Below are positions 1 through 64,000 of a stretch of 64,000 nt of DNA, one piece after another. Source of the stretch: Escherichia phage BME3. Where the stretch lies: the sequence record PP239276.1. One strand, given 5' to 3'. A program made the position numbers and the translations under genes. The notes below the pieces were generated by a model. It saw only the letters and a list, made by a program, of their open reading frames with translations, was not told where the DNA came from and searched no databases. Position 1 is the stretch's first letter. The number at the start of each line of letters is the position of its first letter.

Positions 1-2
1 GT

Positions 3-224
3 TTGGTTCGTCCTATTAAGTATCTAATGAGTCAAAGCGAAGTTGATTTTAAAATTGCACTTTCACAACTTCCTTTGTATTATGTAGAACAACTGTTCTT
101 TGGTTGCCTTGCAGAAGGTTACAATAACATTGAAAAATACAAAGAGAACTTTGATTTCCTACGTCAATTTTTTGAAAGCAATATTATCGACAAATCTAAT
201 GTTAAAGGGGATTATTATGTCTAA
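3..224 (+). CDS. hypothetical protein, possibly 5' partial at window edge
   Basis: ORF in track opens at position 3 with a TTG; no recognisable motif. Confidence 0.3.
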   Translation: MVRPIKYLMSQSEVDFKIALSQLPLYYVEQLFFGCLAEGYNNIEKYKENFDFLRQFFESNIIDKSNVKGDYYV

Positions 225-933
225 TAAAGTAATGACTTTCGGAGATCCTATTACCAATATTACAGAAAAAGATTTTGGGCGCGTAGCAACAGATAAAGAT
301 GGTGTCTTAAGAATTCGTGTACAAGGCATTACAGCACAGGATGAATATGCTGTGTATGTTTCAGGTCTTAACTATATTGATGATCGCATTACACAAAACT
401 TTGCACTGATCGGTGGTGTAGAGAAAATGTACTGGGAAGATGAAATTGTAACAAGTTATCCAGCAGGTATCATTGAGGTATACGGTGATCTTTTAGCAGC
501 AGCCGAGAGAGGCGATATAGACGCTATAGCACACTGCTGTAACTGTTTTTGCACTATGGGTAGTGGTATTGCACCAAAAATTAAAAGCAAGTGGCCTGGT
601 GCGTTTAAAGCAGATTGTGCCACTACACGTGGTGATTATAAAAAATTAGGTACGTTTACCAAATATACAGAAAACAATTTGACAATTTATAATTTATATG
701 GACAATATGGTTATAGTCGTCGTGAGGAAGGTAAGCGTGACCTGAATTATGAAGCTATCTACAATGCGCTAGATAGTATGGGAGACGATGTTGTATCTTC
801 AGGCGGTAAAATTGTAGGTTTACCAATGCTTGGTTGTGGTTTGGCTGGAGGTTCTTGGAATATTGTAAAACTTATGATCGAAGAAACTCTAGTAAACAAA
901 GGTTTAAATGTAATTGTTTACAAACTGAAATAA
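217..933 (+). CDS. macro domain protein (TARG1/DarG-like ADP-ribose hydrolase family)
   Basis: ATG at 217 preceded by AAAGGGG RBS; motif DAIAHCCNCFCTMGSGIAPKIK resembles the TARG1/DarG-type macrodomain core; later LGCGLAGG glycine-rich stretch. Confidence 0.6.
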   Translation: MSNKVMTFGDPITNITEKDFGRVATDKDGVLRIRVQGITAQDEYAVYVSGLNYIDDRITQNFALIGGVEKMYWEDEIVTSYPAGIIEVYGDLLAAAERGDIDAIAHCCNCFCTMGSGIAPKIKSKWPGAFKADCATTRGDYKKLGTFTKYTENNLTIYNLYGQYGYSRREEGKRDLNYEAIYNALDSMGDDVVSSGGKIVGLPMLGCGLAGGSWNIVKLMIEETLVNKGLNVIVYKLK

Positions 934-942
934 GGAGAAAGT

Positions 943-1149
943 ATGGCAGGTGTTTTAGCAGTATTAGGTTGTTTTATTGTTGTGTTCTTGATTGTGTTAA
1001 TCCCTAGTTGGCTACTGCTTTTAGCATACAACTATATGATTGACATTATCGGCTTAGACTGGCATCATGTTCCTGTAACGTTTTGGAGTGTAGTCTGTGT
1101 GACGTTCATTCTTGCGGTACTCCGTGGTATCTTTCAATCTAACAAATAA
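943..1149 (+). CDS. small membrane protein (two hydrophobic segments)
   Basis: AAGGAGAAAG RBS before ATG; sequence LAVLGCFIVVFLIVLIPSWLLLLAY and VTFILAVL are hydrophobic. Confidence 0.5.
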   Translation: MAGVLAVLGCFIVVFLIVLIPSWLLLLAYNYMIDIIGLDWHHVPVTFWSVVCVTFILAVLRGIFQSNK

Positions 1150-1163
1150 GAGAGGATCTTTAT

Positions 1164-1412
1164 ATGCGTAAAGTAAATGTTGAAGTGCTTGAAAAATTTA
1201 TAAACACCCGTGATTGTACTATCGGCAAGGTTTACGAGGCTATTCTCATTGAAGATGGGGATGAAGTTCCTGCCCCGTATCATGCCTTTAACGGTCAGGT
1301 TAGCAAAGTGGAAGGTGGTCTTGCTATTTGCTTTATTGATGATGTAGGTGATGCTGTAGCTTTCCCTATCATTAACAAAGAAGATAAACTTAAAATTACA
1401 GAACTGAACTAG
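1164..1412 (+). CDS. hypothetical protein
   Basis: 82 aa ORF with upstream purine-rich RBS. Confidence 0.45.
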   Translation: MRKVNVEVLEKFINTRDCTIGKVYEAILIEDGDEVPAPYHAFNGQVSKVEGGLAICFIDDVGDAVAFPIINKEDKLKITELN

Positions 1413-1440
1413 TTGACTTTCTTTAAAAACAGTTTATAGT
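1413..1440 (+). promoter_or_regulatory. sigma70-like promoter (TTGACT - 16 nt - TATAGT) upstream of TerC-like gene
   Basis: TTGACT at 1413-1418 and TATAGT at 1435-1440 read directly. Confidence 0.5.
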
Positions 1441-1452
1441 ATAAGACATAGA

Positions 1453-1471
1453 GCGGAGGATTGTCCTCCGC
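1453..1471 (+). promoter_or_regulatory. leader hairpin GCGGAGGA-TTGT-CCTCCGC in 5' UTR of TerC-like gene
   Basis: perfect 7-8 bp inverted repeat between promoter and RBS; no T-run after it. Confidence 0.4.
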
Positions 1472-1489
1472 ATTAAAGAGGAGAAAAGA

Positions 1490-2467
1490 ATGCAACTGGG
1501 TTTCCCAATTATTGATGTGGTTGTTTTAGTGGGTATTTTAGTGTTGTCGATTTGTATTGATTTCTTTGGACACAGAGAAAACAAAGAAATTTCATTTAAA
1601 TCTGCAATTGGTTGGTCAATTTTCTGGATTGGGGTATCATTAGCCTACTATGGTTTTGTATACTTCCAACACGGTGCTGATTTTGCGAGCTTGTTTTTGA
1701 GTGGGTATGTGTTGGAGAAATCTCTTTCTGTAGATAACTTAGTAGTATTTGTGGCAGTATTCGCAAGTTTTGGTATTAAAAGCACACACTTGCAACACAA
1801 GATTCTACTTTGGGGTATTGCAGGTGCGATTGTCTTCCGAGGTGTGTTTGTAGCAGTAGGCACTTACTTGTTGAGTTTGGGCTGGTATGTTAATATCTTC
1901 TTCGGTGCGGTCATCCTTTTCTGTGCAGCTAAAATGGTATTCGCTGGAGATAATGACGCAGAAGTTGATTACTCTAAACACTGGGCTACTCGCATTGTTC
2001 GTAAACTGTTCCCTGTATCTGATCAGATGGATGGCGAGAAGTTCTTCACAATCAAAAATGGTGTTCGTGTAGCAACTCCGGCTCTGGTTTGTGTGTTTGT
2101 AATGGAAATGGTTGACGTAATCTTTGCAGTAGACTCTGTTCCAGCAGTAATTGCAGTGACACAAGAACCTCTGCTTGTATTTTCTTCAATGCTGTGTGCA
2201 ATTTTAGGTTTACGTGCTCTGTTCTTTGTCCTTAGTGTTGCACTGAAATATTTGGTTCATCTGGAGAAAGCAGTTATCGTAGTCCTGGTATTTGTGGGTG
2301 TAAAACTGATGTATCACCCGTTTGCAGAAACTCTGCACGCAAAAGTGAGTTTCCTGCCAGCACACATTGATCCGACGATCAGTATGTATATTGTGTTAGG
2401 TACTCTGGGGCTGGGTGTTATTGCAAGTTTAATCTTCCCTGAAAAAGAAGACCAAGCTGTTGCTTAA
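1490..2467 (+). CDS. TerC family integral membrane protein
   Basis: multi-pass hydrophobic protein with the TerC-family signature LEKSLSVDNL and a second DxxFAVDS segment; AAAGAGGAG RBS. Confidence 0.7.
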   Translation: MQLGFPIIDVVVLVGILVLSICIDFFGHRENKEISFKSAIGWSIFWIGVSLAYYGFVYFQHGADFASLFLSGYVLEKSLSVDNLVVFVAVFASFGIKSTHLQHKILLWGIAGAIVFRGVFVAVGTYLLSLGWYVNIFFGAVILFCAAKMVFAGDNDAEVDYSKHWATRIVRKLFPVSDQMDGEKFFTIKNGVRVATPALVCVFVMEMVDVIFAVDSVPAVIAVTQEPLLVFSSMLCAILGLRALFFVLSVALKYLVHLEKAVIVVLVFVGVKLMYHPFAETLHAKVSFLPAHIDPTISMYIVLGTLGLGVIASLIFPEKEDQAVA

Positions 2468-2473
2468 TTCATT

Positions 2474-2495
2474 AAGCCCCTTCGGGGGCTTTGTT
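2474..2495 (+). terminator. rho-independent terminator
   Basis: AAGCCCC-TTCG-GGGGCTT hairpin followed by TGTT. Confidence 0.6.
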
Positions 2496-2506
2496 GAGGT
2501 GATCTG

Positions 2507-2713
2507 ATGGTGGTTTTACGTGTTCTTTGGATTCTGTTTGAAAATATTTGTTTTGCTCTAGGGTTGTTTTGTTTGATTTTTATCTTGACAACATATATTG
2601 ATAACCATACAATTACTATCAACAGGAACGGAGAACAGATGTATTGTTTCTCTAGGGATTTTAAAAATTGTGTTGAGACTTTAAATGAGAGGGTTACAAA
2701 TGAAAAACATTAA
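2507..2713 (+). CDS. hypothetical small protein
   Basis: 68 aa ORF after terminator, GAGGTGA RBS; hydrophobic N-terminus. Confidence 0.3.
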   Translation: MVVLRVLWILFENICFALGLFCLIFILTTYIDNHTITINRNGEQMYCFSRDFKNCVETLNERVTNEKH

Positions 2714-3290
2714 ATCTTTTATTGTTGCAGTTGTTTTAGGTAGTGCATTGTTGGTAGGTTGTGATGATTCTGAAAATGTACAAAACCAACGTTACCAACA
2801 AACACCAAATCAGATGGTAGATGAACAATATGTAAATCAACCTGCACCTCAAGTTGTTCAAGCAGCACCTGCACAACCTTCAACAGTTGTTGTGCAAGGA
2901 GGCGGTAGTGGTTCTTCTGGCGTAGGTGAGTTTGCTACAGGTATGCTTCTTGGTCATATGTTGAGTGGTAATAGTGGCGGTGGTGGTTATAGGGATGGTG
3001 GTAGCAGCACAACAATTATTAATAACAACGCTGCTCCTACAACTAACAATAAAGCATATACAACACAAAAGCATAGTTTTTATGATAAACAAGGAAATAC
3101 ATATACAACCACTAAACAAAACACAATTAAGCAGCAAAGTGTACAAACGTATTCACGCCCATCAACAACAAAAGTGAATAGTGATTACTCTGCTCGTAAG
3201 TCTTACTCAAGTCCTATTAGCTCTTATAGTAAGTCTTCGAAAAGTTATTCTTCGTCGAAACGTAGTTTTAGTAGCTCACGTCGTCGTTAA
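2700..3290 (+). CDS. putative lipoprotein, Ser/Thr/Gly-rich low complexity
   Basis: MKNIKSFIVAVVLGSALLVGC lipobox-like signal peptide; internal ATG at 2700 with GAGGG RBS preferred over 2685. Confidence 0.5.
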   Translation: MKNIKSFIVAVVLGSALLVGCDDSENVQNQRYQQTPNQMVDEQYVNQPAPQVVQAAPAQPSTVVVQGGGSGSSGVGEFATGMLLGHMLSGNSGGGGYRDGGSSTTIINNNAAPTTNNKAYTTQKHSFYDKQGNTYTTTKQNTIKQQSVQTYSRPSTTKVNSDYSARKSYSSPISSYSKSSKSYSSSKRSFSSSRRR

Positions 3291-3325
3291 TAATTTAATA
3301 CAGATTAAACAAGAAGGAGAAACAG

Positions 3326-4177
3326 ATGAAACTAGAAGTTGGTAAAGTGTATCGCCTGGAAGGTTGGATCTTTAATCAAGAAATTCTTGAGAAGAATAAA
3401 GATGGTTTTGAGTTTGTTGGTACTACCCAGGAAAGTATGCACGATGATGAATACTGTAAATTCGTTGGTAAAAATACAGGTCAAGAACAATTTTGCTTTA
3501 AGAGCGCAATCGGTGATTATGCTTCTGTAATGCCAACACCAGAAAAAACTCCGAAGCAATATACTGTCTTTGGTGTAAAACTTGAAGAACTTGTAGAACA
3601 CCCACGTTTTGAAGAGTTCAAGGTTGCTGCAATGTGCAAGCATTCTGAAATTAAAATACATAATTTGTTTGATTTAGAAGATCGGTTTGATATCTTTATG
3701 TATGATCGCAGGGAAAAGCATTTTGATGCAACGACTTCAAAATTTGCTGCAACAGAGGATATTAAAATTCTTGATGTTGATACCTTTCTTCAGAATGTAT
3801 CGTTTGTATTCATTCCTAAGTACAAAAAACGTAGTGATCATAAACGTGTGAAAGGAACTCCTCGTAAGAAACGTACTGTAAACAAAGCAACTTTGCACTT
3901 CACTTCTGGTGATAAGTATACTCTCAAAGGGTTTGAAAGTGTTTTGTATGATGCTGGAACGGGTAATATCAAGTTTATCATTAAGGCAACCTACAAAGGT
4001 ACGGTATTACACGAAGAGGCTGTTACACTACCTGTATTCGATATCTCTCGTGTTGAGGTACGGGGTGTTAAAGAGTCCTTCGATCTGGATTTCTTAACCA
4101 CTAATGCTACTGGTTATGTTAATCTGGAAGCAGATGGGGCGTTTATTACTACAAATTATTTAGATATGTTTGTTTAA
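3326..4177 (+). CDS. hypothetical protein
   Basis: 283 aa ORF, AAGGAGAAACAG RBS. Confidence 0.55.
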   Translation: MKLEVGKVYRLEGWIFNQEILEKNKDGFEFVGTTQESMHDDEYCKFVGKNTGQEQFCFKSAIGDYASVMPTPEKTPKQYTVFGVKLEELVEHPRFEEFKVAAMCKHSEIKIHNLFDLEDRFDIFMYDRREKHFDATTSKFAATEDIKILDVDTFLQNVSFVFIPKYKKRSDHKRVKGTPRKKRTVNKATLHFTSGDKYTLKGFESVLYDAGTGNIKFIIKATYKGTVLHEEAVTLPVFDISRVEVRGVKESFDLDFLTTNATGYVNLEADGAFITTNYLDMFV

Positions 4178-4245
4178 TACTTAATTTGTGTTATGATGGT
4201 GGTACAGAGGTATCACCATCTACTAAAGAATATGGAGGAAATTGA

Positions 4246-5349
4246 ATGTCCAGTCCTTTTATCAGTGCCGTAAAAAGCAAACCGTCTGAAATGAGTGTAT
4301 TCACGGCAACAACAGAAAAAAGTAAGTCTTTGTTTGCTCCAAGTGCTATGGATGCAAGCCCTGTATATGCACCTGCTGTTGCACGACCTGTACAAATGCT
4401 GCCTCCAATGTCTCGTGAAGAGATTGAACAGGTTGGTGCTGATGCAGGACTTACTCTTCGTAACCTTAATGCTGAAGTGCTTAAACACCAGCGTTCATCT
4501 CAGGGAGATGAAATGAGTGAACGTTTAACTGCACTTATTAAGCAAGCAAAGCAACTTGATCCTAATTCTATTAAACAATCTAAAGGTTTAGGTAAGTTAG
4601 TTAAGAAAGTATTAGGTATGAAAGAAGATTTGTTTGGAGAATTTGACACCATCAATAATCGTATTGAAGGTTTGGTAAAGACACTCCAAACAGACTTGAA
4701 AAAAGAAGAAGATTCTTTACGATATCTGCAACGTTTAGAAGAGGCTATTGCAAAATATGCTCTTAGCTTAAACAGAGATATAGAGCTTCTAACAGCTACG
4801 TATGAAAAAGAAGAAGTTCGCCTTAATACACTACCTGAAAATGAAGTAGAAGAGCGTCAACGTACTCGTGATACTATGGATCTGCTTGAAATTCGTATTG
4901 CAGACCTGAAAGCATTACGTTTACTCTGTGTTCAGATGGGGCCACGTGTACAAAGTATGCAGAAAGTATCTGCAAGTTTGATGCGATCAGCACGTAACAT
5001 TGTGAATAATGTTATCCCTGCTTACTCTGCAAACTTTTCTATGTATATTGAAAGTCTACGCCAGAAGAAAGCAGCCGATACACAGAACAATGTACTGAAT
5101 GAATTTAATGCTGCTATTGCAATGGGTAGTGATCTGGCTGCACAAAACCAAATTGAAGCTACACAACTTGCTAATCGTCAAGTATTGGATATTGAAACAC
5201 TACGTCGCGATCAAGAAAACTTAGTTAAAATGTTGGAAGAAACTAACCGAATCAACACTGAAGCCCGTGCTGCTCGTATTGATTACATCCAAGAAGTGCA
5301 ATCTCTTGAAGATGGTATGATTCAAACTGTTAAACGTGGTCTACTTTAA
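4246..5349 (+). CDS. TelA-like (toxic anion resistance family) coiled-coil protein
   Basis: 367 aa, long helical heptad-rich sequence with layout similar to TelA/KlaA; TGGAGGAAATTGA RBS. Confidence 0.5.
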   Translation: MSSPFISAVKSKPSEMSVFTATTEKSKSLFAPSAMDASPVYAPAVARPVQMLPPMSREEIEQVGADAGLTLRNLNAEVLKHQRSSQGDEMSERLTALIKQAKQLDPNSIKQSKGLGKLVKKVLGMKEDLFGEFDTINNRIEGLVKTLQTDLKKEEDSLRYLQRLEEAIAKYALSLNRDIELLTATYEKEEVRLNTLPENEVEERQRTRDTMDLLEIRIADLKALRLLCVQMGPRVQSMQKVSASLMRSARNIVNNVIPAYSANFSMYIESLRQKKAADTQNNVLNEFNAAIAMGSDLAAQNQIEATQLANRQVLDIETLRRDQENLVKMLEETNRINTEARAARIDYIQEVQSLEDGMIQTVKRGLL

Positions 5350-5362
5350 GGAGAAATATATT

Positions 5363-5569
5363 ATGAATATTAAAATTTACAAACTGTCTGGTTCTATGAT
5401 TGCTGTCCAGTACGACAATGAAGATCGTTATGTTCTCCTCCAGGATGCTTGGTTAGATGATCCTAATGTATTCACTGTCCTGCGAGAACTACGTTCTGTC
5501 TATACCTATTCTTCTAAAGATGGTTTTGATAGTTCAACGATGGAATTGGTAAAAGAGGAGAATGTGTAA
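5363..5569 (+). CDS. hypothetical protein
   Basis: internal ATG at 5363 with AAGGAG RBS; start codon overlaps upstream stop. Confidence 0.45.
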   Translation: MNIKIYKLSGSMIAVQYDNEDRYVLLQDAWLDDPNVFTVLRELRSVYTYSSKDGFDSSTMELVKEENV

Positions 5570-5769
5570 TGAGTAAAGATATTCACTTAACTCGTGAAGA
5601 GTTACAAACCATTATGGAAGATGCTTTCATTGATGGTTGGAAACAAGGTCAAGAGTCAGATTGGTATGATGCCGAAGATTTTTTGTATTATCATATGACT
5701 GCACCTGTAGACGAGCAAACACACTCTGAAACAACTTTGGCTTTAATTGATCTTAAGGCTGGTGTATAA
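5569..5769 (+). CDS. hypothetical protein
   Basis: 66 aa, translationally coupled (TAATG overlap), AAGAGGAG RBS. Confidence 0.5.
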   Translation: MSKDIHLTREELQTIMEDAFIDGWKQGQESDWYDAEDFLYYHMTAPVDEQTHSETTLALIDLKAGV

Positions 5770-6332
5770 TGGGGTGTTTTAGTTTCTTGTGCAAAGAGTC
5801 TGGTAATGCTGCTCTTTCTACCTCTTTCGATGGCTCTCCTTGCTACCTATTTCTTTTGAAAGGTGGTAAAGTTGTTGAAGAGATGTATGGCAATTATGAT
5901 AGCTATGGTAGTGTTTTCTCTAACGAAGAAGATAAACATGGCAATCGTAAAAGATTCAAGTGGTCTATGCCTTGGGAAGAAGTTTGTAATTTGATGTTCT
6001 CTTCCGATCCTGGGGATGGTATCGCTATGATATTAGAAGAGCACTTTACAGGTGAGATCCCAACAGAAAGATCTGAAGAAGACCCTAACCAGGGCTGGGG
6101 TGATGGAGAAGAAGATCCAGATTGCTTCTTCAGTATTGAAAATAATAAATTTAAACGTGTTGACAATCCTTACCACAAAGTGCATAATACTTGCATTGAG
6201 ACAGAAGAAGACTCAAAGCTAGAAATTGAAGATGATTTAGTTGTAACTATCTCTTTAAACGAGTTACAAAAGATCACCAGAGAGGCTTTCTACTTAGGCT
6301 TGAGAGCAGGTAAAGGAGAAGACAGTGCTTAA
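5769..6332 (+). CDS. hypothetical acidic protein
   Basis: 187 aa ORF, coupled start. Confidence 0.5.
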   Translation: MGCFSFLCKESGNAALSTSFDGSPCYLFLLKGGKVVEEMYGNYDSYGSVFSNEEDKHGNRKRFKWSMPWEEVCNLMFSSDPGDGIAMILEEHFTGEIPTERSEEDPNQGWGDGEEDPDCFFSIENNKFKRVDNPYHKVHNTCIETEEDSKLEIEDDLVVTISLNELQKITREAFYLGLRAGKGEDSA

Positions 6333-6594
6333 ATTTAATATCAAAGACGACAAATCAGATGAACCTAAATGTTTTGGAGAACTTGACGCAGGTGATACAT
6401 TCGTATATTATGTTGCCTATCAAGATGCTGGTTTAGATACGTTCAGAAACTTAGTGTTTATTAAGATTAATACAAACCAAGCAATGTGTCTGAACGGTTC
6501 ACAAAGAGGTCAACTTAACTGTATCTTATATGATACAGAAGTGGTAGAAGTGGATTTAGAAGTTACTAACATTACAGTCAGAAAGGAGAAATAA
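6325..6594 (+). CDS. hypothetical protein
   Basis: GTG start at 6325 with AAGGAG RBS 6 nt upstream. Confidence 0.45.
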   Translation: MLKFNIKDDKSDEPKCFGELDAGDTFVYYVAYQDAGLDTFRNLVFIKINTNQAMCLNGSQRGQLNCILYDTEVVEVDLEVTNITVRKEK

Positions 6595-6595
6595 T

Positions 6596-7390
6596 ATGTC
6601 CAATAAAATCAGTCTTAAAAAACGTCAAGAAACTCTTACTGTATCTCTGCGTAAGAAAAAGATTAACGATGTTGTTCTTCGTGTCGGTAGCGCCTTAGAT
6701 ATTTCGGGCAGTATGTGTGAACTGTATCGTGATGGCACTGTTAGTGATTTTGTAGGTAAACTGCTGCCGTTTGGTATGAAGTTTGATGATAATGCACAGA
6801 TTGACATGTGGGCTTTCAATAGTTCTTCTTTTGAACTGCCTCCTGCAACGGCTGATGTGTATGATGATTATGTCGGCTCTTGCATGTCTAATGTTTGCAT
6901 CAACGGTGGTACAGCCTATGCTCCAGTAATGCAAGAGATCTATGATACATACTTCGGTAGTGTACCTATGAAAAATATTACACGCGAAGTCGTTGAGTAT
7001 GAAGAAGTTCCGGCTAAAGGTTTCCTTGCTAAACTAACTGGTAAAAAAGAACTTGTAGAAGTAACACGTACTATTGTAGAACAGGTTGTAGATACTGATG
7101 CACAAGTTGATCGTACTCCTGCAATGATTTTCTTCCAAACTGATGGGGAGAACATGGATACTTCAGCAGTACGTAGCTTACTGAACAAACACCGCAACAC
7201 GCCTGTTTACTGGTTTATGGTCGGTGTAGGTAATGCAAACTTTAAATTCCTGAAAGACTTGGCAAAAGAATACGATAATGTTGATTTTATCGGTATTGCA
7301 GATTTGTCCTTGTCTGATGAAGAACTTTACGATAAACTGTTATCCGAAGAGTTTGGTGAGTGGGTTAAAAAATTCGGAGCAAAAGCGTAA
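6596..7390 (+). CDS. von Willebrand factor A (vWA) domain protein, TerY-like
   Basis: MIDAS-like motif LDISGSM near N-terminus; GAAAGGAGAAATAAT RBS. Confidence 0.6.
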   Translation: MSNKISLKKRQETLTVSLRKKKINDVVLRVGSALDISGSMCELYRDGTVSDFVGKLLPFGMKFDDNAQIDMWAFNSSSFELPPATADVYDDYVGSCMSNVCINGGTAYAPVMQEIYDTYFGSVPMKNITREVVEYEEVPAKGFLAKLTGKKELVEVTRTIVEQVVDTDAQVDRTPAMIFFQTDGENMDTSAVRSLLNKHRNTPVYWFMVGVGNANFKFLKDLAKEYDNVDFIGIADLSLSDEELYDKLLSEEFGEWVKKFGAKA

Positions 7391-7397
7391 AAAACGC

Positions 7398-7425
7398 TTG
7401 ACTTTGTAGAAAAGATTAGTAAAAT
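7398..7425 (+). promoter_or_regulatory. sigma70-like promoter (TTGACT ... TAAAAT) upstream of TerD-like gene
   Basis: TTGACT 7398-7403, TAAAAT near 7420-7425. Confidence 0.45.
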
Positions 7426-7462
7426 AGACAACGTAAATTAACAACAAAGGAGATAATAAATT

Positions 7463-8059
7463 ATGACTCAGAAAATTTCCCTGAAAAAAGGTTCTAGCGA
7501 AAAAATTTCTCTGAAAAAGATCGCACCAGCACTGAAACGCATTCGCCTGGAATTCTCTTGGAAATCTAACGAAAAACTGGATCTGGATGTTAGTGCTCTG
7601 ATTTGCCGACACAATGCATCTGGTCTGCCGGAACTGTTGTCTCCTCGTCACCTGGTGTGCTACGCGCAGAAATTTGATCCTGAACGTTCTACTTTTGCAG
7701 GTGAAGATGTTCGTGATGGTGTAGGGCAGATGGAACAGATTGATGTTACACTGGATAATATCTCTGCTGAAGCACAGGAAATTGCATTCGTAATTACTAT
7801 TGATGATGAAACGGGTAAGAAACGCCTTGGTCACGCTACCGAAGGTTTCCTTAAAATCTTCGATGATGAACGTAATGTTGAACTGCTGGACTTTGACTTC
7901 TTGGCCCCAGAACTTGCAGGTAACACCATTTGCCACGTTGCCTCCCTGGTGCGGGAAGATAGCGAATGGAAACTGAAAGCATATGGTGTAGGTAAAGCTG
8001 GGCTTGACATTTACGATGTAGTTAAAGCGTTTGGCGCTGGCGACGATTGGTTCGAGTAA
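7463..8059 (+). CDS. TerD domain protein
   Basis: N-terminal duplicated ISLKKG/ISLKK motif, D/E-rich core (ITIDDETG) and C-terminal WKLKAYGVG, all typical of TerD family. Confidence 0.7.
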   Translation: MTQKISLKKGSSEKISLKKIAPALKRIRLEFSWKSNEKLDLDVSALICRHNASGLPELLSPRHLVCYAQKFDPERSTFAGEDVRDGVGQMEQIDVTLDNISAEAQEIAFVITIDDETGKKRLGHATEGFLKIFDDERNVELLDFDFLAPELAGNTICHVASLVREDSEWKLKAYGVGKAGLDIYDVVKAFGAGDDWFE

Positions 8060-8078
8060 TAAGTCAAGTAATAAATCA

Positions 8079-8104
8079 TAGCGCCCTTCGGGGCGCATAT
8101 TTAA
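8079..8104 (+). terminator. rho-independent terminator
   Basis: GCGCCC-TTCG-GGGCGC hairpin then AT-rich tail. Confidence 0.5.
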
Positions 8105-8123
8105 AATAAAAGAGGAGAAAACA

Positions 8124-8726
8124 ATGAGTATTACTTTAGAAGGTCAAAAACTTATTCGCAGCGGCAATTTTCTTGTAGATATTGACAACAATGAAGATTA
8201 TGCTTTAGAAGTTAGTGATGTGCTGTTTGATGCTTTGCAGTCTGGTTTCAATTTTGAAGTTTATGAAGTAATCCGTGGAACTAAACTCAGAGAAACCCTT
8301 GGATCATCTAGTGATGTTTATTCGGCAATCTGGCAATATTTCGGGTTAATGGATGGTAAGACATATCTTACTGATAGTTATTCTGAAGATGTTGTTTATC
8401 TTGATATGGAAGAGTTTCGTCGTCTGTTCAAAAGTGAAGAAAATGAAGAAGAGGGTGAACTTTTTGAAGGAATTACTCTCGAAGGTAATGTTGAAATTGT
8501 GTATAAAGCAGGAAAAACATTCCACTTACGTGAAAACGGTAAAGCAAAAGTTGATTTTGTAAACAAGACAGTGACAACTGAACATAATTATCTTAAAGAT
8601 GGTCAACCAGCTTTTGAACGTGTAAAAATTAAATTTAAAGTGTTATCTGCACTAGTCACGGATCAAGAACGTATTGATTTTGTAGAAGATGGTGTAGTAA
8701 CTCATACAAAGGTTTACAATATCTAA
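8124..8726 (+). CDS. hypothetical protein
   Basis: 200 aa ORF, AAGAGGAGAAAACA RBS. Confidence 0.55.
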   Translation: MSITLEGQKLIRSGNFLVDIDNNEDYALEVSDVLFDALQSGFNFEVYEVIRGTKLRETLGSSSDVYSAIWQYFGLMDGKTYLTDSYSEDVVYLDMEEFRRLFKSEENEEEGELFEGITLEGNVEIVYKAGKTFHLRENGKAKVDFVNKTVTTEHNYLKDGQPAFERVKIKFKVLSALVTDQERIDFVEDGVVTHTKVYNI

Positions 8727-8758
8727 CAGAGTGTAAGAGGGGGATAGTCCCCCTCCAC

Positions 8759-8787
8759 TTGCAAAATAGCCTCTTCTGTGTTACAAT
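8759..8787 (+). promoter_or_regulatory. promoter with extended -10 (TTGCAA - 17 nt - TGtTACAAT)
   Basis: TTGCAA at 8759-8764, TG at 8779-8780, TACAAT at 8782-8787. Confidence 0.5.
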
Positions 8788-8818
8788 AAAAGTTCGTTTA
8801 ACAAAATAGGAGGCAAGT

Positions 8819-9328
8819 TTGTCAATAAAAACCTTTGTCGCAATTGCGTTACTATCCTTAACTGCTTTTACATTTACACCTGTTGTGGCGCAAGCCGAAG
8901 CTGCAAACGTAAAAACTGCTAAAGTAGTTCACAAGTGTACAAAGCGTGATAGTAAAGAAAATCTATTAGCTTGTGCAATCTATGCAGAAAGTCGTAATCA
9001 AGGAAAGCGCGGTATGTCTGCTGTTGGTAATGTAGTATTGAACAGGGCAAGAGATTCATATTTCCCTGATACTATAAAAGAAGTTTTGTTTCAAAAAGGA
9101 CAATTCTCTTACACGAAGACATTCAACGTTATGGAACACGATAAGTGGAAGGAAGCTAAGGCTATAGCAGAACGTCTACTTTATCTCGAAAACCATTTTC
9201 CAGAATTACGAATTGCATTAGATATTACAAAAGGAGCATTATACTTTAAAAAATCTACAATAAAAGCACACTGGGAAAAAGATATGGTTCTAGTGTACCG
9301 CTACAAAGAACATCAATTCTATCGCTAA
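8819..9328 (+). CDS. SleB-like cell wall hydrolase with signal peptide (candidate secreted endolysin)
   Basis: TTG start after AGGAGG RBS; signal-like AIALLSLTAFTFTPVVAQA; motif CAIYAESRNQGKRGMSAVGNVVLNR with QFSY resembles SleB/Hydrolase_2 family. Confidence 0.55.
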   Translation: MSIKTFVAIALLSLTAFTFTPVVAQAEAANVKTAKVVHKCTKRDSKENLLACAIYAESRNQGKRGMSAVGNVVLNRARDSYFPDTIKEVLFQKGQFSYTKTFNVMEHDKWKEAKAIAERLLYLENHFPELRIALDITKGALYFKKSTIKAHWEKDMVLVYRYKEHQFYR

Positions 9329-9338
9329 GGAGATATAG

Positions 9339-9617
9339 ATGAAAGATGGCGTTATCGTTGCAAGTTATCTTGTTATTGGTCTTACAGAAGAGGATGTACA
9401 TTACATTAGGAAACATTTAGAACAGTTTGCAATGATGTTCATCGAAGACGAAGACAATGTGGATGTTTATTCAATTGAAATGATCAATGATAACGTCTAT
9501 CCTTGTATAGCTTTACGAGTCGATGAAGATGTTTGGGAACGTTTTTCACGTAGTCACGATAATGTTGAATGTTCTATGGTTATGTCACAAAACAACATAC
9601 TGGGAGTGTTACACTGA
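9339..9617 (+). CDS. hypothetical protein
   Basis: 92 aa, TAAGGAGATATAG RBS. Confidence 0.45.
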   Translation: MKDGVIVASYLVIGLTEEDVHYIRKHLEQFAMMFIEDEDNVDVYSIEMINDNVYPCIALRVDEDVWERFSRSHDNVECSMVMSQNNILGVLH

Positions 9618-9847
9618 TGGCTGATGTTATTGAAGTTAACTTTAAAACAAAAAAGAAAGTTGATAAGTATACAATCTTAAAAAATATTTGCGTTGTGTGC
9701 TTTAATTCTGTAATATATGACTCACGTAAGGGCGAAAATGAAAATGAACCTTACATCCAGATTTCTAAAGGTAAAGGGCAGTGTATCTGCAAAAACTGTG
9801 CTGTAGCAATTAAGGAGGTTGTAGATGAAAACCATTGGGATCAATGA
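9617..9847 (+). CDS. hypothetical zinc-ribbon protein
   Basis: ATG overlapping upstream stop (TGATG); two CxxC pairs (CVVC ... CICKNC). Confidence 0.4.
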   Translation: MADVIEVNFKTKKKVDKYTILKNICVVCFNSVIYDSRKGENENEPYIQISKGKGQCICKNCAVAIKEVVDENHWDQ

Positions 9848-10019
9848 TACTGGTGAAGTTGTAAAATCTTGGGATGATCTTAGTGGTATCCCTACAGATA
9901 AACTGATTAAACTGCGTGATGTTTGTCGTGATCATCTTAATGAAACATATAAAGAGTATATGGAAGCACGAGATCACAGTTTAGCTATCCAAATGGAACT
10001 CGCAAAACGTAATCAATAG
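9825..10019 (+). CDS. hypothetical protein
   Basis: 64 aa, AAGGAGG RBS. Confidence 0.4.
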   Translation: MKTIGINDTGEVVKSWDDLSGIPTDKLIKLRDVCRDHLNETYKEYMEARDHSLAIQMELAKRNQ

Positions 10020-10076
10020 GTAAAACCATTTGGACTTTTTAGTCTAAAAATGCTAAAGTAATAATACGGAGGGAGT

Positions 10077-10640
10077 ATGATATTTCACATAACTCCCTAT
10101 CTTTCTGGAGATATTGGAAAAGGTATCAATGACACAATAAGTGTCTTACCAGAAGATAGTTGGATTTGCCTAAGAGACATTGATACAATGTTTCTTCTTC
10201 CAGAACAACCTGCTTGGTTGGAATCAATAGTCCGTTCAAATCCTGATTTTGATGTTCTTGGTGCATCTTGTAATAGGTTGGGATCAACATATCAATTATT
10301 TAATAATGAAAGAAGTGAAGATCCAAATATATTACACCACATTGAGATTGCAAAAAGAGCACATCTAGAATGGGGGAACTCAATAGAGGAAGTACCTACA
10401 GATGCTATCTTAGCAGGATTCTTTCTTCTCTTTCGTAAGAGTCTGTGGAATGAAATCCCTTTTGAGGAAAGATCAATACAGTTTGATATAATTTTCTCTA
10501 AAGCATTACACGCTAACAATAAAAGGCTAGGTTTACTACGTGGGTTATATTTATTTCACACATACCGTTTAGGTAATGATGATCCTAGAAAAGCTGTTTC
10601 ACACCTTTTACATTGTCAAGACATGAATAAAATTATTTAA
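10077..10640 (+). CDS. putative glycosyltransferase (DxD-like motif)
   Basis: RDIDTMF motif; position at head of a glycosyltransferase block; weak. Confidence 0.35.
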   Translation: MIFHITPYLSGDIGKGINDTISVLPEDSWICLRDIDTMFLLPEQPAWLESIVRSNPDFDVLGASCNRLGSTYQLFNNERSEDPNILHHIEIAKRAHLEWGNSIEEVPTDAILAGFFLLFRKSLWNEIPFEERSIQFDIIFSKALHANNKRLGLLRGLYLFHTYRLGNDDPRKAVSHLLHCQDMNKII

Positions 10641-10649
10641 GGAGTTATT

Positions 10650-11336
10650 TTGGAAAATACAAAAATTGGTGTTGGTGTTATTACTGTAGGTAAGCGTCCT
10701 CTTAAAGATTATCTTGTGACTGATCCTAATGCTACTTTTGTTGTACAGTATGATCGGGAACGAAAAGGTGTTGCATATGCCCGTAATGAACTGATGAAAA
10801 AGTTTTATGATGAAGGGTATGATTACTGGTTTATCTTTGATGATGATTGCTATCCGGTTGTGCCAGGTTGGGAAACATATTTTGTAAAACAGGCTAAGGA
10901 AAATGGCTGGGATTTCTTTGGTATGCCTGAATACTTTAAAGATAAAGTAAAAGGTATTGAAGGTGAAGTGGTTATTTGGGAACTAGGCATGTGCCAGTTT
11001 GGTATGTATTCCCGTGCAGTTATTGAGAAAGCTGGCTATTTCCGTTCATACACCCACGGTTACGGATATGAAGATGCAGAGTGGATTCAGCGTGTTCCAC
11101 TGGCAGGTTTGAACCGAGGTATTCACGGCGTACCATGTCCTATTCGAATTATGGCGTTTATCCATCCTGACGATGTGTTTGGAGATAATCCTTTACCTTT
11201 TGCGAATCTGTCAAAAGAAGAGAAAGAACAGGGGATTGGTGTAAACTGGGAACAATATAAACAATCACTGGAGGATCTTCGCAATGGTAAAACTTTTATC
11301 TCTTATGAGGAGGCTCAAAAATATGGTAAATCCTAA
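10650..11336 (+). CDS. putative GT-A fold glycosyltransferase
   Basis: TTG start after AAGGAG; N-terminal IGVGVITVGKR and acidic DxD motif FIFDDDCYP. Confidence 0.45.
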   Translation: MENTKIGVGVITVGKRPLKDYLVTDPNATFVVQYDRERKGVAYARNELMKKFYDEGYDYWFIFDDDCYPVVPGWETYFVKQAKENGWDFFGMPEYFKDKVKGIEGEVVIWELGMCQFGMYSRAVIEKAGYFRSYTHGYGYEDAEWIQRVPLAGLNRGIHGVPCPIRIMAFIHPDDVFGDNPLPFANLSKEEKEQGIGVNWEQYKQSLEDLRNGKTFISYEEAQKYGKS

Positions 11337-12297
11337 TACTCCTGTACTTAAGTGTGATAATAAGTTAGGCAGTGGTTGTGATTACCATCGTATTGTAATG
11401 CCATTTGCGGGAAATACGTTTAAGCCTAAGAAAGACGTTTTAGTTTTTAATAGAGTGTATTCTCGTGGATCAGACGAAGTTAAACGCCTGAAGGCACAAG
11501 GTGTTAAGATTATTGTAGACTTAGATGATTTTTATTCACTTAACCCTGAACATTATATGGCTGGCGTATTTAGTAATCACTCAAAGACTATTGTAGAGAT
11601 GATTAAGTTAGCAGATGTTGTTACTGTGACAACAGAATACCTAGCTTACAAAATTCGTCATTTAAACCGTAATGTTGTCGTTATTAGAAACGCACTGCCT
11701 TACGACGAAGGTCAATTTACTTTGACAAAAGACCGTTATTCTGACACGCCTATTATTTGGGCTGGAGGGGCGAGCCATGAGCCTGACTTATCTCTTGTGG
11801 CTAATACATTTGATGATACACTATTGACAATTGCAGGGTATGAAGTGTATCCTTCTGCACCTGTTGGAAATAATAGTCAGTATCTAACTACTGCGGAGTG
11901 GGTTAAAGTCAAACGTAAAATTCCAAATGCACAGTATAAACCAGCTATTAAAAATTTAGGTGAGTATATGTCTGTGTATGACGGTCACAGTATTGCAATT
12001 GCTCCTCTGGTAGATAACGACTTCAACAACTGTAAAAGTAATTTGAAGATTTTGGAAGCAGGTGCAAAGGGTCTTCCTATTATCTGTTCTCCTGTGCTGC
12101 CGTACTTCAATCCGGTAGATGCAAAGGCTGTTATCTATGCAGATTCTAAAGCATCTTGGCATTATGAAGTTGTCAAGCTAATGAGGAACCCTAGATACAC
12201 AGAAGATCGTGGTATGATGCTTGCAGAACACGTTCGTCTTAATTATAATCTTGCAGATGCCAATGAACTGCGTCGTCAAGTTATTGAAAGTCTTTAA
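11323..12297 (+). CDS. putative GT-B fold glycosyltransferase (paralog 1)
   Basis: ATG at 11323 after GAGGAGG RBS; C-terminal KILEAGAKGLPIICSP resembles GT-B donor-binding motif; near-identical motifs to next gene. Confidence 0.5.
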   Translation: MVNPNTPVLKCDNKLGSGCDYHRIVMPFAGNTFKPKKDVLVFNRVYSRGSDEVKRLKAQGVKIIVDLDDFYSLNPEHYMAGVFSNHSKTIVEMIKLADVVTVTTEYLAYKIRHLNRNVVVIRNALPYDEGQFTLTKDRYSDTPIIWAGGASHEPDLSLVANTFDDTLLTIAGYEVYPSAPVGNNSQYLTTAEWVKVKRKIPNAQYKPAIKNLGEYMSVYDGHSIAIAPLVDNDFNNCKSNLKILEAGAKGLPIICSPVLPYFNPVDAKAVIYADSKASWHYEVVKLMRNPRYTEDRGMMLAEHVRLNYNLADANELRRQVIESL

Positions 12298-12308
12298 TAA
12301 GGAGCGAT

Positions 12309-13253
12309 ATGCCTAATATTATTCTTGACACACGCGGAAATGAAAAGTATAGTGTATGTGATTTTCATAGAATCATTTTGCCATATAAACGCAAGCTGAC
12401 CATTAATCCTAAGCATAATATTTTTGTGTTCAATGGAGTACCAACACGTGGGAAGCCAGGTTTCCTGGCTCTTAAACAACTTGGGTTTAAATTGGTAATG
12501 GATCTGGATGATTCTTTAATTATTCCTGAAGGGCATATGCTTGAAGGATTATTTGAAAATCAAATCCGAGATGACCTAAAATGGTTCCTTGAAAGAAGCG
12601 ATCTTGTAACTACAACAACTCCAGCATTAAAGGTTGAATTAAGCCAATACAATGATAATGTACATATTGTGCCTAACGGACTACCTTTTGATGAAGGACA
12701 GTTTGTTCTTACGAAAGATCGTTATTCTAAAAGTCCACTGGTTTGGGCGGGAAGTGAAACACATAAACATGATTTAGCTATTCTTCCTAGTTTTGGTAAA
12801 GATTTAACTTTATGTGGATTTCGTAGAGATCACGAAGAGTTAAGTAGTGCTCAATGGTTGCAAATTAAAGAAGATATTCAACCAGATTGTGTTTATGAAG
12901 GTATTCGTCCTTATGAGTGTTATATGGAAGCATACGATGGTCATCAAATCTCTATAGCTCCATTAGTAAATAATCATTTTAATAATGCCAAAAGTAATTT
13001 AAAAATTCTTGAAGCTGGTGCTAAAGGTTTGCCACTCGTTTGTTCACCACGAGAGAACTACTATACTGAAGAATTTAAAGATCTAATCTTCTTTGCTGAT
13101 TCAGTTAAAGAGTGGAAAGATATTGTAGAATACTTAATCGAATCTCCTGATGTTTGTATTGAGAAAGGATTGGCTCTTGCTAAGTATGTAAGAGATAACT
13201 ACAATATTGATGATTTAAATGAAACCCGCAGACTGCTTATCGAGGATTTATAA
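12309..13253 (+). CDS. putative GT-B fold glycosyltransferase (paralog 2)
   Basis: shares VFN, DLDD, VTTTT, VLTKDRYS and ISIAPLVNNxFNNxKSNLKILEAGAKGLP blocks with 11323-12297. Confidence 0.5.
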   Translation: MPNIILDTRGNEKYSVCDFHRIILPYKRKLTINPKHNIFVFNGVPTRGKPGFLALKQLGFKLVMDLDDSLIIPEGHMLEGLFENQIRDDLKWFLERSDLVTTTTPALKVELSQYNDNVHIVPNGLPFDEGQFVLTKDRYSKSPLVWAGSETHKHDLAILPSFGKDLTLCGFRRDHEELSSAQWLQIKEDIQPDCVYEGIRPYECYMEAYDGHQISIAPLVNNHFNNAKSNLKILEAGAKGLPLVCSPRENYYTEEFKDLIFFADSVKEWKDIVEYLIESPDVCIEKGLALAKYVRDNYNIDDLNETRRLLIEDL

Positions 13254-13522
13254 TGAACACTTTTGATTTTGAGTATAAACAAGATAATAAAGAACCTATT
13301 ATTGTTGAAGTAGATTACTATTATGAAGAACCTAATCCTTTCTCACGAGAAAGTGATTGGGATTATTATGGTGGTCTTATTGTTGATGGTATTAGATTTT
13401 ATTCTGGTACAAAAGAACTTTTTGATATAGATATTTCCCCATCGGAAATTGTTTACCAATTTAAGAAACATATGGAAGATTTGGAAATGCAATATATTAT
13501 GGAGACAAACGAATCATTTTAG
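13253..13522 (+). CDS. hypothetical acidic protein
   Basis: 89 aa, start overlaps upstream stop. Confidence 0.45.
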   Translation: MNTFDFEYKQDNKEPIIVEVDYYYEEPNPFSRESDWDYYGGLIVDGIRFYSGTKELFDIDISPSEIVYQFKKHMEDLEMQYIMETNESF

Positions 13523-13534
13523 TAGGAGAATCAT

Positions 13535-15307
13535 GTGTCTTATGTTGTAAATAAATATGGGTATAACATTGATCTAAGTCAAGAAGGACATACTGGGTGT
13601 CCTCGTTGTATGAAAGGAGGGCGTGATCGATCACAAAACAATTTGATGGTATATGGCTTAGATGCCGATGAAGACCATCGAGGCGCACATTGTTTTTCTT
13701 GTGGCTTTACTATCCCTGATCAAAAATGGTTAAATGCACACGGCGAAGAAATTGAAGAGGAGGATATCTTGGGTAGTGAGTTTAATCCAGAAGTACATGA
13801 TAAACTAAAAGCCAGCACTGGGACTAATCCAAAAGGTTATCGCGGTATTCGTGAAGATATCTCTAAGCCTTTCGGTGTACGCTATATGTACGATGAAGCT
13901 ACTGGCGAAGTAATTTCAACACTATACCCTACAACTAAAGATTACAATATTGCTGGGTATAAACAACGTATCGATCCAAAAGATTTTTCGCATCCTATCG
14001 GTGAAACAGGAAAGGATTGTGATCTTTTTGGGGAGTTTAAATATCGTAACCACAGCGGTACTATTCTAATCGTTGGTGGTGAACACGATATGCTGGCTGC
14101 AACACAGATGCTAAAAGATTATAACAAGGGTGGTAAATATCCTGTTCCTGCTGTAGTATCTGGTACTTGTGGCGAAACATCTCTGCATAAGCAGCTTCAA
14201 CATCGTTATAAATTCTTAGATCAATTTAAAAAGATTGTTCTGTGTATGGATAATGATGAAGCTGGACGTGCAGCAGTTGAGAAATGTGTTAAAATCTTAC
14301 CACGTAATAAAGTTTACGTGATGGAACTAACGGATGTTAAAGATCCTAACCAGGCACTAGTAGAAGGAAAAATTGATCACTTTCTTGATCGCTTTTTCAA
14401 AGCTAAACTGTACACACCTGCTGGTGTTTATGCTTCTAACGTACTGTATGAAGCAGCCTTGGAATGTCTGGAAGCTAAAATGATTACTCTTCCTCCATTC
14501 ATGCGTGTTGCTTCTAATATGTTAGGTGGAGGCTTGGTAGAAGAAGAAATTACTGTTATACTTGCAAAAACAAGTATTGGTAAGACACTGTTGGTTAACG
14601 AGATTACGAAACACATTATTCTTGCACACCCAGAACATACTCTTGGTATTTTATCTTTGGAGGCAACGTATAAGAAGTATTCTCGTAACTTACTGTCTTC
14701 ATTCTTGCACATCCCTCTTCACCGTAAAACAAAAGAAGAGAAGGAAAAGATTTTAAAAGATAATGAAGAAAAGATTCGTGATTTTTACGAACGGGAAGAT
14801 GGAACACCACGTTTCTATGTTTGTGATGATCGTGGAGCTAACGTAGATGTGATTAAAGAGAAGGTTCTGGAAATGATTATTTATTTCGGAGTAACCATTC
14901 TTGTTATCGACCCTTATTCTGACTTGCTTTCTGGTATGGACGTGTCACAACAAGAGGAACTTGCGACGTGGCTCAAACGCATTATGAAAGAGTACGCAAT
15001 CACCATTGTTGTAATTTCACACGTTAAAAAGTCTTCTAACAATAGTAATGAACATATTGTAGAAGATGATGCAATGGGTAGTAGCTTCCTTGCTAAAGGT
15101 GCTGGTATCACAATTGCGCTGGAGCGTGATAAACAAGCTGAAGATCCTATGGAACGTAACCGCACATATTGCTACATCCTAAAGAACCGTGAGTTCTCAG
15201 AGACTGGTGCAGCAGGTAGTTTCTTCTATGAGATTAAAACAGCGACACTTCACGATTACGATCAATACACAAGTAACCCAGAGAATATTCCTGATGGTTC
15301 TTATTAA
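13535..15307 (+). CDS. bifunctional DNA primase-helicase (T7 gp4-like)
   Basis: GTG start after AGGAGA; N-terminal zinc finger CPRC...CFSC; TOPRIM-like VLCMDNDEAGRAA; Walker A AKTSIGKT and Walker B VLVIDPYSD. Confidence 0.8.
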   Translation: MSYVVNKYGYNIDLSQEGHTGCPRCMKGGRDRSQNNLMVYGLDADEDHRGAHCFSCGFTIPDQKWLNAHGEEIEEEDILGSEFNPEVHDKLKASTGTNPKGYRGIREDISKPFGVRYMYDEATGEVISTLYPTTKDYNIAGYKQRIDPKDFSHPIGETGKDCDLFGEFKYRNHSGTILIVGGEHDMLAATQMLKDYNKGGKYPVPAVVSGTCGETSLHKQLQHRYKFLDQFKKIVLCMDNDEAGRAAVEKCVKILPRNKVYVMELTDVKDPNQALVEGKIDHFLDRFFKAKLYTPAGVYASNVLYEAALECLEAKMITLPPFMRVASNMLGGGLVEEEITVILAKTSIGKTLLVNEITKHIILAHPEHTLGILSLEATYKKYSRNLLSSFLHIPLHRKTKEEKEKILKDNEEKIRDFYEREDGTPRFYVCDDRGANVDVIKEKVLEMIIYFGVTILVIDPYSDLLSGMDVSQQEELATWLKRIMKEYAITIVVISHVKKSSNNSNEHIVEDDAMGSSFLAKGAGITIALERDKQAEDPMERNRTYCYILKNREFSETGAAGSFFYEIKTATLHDYDQYTSNPENIPDGSY

Positions 15308-15317
15308 GGAGAGAAAT

Positions 15318-15713
15318 ATGAAAGACAACGAAAATATCCTCTATGGTGTAGCCCCTTCTGCGTTAGGGTATGATTATACAAAAACTGTTGCTAAGTTTAA
15401 ATTTCAAGATGGATCGGAGTTAGAACCATACGGTTATGCTTATGGTGAACATTTGTGGTTTGAGGATGGTTGTCTATACCTTCTCATTCAAACTACCAGT
15501 GGTTTTGTGGGAGAGCTTGTAGATCGTATGCTGAAAAATGTTAGTGATAAAGTTGTTCTTGATATCGCTAGTAAGGATGAAAACATTAATAACATTGTTT
15601 CCACTTTTAGTGGCTTAACAGGGACAGTTAAAATTGACCGTGTAGGCTTGAGAAATACCAATGGTGTCCCTAATTGCCTTATTAAAGTACAATTAAGTGC
15701 TGACAATAAATAA
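15318..15713 (+). CDS. hypothetical protein
   Basis: ATG at 15318 after TAAGGAGAG RBS. Confidence 0.5.
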   Translation: MKDNENILYGVAPSALGYDYTKTVAKFKFQDGSELEPYGYAYGEHLWFEDGCLYLLIQTTSGFVGELVDRMLKNVSDKVVLDIASKDENINNIVSTFSGLTGTVKIDRVGLRNTNGVPNCLIKVQLSADNK

Positions 15714-15716
15714 CAA

Positions 15717-15742
15717 GAAGGGGCGAAAGCCCCTTTACAAAA
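15717..15742 (+). terminator. rho-independent terminator
   Basis: GAAGGGGC-GAAA-GCCCCTT hairpin. Confidence 0.5.
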
Positions 15743-15803
15743 CAATTAATTTATGGTACAGTATTAACAAATTAAGACTTTAGAAATATTTTAAGGAGGG
15801 AGA

Positions 15804-18383
15804 ATGGGAGCTTTTACTTTCGACATTGAAAGTAACAACTTGCTTAATGACGAAAGTGTAGATTACTTGGCAAGTCCATATCGTTTAAAAGATAGTTTTG
15901 CAATGCACTGTATTGTGTGCGAAAGTCATGATACTGGAGAGATTATTGCTTTCCATGATGGTGATAAATATCTTTTCGATGGTCGTCCGTATGTTGAGAC
16001 TGACGGAAAGTATGAATACCGACTGGAGGAATATGAGCATTTAGAATATACCCATTTCCCTCTTAAAGATTTTCCTGATTTTGTAAATGGAACAGGTAAA
16101 TTTAAAGGTAATTCAAACTATAAAATTACCAAAGTAGTTGGACACAACATCATTAACTTCGACTTACTGGCAATTAAATTATTTTTTAAACTCAACTACA
16201 GTATTAAGTACAATACTTGGGGTAATAGTAACATTGAAATTTGTGATACTATGATCTTAAGTAAGACACTAAACCCTGATCGCTTCGGTGGTCATAGTCT
16301 GGCAGAGTTATCTAAGAAAGCTGGAGGGGATGTTAAAATTGATTTCAGAAAAAACATTCCTGAAACTGAAAGATTTAGAACATTTGCAGCAGATATGCTG
16401 TATTACTGTATTTACGATAACAAAGCTAACACCGCAGTGTTCCGTTATCTGATGGAAGAATGGGGTGATTATAGTAAGTGGTCTGAACCATTTAACTTAG
16501 AACAACGTGTAGCTGATATTATTACACGTCAAGAGCACCGTGGCTTTGCTTTCAATATGAAACAAGCAGAAGATAATATTCGTGATCTGGATGCTCGAAT
16601 GGAAGCATGTCGTTTAGAGGCAGAACCTGTACTACCTCCTAAACCTGCTACTAAAGGTTATTTGAAATCATTCATTCCACCTAAACTACAGTTTAAAAAG
16701 AATGGTGAACCTTCAAGTAACATGATAAAGTTTGCAGAGAAACATTCTGGTGAACTTGTACAAAAAGAAGATGGTTGGTGGTTATTTGCTTTAGGTAAAG
16801 AATTCAAACTCCCTATTCCAGCAGAAGAACCTATTTGTGATCCTACAGTACCTGCTACTTTAGACGACACTACACATATTAAAAACTGGTTAGTTGGTTT
16901 AGGTTGGAGTCCATCTGAATATAAAGATAAAGATATCACTCTTAAATCTGGCACTAAGATTAAGAAAGATGAAGCACAAATGGAGAAAGCTATTCGTGAC
17001 TATGTTGATCAAACATTAGCATCTAACTTCTGCCAGGATAGATGTGATCATCTGGAGTGCACACCAGAAACTTTGGAATGGAAACTAAGAGATCGTATTG
17101 CTAAAGCTAAAGGTCGTGGTGTTAAAGTGCTTACTAACCCTTCCTTTACAAAAGGGCAAGAGAAAGATATTTGTCCTAACTTGGAAGCACTAGGTGAAAA
17201 GTTTCCTTATGCTACGCAGATTGTGCAATATCTTACGTATAAACATCGTAGAAACTCTATTCTAGGTGGTGGTGCTGATTGGGAAGAAGATGAAGAGGAT
17301 TACGATAAAGGTTATCTGGCGGCAGTAAGGGCTGATGGTCGTATACCAACTCCTGCTGCAACGTGTGATGCAGCTACGTCTCGTATGAAACATAGGTTAG
17401 TAGCAAATATCCCACGTGTAACATCTCTGTACGGATATGAAATGCGTAACTTATTTGGTGTAGAAGTTCCAAAATACTTCCAGATTGGTTATGACTTCGA
17501 TTCTCTTGAAGCAAAAATAGAATCACACTACTGTTGGCGGTACGAGCAGGAGCCACACGAATATTGTAATGCTCTATTGTTGGAAAAACCTAATGATGTT
17601 CATACAATGATGGCTCGACGTATTTCTGACACTATTGGTCGTAAGTTTGAACGAAGCCCTGCTAAATCTGTTAAGTATGGTATTACCTATGGTGCTCAAG
17701 CTGCAAAAGTAGCAAAAACTATTGGTAGTGATATGTATACAGGACAGCTTGTATACGATGCTTTCTGGGAAGCTGCAAAACCTCTTGCGCTTCTTAAAGA
17801 ACGTCTGCATGATTTTTGGGTTAAAACAGGTAAGAAATACATTCTTGGTATTGATGGTAGAAAAGTACCTACACGATCTGCACACGCAATACTTAACTCT
17901 CTGTTCCAGAGTGGTGGTGTTATTTGTGCAAAAAGAGCAATGGTTATCTACGACGATCTTATCGAAGAAGAAGGATTAGCTGTTGACTTTTTTGTTGATG
18001 ACTGGAAAAATAAGTCATTCGTTCAACAAATGATTGCATATCACGATGAAGCACAGCTTGAAGTAACTCGTGATCTGGTGCATTTTAAATGGTTCTCTAA
18101 AGAATCTTTAGGTTGGACTCAAGTTGATGATCCAGAAGAACAAAAGAAAATTGATAAAGAATGTTTGGATAAAGTTAACGCCTGGAAAGAAGAGGAAGAG
18201 AAACGTACTGGCAAGATTTGGGCTAACGTACATGAATCTCCTAAAGGTGGTTGGTTTACAGCCTACAGTCGTGCTGGAGAATTAGCATCTATTGCTGTTA
18301 ATAAAGCTGGTGAGTATTACAATCTTAATGTACCTCTCACTGCTGGTTACGATGTTGGTAACTCATGGGCTAGTTGTCACTGA
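15804..18383 (+). CDS. family A DNA polymerase with 3'-5' exonuclease domain
   Basis: Exo motif FDIESNN at N-terminus; motif A-like DFDSLEAK, motif B RSPAKSVKYGITYG, motif C YHDE; TTAAGGAGGGAGA RBS. Confidence 0.85.
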   Translation: MGAFTFDIESNNLLNDESVDYLASPYRLKDSFAMHCIVCESHDTGEIIAFHDGDKYLFDGRPYVETDGKYEYRLEEYEHLEYTHFPLKDFPDFVNGTGKFKGNSNYKITKVVGHNIINFDLLAIKLFFKLNYSIKYNTWGNSNIEICDTMILSKTLNPDRFGGHSLAELSKKAGGDVKIDFRKNIPETERFRTFAADMLYYCIYDNKANTAVFRYLMEEWGDYSKWSEPFNLEQRVADIITRQEHRGFAFNMKQAEDNIRDLDARMEACRLEAEPVLPPKPATKGYLKSFIPPKLQFKKNGEPSSNMIKFAEKHSGELVQKEDGWWLFALGKEFKLPIPAEEPICDPTVPATLDDTTHIKNWLVGLGWSPSEYKDKDITLKSGTKIKKDEAQMEKAIRDYVDQTLASNFCQDRCDHLECTPETLEWKLRDRIAKAKGRGVKVLTNPSFTKGQEKDICPNLEALGEKFPYATQIVQYLTYKHRRNSILGGGADWEEDEEDYDKGYLAAVRADGRIPTPAATCDAATSRMKHRLVANIPRVTSLYGYEMRNLFGVEVPKYFQIGYDFDSLEAKIESHYCWRYEQEPHEYCNALLLEKPNDVHTMMARRISDTIGRKFERSPAKSVKYGITYGAQAAKVAKTIGSDMYTGQLVYDAFWEAAKPLALLKERLHDFWVKTGKKYILGIDGRKVPTRSAHAILNSLFQSGGVICAKRAMVIYDDLIEEEGLAVDFFVDDWKNKSFVQQMIAYHDEAQLEVTRDLVHFKWFSKESLGWTQVDDPEEQKKIDKECLDKVNAWKEEEEKRTGKIWANVHESPKGGWFTAYSRAGELASIAVNKAGEYYNLNVPLTAGYDVGNSWASCH

Positions 18384-18520
18384 CATCTCTTTGATTTTAA
18401 AGGAGTTTTTATGTGGGACAATCTGTTATTGCCAAGGTTGTTCCACACTTTTAAACCATTTCATAATTAGATGTTTGAACATCTAGAATAACGCAAAGAC
18501 CATAAGAGATAGGAGAAAAT

Positions 18521-19114
18521 ATGAATATTGAAGATCAAAAAGTACGAGCTTTAGAAGTATTACGTATGTGCCAACTGGTAGATCCGTTTGCAATTGTAGC
18601 TGGCGGCGCTGTACGTGACTGGCGATTAGAGAAACCTGCGCAAGATATTGATATTTACTTGCGTATGCCTAACCACAATACACTCGTACTAGTAGAGAAA
18701 TTTTTGATGTTGGGTGTTGGTGCACGTAATGTTAAACAACTTACTAAGCAAACAGAACACACTTATGCCGAACTACCACATTTGAAATGGGTATTTGAAG
18801 CATACTATAAAGACCTTAAATTTAATTTTATGATCATGGAAGAGGGTGTACGCAGTGAAATCGTATGGAACTTTGACGTAGCTATTTGCCTGTGTTACTG
18901 GGATGGTCAAAATTATGTATATCATCCAGATTTTGAATTTGCACTGAAAACTAATATTTGTACTATTAATCACCGATACACAGGTAAAGAAGCACACGTC
19001 CGTAAAATGGCAGAACGTTTCCCTATGTTCCGCTTTGTAAAAGACGTTTTCATTCCCAAAGAACCCGAAGTACGTACACTGGATTCATTTAACAACGAAG
19101 AATTTAAGATTTAA
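18521..19114 (+). CDS. Pol-beta superfamily nucleotidyltransferase with CCA-adding-enzyme-like head motif
   Basis: VAGGAVRDW ... QDIDIYL matches the GGxVRD / DxD signature of class II tRNA nucleotidyltransferases; only 197 aa. Confidence 0.5.
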   Translation: MNIEDQKVRALEVLRMCQLVDPFAIVAGGAVRDWRLEKPAQDIDIYLRMPNHNTLVLVEKFLMLGVGARNVKQLTKQTEHTYAELPHLKWVFEAYYKDLKFNFMIMEEGVRSEIVWNFDVAICLCYWDGQNYVYHPDFEFALKTNICTINHRYTGKEAHVRKMAERFPMFRFVKDVFIPKEPEVRTLDSFNNEEFKI

Positions 19115-19117
19115 GTG

Positions 19118-19147
19118 TTGACAAACATTATAATTATGTGTTATTAT
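19118..19147 (+). promoter_or_regulatory. sigma70-like promoter (TTGACA ... TATTAT)
   Basis: TTGACA at 19118-19123 followed 17-18 nt later by TTATTA/TATTAT. Confidence 0.4.
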
Positions 19148-19157
19148 GAGGACTTGA

Positions 19158-19556
19158 ATGACAGATAATCGTTCTAAAATCTTAGTCGAGACGTTCTATA
19201 GTAGAGAAACTAATCGTCTTGAGTTAACTAAAAAAGATGTTGAACCTCAAGATAATACCTTTTTTATTCAAATACTATGTCTCTTTGGTGGATACAACCG
19301 TTTAACAGTGAGAGTAGAAGACAAAGAGATATCTGAAACCACTATCACAAAACGTGAACTAATGCTATTACAGGACACAATACGAGATGTTTTGGATAAT
19401 CCTGGAAAAGCAAAAGTAATTAACCTTGGTGGAGAAAAGATACAAATTCTCCATTTTGAAAGTGGTGAAATAGGATTTGGTATTGGTCTTGGTAAATACC
19501 TGTTGGAAGAAACTGACGCTACTCTTTTACGAGAGTTTTGTGTTAAAGTAATGTAA
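19158..19556 (+). CDS. hypothetical protein
   Basis: 132 aa ORF. Confidence 0.5.
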   Translation: MTDNRSKILVETFYSRETNRLELTKKDVEPQDNTFFIQILCLFGGYNRLTVRVEDKEISETTITKRELMLLQDTIRDVLDNPGKAKVINLGGEKIQILHFESGEIGFGIGLGKYLLEETDATLLREFCVKVM

Positions 19557-19572
19557 TTATAGAGGAGAATTT

Positions 19573-20520
19573 ATGCCAGTAATTAATTCTGAAATCGACC
19601 GCCGTACTAAAAAAGAAGCATTCTGGGCTGAAGGTATTGTCGAATATGTCAAACTAGATAAGTTTGATGAAATGAAAGTCTCTTATATTAAGGTTGCAGG
19701 TCAACCAGATAAGAAAATTGAATCAACTCACAAAGCATCTCTGCTTATTAAAGAGAAAGGTGCTAGTGCTGATGATAAAGGTGTTTGGGTTAGCCTAGGT
19801 GAAGTTAAACTGCATCCAGAACATGAAAACCTGCAAGTTAAAGATGGTGACAAGTGGGTTACTATCGAAAAAGGTGTAGAACTAACTATGGATGTTAAAC
19901 CTTCTGAATGGAATGGCAAAACATACTACAATTCCTCTAAAGGTAAAATCACTATTCTTTCAACAGAAGGTGTTCAGCAAGCACAATCTTCTTCAAAAGG
20001 TGGAAATAAGCCATCTAATAACGAAGGTAGCAAGCCTAACTACAAAAAACGTGATACCGTAGGGATTGAAACAGGACACGCTGTAAATGGCGCTCTGGAG
20101 CTTCTACGTGCTGGTGTGAAAGGTGATGCTTTCGACTTGGCTGGTGTGGTACAATCTGCAACTGTTACTCTGAAAGCAGAAATTGCTAAAGATCGTGGTG
20201 TTGATGTGACTGATTATGATCTTGGTGCTTCAGTTGGACACGCAATTCTTAACGCTTGTCGTGATCATACAGGTAAGACTGTAACTGCAGAAGAGATTAT
20301 TGAAGCTGCTCGTGAAGTTCTTGCTTTGTCTGATAAAGTAGCTGCTGCTATCCGTGGAATGTCTACCCCAGTACAAGAAGTTAAGAAAGAAACTAAAAAA
20401 GTAGAGAAGAAAGAGCCAGCACCGAAAGAACCAGAACCTGTTGTTCAAGATTTCGATGATGATATCCCATTTGCTCCTATTGGTTTGCAGTATGGTCGAA
20501 ACTTCCTGCACTGTTTCTAA
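19573..20520 (+). CDS. putative ssDNA-binding protein
   Basis: acidic DFDDDIPF motif identical to the SSB C-terminal tail, but located 15 aa before the stop; AGAGGAGAATTT RBS. Confidence 0.45.
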   Translation: MPVINSEIDRRTKKEAFWAEGIVEYVKLDKFDEMKVSYIKVAGQPDKKIESTHKASLLIKEKGASADDKGVWVSLGEVKLHPEHENLQVKDGDKWVTIEKGVELTMDVKPSEWNGKTYYNSSKGKITILSTEGVQQAQSSSKGGNKPSNNEGSKPNYKKRDTVGIETGHAVNGALELLRAGVKGDAFDLAGVVQSATVTLKAEIAKDRGVDVTDYDLGASVGHAILNACRDHTGKTVTAEEIIEAAREVLALSDKVAAAIRGMSTPVQEVKKETKKVEKKEPAPKEPEPVVQDFDDDIPFAPIGLQYGRNFLHCF

Positions 20521-20542
20521 TAGTTAAATATTGTGTGAATAT

Positions 20543-20568
20543 AAGGAGCCTAACGGCTCCTTTTCTTT
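20543..20568 (+). terminator. rho-independent terminator
   Basis: AAGGAGCC-TAAC-GGCTCCTT hairpin then TTCTTTG. Confidence 0.65.
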
Positions 20569-20580
20569 GAAGGAGATATA

Positions 20581-21312
20581 ATGAGCGAATTTGTAAACAA
20601 CACCGCATTAAACTACCTGCAAACCCTCGAAAGCAATAGTGTAGATTTGATTCTTACTGACCCACCATATGCTATTTCTCGTGACACAAATTTTCAGTCT
20701 GGAGAGCCTACTGGAAAAGATACGGATAGATTCCGTGTATCTTACAACTTTGGTGATTGGGATGTTGTAGATATTCCTTACTTTAAAGAAGTATTCAAAG
20801 AAGCCTACAGGGTGCTTAGAAAAGGTGGTACTTGCATAGTTTGGTATGATATCTGGAAGATCCAGGAGCTACGTGAAATCCTTGAACCGCTTGGTTTTCG
20901 TATGTTCCGTACTATTGAATGGATTAAAACAAACCCTGTACCCATCAACAGTGGTGTTAACTACCTTAGTAACGCTAAAGAAATGGCTATTGTTTGTGTT
21001 AAAGGTTCTAAGCCAACCTTCAATGCTTCCTACCATAAGGGTGTGTTTGAGTATCCTATCTATCAAGGAGCAGATCGTTTTCATCCAACACAAAAACACT
21101 TGACTTTGTTTTGTGACCTTATTAATATACACACCAACGAAGGAGATGTAGTCTTAGACTTCTTCTCTGGAAGTGCAACAACACAAGTTGCGGCACTTTT
21201 AACAGGTAGAGAATACTTAGGCTGCGAAGCCGATGTAAATATTTTTAAGCAAGCGGAGGAACGACTAAATGAGTACACTGAACAGCAAAATCACCCTGAA
21301 AGCACTGATTAA
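20581..21312 (+). CDS. DNA methyltransferase (beta-class, N6-adenine or N4-cytosine)
   Basis: catalytic LILTDPPY motif near N-terminus and AdoMet motif LDFFSGSATT near C-terminus. Confidence 0.75.
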   Translation: MSEFVNNTALNYLQTLESNSVDLILTDPPYAISRDTNFQSGEPTGKDTDRFRVSYNFGDWDVVDIPYFKEVFKEAYRVLRKGGTCIVWYDIWKIQELREILEPLGFRMFRTIEWIKTNPVPINSGVNYLSNAKEMAIVCVKGSKPTFNASYHKGVFEYPIYQGADRFHPTQKHLTLFCDLINIHTNEGDVVLDFFSGSATTQVAALLTGREYLGCEADVNIFKQAEERLNEYTEQQNHPESTD

Positions 21313-21700
21313 CAATGGTATGAACCTGGACTCTGGTCTGTCTCCAAAGATTTCTATGGCACGACTGGAACAAGTTACTGGTCTTCGTCAAGTAAGTAAT
21401 GGCGGGAAGATTATTCGTGATGACGCTGTACCTTTTAATAAATTTCAGATTGAACGTCATTACGATCCTGTAACTGCAAGTCTCACTGGTGTAACTTTCT
21501 CAGGTTATCGTACTGCTGGATACCAACGTAAGGTTGTAGCTGAACGTATTAAGAGTCGCAAACAGAAAATTGCAACATTGAAGAAACTGGTAGAGAAAGA
21601 TGTTTCAGAACTTCTTAACCTGTATGAAACTCTTGAAACAAAAGGTGAAGATCATAAACTCTTTTCTAAAGAAGATGTAAGCGTAATTTTCACTGATTAA
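21269..21700 (+). CDS. hypothetical protein
   Basis: ATG at 21269 after GGAGGA RBS, overlaps end of methyltransferase. Confidence 0.5.
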   Translation: MSTLNSKITLKALINNGMNLDSGLSPKISMARLEQVTGLRQVSNGGKIIRDDAVPFNKFQIERHYDPVTASLTGVTFSGYRTAGYQRKVVAERIKSRKQKIATLKKLVEKDVSELLNLYETLETKGEDHKLFSKEDVSVIFTD

Positions 21701-21706
21701 GATAAA

Positions 21707-21737
21707 AGAAAAGGAGCCTAATGGCTCCTTTTTTATT
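21707..21737. terminator. bidirectional rho-independent terminator between convergent operons
   Basis: AAAAGGAGCC-TAAT-GGCTCCTTTT hairpin flanked by A-run and T-run, sited between the plus-strand block and the minus-strand tail fibre gene. Confidence 0.7.
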
Positions 21738-24555
21738 AGTCGTAATATTTCAAACCTGTAATAAAGACTGATCCCCAATCGTACAAGCTGGAGTAGTTTA
21801 TTGTCCAAGTAGATGCCGTACCAGAGAATACGTCACGAACAACGTCGCCGTTGGAATAGTAAACATCCACACCAGTATGTCCGTTCCTTGGTATAGTGAA
21901 GGATACTCCTCCTAAATTTCCAGGATATGTGCAGACATAAGGCGATCCAGCTTTTGATGTTTCTCCTGTAGAAGCACCTTCAAGCTGTGGCAACCAAACT
22001 GCAAGGTTACTAGTACCATCTCCAGCGAAAATCTCCGCACCAGTTGCATCCAAGGCAATTATTTCAAAACTTATGGAGGACTGTTTGGCTATCCCTGTTT
22101 TATGCAGAATAGCACGATACCAACCGTTGCCCATAGATATAATATTAGCTTCACTTCCTGTGAATGTACCTGCTGCTAAATCAAAAGTACCCTCATTAAC
22201 TTCAGTTCCTGCTTTTAATCTTAGTTTGGCCTTAGTAATCCCGTTCGCTTTCAAGAAAACAGAGGCAGACCAGTTACGTCCGGCAGATATGTTGTACGCG
22301 TTAGTATATGTCGCAGTTAAGATATGACTACCAGAGGTTGTAGTCGGAGTTAATTTGAATACATTAGCAGTGGTTCCAGCCGGAGAGTTATCAGATGAAG
22401 CTGCAACAGTTAAGTTGGTCTTTACCCACGGGCTTGCGCTTGTTAAGGCGTTGTTGACAAAAATTTGTGTAGCTGTGTTAGCTGTTACACGTCTACCTAC
22501 AGGGGTAGTGCCAACATACTCCAACGGAGCAACCAAGGTGTTAGTGGCTACAAGTGTATCTCCAGAAGCACGAGCAAAAGAGTTCCCACCATTAACCTTA
22601 ACATCTGATGGAAGAGTTTCTTGTGTCAAATCATAGTCCATCACGACAGGTTTATCTTCTACTTTTCCTGCTGTAACGCTAACATTAAAACGTACTAAAG
22701 GAGATAACACATCATTTGCTTCGTCATAATATGCAACATCAAATATCGTAGTACCTGCTGCAAAACCATATTGTTCTACTTGATCTGCATAGGTAAACGT
22801 ATAACTGTTCGTATTAAGCGTTTGTTCAGTTAATACAGATGCTGTTAAGACGTTAATATTACGGAAGTAGTGTTTACTATAACCTTGAGCATCCCATGCT
22901 AAAATTGTATCTTGATTAGACTGGGAAGTAGCTGTTGCTCCAGTTGGAACAGCCATATCAACCCAAACAGGTGATGTTGATGTTAAGTCTGTACCGTCTG
23001 CTGCTGATTTAGCAAGTTTTGTAGCTGCTGTTTGGTATACAGAAGAAATATAATGGATACGACCATCAATACCTTCTTCATAAACATAACCACTGTAGCG
23101 TTCAGCACCATCCACCCAAGAACCAATGATAACATCATCACGTGCCGTAGAGATGGCTCTTTGTACATTTCTGTATTTCTGCCAATCCACACCATTAACT
23201 TCTACACCATATAGATAAGAACGTCCTAGGATCTGCCAAACAATTTTTGCTTGAGAAGCAGGAACTATTGTACGCATCTTATCAAAGATAGCTATCGTAG
23301 CATCATGGTAACGTGTAGTGTTACTGTATCTACCTGCAACAGTCGAAGATGCTGATACAGCATCATTTTCACCTTGTCCCCAAATAATCGCTTTAACCTT
23401 ACTTGCATAAGGTGTGACTTTAGTGATAAAGTTAGTTAAGCATGGCCCATCTGCTGTATTATCCAGATCATACCAGTAGTTGTCTGGTGTACCTGTTCCA
23501 GCTTTATCATCTGCATATTTATCTGCTGCTGATGATCCAGAAGCTGTATTTAACGGGAGAACTTCAGCATTTGCTAAACCACGTTGCGTAGCATATGCAT
23601 TACGGGCTGTTGTGCTACTCATTGCTGCTTTATTTGCACCAGATAGTTCTGTAAAGTGTGCATTTACGTTATCTTGTCCAGCAAAGACAATAACTTCTTT
23701 AATGAATGAATCATCTGTAGCTATTGAGTTATTAAAGATAACGGGTGCTGCTTTGGTGCTCTTAACGCTAATTTTAAGGTATGTTGGAGCAAACCCATAA
23801 AGAGGAATAGAGTCAGAGATATCAAAGTAAGCGTAAGTATTCGTGGTTGTTGTAGTCCACTGGACACTGTTATTACTTAAATCTAATACTTCTACAGTAT
23901 AAGTATCACCATCTAGCGGATCAGCTACATCCCAAGCAACACGAATGTCTCCATAGCTGTTTGCCACGGCTGTTACATTAGAAATAACAGGAATAGCATT
24001 AACACCTAAATAAGAACTATCAGAGGCCACCACTGTTCCTTGATAAGTTGCAGTACAACCTATACGGCAACTGCCATCTTTAAGAGCAGTTATTAATCCT
24101 GTAGGGCTTACAGTAGCTACTTCTGGATCTGTTGTGGTGTACGTAATTACCATGTCTGGAAGGTCTTTAGCACCTTCTGGACTGATTGTAGCAACCAATT
24201 GTTGAGTAGTTCCTGCATCCATAGCAGACAGACTTTCAGTGTACACACTTAATTCTGAAGCATAGCCACCAGATTGATCAGTTAAGACAGCACCTAAATT
24301 ATTTTTAGCTGTCATTATTGCATCAAAACCGCCTTCAGCAACAAACTCCATCATACCATTATTATCTATAACCATTTTGGTATTATCTGAAGATGAAAAA
24401 GCTATATCAAATAACGCACCATCTTCTGGTGAAACTGTGTATGTCAGTTGCTTTTTACTACCAACTATTGCAATACCAATAGAGGAAGTGGTTATAGATG
24501 TAGCTGTTACTACTGAAGCTGATGTTGTTGACATAAATAAAGGAATAGGATACAT
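21736..24555 (-). CDS. tail fibre / host-specificity protein (large)
   Basis: 939 aa, Thr/Ser/Gly-rich beta-rich composition, last gene of structural operon. Confidence 0.5.
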   Translation of the reverse strand: MYPIPLFMSTTSASVVTATSITTSSIGIAIVGSKKQLTYTVSPEDGALFDIAFSSSDNTKMVIDNNGMMEFVAEGGFDAIMTAKNNLGAVLTDQSGGYASELSVYTESLSAMDAGTTQQLVATISPEGAKDLPDMVITYTTTDPEVATVSPTGLITALKDGSCRIGCTATYQGTVVASDSSYLGVNAIPVISNVTAVANSYGDIRVAWDVADPLDGDTYTVEVLDLSNNSVQWTTTTTNTYAYFDISDSIPLYGFAPTYLKISVKSTKAAPVIFNNSIATDDSFIKEVIVFAGQDNVNAHFTELSGANKAAMSSTTARNAYATQRGLANAEVLPLNTASGSSAADKYADDKAGTGTPDNYWYDLDNTADGPCLTNFITKVTPYASKVKAIIWGQGENDAVSASSTVAGRYSNTTRYHDATIAIFDKMRTIVPASQAKIVWQILGRSYLYGVEVNGVDWQKYRNVQRAISTARDDVIIGSWVDGAERYSGYVYEEGIDGRIHYISSVYQTAATKLAKSAADGTDLTSTSPVWVDMAVPTGATATSQSNQDTILAWDAQGYSKHYFRNINVLTASVLTEQTLNTNSYTFTYADQVEQYGFAAGTTIFDVAYYDEANDVLSPLVRFNVSVTAGKVEDKPVVMDYDLTQETLPSDVKVNGGNSFARASGDTLVATNTLVAPLEYVGTTPVGRRVTANTATQIFVNNALTSASPWVKTNLTVAASSDNSPAGTTANVFKLTPTTTSGSHILTATYTNAYNISAGRNWSASVFLKANGITKAKLRLKAGTEVNEGTFDLAAGTFTGSEANIISMGNGWYRAILHKTGIAKQSSISFEIIALDATGAEIFAGDGTSNLAVWLPQLEGASTGETSKAGSPYVCTYPGNLGGVSFTIPRNGHTGVDVYYSNGDVVRDVFSGTASTWTINYSSLYDWGSVFITGLKYYD

Positions 24556-24565
24556 TTAATCTCCT

Positions 24566-24594
24566 TAAATAATAAGCCCCCGAAGGGGCTTTGA
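24566..24594 (-). terminator. rho-independent terminator
   Basis: AGCCCC-CGAA-GGGGCT hairpin with T-run on minus strand. Confidence 0.55.
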
Positions 24595-26556
24595 TTATGT
24601 GCGTTTAGCAACAATAGCATCCACGTAATCGCCAACACCACAATATGTTAGTTGTAGTATTGTTACTCCGTTAGGATCTGTATTAATATCACTAGAACCA
24701 ATTACTTTGTAAGATGGATCTAAAGTAACAGTACGACCTCCAGTGGCATCTTGGATAAGATAAACTATTGCAGAGAATGGTTTAGGTTTTGTACTATCTT
24801 CGACACCAGGCCATGCTTTTATAGTAGCGTTACCAGTAAGATTCAACACATTCATGTTATGTGTTCCTGGAGGTGTCCAGTCTCCTGTAACAGAATTGTT
24901 GGTATATGCTGTAACCTCTATAAAATTAGTTGTTACTTTTGTTGGAACTATATCTTGACCATCTACAGAACTAGTGAGTTCTTCCCATGCTCCATCTTTA
25001 CGAGCATAAGTCTTACCATCACTAGGTGCATCTGTGATACTAGGTAGTGTACCTTGAGAAGTCCAGACAGTTGCAGATGTTTTTAAGAACACCTCGCCCG
25101 TGGAGATATTAAAGGCATAATCACCTTGTTTACCATCACTAGAGATTGGATCTGTTGTTTTAACAATCCAAGTTGCACCGTCTGTACCGTTAGTACCAGC
25201 GTCACCTTTTTCACCCTTATCACCTTTCAAACTACCCATATCTACATATTCAGCAGTTTGAGTTTGTTCATCATAGGTGTAAATGTAAAGATGACCTGTA
25301 TCTTCCGTCAGATAAGCATCACCGTAATTAGCTGTAGGGGGAAGTGCACTTGCAGACGCAACGTGTCCTTTTGCAGTGATTGGAGTACCAGCTAAACGAC
25401 CAACATTTGTCCACTCTGTGGCTCCTTGCAACCAGACCCAAAGTTCATTATTGATCAGATAACCATCACCCTCTTCTCCAGTTTGTGGTAGTTCAGAAGT
25501 GCTAGTCAGAATGTCAATAATGGTCAACCCTGCACCAGTTGGCCCCGTCAAGCCTTGTATACCCTGTTCACCTTGATCACCCTTGTCTCCCTTATCACCT
25601 TTTTCTCCTTTCAGAGAGGCAATATATTCGTCAATAGTACCAACGTTACCAGCATTTAACCAGACTTGATAAGCTGAATCACCAGTGTTACCCTTATCTC
25701 CTTTGTCGCCTTTATCTCCTTTTGGCCCCACTATAGCGCCCATATTGATCCATTCTACACCGTTTGACACGTATAGATATGTACCAATACTCCATGCTTG
25801 AGATGTGTTTCCATGAGATGCAGAAGGAAGATCTGAAACGGAATTAGCTGCGCCTTGGTAATCAAAACCATTAGCATTGTTACCTGGCACACCTTGTGGC
25901 CCCTCTGGGCCAGGCTCCCCTTTATCACCTTTAATTGAGGCAAGATAATCTAGTTCTGTACCTTGGTTTCCTGCTGCAAGCCATACTTCATAAGCAGATT
26001 TACCTTCTGGCCCCTGTGAGTTTACTTTTCTCCAAGCAGTACCATCCCAAGCATACATATTCTCGCCTACAATCCATGCATCTCCTGCATTGTTTCCAGT
26101 TGTAGGTAATTGGTTGGTATTAGATAGCGTCCCTAGTAGCTTTAATGGAGCACCTGGATCACCTTTTAAAGAAGCCAACCACTGTGTCTCAGTGCCTTGG
26201 AAACCATTGTCTACGGCAATCTGGTAAGCTGATTTACCAGCTTCTGGGATGGATTCTCTAAGATCTTCAATTTCAGCTTCAATAGCATCTAATTCTGATT
26301 CTATTTGAGCAATGTCATCTGCATTACCCACATTTTTCCAAGCTGTATCTGAAATCCCTCCAGTAGATGTAGGAGTAGAGTTAGCAGGTACAACTTTAGG
26401 TAGAGAACCTTTCCACTGATAGTAGTTACCGTCAGCTTCAAAGAGCAATGCTTCACGAGCATCTCTTAAGGTAAAACCACTTGCAAAACTTCTACGCTTT
26501 CTATAGCGAGACTCTACCATGTCTGCAATGGCACTATTTGGACGTGTTAAAATCAC
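24595..26556 (-). CDS. tail fibre protein with collagen-like Gly-X-Y repeats
   Basis: GDKGDKGDKGNTG, GEKGDKGDKGDQGEQGIQGLTGPTG and KGDKGEKGDAGTNGTDG triplet runs. Confidence 0.6.
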   Translation of the reverse strand: MILTRPNSAIADMVESRYRKRRSFASGFTLRDAREALLFEADGNYYQWKGSLPKVVPANSTPTSTGGISDTAWKNVGNADDIAQIESELDAIEAEIEDLRESIPEAGKSAYQIAVDNGFQGTETQWLASLKGDPGAPLKLLGTLSNTNQLPTTGNNAGDAWIVGENMYAWDGTAWRKVNSQGPEGKSAYEVWLAAGNQGTELDYLASIKGDKGEPGPEGPQGVPGNNANGFDYQGAANSVSDLPSASHGNTSQAWSIGTYLYVSNGVEWINMGAIVGPKGDKGDKGDKGNTGDSAYQVWLNAGNVGTIDEYIASLKGEKGDKGDKGDQGEQGIQGLTGPTGAGLTIIDILTSTSELPQTGEEGDGYLINNELWVWLQGATEWTNVGRLAGTPITAKGHVASASALPPTANYGDAYLTEDTGHLYIYTYDEQTQTAEYVDMGSLKGDKGEKGDAGTNGTDGATWIVKTTDPISSDGKQGDYAFNISTGEVFLKTSATVWTSQGTLPSITDAPSDGKTYARKDGAWEELTSSVDGQDIVPTKVTTNFIEVTAYTNNSVTGDWTPPGTHNMNVLNLTGNATIKAWPGVEDSTKPKPFSAIVYLIQDATGGRTVTLDPSYKVIGSSDINTDPNGVTILQLTYCGVGDYVDAIVAKRT

Positions 26557-26571
26557 TTTACTACTCCTTTT

Positions 26572-26596
26572 ATAAAGGGGCTTTCGCCCCTTTTAA
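26572..26596 (-). terminator. terminator-like hairpin
   Basis: AAAGGGGC-TTTCG-CCCCTTTT. Confidence 0.4.
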
Positions 26597-29011
26597 TTAA
26601 GCATTATTGACAGTAACAAAAGTAACAGGGTTCAGAGCTTTAATTTTTGTATTCTCTGCTGTAGGTGTTACAATTGGATCTGCAATATCTATTGTGTACA
26701 AACTATTTGTCACATATGTAGCACGTGCTATAGTTGTCACAAGATCGCCGCCATTTGCACCTGCACCTGGAATAACAATCTTAGTACCTGCTGCTTTAGC
26801 GTAGCCATTACTAGCCCAGTTTAAAGCATTAGACTGTAGATAGGTTTGACCTGTAACAGTTGCTTTTATTTTCTCATTATCACTAAAGAAAGCACCACCT
26901 GCTGTAACAACGTGTTTTTTACCGCTTGCACAATGAATAACTGTTCCAGTAGGGAAGTCACGCCCACCTGGGAATTCATCATAATCTGTAAAATATTGTT
27001 CAGAAATAGTGGTTAAGACTGGCCCACGATGACCTGTACCATCAACAGCAGTTGGAACACCAAAGTTATTTCCAACCTGATCGCAACGATCCGTGTAGAT
27101 TTTAGCAAAAGAAACTGTTGTTTTATCTCCGCTAAGTGCTGTACATCCTACCCACTTCATATAAGTGAATTGGCTGCGAGTATAGAAACCGCCACCACTT
27201 CCTTCTCCGCTTCCGTGTTGACCAATAAAGTCAATACTACGGCAACGAATATTATTAAAAGTAGAGCTAGATGGTAGCCCACGCCATTTAAAATCATTAC
27301 AATTGATGTTACTAACAATTGTAGAGTTTTCCCAGGCGTCTGATCCAGCCGTTGCAATCTCAATCGAAGATTCTGGAATATCCAAATTCTTAATTGTAAA
27401 GTTAATTGGTGGCCCCGCATATCTTCCACCGTTAACACCCCAGTCAATAAAGACCATGCGTGTTGAAACAGACGGATCATTAAGCAGATAACCAGTTAAA
27501 CCATCAACTTCAAAGTCTTGGCATCCGTATAATGCAACACCACAAGTAGTTAAACCTGTACCTGTTGAAACTGCTGTGTTAGGATAAACTTCGTTATCAC
27601 GTATTGTGAAGTTTTTACCCATTTCAACGTGTAGACATTGACGGCAATTGTAAACTCTATTTCCAACGATACTGAAGTTACGTACATATTGTGAATCAGG
27701 AGCATCAACACCATATGGGCCACTACCTGCTACACCAATACCAATACCCCAGTTTGCACCTTGTCCAGAAGCATCTACGTTAGCAATGTGGTTATTCTCG
27801 ATGATCAAACCTTCAGTGTAGTGTCTTTGAACTACGTTAAGTTCAATAGCATCACCTTTGATATCGTGAATGTAGTTGTTAGAGTAACGCCCATAGGTCA
27901 TTACTTCTCCAGTACCTTGTTGCAGGATCGCATATTTACAACCATACATCTCGTTGTAACTGAAGTCCAACGTACCTTCACTTGTCATTGCTTGCATTAA
28001 GAATGCTGCTGTAGATGTTGCGTTGGAGAAGATATTACGATAGAATCGGCAATCACCACCTAACATCTTAACATAACATTTTTCAAAGCGAACGTTTTCA
28101 ATCCAACAGGACACAGTAGAAATCATTGTTCCACCGTTACCAGTGAATGTACCACCATACCAACGAATACCAGACATAGCAATTGAGCTTGTGAATCTAT
28201 AATTCTTATCTGCACGTACTTGAATGTTATTCGTGTTAGCGAAAGTAATGGTTTTTAGAATTGCTTGAGTATCATCGGTAACTCCATCACCAATTGCACC
28301 AAACTGCTCAGGCGTTACAAAGTATTGAGCTTGTAACAGGTTGCCTCCAGATGGAAGACCAACCATTGCTGCACCAGTAGTAGATGACAAAAGGTTTTTC
28401 TCTACGTAAGAAGTAGAGGCTGTTGTTTTACCAATAAAAGCAAACAATTTGTTAGGTAGACCAGTAGACGGATCTAAACCTAATGGTTCTGCCAGAATAA
28501 TTTTACTATCTTTAATAGTAAATGCTTCACCCTGAATCTGAATTACACCGTTAATGGTGACAATAGCATTATCAAAGATATAAGGAGGACTGATTTCTGT
28601 TTCATATCCTGTAGCACCTTTAAAATACCAAGGATACACATCTGAAGCTAACTGTTCAGTTTTAAGAGCGTACAGAGTCCAGTTACTGTCTCCTACAGGT
28701 GTACCCTGCATAGGTACAGGGTTCGCAGTAGTGGCAGATGGGGCATAGTAGTACCCACTCAAGATACCGTTTTCAAAATAACGTAACTGGTTAAATACAG
28801 TTTCAGTTGATCCTGCTGACCAAGCAACAGGACTCTTAAAGAAGAAGTTATCAACAAGTGCTTTACGCAGTGTAGGTATTAAACCTGTTTCGGTTTCTAC
28901 AGTTGCTGTAGCATCCCCGTTAATAACATCATGCATCTGGTTAGACGAGAATATAACCAGATCAACACCTTGTTCTAGTGTCGTAGCAGGATATGTTGGA
29001 AAATTCGCCAT
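26597..29011 (-). CDS. tailspike-like protein, probable right-handed beta-helix (depolymerase candidate)
   Basis: 804 aa; repetitive N/G/T-rich segments with motifs such as NNYIHDIKGDAIELNVV typical of pectate-lyase-like beta-helices. Confidence 0.5.
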   Translation of the reverse strand: MANFPTYPATTLEQGVDLVIFSSNQMHDVINGDATATVETETGLIPTLRKALVDNFFFKSPVAWSAGSTETVFNQLRYFENGILSGYYYAPSATTANPVPMQGTPVGDSNWTLYALKTEQLASDVYPWYFKGATGYETEISPPYIFDNAIVTINGVIQIQGEAFTIKDSKIILAEPLGLDPSTGLPNKLFAFIGKTTASTSYVEKNLLSSTTGAAMVGLPSGGNLLQAQYFVTPEQFGAIGDGVTDDTQAILKTITFANTNNIQVRADKNYRFTSSIAMSGIRWYGGTFTGNGGTMISTVSCWIENVRFEKCYVKMLGGDCRFYRNIFSNATSTAAFLMQAMTSEGTLDFSYNEMYGCKYAILQQGTGEVMTYGRYSNNYIHDIKGDAIELNVVQRHYTEGLIIENNHIANVDASGQGANWGIGIGVAGSGPYGVDAPDSQYVRNFSIVGNRVYNCRQCLHVEMGKNFTIRDNEVYPNTAVSTGTGLTTCGVALYGCQDFEVDGLTGYLLNDPSVSTRMVFIDWGVNGGRYAGPPINFTIKNLDIPESSIEIATAGSDAWENSTIVSNINCNDFKWRGLPSSSTFNNIRCRSIDFIGQHGSGEGSGGGFYTRSQFTYMKWVGCTALSGDKTTVSFAKIYTDRCDQVGNNFGVPTAVDGTGHRGPVLTTISEQYFTDYDEFPGGRDFPTGTVIHCASGKKHVVTAGGAFFSDNEKIKATVTGQTYLQSNALNWASNGYAKAAGTKIVIPGAGANGGDLVTTIARATYVTNSLYTIDIADPIVTPTAENTKIKALNPVTFVTVNNA

Positions 29012-29352
29012 TAATTTTTGTCCTTACTTTGTGTGCGCTTCGTAATCTCCTCTAGCATTAATTGAACAGGAGCATTTTTTAAATCCATTATTTTTTCAAT
29101 CTTCTGTTCTAAGGCAGTATTATTTGCCATTAATGTAGAGTTGATCTGGTTAAGCATTTGCGCAAGTTCTGCTTTGGTAGCATAAGTGGATTCAACAAAC
29201 ACCAACTTCTTTTCTAGTTCGCGGTATTTGTCTTCCATTTTATCCAAATCACTTGCTATATCATCTATCTTCTGTTTGAAGACCACCCAGATTACGCCAA
29301 TAAGAGGGATAATCGCCTCTTTAGCGATATCCCATACTTCTGTTAGCTCCAT
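29011..29352 (-). CDS. hypothetical coiled-coil protein
   Basis: 113 aa, hydrophobic N-terminus then heptad-rich sequence. Confidence 0.45.
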   Translation of the reverse strand: MELTEVWDIAKEAIIPLIGVIWVVFKQKIDDIASDLDKMEDKYRELEKKLVFVESTYATKAELAQMLNQINSTLMANNTALEQKIEKIMDLKNAPVQLMLEEITKRTQSKDKN

Positions 29353-29361
29353 ACATTACCT

Positions 29362-29913
29362 CTATTTCTTAGGTCTTGTAGGCCAAGTTATATTAGGTGC
29401 ATCTTCAACGTTAATTTGAATTAATGTTGCACGATAGAGTTTAACTTTTCCTAACCAATCTTTTTGTTCTTCAGATAAACCTTGTAATTCCTCTAAATCT
29501 TGAATCGCAGACACTTGATTCGTAGCCCAAGTTAACTCCTTTTCTAACTTAAGAGTAGCATCTTCAATAGCAAGATTATTGTGAGGAACAAATTTACCTT
29601 CAACATATTGCCAAGAGCCAATATTACTTTCATCTTCTATTTTATCTGGTACATTATATGTAACTAAAATAGATTGTCCGGCAGGGAAATAGGTAGTAAC
29701 ATCTTTAGTAGCACCACGTACAATATTATTATCATCTAAGGTAATAAAATAAGCGTCGGGATATTCAGCCATCAAGGTTTTTTGAAGTTGATACCAATCA
29801 TTACCATCCTTGTCTTGCAAAAAACCACCGCCAACAGAAAGATAAAGAATGTTTTCCTCTGTTAATTCCGGTTCGTACAATTCAAAACCTGTAAAAATAA
29901 CATCTTTTTTCAT
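29362..29913 (-). CDS. putative tail fibre assembly protein
   Basis: 183 aa adjacent to fibre genes; positional inference. Confidence 0.35.
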   Translation of the reverse strand: MKKDVIFTGFELYEPELTEENILYLSVGGGFLQDKDGNDWYQLQKTLMAEYPDAYFITLDDNNIVRGATKDVTTYFPAGQSILVTYNVPDKIEDESNIGSWQYVEGKFVPHNNLAIEDATLKLEKELTWATNQVSAIQDLEELQGLSEEQKDWLGKVKLYRATLIQINVEDAPNITWPTRPKK

Positions 29914-29922
29914 AGACTCTCC

Positions 29923-30906
29923 TTATGAAACGTTGGTTACTGTTATCCAGCTACCATTAATATAATATTGTAGCGGGGCTGACCAATACCAAGCACCACG
30001 AAGTTCTTTCTTATCACCAAAGCCCCAACCTGTGATCACGTGACCAGCATAGAAACGAGACTCAGACACACCAGCTTGGATACGTGCTCCTAGACGGATA
30101 GCAGACACAACAGAAGAAACTCTATTGTTAATGTTATTAATTTGGCCTTGCAAGTTGCTATTAACGTTGTTAATATTATTTTGCAGTGTGCTTTGCAATG
30201 AGTTTAGTCTTGAGTTAAGATAATCTAATCTTACAAGAGCATTACCATTACCAGTATCTTGACCAGAATTAGAACGAGGGTTGTCTATTAAAACATAACC
30301 TGCATCATACAAACGGACTCCACAAGATGTTCCTCCAGTAGATGGATTTATTCTATAAATATAGAGTTGACCACCTGCACCTGGTTCAGAAGACATATTG
30401 CCTACTGTTTGTCCGTTATAGTTTCTAAAAAATAATGTTGCAGGATCTGTAGCACCTGTACCACAAGTGTAAATATCACCTGCATAGATAGCACCACCAT
30501 TATCACGCTTAACAAGGACATTTCCTACAACTTGGTTTGATGTTGCGTCTGTAATGTTAGCTGATAAGTGATTATGACTATTATCTACGACTTGAATAGA
30601 TAATGTTACAGCAGCATTACCATTCCATGTAACTTCACCTGTAGCATCACCTGCCATTGTAATTTTAGTACCGACTATAGGAAGATATGTAGTAGGCAAT
30701 GTTGGGAAGAATTCATCTTGCATATAGCGAATCCAAGACCCAATATTGTTTAAGATCCAGTTCATTTCTTCACAAGTCATAATCTGACCAAAATCCATAC
30801 CAACATTACGGATGGTTTCTTTTGGTCTAATCTTGTTTGTGTTTCCCGTTCCTGGGAGGGTTACTGTTTGTGTCGCCCAGTCAGGGTAGTATTGTGGCTT
30901 TGCCAT
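29923..30906 (-). CDS. tail fibre protein
   Basis: 327 aa; central Asn-rich coiled segment NNINNVNSNLQGQINNINNRV. Confidence 0.45.
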   Translation of the reverse strand: MAKPQYYPDWATQTVTLPGTGNTNKIRPKETIRNVGMDFGQIMTCEEMNWILNNIGSWIRYMQDEFFPTLPTTYLPIVGTKITMAGDATGEVTWNGNAAVTLSIQVVDNSHNHLSANITDATSNQVVGNVLVKRDNGGAIYAGDIYTCGTGATDPATLFFRNYNGQTVGNMSSEPGAGGQLYIYRINPSTGGTSCGVRLYDAGYVLIDNPRSNSGQDTGNGNALVRLDYLNSRLNSLQSTLQNNINNVNSNLQGQINNINNRVSSVVSAIRLGARIQAGVSESRFYAGHVITGWGFGDKKELRGAWYWSAPLQYYINGSWITVTNVS

Positions 30907-30919
30907 TAAGGGTAACTCC

Positions 30920-31549
30920 TTATTCTATTTGAGCTATCAGCATAGTCATTCGCCCTGTATCATCTCCTTCAGCCTCTGTGTAAAGAGAACCTAAACCACC
31001 TATACCATGAGGTGGCTTTGTGGCATAATAGGAAGTGAAACCAAAGGCTGCACCCGCTTTCGCACCTAAGCGATAACTGCTTAGGATCGGGAAAACGTTA
31101 AGTAACTGTGCTACTGCCTGATCGGATTGTAGACACAAATTATAAAAGAATACGTCGAATGTTTTATTTAATCCAACGTATGTATTGATCGTTTCTTTTT
31201 CTGTTCCTGTAAAACGAGCGAACATATCAATGATATCATCTCGCGTACCAGAAGACGCAACACGATAAGCCCTGATTTTTAATATTGTACGATACTCTTC
31301 ATCCGTAGCACCATTTCTCTCCATCCCCATCTCTTCACCAATAAGATCTAAATACTTACCAGTTGCAGTAGAGATTAAGCGGTGTTTGGCAAGATAGATC
31401 ATTGCCTGATCTATCTTTTGTTTTTCGCTAGAAATGATATAGAGTAGTTTGACAATGTTCGGAGAAGATTTAAAATCTTCAATCAGTAGGTCTTTAACAT
31501 CTTCATTGATACTATCCCACGTTGTCACATGGTCAACACTCACTGCCAT
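30920..31549 (-). CDS. putative baseplate protein
   Basis: position between baseplate J-like gene and fibres. Confidence 0.4.
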   Translation of the reverse strand: MAVSVDHVTTWDSINEDVKDLLIEDFKSSPNIVKLLYIISSEKQKIDQAMIYLAKHRLISTATGKYLDLIGEEMGMERNGATDEEYRTILKIRAYRVASSGTRDDIIDMFARFTGTEKETINTYVGLNKTFDVFFYNLCLQSDQAVAQLLNVFPILSSYRLGAKAGAAFGFTSYYATKPPHGIGGLGSLYTEAEGDDTGRMTMLIAQIE

Positions 31550-31551
31550 TT

Positions 31552-33039
31552 TTAGACTCCGTACTCGTAGGAAATATTATCAAGGTCAAAGGATGGTACA
31601 ACATTGTACGCTGGAGTGATATCTCCCTCATTATATTTACTGTCATCCTCAGTATTAAGTTTAACATAAACACGGAGAGAAGTCAAGCGTCCGAATGCAA
31701 GTGCAGAATAAATTACACCTTTTATCTGGTCGTTAGTTACTGTTGACCCTAATTCAAAATAAGCCTGTAAGTTTGCAAGAGCAGAAACAATATTTTCCCT
31801 TTCTGTTGTACTTAACACACTACCATTACCAGTTTGATATACCAGTTTAAGTGAGTATTCCGCATTATCACCAGGAGAAAAACGAATTACTTCTTGACCA
31901 CCATCTTCTGTTATGATAGTAATTGCTGTCGTACCATAAGTTAAGGTGTTAATAGGCTTAGTATTATAAATAACCTGTGCAACTTCTTCTGCTGTACCAC
32001 CATACACAATAGTCTGGAATGTCATAGCTGGAGCATGTTCCTGATCGTGTAGTGTAGGGTTATCATAAATCTTAACCTTTGTCACGCCATCTGTCAGTAA
32101 TAGAGCTTTAACAATAGCAGCACGAGTAGCAGCATTAGCTTCATCCATGTTATCATTGAAACGAGAACGGAATTCTGCATCTGTTTCAACATCTGTACCT
32201 GGAGAGAACGGATAGAAGTTACCTGTATCTAAAAAGCCTGTAAACGTTGAAGAAATACCTGTAATACTTTCTGTACCTACTGGATTGTAGCCAACGTCTG
32301 AACACGTAACTGGAATTTCACTCCATTTTGTACCAATTGCAATAGATGCATAAAATTTTACTGGTGTTACTAGACCTATTGGGTTAACATTATCTTCTGG
32401 ATTATAACCCATGTAAACATTACTAGCATCATTCCATACTAAAGCACGATCTGTTGTTGATACGTTAGCTTTAATGAAATTCGTGAGATCTACAATAAAG
32501 TTTGTATTGCTAGGACTTAGTGTTTTACTGTTAAGCCCACCATCAATAGCACTTTGAATGTAGAAAGTAATGGAAGTTTCACCAGAAGCTGTTGCGTTTG
32601 CTTTAGAAATGGTATATGCTCCAATCTTAGCATTCAACATTGTCGGTGCACTGACATAATATGTCAAATCGTTATCGGCATTAAAATAAACATCTGTGCT
32701 TAGTTCATAAGTCCAAGCTGCCTTATTGTTAGATTTAACATAAGCATAACCACTACCAGCAGAAGCAGCTTTACGATAAAAACCTCTTTTAGAGAAGATT
32801 TCATCAAGGTAAATACCTTCTGCACCATCTAAGGTTTGGGTATTGTAAACACCTTGCATACCTTCCCAAAGGGTGTAATCTGTATATGCAATAATACGAA
32901 ACAGTTGACCAAAGACAGTATCTTCAGATGTAGCTGTATCTGCACCGAAAGTGTTTTTCAATGCTGTCATATAATTATTTAAAATATCATCAAACGTTGG
33001 AATTACAAAACCAGCATCTGTTAAACCATAATCTGCCAT
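31552..33039 (-). CDS. putative baseplate wedge (J-like) protein
   Basis: 495 aa, operon position. Confidence 0.45.
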   Translation of the reverse strand: MADYGLTDAGFVIPTFDDILNNYMTALKNTFGADTATSEDTVFGQLFRIIAYTDYTLWEGMQGVYNTQTLDGAEGIYLDEIFSKRGFYRKAASAGSGYAYVKSNNKAAWTYELSTDVYFNADNDLTYYVSAPTMLNAKIGAYTISKANATASGETSITFYIQSAIDGGLNSKTLSPSNTNFIVDLTNFIKANVSTTDRALVWNDASNVYMGYNPEDNVNPIGLVTPVKFYASIAIGTKWSEIPVTCSDVGYNPVGTESITGISSTFTGFLDTGNFYPFSPGTDVETDAEFRSRFNDNMDEANAATRAAIVKALLLTDGVTKVKIYDNPTLHDQEHAPAMTFQTIVYGGTAEEVAQVIYNTKPINTLTYGTTAITIITEDGGQEVIRFSPGDNAEYSLKLVYQTGNGSVLSTTERENIVSALANLQAYFELGSTVTNDQIKGVIYSALAFGRLTSLRVYVKLNTEDDSKYNEGDITPAYNVVPSFDLDNISYEYGV

Positions 33040-33284
33040 TAGTTATCCTCCTTATCAGGGGCAGGTGATCTGCCCCAACGTAAATCTATTAAATTCTTCA
33101 TTAGTCTGGATGGTGTGATCATAAAAACAAAAGCCCAGCCCATCCATTCAGGAATTTCTTTATCAATTCCCAAATAAATAAACATACTGGACATAACAAT
33201 CATACCAATAGCATTCCAAACTTTAGTAGAACTGACTTTATTATCAGGATATGTACAAAACATACCTATTAAAAATTTTCTCAT
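33039..33284 (-). CDS. small membrane protein
   Basis: two hydrophobic stretches (MIVMSSMFIYLGI, WAFVFMITP), coupled to flanking genes. Confidence 0.45.
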   Translation of the reverse strand: MRKFLIGMFCTYPDNKVSSTKVWNAIGMIVMSSMFIYLGIDKEIPEWMGWAFVFMITPSRLMKNLIDLRWGRSPAPDKEDN

Positions 33285-33589
33285 GGTGCGTTCTCATTAC
33301 TTTTTAAATCACGATATACAGCTAATTCCCCAAGGTCTACAGAACCCGCTGAATGCACAAGTACAGCAGCACTAAGACTAATGGCAGTAGTACCTGGGGC
33401 AATATCAGCAGGTAGGGAATACGCCCTTTGCGTCTCCTTGTCATAGATAACCTTATACCCACCCAAATCCACACCAACTGAGAAGTAAACAACCTCAGAT
33501 TGTTTAACTCCAAAGTGACGGGCTACTGCTTGTTTATTGGTTAAGATTCCGGTTGAACCTTTACCACCTTGGGAGAACATTTCGTTCAT
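33281..33589 (-). CDS. hypothetical protein (baseplate region)
   Basis: 102 aa. Confidence 0.4.
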   Translation of the reverse strand: MNEMFSQGGKGSTGILTNKQAVARHFGVKQSEVVYFSVGVDLGGYKVIYDKETQRAYSLPADIAPGTTAISLSAAVLVHSAGSVDLGELAVYRDLKSNENAP

Positions 33590-33602
33590 AACAACCTGTT
33601 TA

Positions 33603-33636
33603 TTTTTCTAAAAAACCCCGCCAAAGCGGGGGTTAG
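33603..33636 (-). terminator. rho-independent terminator
   Basis: AACCCCGC-CAAA-GCGGGGTT hairpin followed by T6 on minus strand. Confidence 0.65.
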
Positions 33637-33638
33637 TT

Positions 33639-35297
33639 TTACACGTAAGCACTCTCGAACTTACAGAACCAAGTCGTTCCTTCATCAGTTGTTGACAACC
33701 TAAAAACTTGTGTTCCAGCTGCTGTCAAAGATGGGGTACTGCTTGCTAATTTAACATTTTCACCAAATGTTATTGTTTTAGATGTTGTTGAATAGACAGC
33801 CAAAAGAACCTCAACATAACCAGTTAGTGTATTTGTTAATACTGCTGGAGTTATTGTTACATCCCCTGTAACTGTAGCTGCGATGTAAGATGCGTCTGAA
33901 AAGTCAGGCGCATAACTTGCTGTTGGCGTCTCGAACTTTGTACTTCTTACCAATACAGGAACTCCAACATTTTTCCTGAAAATTGTACTATTGCAAACCA
34001 TATCATACTCTATACCAACAAAATTCTTAGCTGCGAGTATGTTAGTAAATGTCTGATCCACAGAGTAAATATGAGTTATCAGCCTTGCCACCCATGCTGG
34101 TGAGTTTGAGTTTTCACACTCAATGAATGAGCAATTGCTACTGCCAACGGCGAATGGCATTAGTGATGCCGCATATGCAGATAACCCTGCGTCATTAAAC
34201 GCATTCATATTCACAAACGTCTGGCATTGAGAGAACGTATTACCGGTGGCTCCACCATCAATAAAAAAGCCAATCCCGCCGTTAATATAACCATCTAAAG
34301 CATCCAAATTTGCTTTCGTATAATCCCATTTTGACGGTGAATCAGCAAAGCACTGATTGAAGGAATTGTTTATTGAGTTCTGTACAACAAAGCAGCATTT
34401 CATCCTTGAGTTCTGGTCAGTGACTGTATCGTCATACATGCCCCAGTTGTGCACCTTACTAATTCTGTTATTGCCACCACCACGAACCCAGGTACCAAAT
34501 CGGAAATAACGACCTTCACCCATGCTAACCTGATGATCGCTACCTTCAACAATGTGGGCTGTGCAGAGCGGATTGGTTGGTTTTAATACACCAACAGCAT
34601 AAAACTTCAATAGGTGCACACCCATGCCGCCAGCAATATGGATGCCATGACCATCAACGTTGGCTACGTAAATGCCATCTAACTTGTTAGCATAGCCATC
34701 GGATATCTTAAACCCATTAACAGTTTTTGCACGGGCATCAATTAATAAGTTGCTGATATGCCCAGCGTATTGATTACCCATCCCTTTATCGCATTTAACA
34801 GCATAGCCAGAGGAGTCTGCGGCGAAGTCGTCGGTGAGGTACACCCCACCGAAACCAGCATCAATGCTAACATCTCCGTGAATGTGCAGTGTCGTACTGA
34901 TAGGATATTTCTTCCCATTCAGCCTGATAACTTTGCTTACAGTGTTAGGTTGTAGCCAGTCAGGATGGTTAGCAGCACTACTTGGTGCATGTTCTAAACC
35001 TGTTAAAGCTGCCGCAGCATCAATCGCATCCTGTAATGATGGATACATATCCGGGTTGACATTTATAATTTTCTTAAGCGCATTGCCAACAGTACCAGTT
35101 TCGTAATCAATTGACTTATCAAAACCTGAAAAACCTGCTCCATCTGTATCTTTCAACTGGGTGGCTAAAACCACCCCAGTGTCAGTAAGAAAGTTGGAAA
35201 CTGTGCTTTTAACAGTCTTATCAGGTTGGTCTAAAACCAGGTAATCAGAACCATTAACTTTTGATGTTTCGGGTAAATTAGTAATTGTAGTTGACAT
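33639..35297 (-). CDS. second tailspike-like beta-helix protein
   Basis: 552 aa, repetitive G/N/V-rich motifs (GHGIHIAGGMGVHLL). Confidence 0.45.
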   Translation of the reverse strand: MSTTITNLPETSKVNGSDYLVLDQPDKTVKSTVSNFLTDTGVVLATQLKDTDGAGFSGFDKSIDYETGTVGNALKKIINVNPDMYPSLQDAIDAAAALTGLEHAPSSAANHPDWLQPNTVSKVIRLNGKKYPISTTLHIHGDVSIDAGFGGVYLTDDFAADSSGYAVKCDKGMGNQYAGHISNLLIDARAKTVNGFKISDGYANKLDGIYVANVDGHGIHIAGGMGVHLLKFYAVGVLKPTNPLCTAHIVEGSDHQVSMGEGRYFRFGTWVRGGGNNRISKVHNWGMYDDTVTDQNSRMKCCFVVQNSINNSFNQCFADSPSKWDYTKANLDALDGYINGGIGFFIDGGATGNTFSQCQTFVNMNAFNDAGLSAYAASLMPFAVGSSNCSFIECENSNSPAWVARLITHIYSVDQTFTNILAAKNFVGIEYDMVCNSTIFRKNVGVPVLVRSTKFETPTASYAPDFSDASYIAATVTGDVTITPAVLTNTLTGYVEVLLAVYSTTSKTITFGENVKLASSTPSLTAAGTQVFRLSTTDEGTTWFCKFESAYV

Positions 35298-35305
35298 TTT
35301 TACTC

Positions 35306-37465
35306 CTATATATAAAATTTTTGTGTTGTTACTAAATCTTCTCCAGATTTAGTGGCTAATGTAATTCCACTTATAGTGGCAATCTCAACATTTACCTGTT
35401 TAAGAGTGATATCTTGCAAGTAGCAATTCAAAGGCACATTACCCATATAAAACACTTGGGATTTTGAATTAAGAACAGTTATTGAATCATGCATTATTTG
35501 TGGGTAAGCCCATATGTATTGATATAAACCAACAAACTTCTGGTCATTCAATACAATATTGCCTATAATCATTTTCCACAAATATGTTCTATAGTTTGAT
35601 TCAGGATCAAAGCCATATAATGGTGCTAGAGTTGCATCTGGAACAAACCCTGCAAGATAATGTATCTTATCGTAACTAAAACCTAGTTGCTCATTAGGTA
35701 TTGTGATAGCGTCGAAAGATTTTTCCATCTTACCTTCCAACAACCAGTCATAACATTCTGAACAATAAAAGTCAAAGTTCTCTGGGATATAATAATCTTT
35801 AGGGAAGTTAACAAACTCCATCATACCATTACCCAAAATGGATGGCACAAATGGTAACAATGTAACTTTAGCTCCAGGATATGCTAATCTGGTATCTGTT
35901 GCAAATTTAGCAACACGCAGTCCTAATGTTTTAGATAGGAATGCATAATATTCATCATATGGTGTACCAGTTTTATAATTTTTAACTGTACCAACATCTT
36001 GTGCATACAATCCAGTTTCATTATTAAATGCAACTTTGGTTGCATAATCATAAATACACGGCAGATTGGTAGCTGTGTTATACCACCACCACGGTTCACC
36101 AACCTGAATAATAACCGGAAGATCATTAGCAGCGGATATAGAAGCTATCTTATTTATTACACCTTGTAAATAATTCATCCCTTCATCAATTGAAGGAGAT
36201 AAAACATAACTTGGTGGCTCATAACCTGTAGCAGCCAGATCATCATTCCAAGTATGTTGTACCCATTCCACAGGACACACTGTACTCATAATTTCAAAAC
36301 TTAAGGAGTTCATTACTGTGTAGCCCATAGCTTTTGCATTAGCGTGGAAATTATCAAACCAGGCTTCTGTTGCTGGGTTTAAATATTCTGTTCTGTTCAA
36401 AGCCCATTTATTAGAACCAGCATCCCAACTAAATTGATAATAGTGTGACATACCATTATAATGGTTAATCATATCCCTATAACCTAATCTATAGGTGTTG
36501 GAAATAACTCGCTCTGGGGTCAGGTTATACATATCATCATAAGATGTGCACATTCTTATGGTGTGTGCTGGAACATTTAAATTACCCATATTCATCATAC
36601 TGTAACCAGTATCAGGCTCTAGTATGGTAAACTTAAAGGAAAGATCCATATTGTCTACAGGTATAACATCTTCAATTTCTTGATACCTTGCGGAGATCAA
36701 GGAGAAGAACATGTTATCTATCTGTGTAGTGTCAACAACAATATCATTTTCTGGCCCAGATTTTAAATTTGAGAAATCTAATTTGATTATTGCTGTTTTA
36801 CCGTCCTCTGAAACTTCTTCTGCATAAAAGTTTAGAGATACATAATGAACTGTTTCATCCTTCAGTGTCACTGTTAAGGATGGCAATAATTTTTCTTCTT
36901 TTAATCCAGGAACACCTTGACTAAGTTCCATTTTAAACCAAAGTTTCTCTTTACTTAAGTCAGAATGTTCTTGGTAGCCTAATCCTTTGTGATCATATTT
37001 ATCGTAAGTTGACCAAATAATCCCAGCAAGACCAGCCACTGTCCTATTAACCATTCTTGCTGTGAAAGAATCACCATTAGAGATAATAGAACAACTTTCT
37101 GTTGCTTGAGAATCTATTGTCCAAAACTTAGGATCAAACATTCTAGACTTCACAACAGGCCAAGTTAGCGGGGTCGTATTCGATTGATTAGTCGTAATAA
37201 CACAACGAATTTCTTCATTGATCATCATGTTATTTTGACTTATGCTAGTAATCTCAAGAGTAAAATAAAGATCTAAAGAGTTTGCCGGACGTTCATATAC
37301 ATCAACCACTACAGTAGCAGAATCTGCATCAGAAGGGAACGTTACTGTTCCCTGTTTAGCTACATAATCTCTACCAGCGACCGCCGTTCCATCGACGGTC
37401 TTATAGCTGAATGAACTGGCATTTACTCTCGTATTTCGAGTTACAGTAAAAATAGCCTGTTTCAT
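35306..37465 (-). CDS. structural protein (baseplate/tail)
   Basis: 719 aa ORF in structural operon. Confidence 0.45.
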   Translation of the reverse strand: MKQAIFTVTRNTRVNASSFSYKTVDGTAVAGRDYVAKQGTVTFPSDADSATVVVDVYERPANSLDLYFTLEITSISQNNMMINEEIRCVITTNQSNTTPLTWPVVKSRMFDPKFWTIDSQATESCSIISNGDSFTARMVNRTVAGLAGIIWSTYDKYDHKGLGYQEHSDLSKEKLWFKMELSQGVPGLKEEKLLPSLTVTLKDETVHYVSLNFYAEEVSEDGKTAIIKLDFSNLKSGPENDIVVDTTQIDNMFFSLISARYQEIEDVIPVDNMDLSFKFTILEPDTGYSMMNMGNLNVPAHTIRMCTSYDDMYNLTPERVISNTYRLGYRDMINHYNGMSHYYQFSWDAGSNKWALNRTEYLNPATEAWFDNFHANAKAMGYTVMNSLSFEIMSTVCPVEWVQHTWNDDLAATGYEPPSYVLSPSIDEGMNYLQGVINKIASISAANDLPVIIQVGEPWWWYNTATNLPCIYDYATKVAFNNETGLYAQDVGTVKNYKTGTPYDEYYAFLSKTLGLRVAKFATDTRLAYPGAKVTLLPFVPSILGNGMMEFVNFPKDYYIPENFDFYCSECYDWLLEGKMEKSFDAITIPNEQLGFSYDKIHYLAGFVPDATLAPLYGFDPESNYRTYLWKMIIGNIVLNDQKFVGLYQYIWAYPQIMHDSITVLNSKSQVFYMGNVPLNCYLQDITLKQVNVEIATISGITLATKSGEDLVTTQKFYI

Positions 37466-37473
37466 TATTTTCC

Positions 37474-40350
37474 TTATTTGGTTACATCAACACTAATATC
37501 ATTCATAGTTAGAACAGTTAGTGTTGGTATGTTACTATTATCCAAAATTGGTAAAGCGTTTTGAGGGTTTAGTTTACGATACAAGGCATATAAACCAAAA
37601 CCACGTAATAGTTCTCCAGCATGGAAACCAAAGAACATTCCGTTATCTGAATCTGGGCGTGGTGCAACACTCCAGGAACCATTCATCGGATGGTTAGGGG
37701 AGAGCACAATATAGTTTTGCTGAATCAGATCAAAACATCTGTCTGCTACAATACCAATGTTTGGAATTTGTGAATCATAACCTGCCAAACCCATGATTGA
37801 ACAACCAGCCATAAACAGTGCAGACATATGACTAGTAAAGTCATCTATAGGTGCAAGAACTGTACCATCTGGGTTAAAGATAGTTGGTGTTCTTCCGTCA
37901 TTATTGTCTTGGAACCATTTAAGATAGTTGATCCAATTTTTACAAACTGTTACTAGTTTTTCAGGAGGTGTTTCTCCTCTTTGTACAAGTTCGTATACAG
38001 CATGACAAGCACAGTAGAATGCACGAGCTTCATAACCATCCCACGCTTTTTCATTCCAGTGTTTCATAGTAAACGTATTAGGTTCACCGTATTTTCTTGC
38101 ATCCCAACGATCCCACACATATGCTTGTGCCATAGGCCCAGGCATCACAGGATCAAACGTGTTATAAAACCACATTTGAGCATCATACAAGAAATCAATA
38201 CTGTTGTTTAAACGTGTCCAATCAATATCCCTACCTGCGAAACAGTATAAGGAAGGATACTGGTATCCTGGGTATGGAATACCACGCCATCCATCGTATA
38301 ATGCAGTGTTTGGGTCACTGATATTAGAGAATGGAATTATTCCTGGTGTGTAATTAAGACTATTTAACTTATAGTCAATAATAGTACAATCACCTAACTT
38401 AGCAGTATGAGGACTTGAAGCCTGTACAGTAATACGGAAGTACATGGTATAATCATCACCAGAAGATGACGAATATCTTTCAGGTACATCGTTAATACAA
38501 TAGAAATCTATTGTTCCTGTTAAACCATTGACAGGAGCCGTATCAAGAACTAAATTTACCTGATCTACCGCAGTAAGATTTATGGCTGAAGGTTTAGGAT
38601 CTGTATCTGGATGATTAGGCTGGTAAGCACTTAACTTAAAATCAGAAGCTGATAAAGTCTTCGTGCTCCATGCCCCTTGCGTTTTAGGCAGCATAGCCCA
38701 CCATCTCCAACCTTGAGCATCCGTGATAGTCATGTTAAAGTCATCTTCATATGTTCTATATGTGATAGACTTAACATTAGCTTTTGATGTAGGAGTTAAC
38801 CAAAAACCAACAGTGATACCACCATCCGTATCCATTGATGCAGTAACAATCTGGTCATTATTAGTTCCAGCAATACCTGTTACATACTTATATTGTACCA
38901 CAGTATTGTCACCCCAGTCAACAATAATTCGCGGGTCTGCTATAATATATGTTCCACCATTCGGAGGGGTGCTTCTCATAAAGCTGGATAGTGGAATATC
39001 CATGCTTGTCATATTAGCTGTACCCAGTGGTAAGCCACAACGGTAAGTTACTGTGTTATTTTCATCTTTGGTCTTACTTAATTCCAACTCTGGACGGAAA
39101 AGAATACCATGTCCTGCGTCATCTACACCTTGAAACTGAACTCGTAACTTAGAGTTCTGATCAACTTTAAACCAAATGGCTTGCTGTTCTAATGTTGTTT
39201 GAGCAGCAACATCTTGTCTAATAACAATATAACCTAAAGTATCTCTTGAATATTTAGGTATTGCTGTAGATGGATACGAATAATCGTAAGAGATGCCATC
39301 TGTAAACGGAATAGTTGCATATGTAGATTTACGGAAGAATTTATCAAACATATCAATGTTTGAGTAATCTTGACACACTAACAGTGAAGACTGCCAGCAT
39401 AGCCAATATTTTCTTTCTCCTGTAATTTGGTACATCAGGTAATTAGCATCACACCACCAAGTTTCGGCATCTGACGCATTATCCTGAAAGCCCATTTCTA
39501 CCGGAACGTTAACTGGTCTGTTATGCCACATAGTGTTACGCTCCATTAAATAACCGCCGTGTTCAACAGGGTTACAAGTCGCGTAGTTAAATTTATATGT
39601 ACCGTTTACAGAAGTATTTTTTAGTTGAACTGTTCCGTATTGAGATGTTGGAAAACCTTCTTCTAAGATATTTCCATCCCAATCAACTTTACGTCCTAGA
39701 CGATCAATGATCCAATCAACGTCCCATTGATCTCCATTCTTAGACCAATCTGTTGTTCCATCTGCATTAACAGCATATACTGTAGCGTTTACAGAGTTCC
39801 ATCCTAGATTACCATTAAAAGCAAACCATGCTTTGTCAAGGTATTCTCCCCAATGAGGAGCACCATGAGGAATAACTGTTCTACCGTTAGTCCACGTCAT
39901 TAAGCTACCCTTAAAACCTCCGTGTGTAGGGTAGCCATCATCTGTAAGAGGATAGTGTGCAAGACGTGGTTCTTTACCGTTAATAATCCAGTTAGGGCGA
40001 TATTTTGCTGGCGGATCTGGGATAGGTTGACCACCAAAGAAGTAATCTATATAGGCTTGCCAATATTTTTTAGCAGAGTCTAAATACTTTGTATCGCCGG
40101 AAGCTAGGTATGCATAAGCGCAACCAAGAATAAGCACGGATTGACCTTCTGTTGTAGCATCCCCGTTTGGTTGCCCTTCTTGAGCAGTCCAGTTTATAAA
40201 GTGTCTGTTATTAGCTAGAACGTTTTGTGGGTTTAATACATAGTGTTGCACTGTAGGATCTACAGTTAAACCTGTATTACGATCTAAGAACTGAATATGT
40301 CCATCGATCAGTTGAAAAACATTGTCAATTCTGTGCTTAATTCTTGACAT
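37474..40350 (-). CDS. structural protein (baseplate/tail), large
   Basis: 958 aa ORF in structural operon. Confidence 0.45.
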   Translation of the reverse strand: MSRIKHRIDNVFQLIDGHIQFLDRNTGLTVDPTVQHYVLNPQNVLANNRHFINWTAQEGQPNGDATTEGQSVLILGCAYAYLASGDTKYLDSAKKYWQAYIDYFFGGQPIPDPPAKYRPNWIINGKEPRLAHYPLTDDGYPTHGGFKGSLMTWTNGRTVIPHGAPHWGEYLDKAWFAFNGNLGWNSVNATVYAVNADGTTDWSKNGDQWDVDWIIDRLGRKVDWDGNILEEGFPTSQYGTVQLKNTSVNGTYKFNYATCNPVEHGGYLMERNTMWHNRPVNVPVEMGFQDNASDAETWWCDANYLMYQITGERKYWLCWQSSLLVCQDYSNIDMFDKFFRKSTYATIPFTDGISYDYSYPSTAIPKYSRDTLGYIVIRQDVAAQTTLEQQAIWFKVDQNSKLRVQFQGVDDAGHGILFRPELELSKTKDENNTVTYRCGLPLGTANMTSMDIPLSSFMRSTPPNGGTYIIADPRIIVDWGDNTVVQYKYVTGIAGTNNDQIVTASMDTDGGITVGFWLTPTSKANVKSITYRTYEDDFNMTITDAQGWRWWAMLPKTQGAWSTKTLSASDFKLSAYQPNHPDTDPKPSAINLTAVDQVNLVLDTAPVNGLTGTIDFYCINDVPERYSSSSGDDYTMYFRITVQASSPHTAKLGDCTIIDYKLNSLNYTPGIIPFSNISDPNTALYDGWRGIPYPGYQYPSLYCFAGRDIDWTRLNNSIDFLYDAQMWFYNTFDPVMPGPMAQAYVWDRWDARKYGEPNTFTMKHWNEKAWDGYEARAFYCACHAVYELVQRGETPPEKLVTVCKNWINYLKWFQDNNDGRTPTIFNPDGTVLAPIDDFTSHMSALFMAGCSIMGLAGYDSQIPNIGIVADRCFDLIQQNYIVLSPNHPMNGSWSVAPRPDSDNGMFFGFHAGELLRGFGLYALYRKLNPQNALPILDNSNIPTLTVLTMNDISVDVTK

Positions 40351-60598: not shown

Positions 60599-60695
60599 TG
60601 GCAGCAAGGTGAGGAATCGAACCCCTTGATCTATGGTTTGGAGCCATATTGAGTACCATACTCTTTTAAATCTACCCGGCTATGAGTTCCTTGAA
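60599..60695 (-). tRNA. tRNA-like, possible Trp(CCA); 5' half aberrant, 5' end uncertain
   Basis: CCA, acceptor 3' strand, T-loop AATCGAA and canonical anticodon arm with loop CUCCAAA; no matching 5' acceptor strand at expected distance. Confidence 0.3.
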
Positions 60696-60739
60696 GTGTC
60701 AATGTAACTTAATCATTACACCAGAAGGGAGGTATTTAT

Positions 60740-60818
60740 TGGAGGCGGGAGTAGGATTTGAACCTACGATCTCCAGCATATGAAACTGGCGAGGACGACC
60801 AGACTCCTCTATCCCGCG
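60740..60818 (-). tRNA. tRNA-Met/Ile2 (CAU), CCA encoded
   Basis: T-arm GTAGG-ATTTGAA-CCTAC, anticodon loop UUCAUAU, D arm with 11 nt loop, 1:72 mismatch. Confidence 0.6.
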
Positions 60819-60833
60819 CAATCTGTAGTAATT

Positions 60834-60909
60834 TGGTTGATAGTAAGAGAATCGAACTCTTCTCGCAATGCCTTATGAAAGCACTCGAAACGCCAGCTTC
60901 ACACTATCA
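60834..60909 (-). tRNA. tRNA, probable CAU anticodon, atypical anticodon-arm register
   Basis: perfect 7 bp acceptor and T-arm AAGAG-AATCGAA-CTCTT, CCA encoded; anticodon arm only folds with 6 nt variable loop. Confidence 0.45.
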
Positions 60910-60997
60910 ATGGCTAACCCTTTATAACCCGTCTTGGCGTGGTATCCTTAACAGGACGGTAGATATCCGTTGCAAACCCTATGATATCTCTTAGATA

Positions 60998-61082
60998 TGG
61001 TAGCTAAGGTGAGACTCGAACTCACAATCCCTTGGGGCAATACGTTCTAAGCGTATCGTGTATACCATTCCACCACTTAGCC
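60998..61082 (-). tRNA. tRNA-Leu (UAG), type II
   Basis: CCA, acceptor, T-arm GTGAG-ACTCGAA-CTCAC, 14 nt variable arm, anticodon loop CUUAGAA. Confidence 0.7.
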
Positions 61083-61158
61083 ATAAAAATACACCACTGT
61101 AAGAAGCCTCAATGTGCTATTGACAGTTAACCAAGTCTACTCCTTGGATGGTGATATT

Positions 61159-61233
61159 TGGTGCAGAGAGATGGTAACGATCCATCCTTTCTACCTTTTC
61201 AGGGTAGCACTAATCCGTCTCAGCTATCTCTGC
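61159..61233 (-). tRNA. tRNA-Phe (GAA)
   Basis: CCA, perfect acceptor, anticodon stem CTACC/GGTAG with loop CUGAAAA; non-canonical T-loop. Confidence 0.55.
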
Positions 61234-61238
61234 AAATT

Positions 61239-61314
61239 TGGTCAGTGCGGCAGGACTCGAACCTGCGACCTGAAGCGTCCAAGGCTCCCACGCTACCAAC
61301 TGCGCTACGCACTG
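61239..61314 (-). tRNA. tRNA-Pro (UGG)
   Basis: CCA, perfect acceptor, T-arm GCAGG-ACTCGAA-CCTGC, anticodon loop CUUGGAC. Confidence 0.7.
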
Positions 61315-61321
61315 TAAATCT

Positions 61322-61396
61322 TGGCTGGAGATCTAGGAATCGAACCTAGTCATCACGACTTCAAAGGCCGTTGCCTTCCCACTAGGCTAATCTCCA
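61322..61396 (-). tRNA. tRNA-Gln (UUG)
   Basis: CCA, perfect acceptor, T-arm CTAGG-AATCGAA-CCTAG, anticodon loop CUUUGAA. Confidence 0.7.
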
Positions 61397-61495
61397 ATAA
61401 AACTAAAAATCACTTAAAAAGAACCGCTAGAGTTTGAAGGAGAAAACCATGAGCGAAAAGAGAAATTTTCTCTAGCGATTCCATTTAAATAATCT

Positions 61496-61570
61496 TGGAG
61501 CGAGTAACAGGACTTGAACCTGCACCTGGAGGGTGGAAACCTCATATGCTACCATTAACACTATACCCGC
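61496..61570 (-). tRNA. tRNA-Gly (UCC)
   Basis: CCA, perfect acceptor, T-loop ACTTGAA, anticodon loop UUUCCAC. Confidence 0.6.
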
Positions 61571-61582
61571 TTAACAATATTA

Positions 61583-61611
61583 CTCTAACATATTATTAGC
61601 CCCTTTGTCAA
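61583..61611 (-). promoter_or_regulatory. minus-strand promoter upstream of tRNA block (TTGACAA - N16 - TTAGAG)
   Basis: reverse complement reads TTGACAAAGGGGCTAATAATATGTTAGAG; predicted start a few nt upstream of tRNA 5' end. Confidence 0.5.
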
Positions 61612-61625
61612 GAGGCTTTTGATAT

Positions 61626-61955
61626 TTATTTTAAAATAGTAGATGAACCACGTCTGTTTAGATATGCAATAGTAAAGTCCAAATCACCTATTTCTTCAGG
61701 TTCCCACTGACCTTCTAAGCCATAACAAGAACAATGATATGCGTGTACTTCATAAAACAAAGATGTTTTCATATCATAAAAATAAACGTGAGATTCACCT
61801 TCATAATATGCACAATCATAAGTGGCAGAAAGAATTACAATGTTATCCTTATCTAACTCTACTTCATAATATCTTTCAACATCTTCAATATGATCAAAAC
61901 CATCGAAAACATTGATATTAAAATATTTCTCTAACTCTTTTTCTGTCACATACAC
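61626..61955 (-). CDS. hypothetical protein embedded in tRNA region
   Basis: 109 aa ORF between tRNA genes. Confidence 0.5.
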   Translation of the reverse strand: MYVTEKELEKYFNINVFDGFDHIEDVERYYEVELDKDNIVILSATYDCAYYEGESHVYFYDMKTSLFYEVHAYHCSCYGLEGQWEPEEIGDLDFTIAYLNRRGSSTILK

Positions 61956-61972
61956 TCCTTTAGAGTTAAAAT

Positions 61973-62047
61973 TGGTGCTCCCACAAGGACTCGAACCCTG
62001 ATAAGTTGCTTACAAGGCAACCGTAATAGCCGTTATACGATAGGAGC
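61973..62047 (-). tRNA. tRNA-Thr (UGU)
   Basis: CCA, acceptor with G-U pairs, T-loop ACTCGAA, anticodon stem GTTGC/GCAAC loop CUUGUAA. Confidence 0.65.
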
Positions 62048-62053
62048 AATACT

Positions 62054-62130
62054 TGGACTCGACAGGATTCGATACCTGCAATTCCAGAAGCCTCTTGGCG
62101 ACTGGGGGTTTACCTTAACTCTACAAGTCC
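62054..62130 (-). tRNA. tRNA-like, atypical (8-nt T-loop, unresolved anticodon arm)
   Basis: 7 bp acceptor pairing 62055-62061 with 62124-62130; T-arm folds only with 8-nt loop ATTCGATA. Confidence 0.3.
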
Positions 62131-62137
62131 ATAATTC

Positions 62138-62222
62138 TGGCGATGGATCAAGGATTTGAACCTTGCTAGAACTTTCGTTCACGGATTAACAGTCCGTCGC
62201 CCAACCACTAGGCCAATCCATC
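62138..62222 (-). tRNA. type II tRNA whose anticodon reads GUU
   Basis: CCA, perfect acceptor, T-arm CAAGG-ATTTGAA-CCTTG, variable-arm hairpin GAAC-TTTC-GTTC, anticodon stem ACGGA/TCCGT loop CUGUUAA. Confidence 0.5.
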
Positions 62223-62229
62223 TTTAATT

Positions 62230-62316
62230 TGGTGCAGGTAGTTGGACTCGAACCAACGAAGCCCAGAAGGGCAAGAGATTTACAGTCTCCAGCAATTGCC
62301 GCTATGCGATACCTAC
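62230..62316 (-). tRNA. tRNA-Tyr (GUA), type II
   Basis: CCA, perfect acceptor, T-arm GTTGG-ACTCGAA-CCAAC, 16 nt variable arm, anticodon loop CUGUAAA. Confidence 0.7.
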
Positions 62317-62321
62317 GTGTT

Positions 62322-62397
62322 TGGTACATCGTGAAGGATTCGAACCTTCGACCTTGGAGTTAAAAGCCCCTTGCTCTACCAACTAAGCTAACGATGT
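62322..62397 (-). tRNA. tRNA-Lys (UUU)
   Basis: CCA, perfect acceptor, T-arm GAAGG-ATTCGAA-CCTTC, anticodon loop CUUUUAA. Confidence 0.65.
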
Positions 62398-62522
62398 ATA
62401 AATTATCTTTAAAATAGCCAGTGTTTGCGGCACTTGACTATGGGATATCGGTAAGATGGTGGGGCCATCTGCCGAAAGTTTACTCTGTTAAAGTAAGATG
62501 ACAAGCTACATTAAAGATAACT

Positions 62523-62608
62523 TGGCGGTAGATGTAGGACTTGAACCTACACGCCGTTTCCGACGACAGTTTAGCAAACTGTTGTGGCTACCATTTCACC
62601 AATCTACC
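62523..62608 (-). tRNA. tRNA-Ser (GCU), type II
   Basis: CCA, perfect acceptor, T-arm GTAGG-ACTTGAA-CCTAC, long variable arm, anticodon stem ACAGT/ACTGT loop UUGCUAA. Confidence 0.7.
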
Positions 62609-62616
62609 GTTCTTAA

Positions 62617-62769
62617 TTATTCAAAACAACCGGAATCTTTTTGTTCTGCTTTTACCATACGAATATTTTTACCATCTTCAGATTGTTGAAGATTAGAATA
62701 CTCATAAATAACTTTATTATCTACAATCTTAACTCCGGTAACAACCTGTCCAATAGTTTTATAATTCAT
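62617..62769 (-). CDS. hypothetical small protein
   Basis: internal ATG at 62769 with AGGAGC RBS; track ORF to 62817 would overlap the next tRNA. Confidence 0.35.
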   Translation of the reverse strand: MNYKTIGQVVTGVKIVDNKVIYEYSNLQQSEDGKNIRMVKAEQKDSGCFE

Positions 62770-62787
62770 AAAGCTCCTAGTTGAATT

Positions 62788-62877
62788 TGGAGGAAGATAA
62801 TGGAGTCGAACCATCACCGTATCGCTACAATGGGCCAGGGTTCAAACCTGGTTGCGCACCGCTGCGCCCTACCTTCC
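62788..62877 (-). tRNA. tRNA-Ser (UGA), type II
   Basis: CCA, acceptor, T-loop AGTCGAA, 19 nt variable arm, anticodon stem CCAGG/CCTGG loop UUUGAAC. Confidence 0.65.
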
Positions 62878-62893
62878 CGTTATCATACTTTAA

Positions 62894-62922
62894 ATCTAAC
62901 ATAAAACTATGTTGCTTGTCAA
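62894..62922 (-). promoter_or_regulatory. minus-strand promoter (TTGACAA - 17 nt - TTAGAT)
   Basis: reverse complement reads TTGACAAGCAACATAGTTTTATGTTAGAT, about 15 nt upstream of tRNA 5' end. Confidence 0.5.
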
Positions 62923-62940
62923 GTAGTTTTTAAAACTTTT

Positions 62941-63022
62941 TGGCCGGGGTGACAGGATTCGAACCTGCATACTCCAATTACTCGGTTAACGCCTGATTAG
63001 AAGTCAGGTGAGATACACCCCG
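62941..63022 (-). tRNA. tRNA-like with Arg(UCU) anticodon arm, apparently lacking a normal D arm
   Basis: CCA, perfect GC-rich 7 bp acceptor, T-arm ACAGG-ATTCGAA-CCTGC, anticodon stem CCTGA/TCAGG loop CUUCUAA; only 7 nt between anticodon stem and 5' acceptor strand. Confidence 0.4.
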
Positions 63023-63092
63023 TTTTCACAGTAACTATAACAAAAAACTAAGTAAATGTCAAGATATTTTTTACTAAATTGCTATTTAAATT

Positions 63093-63165
63093 GAAGCCTA
63101 GTTATGGAATCGAACCATATTTCGTATTTAGTTAGACAAAGCGATCTAACATATTTTTCAGGCTT
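63093..63165 (-). tRNA. tRNA-like, atypical (no encoded CCA; internal hairpin has 8-nt loop)
   Basis: perfect T-arm TATGG-AATCGAA-CCATA; 7 bp acceptor possible only with 2-nt offset. Confidence 0.35.
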
Positions 63166-63202
63166 TGATGGCCTCGGAATTACCAAATACCCTACCAGGC
63201 GT

Positions 63203-63288
63203 TGGTGCAAGTGGAGGGATTCGAACCCTCAATCATTTAAGCGTTGCGTTTTAAGCACAATGTGTATCACCAATTCCACCACACTTGC
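63203..63288 (-). tRNA. tRNA-Leu (UAA), type II
   Basis: CCA, perfect acceptor, T-arm GAGGG-ATTCGAA-CCCTC, 13 nt variable arm, anticodon loop CUUAAAA. Confidence 0.7.
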
Positions 63289-63319
63289 ATATAGGAGATG
63301 CATAGCACCTCCTTTTAAA

Positions 63320-63395
63320 TGGTGGTTCCCCAGGGTTACAATCCCTGCCCTCGACACTTATGAGGTGTGCGCTCTCGTCAGTGAGCTATGGAACC
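63320..63395 (-). tRNA. tRNA-Met/Ile2 (CAU)
   Basis: CCA, 6 bp acceptor, D stem GCTC/GAGC, anticodon loop CUCAUAA, T-stem CAGGG/CCCTG with non-canonical loop. Confidence 0.55.
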
Positions 63396-63402
63396 TTGAA
63401 TA

Positions 63403-63669
63403 TTAAGCATACTGGGTCATTTCACCAGCTTCGCGTTTCTCCAGAAGAACTGTAATCAAAGCAATAGCTGCTTCTTCTTCGTGAGGAAGCCCCATTTCAT
63501 CCAGAAGAGCAAGGAAGTCAATTACCAAACTTTCTGTTTTAAGGCTCACGCTACCATTTTCGTTTTCAGTAAGAACTGATTCAGGTTCAAAAATAAAGAT
63601 TGCTCCACCTTTATTATCAATCAATACGTGCTTCTCAATCAATTCTTTACCATAAGTACGTTCTGTCAT
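63403..63669 (-). CDS. hypothetical acidic protein
   Basis: 88 aa ORF, promoter-like motif upstream. Confidence 0.5.
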   Translation of the reverse strand: MTERTYGKELIEKHVLIDNKGGAIFIFEPESVLTENENGSVSLKTESLVIDFLALLDEMGLPHEEEAAIALITVLLEKREAGEMTQYA

Positions 63670-63699
63670 AGTTTTCTCCTTTTTGTTTAACTTGTGCTT

Positions 63700-63729
63700 A
63701 TCTTAGCAAATAACTAGCTATGTTGTCAA
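63700..63729 (-). promoter_or_regulatory. minus-strand promoter (TTGACAA - 18 nt - TAAGAT)
   Basis: reverse complement reads TTGACAACATAGCTAGTTATTTGCTAAGAT. Confidence 0.45.
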
Positions 63730-63836
63730 CTAGTTTTTACAATATTTTTTCTTGATCTGTAACCTAGTGTATAACCACATACAAAAGATACAATAGCAAT
63801 AAAAACAGATAAGCCAAAAATAATTTCTGTAGACAT
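63726..63836 (-). CDS. hypothetical small membrane peptide
   Basis: 36 aa ORF read by hand (MSTEIIFGLSVFIAIVSFVCGYTLGYRSRKNIVKTS), AGGAAA RBS. Confidence 0.25.
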   Translation of the reverse strand: MSTEIIFGLSVFIAIVSFVCGYTLGYRSRKNIVKTS

Positions 63837-63848
63837 ACTGTTTCCTTA

Positions 63849-64000
63849 ATTATGTGAAATCTAATTCCTCCTCTGGTGCTGTGTAATTTAGAAGAAGATC
63901 AGTTACACTTTGATGTTGATAAACCCTTTCGGGACTGTCATCGAATGCCAAACTTGTACAAATCGAGCATAGATCCGACTCTTGAATATTACCATTCCTG
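63849..64000 (-). CDS. hypothetical protein, 5' partial (continues beyond window)
   Basis: open frame on minus strand from window edge to stop at 63849-63851. Confidence 0.35.

Follow-up and report, generated by a model that had tools for sequence, protein, structure and literature searches.

The gene at positions 62,138–62,222 on the minus strand of the window (the whole stretch of DNA analyzed, 64,000 nt, from a phi92-like E. coli phage) probably encodes a functional phage tRNA-Asn belonging to a previously undescribed viral class of tRNAs with a long variable arm. In the textbook view, only the tRNAs for Leu, Ser, bacterial Tyr and Sec have a long variable arm, by which the synthetase identifies them, and the earlier note was right that the architecture is normally found in Leu, Ser and Tyr tRNAs only. 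The gene is 85 nt long, including an encoded CCA, and departs from the type I body of bacterial tRNA-Asn, which has a variable loop of 4–5 nt, in that its variable region spans 15 nt and forms a 4-bp hairpin. It has the class II architecture, defined by a variable region of at least 10 nt that forms a stem-loop.

ARAGORN called a tRNA-Asn(gtt) of 85 nt at exactly 62,138–62,222 on the minus strand, and the Rfam model RF00005 scored the gene at 56.5 bits, compared to a gathering score of 29. The Rfam alignment placed GUU within the anticodon loop and a 12-nt insertion in the variable region, while the MFE fold was a cloverleaf with an added variable-arm hairpin (−29.5 kcal/mol, z = −2.57). Reading along the minus strand, the acceptor stem is formed by GAUGGAU (62,216–62,222; G1–C72, A2–U71, U3–A70 and so on) and AUCCAUC (62,142–62,148), with all seven pairs Watson–Crick, as seen in the sequence, the MFE fold and the covariation. 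The D-arm, GCC(U)-AGUGGUU-(G)GGC (62,199–62,213), contains G18G19 and has a stem of 3 bp by ARAGORN, with a possible additional U13–G22 pair and a C11–G24 pair that is invariant in the alignment. The anticodon arm, ACGGA-CUGUUAA-UCCGU (62,181–62,197), was delimited by comparison with E. coli asnT; it has a 5-bp stem and a 7-nt loop with U33, and the anticodon GUU at 62,188–62,190 (AAC on the plus strand) was assigned by both ARAGORN and the Rfam alignment. The 15-nt variable arm (62,166–62,180) consists of a 4-bp GAAC/GUUC stem, a GAAA tetraloop of the GNRA type and an unpaired 3′ UAG, and was found in the sequence, the MFE fold and the ARAGORN brackets. It is followed by the T-arm, CAAGG-UUCAAAU-CCUUG (62,149–62,165), with a 5-bp stem and a UUCRANY loop, supported by sequence, MFE and covariation. 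The discriminator G73 at 62,141 and the encoded CCA at 62,138–62,140 are invariant in nine of nine homologues. The features of RF00005, from the 7-bp acceptor stem to the T-loop, are all present. A pattern combining the GUU loop, a long variable region and the T-arm matched once in the window, with none expected from 100 shuffles.

The 7-bp acceptor stem, canonical T-arm and variable hairpin (GAAC-TTTC-GTTC on the plus strand) described in the earlier note were confirmed by the sequence, ARAGORN, Rfam and MFE folding. The anticodon loop CUGUUAA, with its Asn anticodon, lies at 62,186–62,192 letter for letter as claimed, and the two programs, which could have chosen a different anticodon arm, both placed GUU there.

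Homologues of 82–86 nt were found in three phage lineages, Stephanstirmvirinae, Vequintavirinae and Demerecviridae; a query of the phi92 type retrieved 154 phage records, and one of the T5-like type retrieved 617. A BLAST search of 5,426 E. coli genomes with the 85-nt gene gave no match. When nine homologues were aligned, covariation was present in all five helices, with 98.6% of the cells paired and 13 pairs changed on both sides, and none of 500 shuffles gave a covariation score as high as that observed. The variable-arm helix was 100% paired, with compensatory changes in three of its four pairs, and the acceptor helix was likewise 100% paired, with compensatory changes in five of seven. In the homologue alignment, the variable-arm stem occurs as GAAC/GUUC, GAGA/UCUC, GAGU/ACUC, GUUC/GAAC and GUC/GAC around an invariant GAAA loop. 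The T5-like homologues have G2–C71, unlike the A2–U71 of the window gene, and in the T5-like relatives Lindwurm and Bas33 the long-arm Asn gene is located beside a tRNA-Cys. A class II tRNA-Asn is conserved with covariation in several phage families and in hundreds of sequenced phages. Because ARAGORN, Rfam and free-energy folding agree and the helices covary, the Asn(GUU) gene with a long variable arm is real, and the mis-fold that had been considered as an explanation is excluded.

In E. coli, Asn identity resides in the anticodon and G73, and the identity elements do not include the variable region (PMC9976931). With G34, U35, U36 and G73, the window gene has every element of the Asn identity set of E. 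coli, and direct comparison showed the anticodon stem-loop, CGGACUGUUAAUCCG, to be identical to that of E. coli asnT, which speaks against the proposed recoding or identity-switch tRNA. The gene has G1–C72 rather than U1–A72. The U1–A72 pair is a determinant for GatCAB in the transamidation route, and is dispensable in E. coli, which has AsnRS. Applying identity rules derived from type I tRNA-Asn, we infer that the window tRNA is charged with asparagine and decodes Asn codons. The gene lies in a minus-strand tRNA cluster and is most likely co-transcribed with its neighbors; host AsnRS would charge the transcript through the GUU anticodon and G73, and the charged tRNA would then read AAC and AAU. 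This AT-rich phage uses both codons heavily, with Asn codons accounting for 57.9 per thousand in the window ORFs.

Comparisons of the tRNA core, by nearest neighbors of masked cores and by isotype HMMs, had low power for Asn, with cross-validation at just 27/82. With isotype HMMs, the window core scored 26.1 bits for Gln, 23.4 for Asn, 20.4 for Ser and 20.1 for Tyr, and the long-arm Asn cores were divided among Cys (27 cores), Asn (25), Gln (16) and Tyr (14). The nearest neighbor of the masked core was a short Asn in 27 and a Tyr in 5 of the 111 long-arm Asn genes listed, a test with low power for Asn. As sequence comparisons, the masked cores and isotype HMMs show only that there is no preference for Tyr or Ser.

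In viral contigs, a pattern scan identified at least 111 different tRNA(GUU) genes with a long arm. The figures from the viral scans cover the matches listed and selected loci, and the frequencies are not population estimates; long-arm counts by isotype include ARAGORN-confirmed genes only. Raw pattern counts were dropped as proof of Asn specificity, since control patterns for Lys and Asp also matched often. Among the matches listed, G73 was present in 103 of 111 long-arm genes (93%) and 73 of 79 short Asn genes, and U1–A72 in 68 of 111 (61%) and 47 of 79, respectively. The long-arm Asn genes listed had variable-arm stems of 3–4 bp with 3–4 unpaired 3′ nucleotides and D-loops of 9–11 nt, compared to 7–8 nt in the short Asn genes, and their D-stem was called as 4 bp in 68 of 111, where a class II body would have a 3-bp D-stem and an enlarged D-loop packed against the arm. 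Long arms were not limited to Asn: Thr, Lys, Cys, Met, Asp and other normally type I tRNAs with long arms were also found in viruses, and the long-arm Lys, Asp, Cys, Trp and His tRNAs retained their own discriminators and had cores that the isotype HMMs assigned to their own isotype. Among the matches listed, long arms occurred in 26 of 77 Thr(UGU) genes, but in none of 27 Thr(GGU), 89 Ala(UGC) or 48 Gly(GCC) genes. A GAAA-loop pattern gave 26 matches across the genomes of 185,579 species, all of them in MAGs and most in dense tRNA arrays, and at least 120 matches in the viral collection.

From their sequences, long-arm versions of type I tRNAs appear to form a large, essentially virus-restricted class that keeps the identity elements of its own isotypes. 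This would mean that synthetases which never encounter such tRNAs in cells, the class IIb enzymes AsnRS, AspRS and LysRS among them, can accommodate the class II architecture. The long arm is also a simple sequence marker that could help to recognize tRNA clusters of viral origin in metagenome bins. A full-text literature search found no paper remarking on the long-arm architecture of such phage tRNAs, and a long-arm Asn is not mentioned in the PARIS Nature, eLife T5, Schlafen and retron papers. In databases, the long-arm genes are labeled as plain tRNAs. Long arms also occur in Cys, Trp and Val, isotypes without a known nuclease link.

One possible role for the arm is suggested by the PARIS defense. 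The AriB nuclease cuts the tRNAs of E. coli for Lys(UUU), Thr(UGU) and Asn(GUU) between positions 40 and 41, with tRNA-Asn cleaved only weakly, and the T5 versions of the Lys, Thr and Asn tRNAs rescue infection; an AF3 model has AriB contacting the tRNA at 40/41 and at D-loop positions 16–17 (PMC12409363). The variable arm emerges beside positions 40/41, between the two modeled contacts, and may therefore protect the tRNA from host tRNA-cleaving defenses, either sterically or by marking it as non-host. With such an arm, the phage could retain an anticodon arm identical to that of the host, and compatible with its synthetases and modification enzymes.

All three isoacceptors cut by AriB are encoded within 430 bp of the window. 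At positions 36–41 the Asn gene has UAAUCC, which is the AriB cleavage-site sequence of host asnT, with no substitutions around 40|41. The neighboring tRNA-Thr(UGU) (61,973–62,047) and tRNA-Lys(UUU) (62,322–62,397), both called by ARAGORN on the minus strand and both type I, read UAAGCA and UAACUC, respectively, where the host tRNAs have UAAUCA, so that U39 is substituted in each. In a first set of enteric-phage genes, the host 36–41 motif was kept in 10 of 11 long-arm and none of 8 type I genes. However, type I Asn genes with an intact UAAUCC were found in Shigella phage MK-13, Salmonella phage Se-G and Serratia phage Sureiya, bringing the type I tally to 3 of 11, and we dropped the rule that type I genes have mutated sites and long-arm genes intact ones. 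PVP-SE1 combines a substituted site with a long arm. Among the matches listed from viral contigs, an intact UAAU was slightly more common in long-arm than in type I genes for Asn (0.52 vs. 0.44), Thr (0.46 vs. 0.41) and Lys (0.68 vs. 0.49).

Bas33 has long-arm Asn and long-arm Thr(UGU) genes, both with intact sites, and no Lys(UUU); T5 tRNA-Lys alone rescued this phage from PARIS (PMC12409363). A shielding arm may account for the puzzling rescue results with Bas33 and Bas34. The acceptor stem of the long-arm Asn gene in Bas34 is broken, and that phage was dropped as a test of the shield. The intact-site type I genes, PVP-SE1, the small excess of UAAU, the weak cleavage of tRNA-Asn by AriB and the long-arm Cys, Trp and Val tRNAs speak against a shield. 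Our proposal that the arm may protect the window tRNA from host tRNases such as PARIS AriB, which draws on the modeled contacts, is a tentative one. We put forward with similar reserve the wider suggestion that a variable-arm hairpin on normally type I tRNAs is a general, unrecognized phage counter-defense, an alternative to mutation of the cleavage site. It offers a testable idea, namely that phage tRNAs dodge tRNA-cleaving immunity (PARIS) with the anticodon arm unchanged.

Alternatively, the tRNA could be a normal Asn decoder on which the arm is a non-adaptive, tolerated insertion, inherited and passed around as phages exchange tRNA clusters; this is quite conceivable, if short of probable. 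Pairing in the hairpin may then have been kept merely since an unstructured insert would disturb folding. An insert in the variable region, outside the Asn identity elements (PMC9976931), should be harmless, long arms occur in many isotypes, the counterexamples weaken the complementarity between arm and AriB site, and GNRA is the commonest loop in ordinary viral Ser and Leu arms as well (among the matches listed). On the other hand, the near-absence of the architecture from cells and its abundance and great diversity in viruses point to a virus-specific advantage. The strong dependence on isoacceptor among the matches listed also argues against a neutral insertion, as do the enlarged D-loops that accompany the arm, as in true class II tRNAs, suggesting an integrated core.

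The same host-identical anticodon arm, AriB site included, might instead be presented on an uncleavable or unchargeable body, making the tRNA a decoy or competitive inhibitor of host tRNA-targeting nucleases, and inhibition of AriB through competition by some overexpressed viral tRNAs has been raised as a possibility (PMC12409363). We consider this unlikely: among the matches listed, G73, U1–A72 and CCA are as frequent as in ordinary Asn tRNAs, suggesting selection for aminoacylation, and the demand for Asn codons in the phage is high.

Charging by SerRS, leading to deliberate mistranslation or recoding of Asn codons as Ser, is very unlikely. The length and orientation of the variable arm are the main Ser determinants, and the window arm, with 4 bp and 3 unpaired 3′ nucleotides, does not match the Ser type, which has a stem of at least 5 bp and about one unpaired 3′ nucleotide; the viral Ser arms listed had stems of 4–7 bp, with a single unpaired nucleotide in 72 of 99. 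SerRS ignores the anticodon and recognizes the class II shape and G73 (PMC7609411; PMC9976931), and the gene does combine a long arm with the bacterial tRNA-Ser elements G73, G1–C72 and C11–G24; a 15-nt arm capped by GAAA is likewise found in the tRNA-Ser(GCU) of the phage. However, G2–C71, which is invariably present in E. coli tRNA-Ser (PMC9976931), is replaced by A2–U71, and U1–A72, found in 61% of the long-arm class, occurred in 0 of 113 viral Ser tRNAs among the matches listed. With an anticodon arm that is that of host tRNA-Asn, AsnRS would be expected to compete effectively, and a proteome-wide change from Asn to Ser kept in three phage families is implausible.

A tRNA-Tyr whose anticodon has mutated but which still accepts tyrosine, the derivation suggested in the earlier note, is highly improbable in spite of the shared G34 and U35, an arm geometry like that of viral and E. 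coli tRNA-Tyr, a T-arm nearly identical to that of tyrT (68% overall identity) and the ordinary class II tRNA-Tyr(GUA) gene with A73 called by ARAGORN only 7 nt upstream (62,230–62,316, minus strand), because the gene has neither the A73 nor the GUA of bacterial tRNA-Tyr, its invariant G73 is listed among the antideterminants for TyrRS and LeuRS where Tyr requires A73 (PMC9976931), A73 was present in 71 of 72 viral Tyr genes listed, and the masked cores listed were nearest to Tyr far less often than to short Asn. Identity to the adjacent tRNA-Tyr was 60%, no better than for unrelated tRNAs, and the discriminator and stems differ, ruling out a recent duplication of that gene. The likeness to Tyr is limited to the arm geometry and T-arm; the discriminator and anticodon are of the Asn type.

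In comparison with known systems, the phage tRNA shares its GUU anticodon, CUGUUAA loop, entire anticodon stem-loop, G73 and encoded CCA with E. coli tRNA-Asn(GUU) (asnT/U/V/W). The E. coli tRNA is type I, with 76 nt, a 5-nt variable loop, a 4-bp D-stem and U1–A72, whereas the phage tRNA is 85 nt long and has G1–C72, a D-stem of 3 bp and a hairpin arm of 15 nt. Bacterial class II tRNA-Tyr(GUA) is similar in its short arm stem of 3–4 bp, 3 unpaired 3′ nucleotides, G34, U35 and T-arm, but has A73 and A36; in their place the phage tRNA has the Asn elements G73 and U36, both Tyr antideterminants. The T5 tRNA-Asn (PMC12409363) is the same isoacceptor from the same type of tRNA cluster and the same host defense context; it is a type I tRNA of 78 nt that escapes by cleavage-site substitutions (UAAGUU), whereas the window tRNA keeps the host site UAAUCC and has a long arm instead, with resistance to AriB being hypothetical. 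A GenBank note that the T5 tRNA-Asn could not be converted to an amber suppressor is irrelevant here, as the T5 tRNA is type I.

Two groups of irregular long-arm tRNAs are also comparable. Nematode nev-tRNAs and other eukaryotic V-arm tRNAs (PMC3333845) likewise combine class II architecture with a non-Leu/Ser/Tyr anticodon, the nev-tRNAs having Leu-type bodies with foreign anticodons and a mismatch between codon and amino acid; in the window tRNA, by contrast, the identity elements of the body agree with the anticodon. An identity-switch V-arm tRNA would have a Leu or Ser body with a non-cognate anticodon, and the window tRNA has 7/5 stems and a discriminator that fits the isotype of its anticodon. 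The allo-tRNAs and 8/4 tRNAs of bacteria and phage tRNA clusters are similarly long-armed, but the allo-tRNAs have 8/4 or 9/3 acceptor/T stems, Sec-like D-arms and Ser identity whatever the anticodon (PMC5389517), unlike the window tRNA with its canonical 7/5 stems and Asn identity.

ARAGORN placed 16 tRNA genes between 60518 and 63395 on the minus strand of the window, among them an 85-nt tRNA-Asn(gtt) at 62138–62222 (minus strand). Its RNA reads GAUGGAU UG GCCU AGUGGUU GGGC G ACGGA CUGUUAA UCCGU GAACGAAAGUUCUAG CAAGG UUCAAAU CCUUG AUCCAUC G CCA. The minimum free energy (MFE) fold was a cloverleaf with an additional variable-region hairpin (−29.5 kcal/mol, z = −2.57), and the Rfam tRNA model gave 56.5 bits against a gathering score of 29, placing GUU in the anticodon loop and 12 nucleotides in a variable-region insertion. 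The variable arm has 4 bp, with three unpaired nucleotides on its 3′ side. A pattern of GUU loop, long variable region and T-arm matched once in the window and never in 100 shuffles. ARAGORN, Rfam and the MFE fold thus confirmed the earlier note's long-variable-arm tRNA with an Asn anticodon, and its reading of the loop as CUGUUAA at 62186–62192 agrees with the sequence.

The window tRNA cluster is 99% identical to that of Escherichia phage W22 and 96–98% identical to those of other phi92-like phages (Justusliebigvirus, Stephanstirmvirinae), and relatives carry the gene annotated as a plain tRNA-Asn. The 85-nt gene matched 154 phage records: Justusliebigvirus copies were identical, those of a Klebsiella phage, PVP-SE1 (Vequintavirinae) and the phAPEC8 group were 75–93% identical, and the T5-like Demerecviridae Lindwurm, Stubb and PSTCR5 gave partial matches. 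ARAGORN called a tRNA-Asn(gtt) of 83–86 nt in every one of these homologues. When nine sequences were aligned, the arm stem appeared in compensatory variants (GAAC/GUUC, GAGA/UCUC, GAGU/ACUC, GUUC/GAAC and GUC/GAC), and the GAAA loop, GUU anticodon, A37-A38, G73 and CCA were invariant. Pair counting found 98.6% of cells paired and 13 pairs changed on both sides; the arm helix was 100% paired, with compensatory changes in three of its four pairs, and none of the shuffles or slid registers of the alignment came near the observed score. Since the arm is paired and shows compensatory changes across the nine homologues, the alignment argues that it is a selected structural element. A mis-fold, which the earlier note had allowed for, is unsupported, given the agreement of the three methods and the covariation of the helices. 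The Levitt pair (positions 15 and 48) covaries by subfamily: the T5-like sequences carry G15-C48 and those of the phAPEC8 group A15-U48, and G15 is combined with G48 in the window, Klebsiella phage and PVP-SE1 genes. PVP-SE1 also has an 86-nt gene at 148–233, annotated as tRNA-Lys, which ARAGORN called tRNA-???, giving it the four-base anticodon ggca.

In E. coli, Asn identity resides in the three anticodon bases and G73, Tyr identity requires A73 and U35, and Leu identity requires A73; Ser identity lies in the long arm, G73 and the conserved G1-C72 and G2-C71 pairs, the anticodon not being used, and LeuRS and TyrRS are kept off tRNA-Ser by its G73, an antideterminant (PMC9976931). The window tRNA-Asn carries both GUU and G73 and lacks the A73 of Tyr; its second acceptor pair is A2-U71 instead of G2-C71. 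Its anticodon stem-loop, CGGACUGUUAAUCCG, is exactly that of asnT, the host tRNA-Asn(GUU). Derivation from a tRNA-Tyr, as had been proposed, therefore finds no support: G73 stands against the required A73, and the neighbouring phage tRNA-Tyr was ruled out as a recent paralogue by its A73, differing stems and 60% identity. Nor does recoding, since both the identity set and the stem-loop are those of Asn. The masked window core scored 26.1 bits for Gln, 23.4 for Asn, 20.4 for Ser and 20.1 for Tyr, in a comparison whose cross-validation for Asn was only 27/82. From its sequence, the gene looks like a functional tRNA-Asn and belongs to a virus-restricted class of long-arm tRNAs that is apparently undescribed. 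It would be transcribed as part of the minus-strand tRNA cluster, where a predicted promoter-like site upstream of Lys-Tyr-Asn (62504–62477) is weak evidence for transcription; host AsnRS would charge it, and it would decode AAC and AAU. The two codons together account for 57.9 per thousand across window ORFs, and Asn codons for roughly 39 per thousand in E. coli K-12.

Other tRNA-like elements were present on the minus strand. A gene at 62941–63022, missed by ARAGORN (Rfam 38.6 bits), has a 7-bp acceptor stem, a 7-nt linker in place of the D-arm and an anticodon loop CUUCUAA (UCU, Arg AGA). Its variable arm forms a 4-bp hairpin capped by GUAA; a T-arm, G73 and an encoded CCA follow. A promoter-like site at 63062–63034 (near-consensus TTGACA-17-TATAGT with TG) ends 12 nt upstream of the gene. 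The tRNA-like gene is conserved across 674 phage records, with coverage of at least 80% in 253, and is mostly unannotated or annotated as tRNA-OTHER. The 90-nt tRNA-Asn/tRNA-Thr spacer (62048–62137) folds stably (−27.2 kcal/mol, z = −3.28; 0/200 shuffles as good), with a closing stem of 8 bp, an internal hairpin and a hairpin resembling a T-arm, GCAGG-UAUCGAAU-CCUGU; it recalls T5 rna3, a "putative tRNA-like RNA" annotated beside the T5 tRNA-Asn. The tRNA-Ser(UGA) at 62788–62877 has U73 instead of the usual G73 (...CUUCC U CCA), in common with T5 tRNA-Ser(UGA); its top Rfam model was tRNA-Sec (35.3 bits, under the family threshold). A weak, sub-threshold tRNA-like match (22.9 bits) lies at 60602–60662, between tRNA-Ile and tRNA-Met.

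The pattern CTGTTAA-N(20-30)-GGTTCRAWTCC gave at least 120 matches in viral contigs. ARAGORN was run on all loci listed in three viral pattern scans, and in these loci found 111 different tRNA(gtt) genes whose variable regions span 10–24 nt. G73 was present in 103 of the 111, and the 1-72 pair was U-A in 68 and G-C in 42; for short Asn genes in the viral loci listed (n = 79, loop 3–9 nt), the figures were 73, 47 and 25. The long arms had a 3–4-bp stem in 75/84, three or four unpaired nucleotides on the 3′ side in 52/84, and mostly GNRA loops (GAAA 22, GCAA 7, GUAA 6). In the same loci, Tyr genes (n = 72) had A73 (71), G-C (61) and mostly a 3-bp stem with three unpaired nucleotides; Ser genes (n = 113) had G73 (81), no U-A, a 4–7-bp stem and one unpaired nucleotide (72/99); and Leu genes (n = 108) had A73 (104), G-U (48) or G-C (44), mostly a 3–5-bp stem and two unpaired nucleotides (33/55). 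These counts of discriminator, 1-72 pair and arm geometry therefore indicate that the class has Asn-type acceptor ends and an arm that is Tyr-like in build, not Ser-like. D-loops in the loci listed were 9–11 nt in long-arm Asn versus 7–8 nt in short Asn genes, an enlargement in common with true class II tRNAs. The T5-like form alone matched 617 phage records, including Klebsiella myoviruses of ~165 kb, an Aeromonas phage and jumbo phages. Many viral tRNA-Leu structures from ARAGORN had variable regions below 10 nt (42, 20 and 15 in three locus sets), which may be an artefact of parsing or may reflect Leu tRNAs with short arms.

A stricter pattern including the GAAA loop matched at least 120 times in the viral collection versus 26 places in one genome each from 185,579 species, all in metagenome-assembled genomes (MAGs). 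About 19 of the 26 were real long-arm Asn genes, nearly all within dense arrays of 5–40 tRNAs. The window gene was not found in complete E. coli genomes. Pirellulaceae MAGs (L366, L367 and L362) held 39–40 tRNA genes in ~7 kb or, where the MAG was chromosome-level, 12 in 1.3 kb, and every array includes a long-arm tRNA-Asn; these could be phage DNA binned with the MAGs or tRNA arrays that are mobile. Searches of the open full-text literature, together with targeted reading, turned up no account of long-arm phage Asn, Thr or Lys tRNAs, and an earlier mention is possible. Annotation of the gene as tRNA-Asn is routine; its architecture, its distribution and the possible defence link appear to be new.

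That link concerns AriB, the nuclease of the host defence PARIS, which cleaves E. coli Lys(UUU), Thr(UGU) and, poorly, Asn(GUU) tRNAs at 40/41; co-expression of the T5 versions of all three rescued growth and infection (Belukhina et al. 2025, PMC12409363). An AlphaFold 3 model in that paper, which nowhere mentions the variable arm, places one AriB monomer at 40/41 and its partner at U16-U17 of the D-loop (PMC12409363). Exactly these three isoacceptors are encoded within a 430-bp stretch of the window. The variable region links position 43 to 48, which pairs with 15, and so would be located between both modelled contacts. Positions 36–41 read UAAUCA in E. coli Lys(UUU) and Thr(UGU), UAAUCC in E. 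coli Asn, UAAGCA and UAACUC in window Thr and Lys, and UAAACC, UAAGCA and UAAGUU in T5 Lys, Thr and Asn, all with short arms; the window Asn has UAAUCC with a long arm, unlike the type I, 78-nt T5 tRNA-Asn.

In a first set of enteric-phage genes, the host motif was kept in 10/11 long-arm versus 0/8 short-arm genes. Bas33 (HildyBeyeler, NC_105119) encodes an 87-nt long-arm tRNA-Thr(UGU) at 10775–10861 (arm A-GGA-GUAA-UCC-CGUU) with UAAUCA intact and an 86-nt long-arm Asn at 5551–5636 with a GCAA loop and intact motif; its tRNA region has no Lys(UUU) gene, and T5 tRNA-Lys alone rescued it (PMC12409363). Bas34 required T5 tRNA-Asn for rescue although "encoding" tRNA-Asn (PMC12409363). The annotated 77-nt gene of Bas34 (SelmaRatti, MZ501103; about 14598–14681) has the same long-arm Asn body as Lindwurm, but its 3′ acceptor strand, ACCCGCU, is unable to pair with GGGUCGU, and ARAGORN made no call. 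Judged by this sequence it is probably dead, which could explain the need for T5 tRNA-Asn.

Searching phages with asnT recovered short-arm Asn genes with intact UAAUCC in Shigella phage MK-13, Salmonella phage Se-G and Serratia phage Sureiya, bringing intact short-arm genes to 3/11. PVP-SE1 Asn combines a long arm with a substituted site, the UAAU motif was only slightly commoner in long-arm than in short-arm genes across all viral contigs, and long arms also occur in isotypes without a known nuclease link. For these reasons, and given the poor cutting of Asn, we regard a shield against host tRNases as a speculative possibility for the arm. That it is a neutral passenger seems about as probable, if slightly more so, and other virus-specific roles (stability, processing or a self mark) would account for the remainder.

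Among the viral matches listed, ARAGORN confirmed 70 long-arm Lys (CUUUUAA loop) and 24 Asp (CUGUCAC loop) genes versus 104 Asn. In listed viral loci picked for another anticodon (L012–L349), long arms were strongly isoacceptor-specific among normally type I tRNAs: Thr(UGU) 26/77, Cys(GCA) 18/58, Asn(GUU) 12/57, Met(CAU) 26/127, Trp(CCA) 13/70, Lys(CUU) 14/83, Lys(UUU) 7/64 and Phe(GAA) 2/79, with none in Thr(GGU) (0/27), Ala(UGC) (0/89) or Gly(GCC) (0/48). The long-arm genes carried their own isotype's discriminator (Lys A73 57/74, Asp G73 23/25, Cys U73 17/18, Trp G73 13/13, His C73 8/8). With anticodon loop and arm masked, their cores were assigned to their own isotype (Asp 19/25, Cys 14/18, Lys 38/88, Thr 14/31) at about the rate of short ones. 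The general picture suggested by these genes is of an arm added to a cognate body, the opposite of allo-tRNAs and nev-tRNAs.

What the first reader, a model, noticed from the sequence alone, without database searches (positions are those of the whole stretch)
62941..63022. tRNA-like gene with Arg(UCU) anticodon arm but no room for a D arm
A GC-rich perfect acceptor stem (62945-62951 with 63016-63022), an encoded CCA, a canonical T-arm and a canonical anticodon arm (loop CUUCUAA) are all present, yet only 7 nt separate the anticodon stem from the 5' acceptor strand while 23 nt lie between the T-arm and the anticodon arm. That is a D-arm-less or rearranged architecture.
Basis: seen in the sequence. 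Interest (0 to 1): 0.5.

Follow-up and report, generated by a model that had tools for sequence, protein, structure and literature searches.

The report
Phage arginine tRNA with rewired D-arm
This is a real, conserved phage gene for an arginine tRNA whose D-arm is not missing but split and re-ordered around the anticodon arm, one member of a widespread, mostly unannotated class of non-cloverleaf tRNAs that standard tRNA finders miss.

Summary
On the minus strand, 63022-62941 encodes an 82-nt RNA with a 7-bp acceptor stem, an anticodon arm (UCU), a T-arm, G73 and CCA. Only 7 nt precede the anticodon stem and 23 nt follow it. ARAGORN misses it; Rfam tRNA hits it (38.6 bits) only by deleting the D-arm.

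It is not D-arm-less. Across 122 distinct homologues from many phage lineages, nt 11-13 (CUC) pair with nt 40-42 (GAG). About 96-97% of cells are paired and the middle pair takes all four Watson-Crick forms. RNAalifold predicts this helix independently. The hairpin favoured by energy folding is only 49% paired and is rejected.

After the 3' strand comes an invariant D-loop-like motif, U-A-R-(N)-U-G-G-A, then a tail ending in A-N. That last base tracks R15' (A with U in 100, G with G or C in 21), like the 15-48 Levitt pair.

All but one member carry Arg anticodons (UCU, CCU, ACG, CCG, UCG). The bacterial Arg identity set is kept. The genes sit in tRNA arrays next to canonical tRNA-Arg genes with other anticodons.

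The window gene has a near-consensus promoter, and AGA is 28% of Arg codons here.

Best reading: a functional tRNA-Arg with blocks 10-21 and 22-47 swapped. Charging, decoding and 3D fold are inferred. I found no published description.

The parts
63016..63022 (-). Acceptor stem, 5' strand (RNA nt 1-7, CGGGGUG)
   Evidence: Pairs perfectly with 62945-62951. All 7 pairs show double-sided changes in the family and 98.8% of cells are paired.
63013..63015 (-). U8 A9 (invariant) and U10 (equivalent of position 22, facing U43)
   Evidence: U8 and A9 are invariant in 74/74 aligned members. Position 10 is U/C/G/A opposite an invariant U.
63010..63012 (-). Helix X, 5' strand (nt 11-13, CUC). Sits where the 3' strand of a D-stem would sit, just before nt 26 and the anticodon stem.
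   Evidence: Pairs with 62981-62983. 96.8% of cells are paired and all 3 pairs show double changes. The middle pair is GC 34, UA 24, CG 10, AU 6 with none unpaired. RNAalifold predicts it.
63009..63009 (-). A14, the single unpaired base between helix X and the anticodon stem (equivalent of position 26)
   Evidence: Always exactly one nt in the 7-nt-linker class: A 37, C 27, G 6, U 5.
62992..63008 (-). Anticodon arm: stem CCUGA/UCAGG, loop CUUCUAA, anticodon UCU at 62999-63001
   Evidence: Sequence read. The stem covaries freely. U33, C35 and A37 are invariant. Family anticodons are UCU 78, CCU 20, ACG 9, CCG 9, UCG 5, CUU 1.
62984..62991 (-). Connector CGUUAACC (nt 32-39) between the anticodon stem and helix X 3' strand; equivalent of variable-loop positions 44-47
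   Evidence: Length varies by sub-class: 3-5 nt in most members (AGNA, UGAAA) and 8 nt (CGUUAAYN) in the enterobacterial and Streptomyces phage class.
62981..62983 (-). Helix X, 3' strand (nt 40-42, GAG); equivalent of D-stem positions 10-12
   Evidence: Same covariation as for 63010-63012.
62973..62980 (-). D-loop-like element U43 A44 A45 U46 U47 G48 G49 A50 (13', A14', R15', Y16', Y17', G18', G19', A20')
   Evidence: U13', A14' and G18' are invariant; G19' and A20' are nearly invariant in the MAFFT alignment, and my sequence parse required the GGA motif. The motif matches the D loops of canonical tRNA-Arg genes in the same arrays. R15' tracks the last base before the T stem.
62969..62972 (-). 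Tail GUAU (nt 51-54) leading into the T stem. The penultimate A is invariant. The last U is the candidate equivalent of position 48.
   Evidence: A(-2) is present in all but one sequence of the census, which still included two canonical tRNAs later discarded. For the last base, A15' goes with U in 100, G15' with G in 11 or C in 10, and there is one A/A exception.
62952..62968 (-). T-arm GCAGG UUCGAAU CCUGU
   Evidence: Canonical T loop; 99.5% of cells are paired. Identical to the T-arm of the canonical tRNA-Arg(UCU) of T5-like phage DT57C.
62941..62951 (-). Acceptor 3' strand CACCCCG, discriminator G73 (62944), encoded CCA (62941-62943)
   Evidence: Sequence read. CCA is encoded in 65 of 96 members. 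The discriminator is G, A or U, all listed for bacterial Arg identity.
63034..63062 (-). Promoter-like site: TTGACA, 17 nt, (TG)TATAGT, ending 12 nt upstream of the mature 5' end
   Evidence: Best consensus match in 60300-64000, 11 of 12 with an extended -10 TG. This is a consensus match only; transcription is not shown.

Best explanation
The locus is a functional gene for tRNA-Arg(UCU) with a non-cloverleaf core. It has normal acceptor, anticodon and T arms. The D-arm hairpin is replaced by a helix that brackets the anticodon arm: nt 11-13 (CUC), right after U8-A9-U10, pair with nt 40-42 (GAG) on the far side of the anticodon arm. A D-loop-like segment (U-A-A-U-U-G-G-A) follows and runs through a short tail straight into the T stem. 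In standard numbering the order 8-9 | 10-21 | 22-47 | 48 has become 8-9 | 22-47 | 10-21 | 48, that is, two adjacent blocks are swapped.

Shown: the four helices, the conserved motifs, the Arg-only anticodons (one exception) and the genomic setting.

Inferred:
- The gene is transcribed from its own sigma-70-type promoter and trimmed at a short leader.
- The rewired strands rebuild a D-stem stacked on the anticodon stem.
- G18'G19' dock on the T loop and R15' pairs with the last tail base as a Levitt pair.
- Host ArgRS charges it through the A20 equivalent, C35, U36 and G73.
- It reads AGA (and AGG by wobble), which the phage uses heavily and E. coli rarely.

Why the wiring changed is unknown. 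Escape from host enzymes or defence nucleases that read the normal D-arm or elbow is a speculation.
For: Structure:
- Helix X is 96.8% paired with double changes at all three pairs, against 36.6-45.7% paired for the whole structure when every 3' partner is slid by 1-3 columns.
- A test anchored on sequence motifs alone gave 216/225 paired, against 136 +/- 6.4 in shuffles, 0 of 2000 reaching the observed value.
- RNAalifold finds the helix unaided.
- In the final census, 358/372 cells are paired over 124 parsed sequences, two of which were later discarded as canonical tRNAs.

D-loop analogy:
- The U-A-R-(N)-U-G-G-A motif is invariant or nearly so and equals the D loop of canonical tRNA-Arg genes in the same arrays.
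- R15' tracks the last tail base: A/U 100, G/G 11, G/C 10, A/A 1.

Arg identity:
- 121 of 122 distinct members carry Arg anticodons, although the collecting pattern and the covariance model set no anticodon requirement.
- C35 is invariant, position 36 is U or G, the A after GG is nearly invariant, and the discriminator is G, A or U. This is the published bacterial Arg identity set (PMC9976931).

Role:
- The genes sit inside tRNA arrays. In the arrays examined, the rewired and canonical tRNA-Arg genes found did not share an anticodon.
- It is the only tRNA-Arg found in the window's array.
- AGA is 27.9% of Arg codons in the window's long ORFs.
- There is a near-consensus promoter 12 nt upstream.
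- CCA is encoded.

Relatedness and plausibility:
- The acceptor 5' strand, T-arm, G73 and CCA are identical to the canonical tRNA-Arg(UCU) of a T5-like phage; the acceptor 3' strand differs at one base.
- E. coli HisRS, EF-Tu and the ribosome accept a D-arm-less tRNA (PMC11551756).
Against: - There is no direct evidence here of transcription, processing, aminoacylation or decoding.
- The 3D claim rests on sequence analogy and one tertiary covariation, and related sequences inflate such counts.
- In a sub-class with an 8-nt linker, A9 is itself paired (helix Y). The U8-A14-type contacts therefore cannot be universal, and the invariant penultimate A of the tail could pair with U8 instead of A14'.
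- One member has a Lys anticodon, CUU.
- The conserved base pair of helix X (C11-G42) is at the end far from the anticodon stem, unlike G10-Y25 in normal tRNAs.
- ARAGORN rejects the gene, and the Rfam score is modest.
Confidence: 0.75

Rival explanations
1. Same secondary structure, but no canonical-like core. Helix X merely lengthens the anticodon stem up to a three-way junction, as proposed for D-arm-lacking mitochondrial tRNA-Ser. The UAAUUGGA stretch is then a flexible connector, and the tRNA works as a floppy 'boomerang' rather than a rigid L.
For: The helices are nested exactly as in an extended anticodon stem. In the window sequence U8-A9-U10 could also pair with G51-U52-A53, giving a continuous 6-bp helix with an 8-nt bulge. 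The 8-nt-linker sub-class has just such an extra helix Y, which covaries: AGC/GCU, AGU/ACU, AGA/UCU. E. coli tolerates a D-arm-less tRNA.
Against: Mitochondrial D-arm-less tRNAs lose the conserved D-loop and T-loop bases. This family keeps G18'G19', A14' and a canonical UUCRANY T loop. It also shows an R15'/last-tail-base dependency typical of the Levitt pair. Outside the GUAU class the tail is not complementary to U8-A9-U10.
Confidence: 0.3
2. A tRNA-shaped decoy or anti-defence RNA that is not used for decoding. It would mimic tRNA-Arg to soak up or evade a host anticodon nuclease or another tRNA-targeting defence.
For: Phage tRNAs are known to counter tRNA-targeting defences (references cited in PMC12916289). 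That paper reports that retron Eco2 cuts host tRNA-Arg among other tRNAs. An altered core could change nuclease recognition. The restriction to Arg could reflect an Arg-specific nuclease.
Against: The complete ArgRS identity set, the encoded CCA and an intact 7/5 acceptor-T domain for EF-Tu are all kept. Five different Arg anticodons complement the canonical tRNA-Arg genes in the same arrays. The phage uses AGA heavily and I found no other tRNA-Arg in the window. Escape from a nuclease and decoding are not mutually exclusive.
Confidence: 0.12
3. A truly D-arm-less tRNA with a long variable arm: the 23-nt stretch folds on itself as CCGA-GUAA-UUGG. This is the minimum-energy fold and the reader's first alternative.
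For: The ViennaRNA MFE structure of the window RNA contains this hairpin, at -26.3 kcal/mol with z = -1.87.
Against: Across 74 homologues only 49.3% of cells in that hairpin are paired, and individual pairs are broken in 24-51 sequences. The competing helix X is 96.8% paired. The hairpin would also use the same GAG bases as helix X.
Confidence: 0.03
4. A decayed tRNA pseudogene left in the array after a deletion of the D-arm and an insertion in the variable loop.
For: ARAGORN does not call it. Most GenBank records leave it unannotated. The phi92 record annotates nothing there.
Against: Full-length homologues at 82-100% identity occur in 233 phage records spanning Justusliebigvirus, Felixounavirus, Asteriusvirus, Sugarlandvirus and Mydovirus. 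A Streptomyces phage has a 69%-coverage blast match whose full-length gene was recovered later. There are over 100 distinct variants in uncultured viral contigs. Compensatory changes are seen in all stems, with invariant loop positions.
Confidence: 0.02

Closest known systems
Canonical bacterial and phage tRNA-Arg, e.g. tRNA-Arg(UCU) of T5-like phage DT57C (KM979354.1 30917-30991)
   Same: The acceptor 5' strand CGGGGUG, T-arm GCAGGUUCGAAUCCUGU, G73 and encoded CCA are identical; the acceptor 3' strand differs at one base. The anticodon loop CUUCUAA is the same. The D-loop motif A-R-Y-Y-G-G-A and the Arg identity elements A20, C35, U/G36 and N73 are shared. Both sit in phage tRNA arrays.
   Different: The canonical gene has its D hairpin between positions 10 and 25 and a 4-nt variable loop. 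In the window gene, one D-stem-like strand precedes the anticodon arm, while the other strand plus the D-loop-like element follow it. Rfam can align the window gene only by deleting the D-arm.
D-arm-lacking mitochondrial tRNAs, e.g. metazoan mt tRNA-Ser(AGY/UCU) (reviewed in PMC7609411)
   Same: There is no hairpin at the D position and only a short connector between the acceptor and anticodon stems. The anticodon helix can be drawn as extended. By coincidence the anticodon is also UCU.
   Different: The mitochondrial tRNAs have lost the D loop and the conserved D/T-loop bases, and they use adapted partner proteins. This family keeps G18G19-like, A14-like and A20-like bases and a canonical T loop, and it is found in phages of bacteria that have standard translation machinery.
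Non-canonical bacterial and phage tRNAs with 8/4 or 9/3 acceptor/T branches (allo-tRNAs, Mukai et al., PMC5389517)
   Same: They were found by mining phage and metagenome sequence, depart from the textbook cloverleaf, and some carry AGA/AGG anticodons.
   Different: Allo-tRNAs keep a normal D-arm and a long variable arm and change the acceptor/T stem lengths. Here the acceptor/T branch is the standard 7/5 and the D region is what is re-ordered.
Permuted and split tRNA genes (Cyanidioschyzon merolae, Nanoarchaeota)
   Same: Sequence blocks of a tRNA appear in a non-standard order (established knowledge; PMC3728597 appeared in the search results).
   Different: Those genes are permuted at the gene level and are processed or ligated back into an ordinary cloverleaf tRNA. 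Here the 5' and 3' ends are in normal order. Only internal blocks are swapped and nothing suggests re-ligation, so the mature RNA itself would have the new topology.
Engineered D-arm-less 'mini HisT' working in E. coli (PMC11551756)
   Same: It shows that E. coli synthetase, EF-Tu and the ribosome can use a tRNA without a normal D-arm.
   Different: Mini HisT is artificial, lacks any D-loop substitute, and needed a pnp mutation for stability. The family here is natural, widespread and keeps a D-loop-like element.

Membership tests
tRNA (Rfam RF00005, canonical cloverleaf) | Score at or above the curated gathering threshold | tested here: met
   38.6 bits against a gathering score of 29 at 62944-63022 (-).
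tRNA (Rfam RF00005, canonical cloverleaf) | 7-bp acceptor stem, discriminator and 3' CCA | tested here: met
   CGGGGUG/CACCCCG, G, CCA; 98.8% of cells paired across the family.
tRNA (Rfam RF00005, canonical cloverleaf) | 5-bp anticodon stem with a 7-nt loop, U33 and purine 37 | tested here: met
   CCUGA-CUUCUAA-UCAGG; U33 and A37 are invariant.
tRNA (Rfam RF00005, canonical cloverleaf) | 5-bp T stem with a UUCRANY loop | tested here: met
   GCAGG-UUCGAAU-CCUGU; 99.5% of cells paired.
tRNA (Rfam RF00005, canonical cloverleaf) | D-arm hairpin (stem 10-13/22-25 plus loop) between the acceptor and anticodon stems | tested here: not met
   Only 7 nt are available. The Rfam alignment replaces 15 model positions with 4 nt. 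ARAGORN makes no call.
Bacterial tRNA-Arg (identity set per PMC9976931) | C35 and U36 or G36 | tested here: met
   The window anticodon is UCU. C35 is invariant in the 74-member alignment; in the 122-member census only the single CUU member lacks it, and position 36 is U or G throughout.
Bacterial tRNA-Arg (identity set per PMC9976931) | A20 in the D loop | tested here: inconclusive
   A nearly invariant A directly follows the GG doublet (A50 in the window RNA), as in canonical tRNA-Arg D loops. Whether ArgRS sees it in the same spatial position cannot be told from sequence.
Bacterial tRNA-Arg (identity set per PMC9976931) | Discriminator A/G73 (U73 also listed) | tested here: met
   G in the window. 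Across 96 members: G 36, A 31, U 28, C 1.
Bacterial tRNA-Arg (identity set per PMC9976931) | Aminoacylation with arginine by ArgRS | not testable with these tools
   Needs an in vitro charging assay or in vivo acylation analysis.
D-arm-lacking tRNA (mitochondrial tRNA-Ser(AGY) type) | No D-stem or D-loop equivalent anywhere in the molecule; loss of the conserved G18G19/T-loop partners | tested here: not met
   Helix X plus the UAAnUGGA motif are conserved and covary. The T loop is canonical.
Class II tRNA (long variable arm) | Self-paired stem-loop in the variable region | tested here: not met
   The candidate hairpin CCGA/UUGG is only 49.3% paired across the family.
Gene-level permuted or split tRNA | The 3' half is encoded upstream of the 5' half (or on separate loci), with processing back to a normal cloverleaf | tested here: not met
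   Acceptor 5' and 3' strands are in normal order on one strand and bracket the whole gene. No second half is needed.
Rewired-D tRNA-Arg family defined here (covariance model R1) | Acceptor, U8-A9-N, 3-nt strand, N, anticodon arm, connector, 3-nt partner strand, U-A-R-(N)-U-G-G-A, tail ending A-N, T-arm | tested here: met
   The window scores 81.1 bits, while ordinary tRNAs in the window score 25 or less. In about 200 viral loci, family members score 47-91 bits and ordinary tRNAs 41 or less. The window sequence was part of the seed, so its own score holds by construction.

The most novel reading that the evidence does not exclude
A natural tRNA topology that is neither cloverleaf nor arm-less. 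Nucleotide blocks 10-21 (5' D-strand plus D loop) and 22-47 (3' D-strand, anticodon arm, variable loop) are swapped along the chain, yet the molecule still rebuilds the L-shaped core. It is charged by ordinary ArgRS and decodes Arg codons in bacteria. The class is widespread in phage tRNA arrays, and in some arrays on bacterial MAG contigs. It is confined to arginine and largely invisible to ARAGORN and to genome annotation. It may exist because the altered core escapes host factors that read the normal D-arm.
Probability: 0.5. Interest if true: 0.85.

Novelty: new variant of a known kind. Interest (0 to 1): 0.78.

Why it matters
[quoted passage not shown] A common, conserved, isotype-specific exception operating with standard bacterial translation machinery would revise that view.
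- It would be a natural experiment on how much chain connectivity the tRNA core tolerates, which bears on tRNA folding, ArgRS, EF-Tu and ribosome recognition, and orthogonal tRNA design.
- Phage tRNA counts and codon-usage analyses under-count tRNA-Arg. Most records leave this gene unannotated or call it 'tRNA-Undet'.
- If the rewiring protects against tRNA-targeting defences, it is a new counter-defence strategy that can be tested directly in E. coli phages already in culture (phi92-like, Felix O1-like).

Tried and rejected
1. Canonical cloverleaf: ARAGORN makes no call, and Rfam aligns the locus only with the D-arm deleted.
2. The MFE variable-arm hairpin CCGA-GUAA-UUGG is rejected: only 49.3% of cells are paired in the family.
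3. Pseudogene: rejected by conservation and compensatory change.
4. Plus-strand features: only sub-threshold chance Rfam hits (PreQ1, a plastid 3'UTR element).
5. Pairing of the last tail base with A9: rejected. A9 is invariant, whereas that base changes with R15'.
6. A general helix between U8-A9-U10 and the tail: it fits only the GUAU class and the 8-nt-linker sub-class, not the AGNA or UGAAA classes.
It gave 7 members on MAG contigs. One lies next to an integrase and one lies in a 25-tRNA array flanked by cellular genes. Cellular versus mobile-element origin remains unresolved.
8. Seven literature searches and two reviews produced no description of this architecture. The library lacks most subscription journals, so prior description cannot be excluded.
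9. One phage paper lists an 'Arg_TCT' at the matching array position, so tRNAscan-SE probably calls the gene there without comment on its structure. I did not verify this.

Full report
**What is there**

Read on the minus strand, window 63022-62941 gives an 82-nt RNA:

CGGGGUG-UAUCUCA-CCUGA-CUUCUAA-UCAGG-CGUUAACCGAGUAAUUGGAGUAU-GCAGG-UUCGAAU-CCUGU-CACCCCG-G-CCA

- a perfect 7-bp acceptor stem;
- an encoded CCA;
- a canonical T-arm;
- a canonical anticodon arm with anticodon UCU;
- 7 nt before the anticodon stem and 23 nt after it.

The gene lies in an array of tRNA genes that all run on the minus strand (60518-63395). ARAGORN of them but not this one. Rfam's tRNA model does hit it, at 38.6 bits against a gathering score of 29. 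It does so only by collapsing 15 D-arm positions to 4 nt and inserting 20 nt in the variable region.

**Where the window comes from and how widespread the element is**

The surrounding 751 nt are 97-99% identical to phi92-like E. coli phages (Justusliebigvirus, Stephanstirmvirinae).
- The phi92 record annotates nothing at this spot.
- One relative labels it 'tRNA-Undet'.

A 96-nt query found 233 phage records covering at least 80% of it at 82-100% identity. These include:
- Felixounavirus;
- jumbo Asteriusvirus;
- Sugarlandvirus (Demerecviridae);
- Mydovirus.

A Streptomyces phage (Karimacvirus) matched over 69% of the query, and its full-length gene was recovered later. Nearly all of these matches are unannotated.

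With a second pattern and a covariance model, the census reached 122 distinct sequences.

**It is not D-arm-less**

Homologues show a third internal helix. The three bases before the last linker base (CUC in the window, nt 11-13) pair with the three bases just upstream of a conserved U-A-R motif in the long stretch (GAG, nt 40-42).

The triplet pairs observed are CUC/GAG, CGG/CCG, CGC/GCG, CCC/GGG, CAC/GUG, CAG/CUG, CGA/UCG, CGU/ACG, CUU/AAG and CUG/CAG.

Three tests agree:
- A test anchored only on sequence motifs, with no reference to complementarity, gave 216 of 225 positions paired. Shuffles gave 136 +/- 6.4, and 0 of 2000 reached the observed value.
- On a plain MAFFT alignment of 74 members, the helix is 96.8% paired with double-sided changes at all three pairs. 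The middle pair is GC 34, UA 24, CG 10, AU 6, and is never unpaired. When every 3' partner of the whole structure is slid by 1-3 columns, pairing drops to 36.6-45.7%.
- RNAalifold predicts the same helix without being told.

The hairpin that energy minimisation puts in the 23-nt stretch (CCGA-GUAA-UUGG) is only 49.3% paired and is rejected.

**The D-loop-like element**

Directly after the 3' strand of this helix comes U-A-R-(N)-U-G-G-A. It is invariant or nearly so.

The same motif (A14 R15 Y16 Y17 G18 G19 A20) forms the D loop of canonical tRNA-Arg genes in the same arrays.

A tail of 3-6 nt then runs into the T stem.
- Its penultimate base is always A.
- Its last base depends on R15': A15' goes with U in 100 sequences, and G15' goes with G in 11 or C in 10. 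There is one exception.

This is the behaviour of the 15-48 Levitt pair (A-U, G-C, and G-G as in E. coli tRNA-Cys; established knowledge).

In standard numbering the chain therefore reads 1-7, 8-9, [22-25, 26, 27-43, 44-47], [10-21], 48, 49-72. Blocks 10-21 and 22-47 have changed places.

The three new junctions (9 to 22, 47 to 10, 21 to 48) join residues that are neighbours in the canonical core. There, A9 contacts 12-23, position 45 contacts 10-25, and A21 lies next to the 8-14 and 15-48 layers (established knowledge). I could not measure these distances here.

A tandem duplication of 10-47 followed by loss of the outer copies would produce this order. That is an inference.

**Why I think it is a working tRNA-Arg**

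1. Of 122 members, 121 carry Arg anticodons: UCU 78, CCU 20, ACG 9, CCG 9 and UCG 5. The remaining one carries CUU. Neither the collecting pattern nor the model constrained the anticodon.
2. The published bacterial Arg identity set is A20, C35, U/G36 and A/G/U73 (PMC9976931). All of it is retained.
3. The genes sit inside tRNA arrays. In the arrays examined, the rewired and canonical tRNA-Arg genes found did not share an anticodon. Examples:
   - canonical ACG with rewired UCU;
   - canonical UCG with rewired ACG, CCU and UCU.
4. In the window it is the only tRNA-Arg found. AGA makes up 27.9% of Arg codons (10.8 per 1000) in 45 long ORFs. AGA is rare in E. coli (established knowledge).
5. The best sigma-70-like site in 60300-64000 (TTGACA, 17 nt, TG-TATAGT; 11 of 12) ends 12 nt upstream of the mature 5' end.
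6. The acceptor 5' strand, T-arm, discriminator and CCA are identical to the canonical tRNA-Arg(UCU) of a T5-like phage. The acceptor 3' strand differs at one base.
7. E. coli's machinery has been shown to accept a D-arm-less tRNA (PMC11551756).

None of this demonstrates transcription, charging or decoding. Those steps are inferred.

**Limits and complications**

- An 8-nt-linker sub-class has a further covarying helix between the first linker bases and the tail (AGC/GCU, AGU/ACU, AGA/UCU). This makes the D-loop-like element a bulge in a continuous helix. The tertiary contacts therefore cannot be identical across the family, and a looser 'extended anticodon stem' fold remains a serious rival for the 3D picture.
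- Counts over related sequences overstate independence, although ten different triplet pairs cannot be explained by ancestry alone.
- The family is not strictly viral. Seven members turned up on MAG contigs, one next to an integrase and one in a 25-tRNA array between cellular genes.
- A decoy or anti-defence role cannot be excluded and could coexist with decoding.

**Comparison with what is known**

- It passes the Rfam tRNA threshold and has three of the four cloverleaf arms, but it fails the D-arm criterion.
- It is not a mitochondrial-type D-arm-less tRNA, because it keeps the D-loop and T-loop signature bases.
- It is not a class II tRNA, because the variable hairpin is not supported.
- It is not an allo-tRNA, because the acceptor/T branch is the standard 7/5.
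- It is not a gene-level permuted tRNA, because the ends are in normal order.

Seven full-text searches and two reviews gave no description of this architecture. A 2024 paper states that all known bacterial tRNAs are canonical cloverleaves.

Some annotations do call the gene tRNA-Arg or tRNA-Undet. The gene has therefore been seen, but I found no report that its wiring was noticed. The library is incomplete, and I put the chance of a prior description at roughly one in four.

**Verdict**

- This is a new structural variant of tRNA, defined here by a covariance model, with a good comparative case for function.
- Interest: 0.78.

Noticed in passing
window 60599-60665 (minus strand): A second unannotated tRNA-like gene that really does lack a D-arm. 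It is about 61 nt plus G and an encoded CCA. After the acceptor comes the linker UACUCA, then an anticodon arm with loop CUCCAAA (anticodon CCA, Trp), a 5-nt variable loop and a T loop UUCGAUU. Rfam tRNA scores 22.9 bits (below the gathering score of 29) with the D-arm deleted, and ARAGORN misses it. It is conserved in Justusliebigvirus, with diverged copies in Klebsiella phage FKP3 (84%), Hafnia phage SarahDanielle (77%) and Citrobacter phage Tr1. These show compensatory changes in the anticodon stem.
   Followed up: partly
window 63095-63172 (minus strand): A degenerate tRNA-like stretch just upstream of the promoter of the rewired tRNA-Arg. It has a T-arm UAUGG-UUCGAUU-CCAUA, a 6-bp hairpin GUUAGA/UCUAAC with an 8-nt loop and an imperfect acceptor. 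It has no GG motif, and Rfam gives no tRNA hit even at E <= 10. It is found only in about 30 Justusliebigvirus records. The phi92 alignment has a gap of about 125 nt in this region, so phi92 probably lacks it; I did not map the gap.
   Followed up: partly
window 63034-63062, 62893-62922, 61582-61611, 63700-63729 (all minus strand): Near-consensus sigma-70 promoter-like sites (TTGACA, 17-18 nt, an extended -10). Three sit directly in front of individual tRNA genes (rewired Arg, Ser-UGA, Gly) and one in front of the small ORF 63403-63669. There were 17 sites against 9.2 +/- 2.7 expected.
   Followed up: no
window 60834-60909, 62788-62877, 63320-63395 (minus strand): Three tRNAs called by ARAGORN (Met-CAU, Ser-UGA, Met-CAU) do not reach the Rfam tRNA gathering score. 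The phi92 record flags the Ser as a pseudogene and the last Met as 'hypothetical tRNA'.
   Followed up: no
L151:11003-11080 (minus strand), IMG/VR contig: The only family member without an Arg anticodon. It has the rewired architecture (55.9 bits with model R1) but loop CUCUUAA, anticodon CUU (Lys). It could be an isotype switch, a missense suppressor or a decaying copy.
   Followed up: no
L035:9457-9536, L055:1156-1237, L143:5524-5602, L151:7435-7514, L151:10185-10265: A sub-class with an 8-nt linker (UAGC-CNN-N) and a long tail (GCUGAAAAU). The first linker bases pair with the tail (AGC/GCU, AGU/ACU, AGA/UCU), so the D-loop-like element becomes a bulge between two helices.
   Followed up: partly
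L155:1178-1539, L319:1410-1655, L293:2107-2346, L076:8183-8420: In uncultured viral contigs, three rewired tRNA-Arg genes with different anticodons (for example ACG, CCU, UCU) lie in tandem within one array.
   Followed up: no
L012:5421-5508, L015/L017/L030, L005/L019, L025 (IMG/VR loci): tRNAs with a normal D-arm and a UCU anticodon, plus a long self-paired variable arm. That is class II architecture, which is not expected for Arg. They could be allo-tRNA-like or recoding tRNAs.
   Followed up: no
L298:6924-7015 and L281:376-476 (IMG/VR loci): Canonical-looking tRNAs with a UCU anticodon loop interrupted by an insertion of about 20-30 nt right after CUUCUA (…CTTCTATGTGAA…CACATGG…), possibly a small intron.
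   Followed up: no
L327:1-76 (Escherichia phage DT57C): The canonical T5-like tRNA-Arg(UCU) lies directly after an annotated 'RNAX, stable RNA with unknown functions'. That tRNA itself has an unusually small D-arm (3 bp, 5-nt loop) and a 6-bp anticodon stem.
   Followed up: no

Follow-up and report, generated by a model that had tools for sequence, protein, structure and literature searches.

Frameshift-suppressor tRNAs such as sufD are recognized by anticodon loops of 8 nt. Irregular tRNAs of another kind have been described by Mukai et al. (2017; PMC5389517), and the accessible part of that report presents allo-tRNAs whose V arm and D stem are both long, the latter ending in a tetraloop, and whose highly diverse anticodons include UAU. 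According to the same part, SelC* tRNACys, which combines U73 with GCA or UCA, exists and functions; some irregular tRNAs come from phage tRNA clusters, and several of these molecules were judged to be unused in translation. Neither allo-tRNA nor SelC* is reported there for enterobacterial myophages. Phage tRNAs are also known to counter tRNA-targeting defenses (PMC10264068; PMC11555353; PMC12409363), and sensitivity to one anticodon nuclease, Ec2ApeA, has been reported for both Vequintavirus and Justusliebigvirus (bioRxiv 10.64898/2026.01.26.701840). Our literature search found no published description of the tRNA-like family analyzed here.

The window, a 64,000-nt stretch of Escherichia phage BME3 (PP239276.1), is 97–99% identical to phi92-like Escherichia phages, which belong to Justusliebigvirus (Stephanstirmvirinae). 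A tRNA cluster occupies its minus strand at 60518–63395, where ARAGORN finds 16 ordinary tRNA genes; a recent Justusliebigvirus genome description names these 16 canonical tRNAs and no others (PMC12210895). The Rfam gathering score is reached by 13 of the 16, Rfam adds one odd tRNA at 62944–63022, and CCA is encoded by all 16 genes and by the odd one. An initial annotation had proposed a further tRNA-like locus at 63093–63165. This was borne out by a covariance model (R2) built from non-Justusliebigvirus members of the family only, which matched 63092–63200 on the minus strand across model positions 1–109 with 81.6 bits (E = 1.4e-18). The next-best matches to R2 were the phage's own tRNA-Leu, tRNA-Ser, and tRNA-Tyr at 21–24 bits. 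As first delimited, the locus lacked its 5′ third, in which lie the D arm and the 5′ strands of both the acceptor and the anticodon-position stems.

Structure of the tRNA-shaped RNA

The minus strand from 63200 to 63092 encodes an irregular tRNA-shaped RNA that belongs to a conserved phage family and measures 106 nt to the discriminator, or 109 nt with the UCA that follows. All elements below are on the minus strand. The acceptor stem is formed by GCCUGGU (63194–63200) and ACUAGGC (63096–63102), the latter directly adjoining the T stem, and contains one G.U pair in the window copy. The D arm, GGUA-UUUGGUAA-UUCC (63176–63191), has a U.U mismatch in Justusliebigvirus; a 6-bp stem capped by a UGGU tetraloop is an alternative drawing, and the loop GG contributes to the elbow pair. 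Then comes the arm at the anticodon position (63160–63174), with the stem AGGC/GCCU and the 7-nt loop CAUCAAA (63170–63164), flanked by two G residues (63175 and 63159; invariant) that face each other. The variable region consists of an A-rich 5′ linker, AAAAAUAU (63151–63158), the hairpin GUUAGA-UCGCUUUG-UCUAAC (63131–63150), and the 3′ linker UAAAUACGAAA (63120–63130). Both linkers are conserved, the 5′ one as GAAAAUA or GAAAAAUA across genera and the 3′ one as (U/G)AAUACAUA in most genera, with an invariant AAUAC core. The T arm, UAUGG-UUCGAUU-CCAUA (63103–63119), has a canonical loop. Direct reading of the plus strand at these positions confirmed the perfect TATGG-AATCGAA-CCATA arm pointed out previously, and the absence of an encoded CCA was likewise correct: the discriminator U (63095) is followed by UCA, giving U-UCA at 63092–63095, where relatives have CCA.

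Twenty-one distinct sequences were collected from phage records and from viral and metagenome contigs, and these family members were realigned to a covariance model built from 15 sequences. For the cloverleaf, the variable hairpin, and one tertiary pair, 98.4% of cells in the 21-member alignment are paired, compared with 77.6% in shuffles and 32–47% in slid controls; this alignment had been fitted to the structure and is biased toward it, but RNAalifold gives the same helices independently. Changes on both sides of a pair were found at 14 of the 24 pairs, including the G19:C56 elbow, and the covariation score of 0.60 (0.20 in shuffles) was reached by none of 500 shuffles. Every helix contributes. 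All seven acceptor pairs are present throughout the alignment (100% of cells), three of them with changes on both sides; three of the four D-stem pairs covary; the anticodon-position stem is 100% paired with two of four pairs covarying (A-U/G-C at one, U-A/C-G/A-U at another); the variable hairpin has three covarying pairs; and the T stem, also 100% paired, has two. The elbow (alignment columns 18 and 91) is G:C in 13 members, U:A in eight, and unpaired in none. The eight are Mydovirus and LNA4-type members, in which the D loop UUUGUCAA goes with the T loop UUAGAUU. As they form one clade, the change from G19:C56 to U19:A56 may have been a single inherited event.

RNAalifold recovered the five-helix cloverleaf from the family alignment and added U14-A21 and U15-A20 in the D arm, two pairs that are invariant and so are silent on covariation. 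Single-sequence MFE folds (z of about −2) did not recover the cloverleaf, which emerges from comparative analysis alone. The covariation, the RNAalifold result, and the R2 score therefore identify the locus as real and conserved, and as a family of its own among tRNAs and their kin.

The conserved fold has the 7-bp acceptor stem stacked on the 5-bp T stem with its T-loop consensus UUCGAUU, giving a 7/5 branch. An 8/4 branch is ruled out by the covariation of the first T-stem pair (G-C/U-A) and by A8, which is in no member paired with that column. Among described molecules, the tRNASec-like irregular tRNAs (allo-tRNA and SelC*) come closest, and it is by the 7/5 branch that the family differs from them. 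Its members are irregular, tRNASec-like relatives of class II tRNAs. With the class II tRNAs (Ser, Leu, and Tyr) they share the cloverleaf, the 7/5 branch, the canonical T loop, the GG of the D loop, and an additional hairpin that separates the anticodon and T arms. The differences are a variable region of 31–40 nt whose hairpin is bordered on each side by conserved single-stranded A-rich linkers, A8/U14 where tRNAs have U8/A14, and an anticodon stem of 4–5 bp after a G.G, with most members lacking U33. For tRNA biology, the family provides a natural L-shaped RNA with a 40-nt variable region, a swapped A8/U14, and noncanonical loops at the anticodon position.

A search of 62880–63420 against all Rfam families at E values up to 10 returned no tRNA (RF00005) match at this locus; the gathering threshold of that model is 29 bits, and it is passed by the Vequintavirus and Avunavirus members slur12 and 19-1-2 (35.5 and 33.1 bits). 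The best Rfam match was tRNA-Sec (RF01852) at 63096–63200 on the minus strand, with 28.3 bits, below the gathering score of 47, as are the 39 bits obtained for the homologs in Erwinia phage Hena1 and Salmonella phage UTK0002. The likeness to tRNA-Sec lies in the long variable arm, in a D arm for which 6 bp and a YGGY tetraloop can be drawn, and in an anticodon-position loop that resembles CUUCAAA and contains UCA. However, covariation supports a 7/5 phage branch of 12 bp in place of the 8/5 branch of 13 bp, the discriminator is U73 and not G73, and sister genera carry other triplets. Allo-tRNAs and SelC* likewise have a long V region, and the diversity of their anticodons may have a parallel in loop triplets that differ between genera of the phage family. 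Their branches are 8/4 or 9/3, in contrast to 7/5, and the long linkers of the phage variable arm are absent from those molecules as they are presented in the accessible part of their description.

Variable arm and the 8-nt loop

The hairpin at 63131–63150 had been singled out as a possible anticodon arm whose 8-nt loop would be the hallmark of a frameshift suppressor. A hairpin of 6 bp with an 8-nt loop is indeed present (or 7 bp with a 6-nt loop, if a U.G pair closes it), but in the covariation-supported fold it is located between the anticodon-position arm and the T arm and is the variable arm. Every lineage has a hairpin at the same place, with unrelated sequence and a loop of 5–14 nt; the stems are GUC/GAC, GCC/GGC, CCUCC/GGAGG, CCCCC/GGGGG, GCUCUC/GAGAGU, and GACGA/UCGUU, and all three outer pairs have changed on both sides. 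The whole variable region spans 40 nt in the window, 39–40 nt in most genera, and 31 nt in Vequintavirus and Avunavirus.

A +1 frameshift-suppressor tRNA with this hairpin as its anticodon arm is, for these reasons, refuted at the level of structure, and we give it almost no credence. The reading fails because the 8-nt loop belongs to the variable arm and because it differs among near-identical Justusliebigvirus relatives (UCGCUUUG, CCACUUUG, CCGCUUUG, and CCGUUUUG); the loop also contains no U33 and, at position 37, no purine. The reading requires an acceptor stem offset by 2 nt from the T stem, in which AAGCCUG (63165–63159) would pair with UAGGCUU (63100–63094). These segments are complementary in the window phage but the pairing is not conserved: across the 21 members 57% of cells are paired, a value equal to that of shuffles, and no change is compensatory. 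No D arm would be left over. Neither default ARAGORN nor the Rfam tRNA model called a tRNA at 63093–63165, and the tRNA-Sec alignment of the window places a 7-nt loop at the anticodon position, both of which tell against the frameshift reading. The sole likeness to suppressors such as sufD is thus an 8-nt-loop hairpin somewhere in the molecule; in the phage RNA, 8 nt is the size of the variable-arm loop, and the anticodon-position loop comprises 7. In favor of the reading, besides the presence of the hairpin, an open C-G closing pair would permit an 8-nt loop, CCAUCCAG, at the true anticodon position of the Mydovirus and Seunavirus members.

Distribution, transcription, and 3′ end

Sensitive BLAST searches found the locus in 33 Justusliebigvirus-type records, one Serratia phage among them, at 92–97% identity, and BLAST identified it at approximately 71–73% identity in Hena1 (Vequintavirinae) and UTK0002 (Schitoviridae). 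With the UTK0002 copy as query, 222 phage records were matched, and in 57 the match covered no less than 80% of the query; in many of the approximately 220 records the match is confined to the T-arm side. The matched records include Vequintavirus, Avunavirus, Seunavirus, Mydovirus, and Henunavirus. Family members thus occur in Vequintavirinae, Justusliebigvirus, and one Schitoviridae phage, in tRNA clusters. A metagenome scan added at least five loci with family members (L389, L417, L442, L450, and L473), two of which are new sequence variants. Two loose patterns run on viral contigs returned mostly unrelated DNA, and a scan of genome contigs returned no family members with a pattern whose Justusliebigvirus-specific spacing means that the result says little about cellular genomes. 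A host copy was sought in 5,426 complete E. coli genomes and no match was found. The similarity of the RNA to the window tRNAs is flat (0.70–0.77, with Gly marginally first) and points to no particular tRNA as its origin.

The family is widespread, structurally well supported, and inconsistently annotated in sequence records as well as in phage genome papers: these oversized tRNA-like RNAs appear in GenBank as tRNA-sup(tca), tRNA-Lys, tRNA-OTHER, tRNA-???(atcc), tRNA-TERM, or hypothetical protein, or carry no label. The Hena1 homolog is annotated as a tRNA-sup(tca) of 108 nt, and that of pEp_SNUABM_01 has the same label. Recognition of one covariation-supported family would mend these annotations and remove spurious small ORFs.

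The element is dispensable, because EC_OE_11 has a clean 99-nt deletion of it between AAC repeats and because four of 37 records match the 3′ flank only. These natural deletion variants are at hand for comparing phages with and without the element. Relatives differ somewhat more within the 141-nt region (92–97% identity) than in its flanks (97–99%), and the substitutions within Justusliebigvirus fall in the variable-arm loop or the 3′ trailer, or else preserve pairing (A-U to G.U).

The gene for tRNA-Leu(UAA) lies immediately upstream on the minus strand (63203–63288), its CCA ending 2 nt before the tRNA-like gene begins. A consensus scan of the minus strand found a candidate upstream promoter, TTGACA-18-TAAGAT, at 63700–63729 (10 of 12 matches) and a sigma-70-like site, TTGACA-17-TATAGT, at 63034–63062 (11 of 12), the latter a consensus match only. 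From these promoters and the spacing, we infer a unit that would begin at about 63729 and comprise an 88-aa ORF, tRNA-Met, tRNA-Leu(UAA), and, transcribed last, the tRNA-like RNA. The strong promoter-like site just downstream (63062–63034) probably serves the next tRNA gene and would mark the end of the unit. No terminator-like site was found, and the proteins of neighboring genes gave no Pfam hits related to RNA. The terminase and portal genes lie downstream of the locus.

An N73-CCA end is encoded in four genera of the family. It reads U-CCA in Hena1, UTK0002, and Mydovirus and Seunavirus members; Justusliebigvirus members have U-UCA, or U-CCC in L035. Since Justusliebigvirus encodes U-UCA, the host CCA-adding enzyme would be needed to complete the 3′ end there, much as T4 tRNAs without an encoded CCA receive it from the host nucleotidyltransferase. 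By analogy with established tRNA biology, RNase P would generate the 5′ end by cutting 2 nt past the CCA that ends the preceding tRNA, trimming would shorten the 3′ end, and the host nucleotidyltransferase would add or repair CCA.

Anticodon-position loop and possible functions

The arm at the anticodon position is noncanonical in the window: a G.G pair precedes a 4-bp stem, and CAUCAAA has A in place of U33, so the arm departs from the canonical form, in which a 5-bp stem carries a loop of 7 nt that contains U33 and has a purine at position 37. A 13-nt segment, GGCCAUCAAAGCC, is identical in Justusliebigvirus, Henunavirus, and Ithacavirus, and because CAUCAAA is identical in three diverged lineages, the loop sequence itself is under selection. 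In other genera the loop is different and its length ranges from 5 to 8 nt. Mydovirus and Seunavirus have a 5-bp stem and a 6-nt CNNCCA loop, which varies at its two N positions among RNAs that are otherwise nearly identical (CAUCCA, CUUCCA, CCGCCA, CCUCCA, and CAGCCA). The loop is UUUUUAA in Vequintavirus and UUUAUAA in Avunavirus, both canonical with U33 and A37. The discriminator goes with the loop triplet, being U in members of the UCA and NCC types, A in those with UUU, and either C or U in those with UAU. A search of the window for the complement of the CAUCAAA loop, CTTTGATGG, as a trans target found it at the locus itself only. A kissing interaction between CAUCAAA and the variable loop (CAAA with UUUG) is possible in Justusliebigvirus; it was set aside, as inspection gave it no support in Hena1, Ro1, or slur12.

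The best explanation of the locus combines an irregular tRNA-shaped family, maturation along the tRNA pathway, and an accessory role as a tRNA mimic, and we regard this combination as somewhat probable. The functional part is held more tentatively, at a little less than an even chance: the RNA may be a dispensable accessory mimic, non- or barely decoding, that takes part in phage-host conflict over tRNA. Its conserved top half would let tRNA-binding factors engage it, and the divergent loop at the anticodon position suggests that the RNA either occupies tRNA-targeting nucleases, as their decoy or competitor, or is a tRNA body that resists them. The phage tRNAs known to escape such defenses (PMC10264068; PMC11555353; PMC12409363) resemble the family in being accessory genes of lytic-phage clusters with an altered anticodon stem-loop. 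They differ in being otherwise canonical decoders with a demonstrated phenotype; a further point of comparison is that Vequintavirus members carry UUU with A73 and that tRNA-Lys(UUU) is a known nuclease target. If the mimic or nuclease-conflict reading is true, the family would represent a new RNA-based counter-defense in therapy phages and in the BASEL reference set.

Two more specific versions can be imagined, which together we think rather unlikely. In one, a nondecoding mimic would use the acceptor, T, and D top half and the long variable region to engage a host tRNA-binding immune effector or a processing enzyme, candidates including anticodon nucleases such as ApeA, PrrC, and PARIS as well as nucleases that cleave the 3′ tail of tRNAs; in that case, the rapid change of the loop would reflect an arms race with the effector. 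In the other, the RNA would be charged independently of its anticodon and would act in targeted recoding, possibly with an 8-nt true anticodon loop in Mydovirus and Seunavirus.

The main competitor of an accessory mimic is a weak but working opal (UGA) suppressor or recoding tRNA, in which CAUCAAA presents U34-C35-A36. Several observations agree with it. The Hena1 and pEp_SNUABM_01 homologs are labeled tRNA-sup(tca), the tRNA-Sec model aligns CAUCAAA as an anticodon loop (39 bits for Hena1 and 28.3 for the window), that loop is the same in three lineages, U73-CCA is encoded outside Justusliebigvirus, and the discriminator covaries with the loop triplet. A functional SelC* tRNACys with U73 and UCA is described in the accessible part of PMC5389517. 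The U73 and C35 fit the CysRS or GlyRS identity sets, and the long arm would be tolerated as in SelC* tRNACys(UCA); the suppressor as a whole we regard as doubtful. Only four of 54 stops in the window are TGA, but this rarity is explained by its 38% GC; in Hena1, which has the same UCA-type loop and 49% GC, TGA ends 13 of 52 genes (25%). No same-frame pairs of ORFs split by TGA were found on the coding strands of the window. A33 replaces the near-universal U33, the stem has 4 bp with a G.G pair, loops of 5, 6, or 8 nt occupy the same position in sister genera, CCA has been lost in Justusliebigvirus, and some isolates lack the element altogether. The canonical-looking Vequintavirus and Avunavirus members (U33, A37), which score above the Rfam tRNA threshold, do speak for a decoding tRNA. 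On balance, we favor the mimic over a weak UGA reader because of A33, the short stem, the 5–8-nt loops of sister genera, the normal TGA use of Hena1, the lack of TGA splits, and the dispensability of the element.

That the Justusliebigvirus copy is a decaying pseudogene of a family functional in other genera seems improbable. Justusliebigvirus alone combines the D-stem U.U (all four unpaired cells of that pair) with the change of CCA to UCA or CCC, the window copy has a G.U in its acceptor stem and no RF00005 match, the 141-nt region is less conserved than its flanks, and the element has been cleanly deleted in some isolates. Against decay, all five helices are intact, substitutions within the genus avoid disrupting them, the window copy still scores 81.6 bits with the model from other genera, and most isolates have kept the element. 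We attach as little weight to two alternatives outside the tRNA-shaped fold as to the frameshift suppressor. One is a short protein gene, a 34-aa ORF with a TTG start (63186–63083). Phage cardinal and some other records list it as a hypothetical protein, but among the family members compared it is open in the window and Hena1 only, with stops in UTK0002, PVP-SE1, LNA4, P8734, VIK251, Ro1, slur12, and 19-1-2, and substitutions track RNA pairing rather than codons. The other is a tRNA-Leu(CAA) with a 24-nt intron. With a relaxed threshold, ARAGORN made no call at the locus unless its intron option was used, in which case it proposed tRNA-Leu(caa) with an intron (38,24). We rejected this candidate: the intron takes out the 3′ strand of a covarying stem, and we know of no bacterial machinery that would splice a 24-nt tRNA intron. 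The acceptor helix that ARAGORN chooses when introns are allowed is the same one as in the conserved fold, 63200–63194 with 63102–63096.

Natural variants of the tRNA-like RNA gene

Escherichia phage EC_OE_11 carries a clean natural deletion of the tRNA-like RNA gene. When its sequence was aligned to the window, 99 nt (63102–63200) were absent; short AAC repeats bound the deletion, which leaves the neighboring tRNAs on both sides intact. A match limited to the 3′ flank of the gene was obtained for three other records (92CQ, KKE7M, and JohannJBalmer). Together with EC_OE_11, these phages represent ready-made deletion mutants for the tRNA-like gene.

Mydovirus- and Seunavirus-type members (loci L389, L473, L188, L180, and L358) differ in the loop of the anticodon-position arm, C-NN-CCA, where two adjacent positions vary among otherwise almost identical RNAs; NN is AU, UU, CG, CU, or AG. 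From these sequences, the variation could reflect either diversifying selection or a mutational hotspot.

In several GenBank entries, a hypothetical protein of 34 aa is placed over the tRNA-like RNA gene (63083–63186, minus strand, in the window, and the equivalent loci in relatives), and in the record for phage Mydo two small CDSs, annotated with ribosome-binding sites, overlie it. Both the 34-aa ORF and the Mydo CDSs are probably spurious, because the family does not conserve the reading frame.

Irregular tRNAs in the window

An odd tRNA on the minus strand (62944–63022, with CCA extending to 62941) matched the Rfam tRNA model with 38.6 bits; despite this score, ARAGORN made no call for it in the window. 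Its acceptor stem has 7 bp and its anticodon arm, with UCU, is normal. The D-arm position holds only 7 nt, and the variable region, at 23 nt, includes a D-loop-like AAUUGG. The gene has its own candidate promoter, a consensus match (TTGACA-17-TATAGT), and in relatives GenBank labels it tRNA-Undet or tRNA-OTHER.

A further uncalled tRNA-like element (60602–60680, minus strand) lies between tRNA-Ile and tRNA-Met. It has a Trp-like anticodon arm (UAUGG-CUCCAAA-CCAUA, anticodon CCA), a T arm (GGGG-UUCGAUU-CCUC), and a 3′ end of G-CCA, with additional bases separating the D arm from the acceptor stem. It scored 22.9 bits with the Rfam tRNA model RF00005, which is below threshold, and 14.7 bits with R2, the covariance model of the tRNA-like family built without Justusliebigvirus sequences.

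Three tRNAs called by ARAGORN, all on the minus strand, fall under the Rfam tRNA gathering score: tRNA-Met (60834–60909), tRNA-Ser(UGA) (62788–62877), and a second tRNA-Met (63320–63395), whose T loop is unusual (GGG-AUUGUAA-CCC).

Stop codons and long variable arms

Among the genes across the whole window that encode 110 aa or more (n = 54), stop codons are strongly skewed (TAA, 47/54; TGA, 4/54; TAG, 3/54) at 38% GC. Base composition probably explains this skew, for which Erwinia phage Hena1 was the only comparison genome.

Long variable arms were also seen on class I tRNAs, in which this arm is normally short: tRNA-Asn(GUU) in the window (62138–62222, minus strand; 85 nt), tRNA-Trp(CCA) in Hena1 (L488:3167–3253; 87 nt), and tRNA-Lys(UUU) in an unrelated viral contig (L353:649–739, minus strand; 91 nt). 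Phage tRNAs carrying extra arms may be a broader theme.
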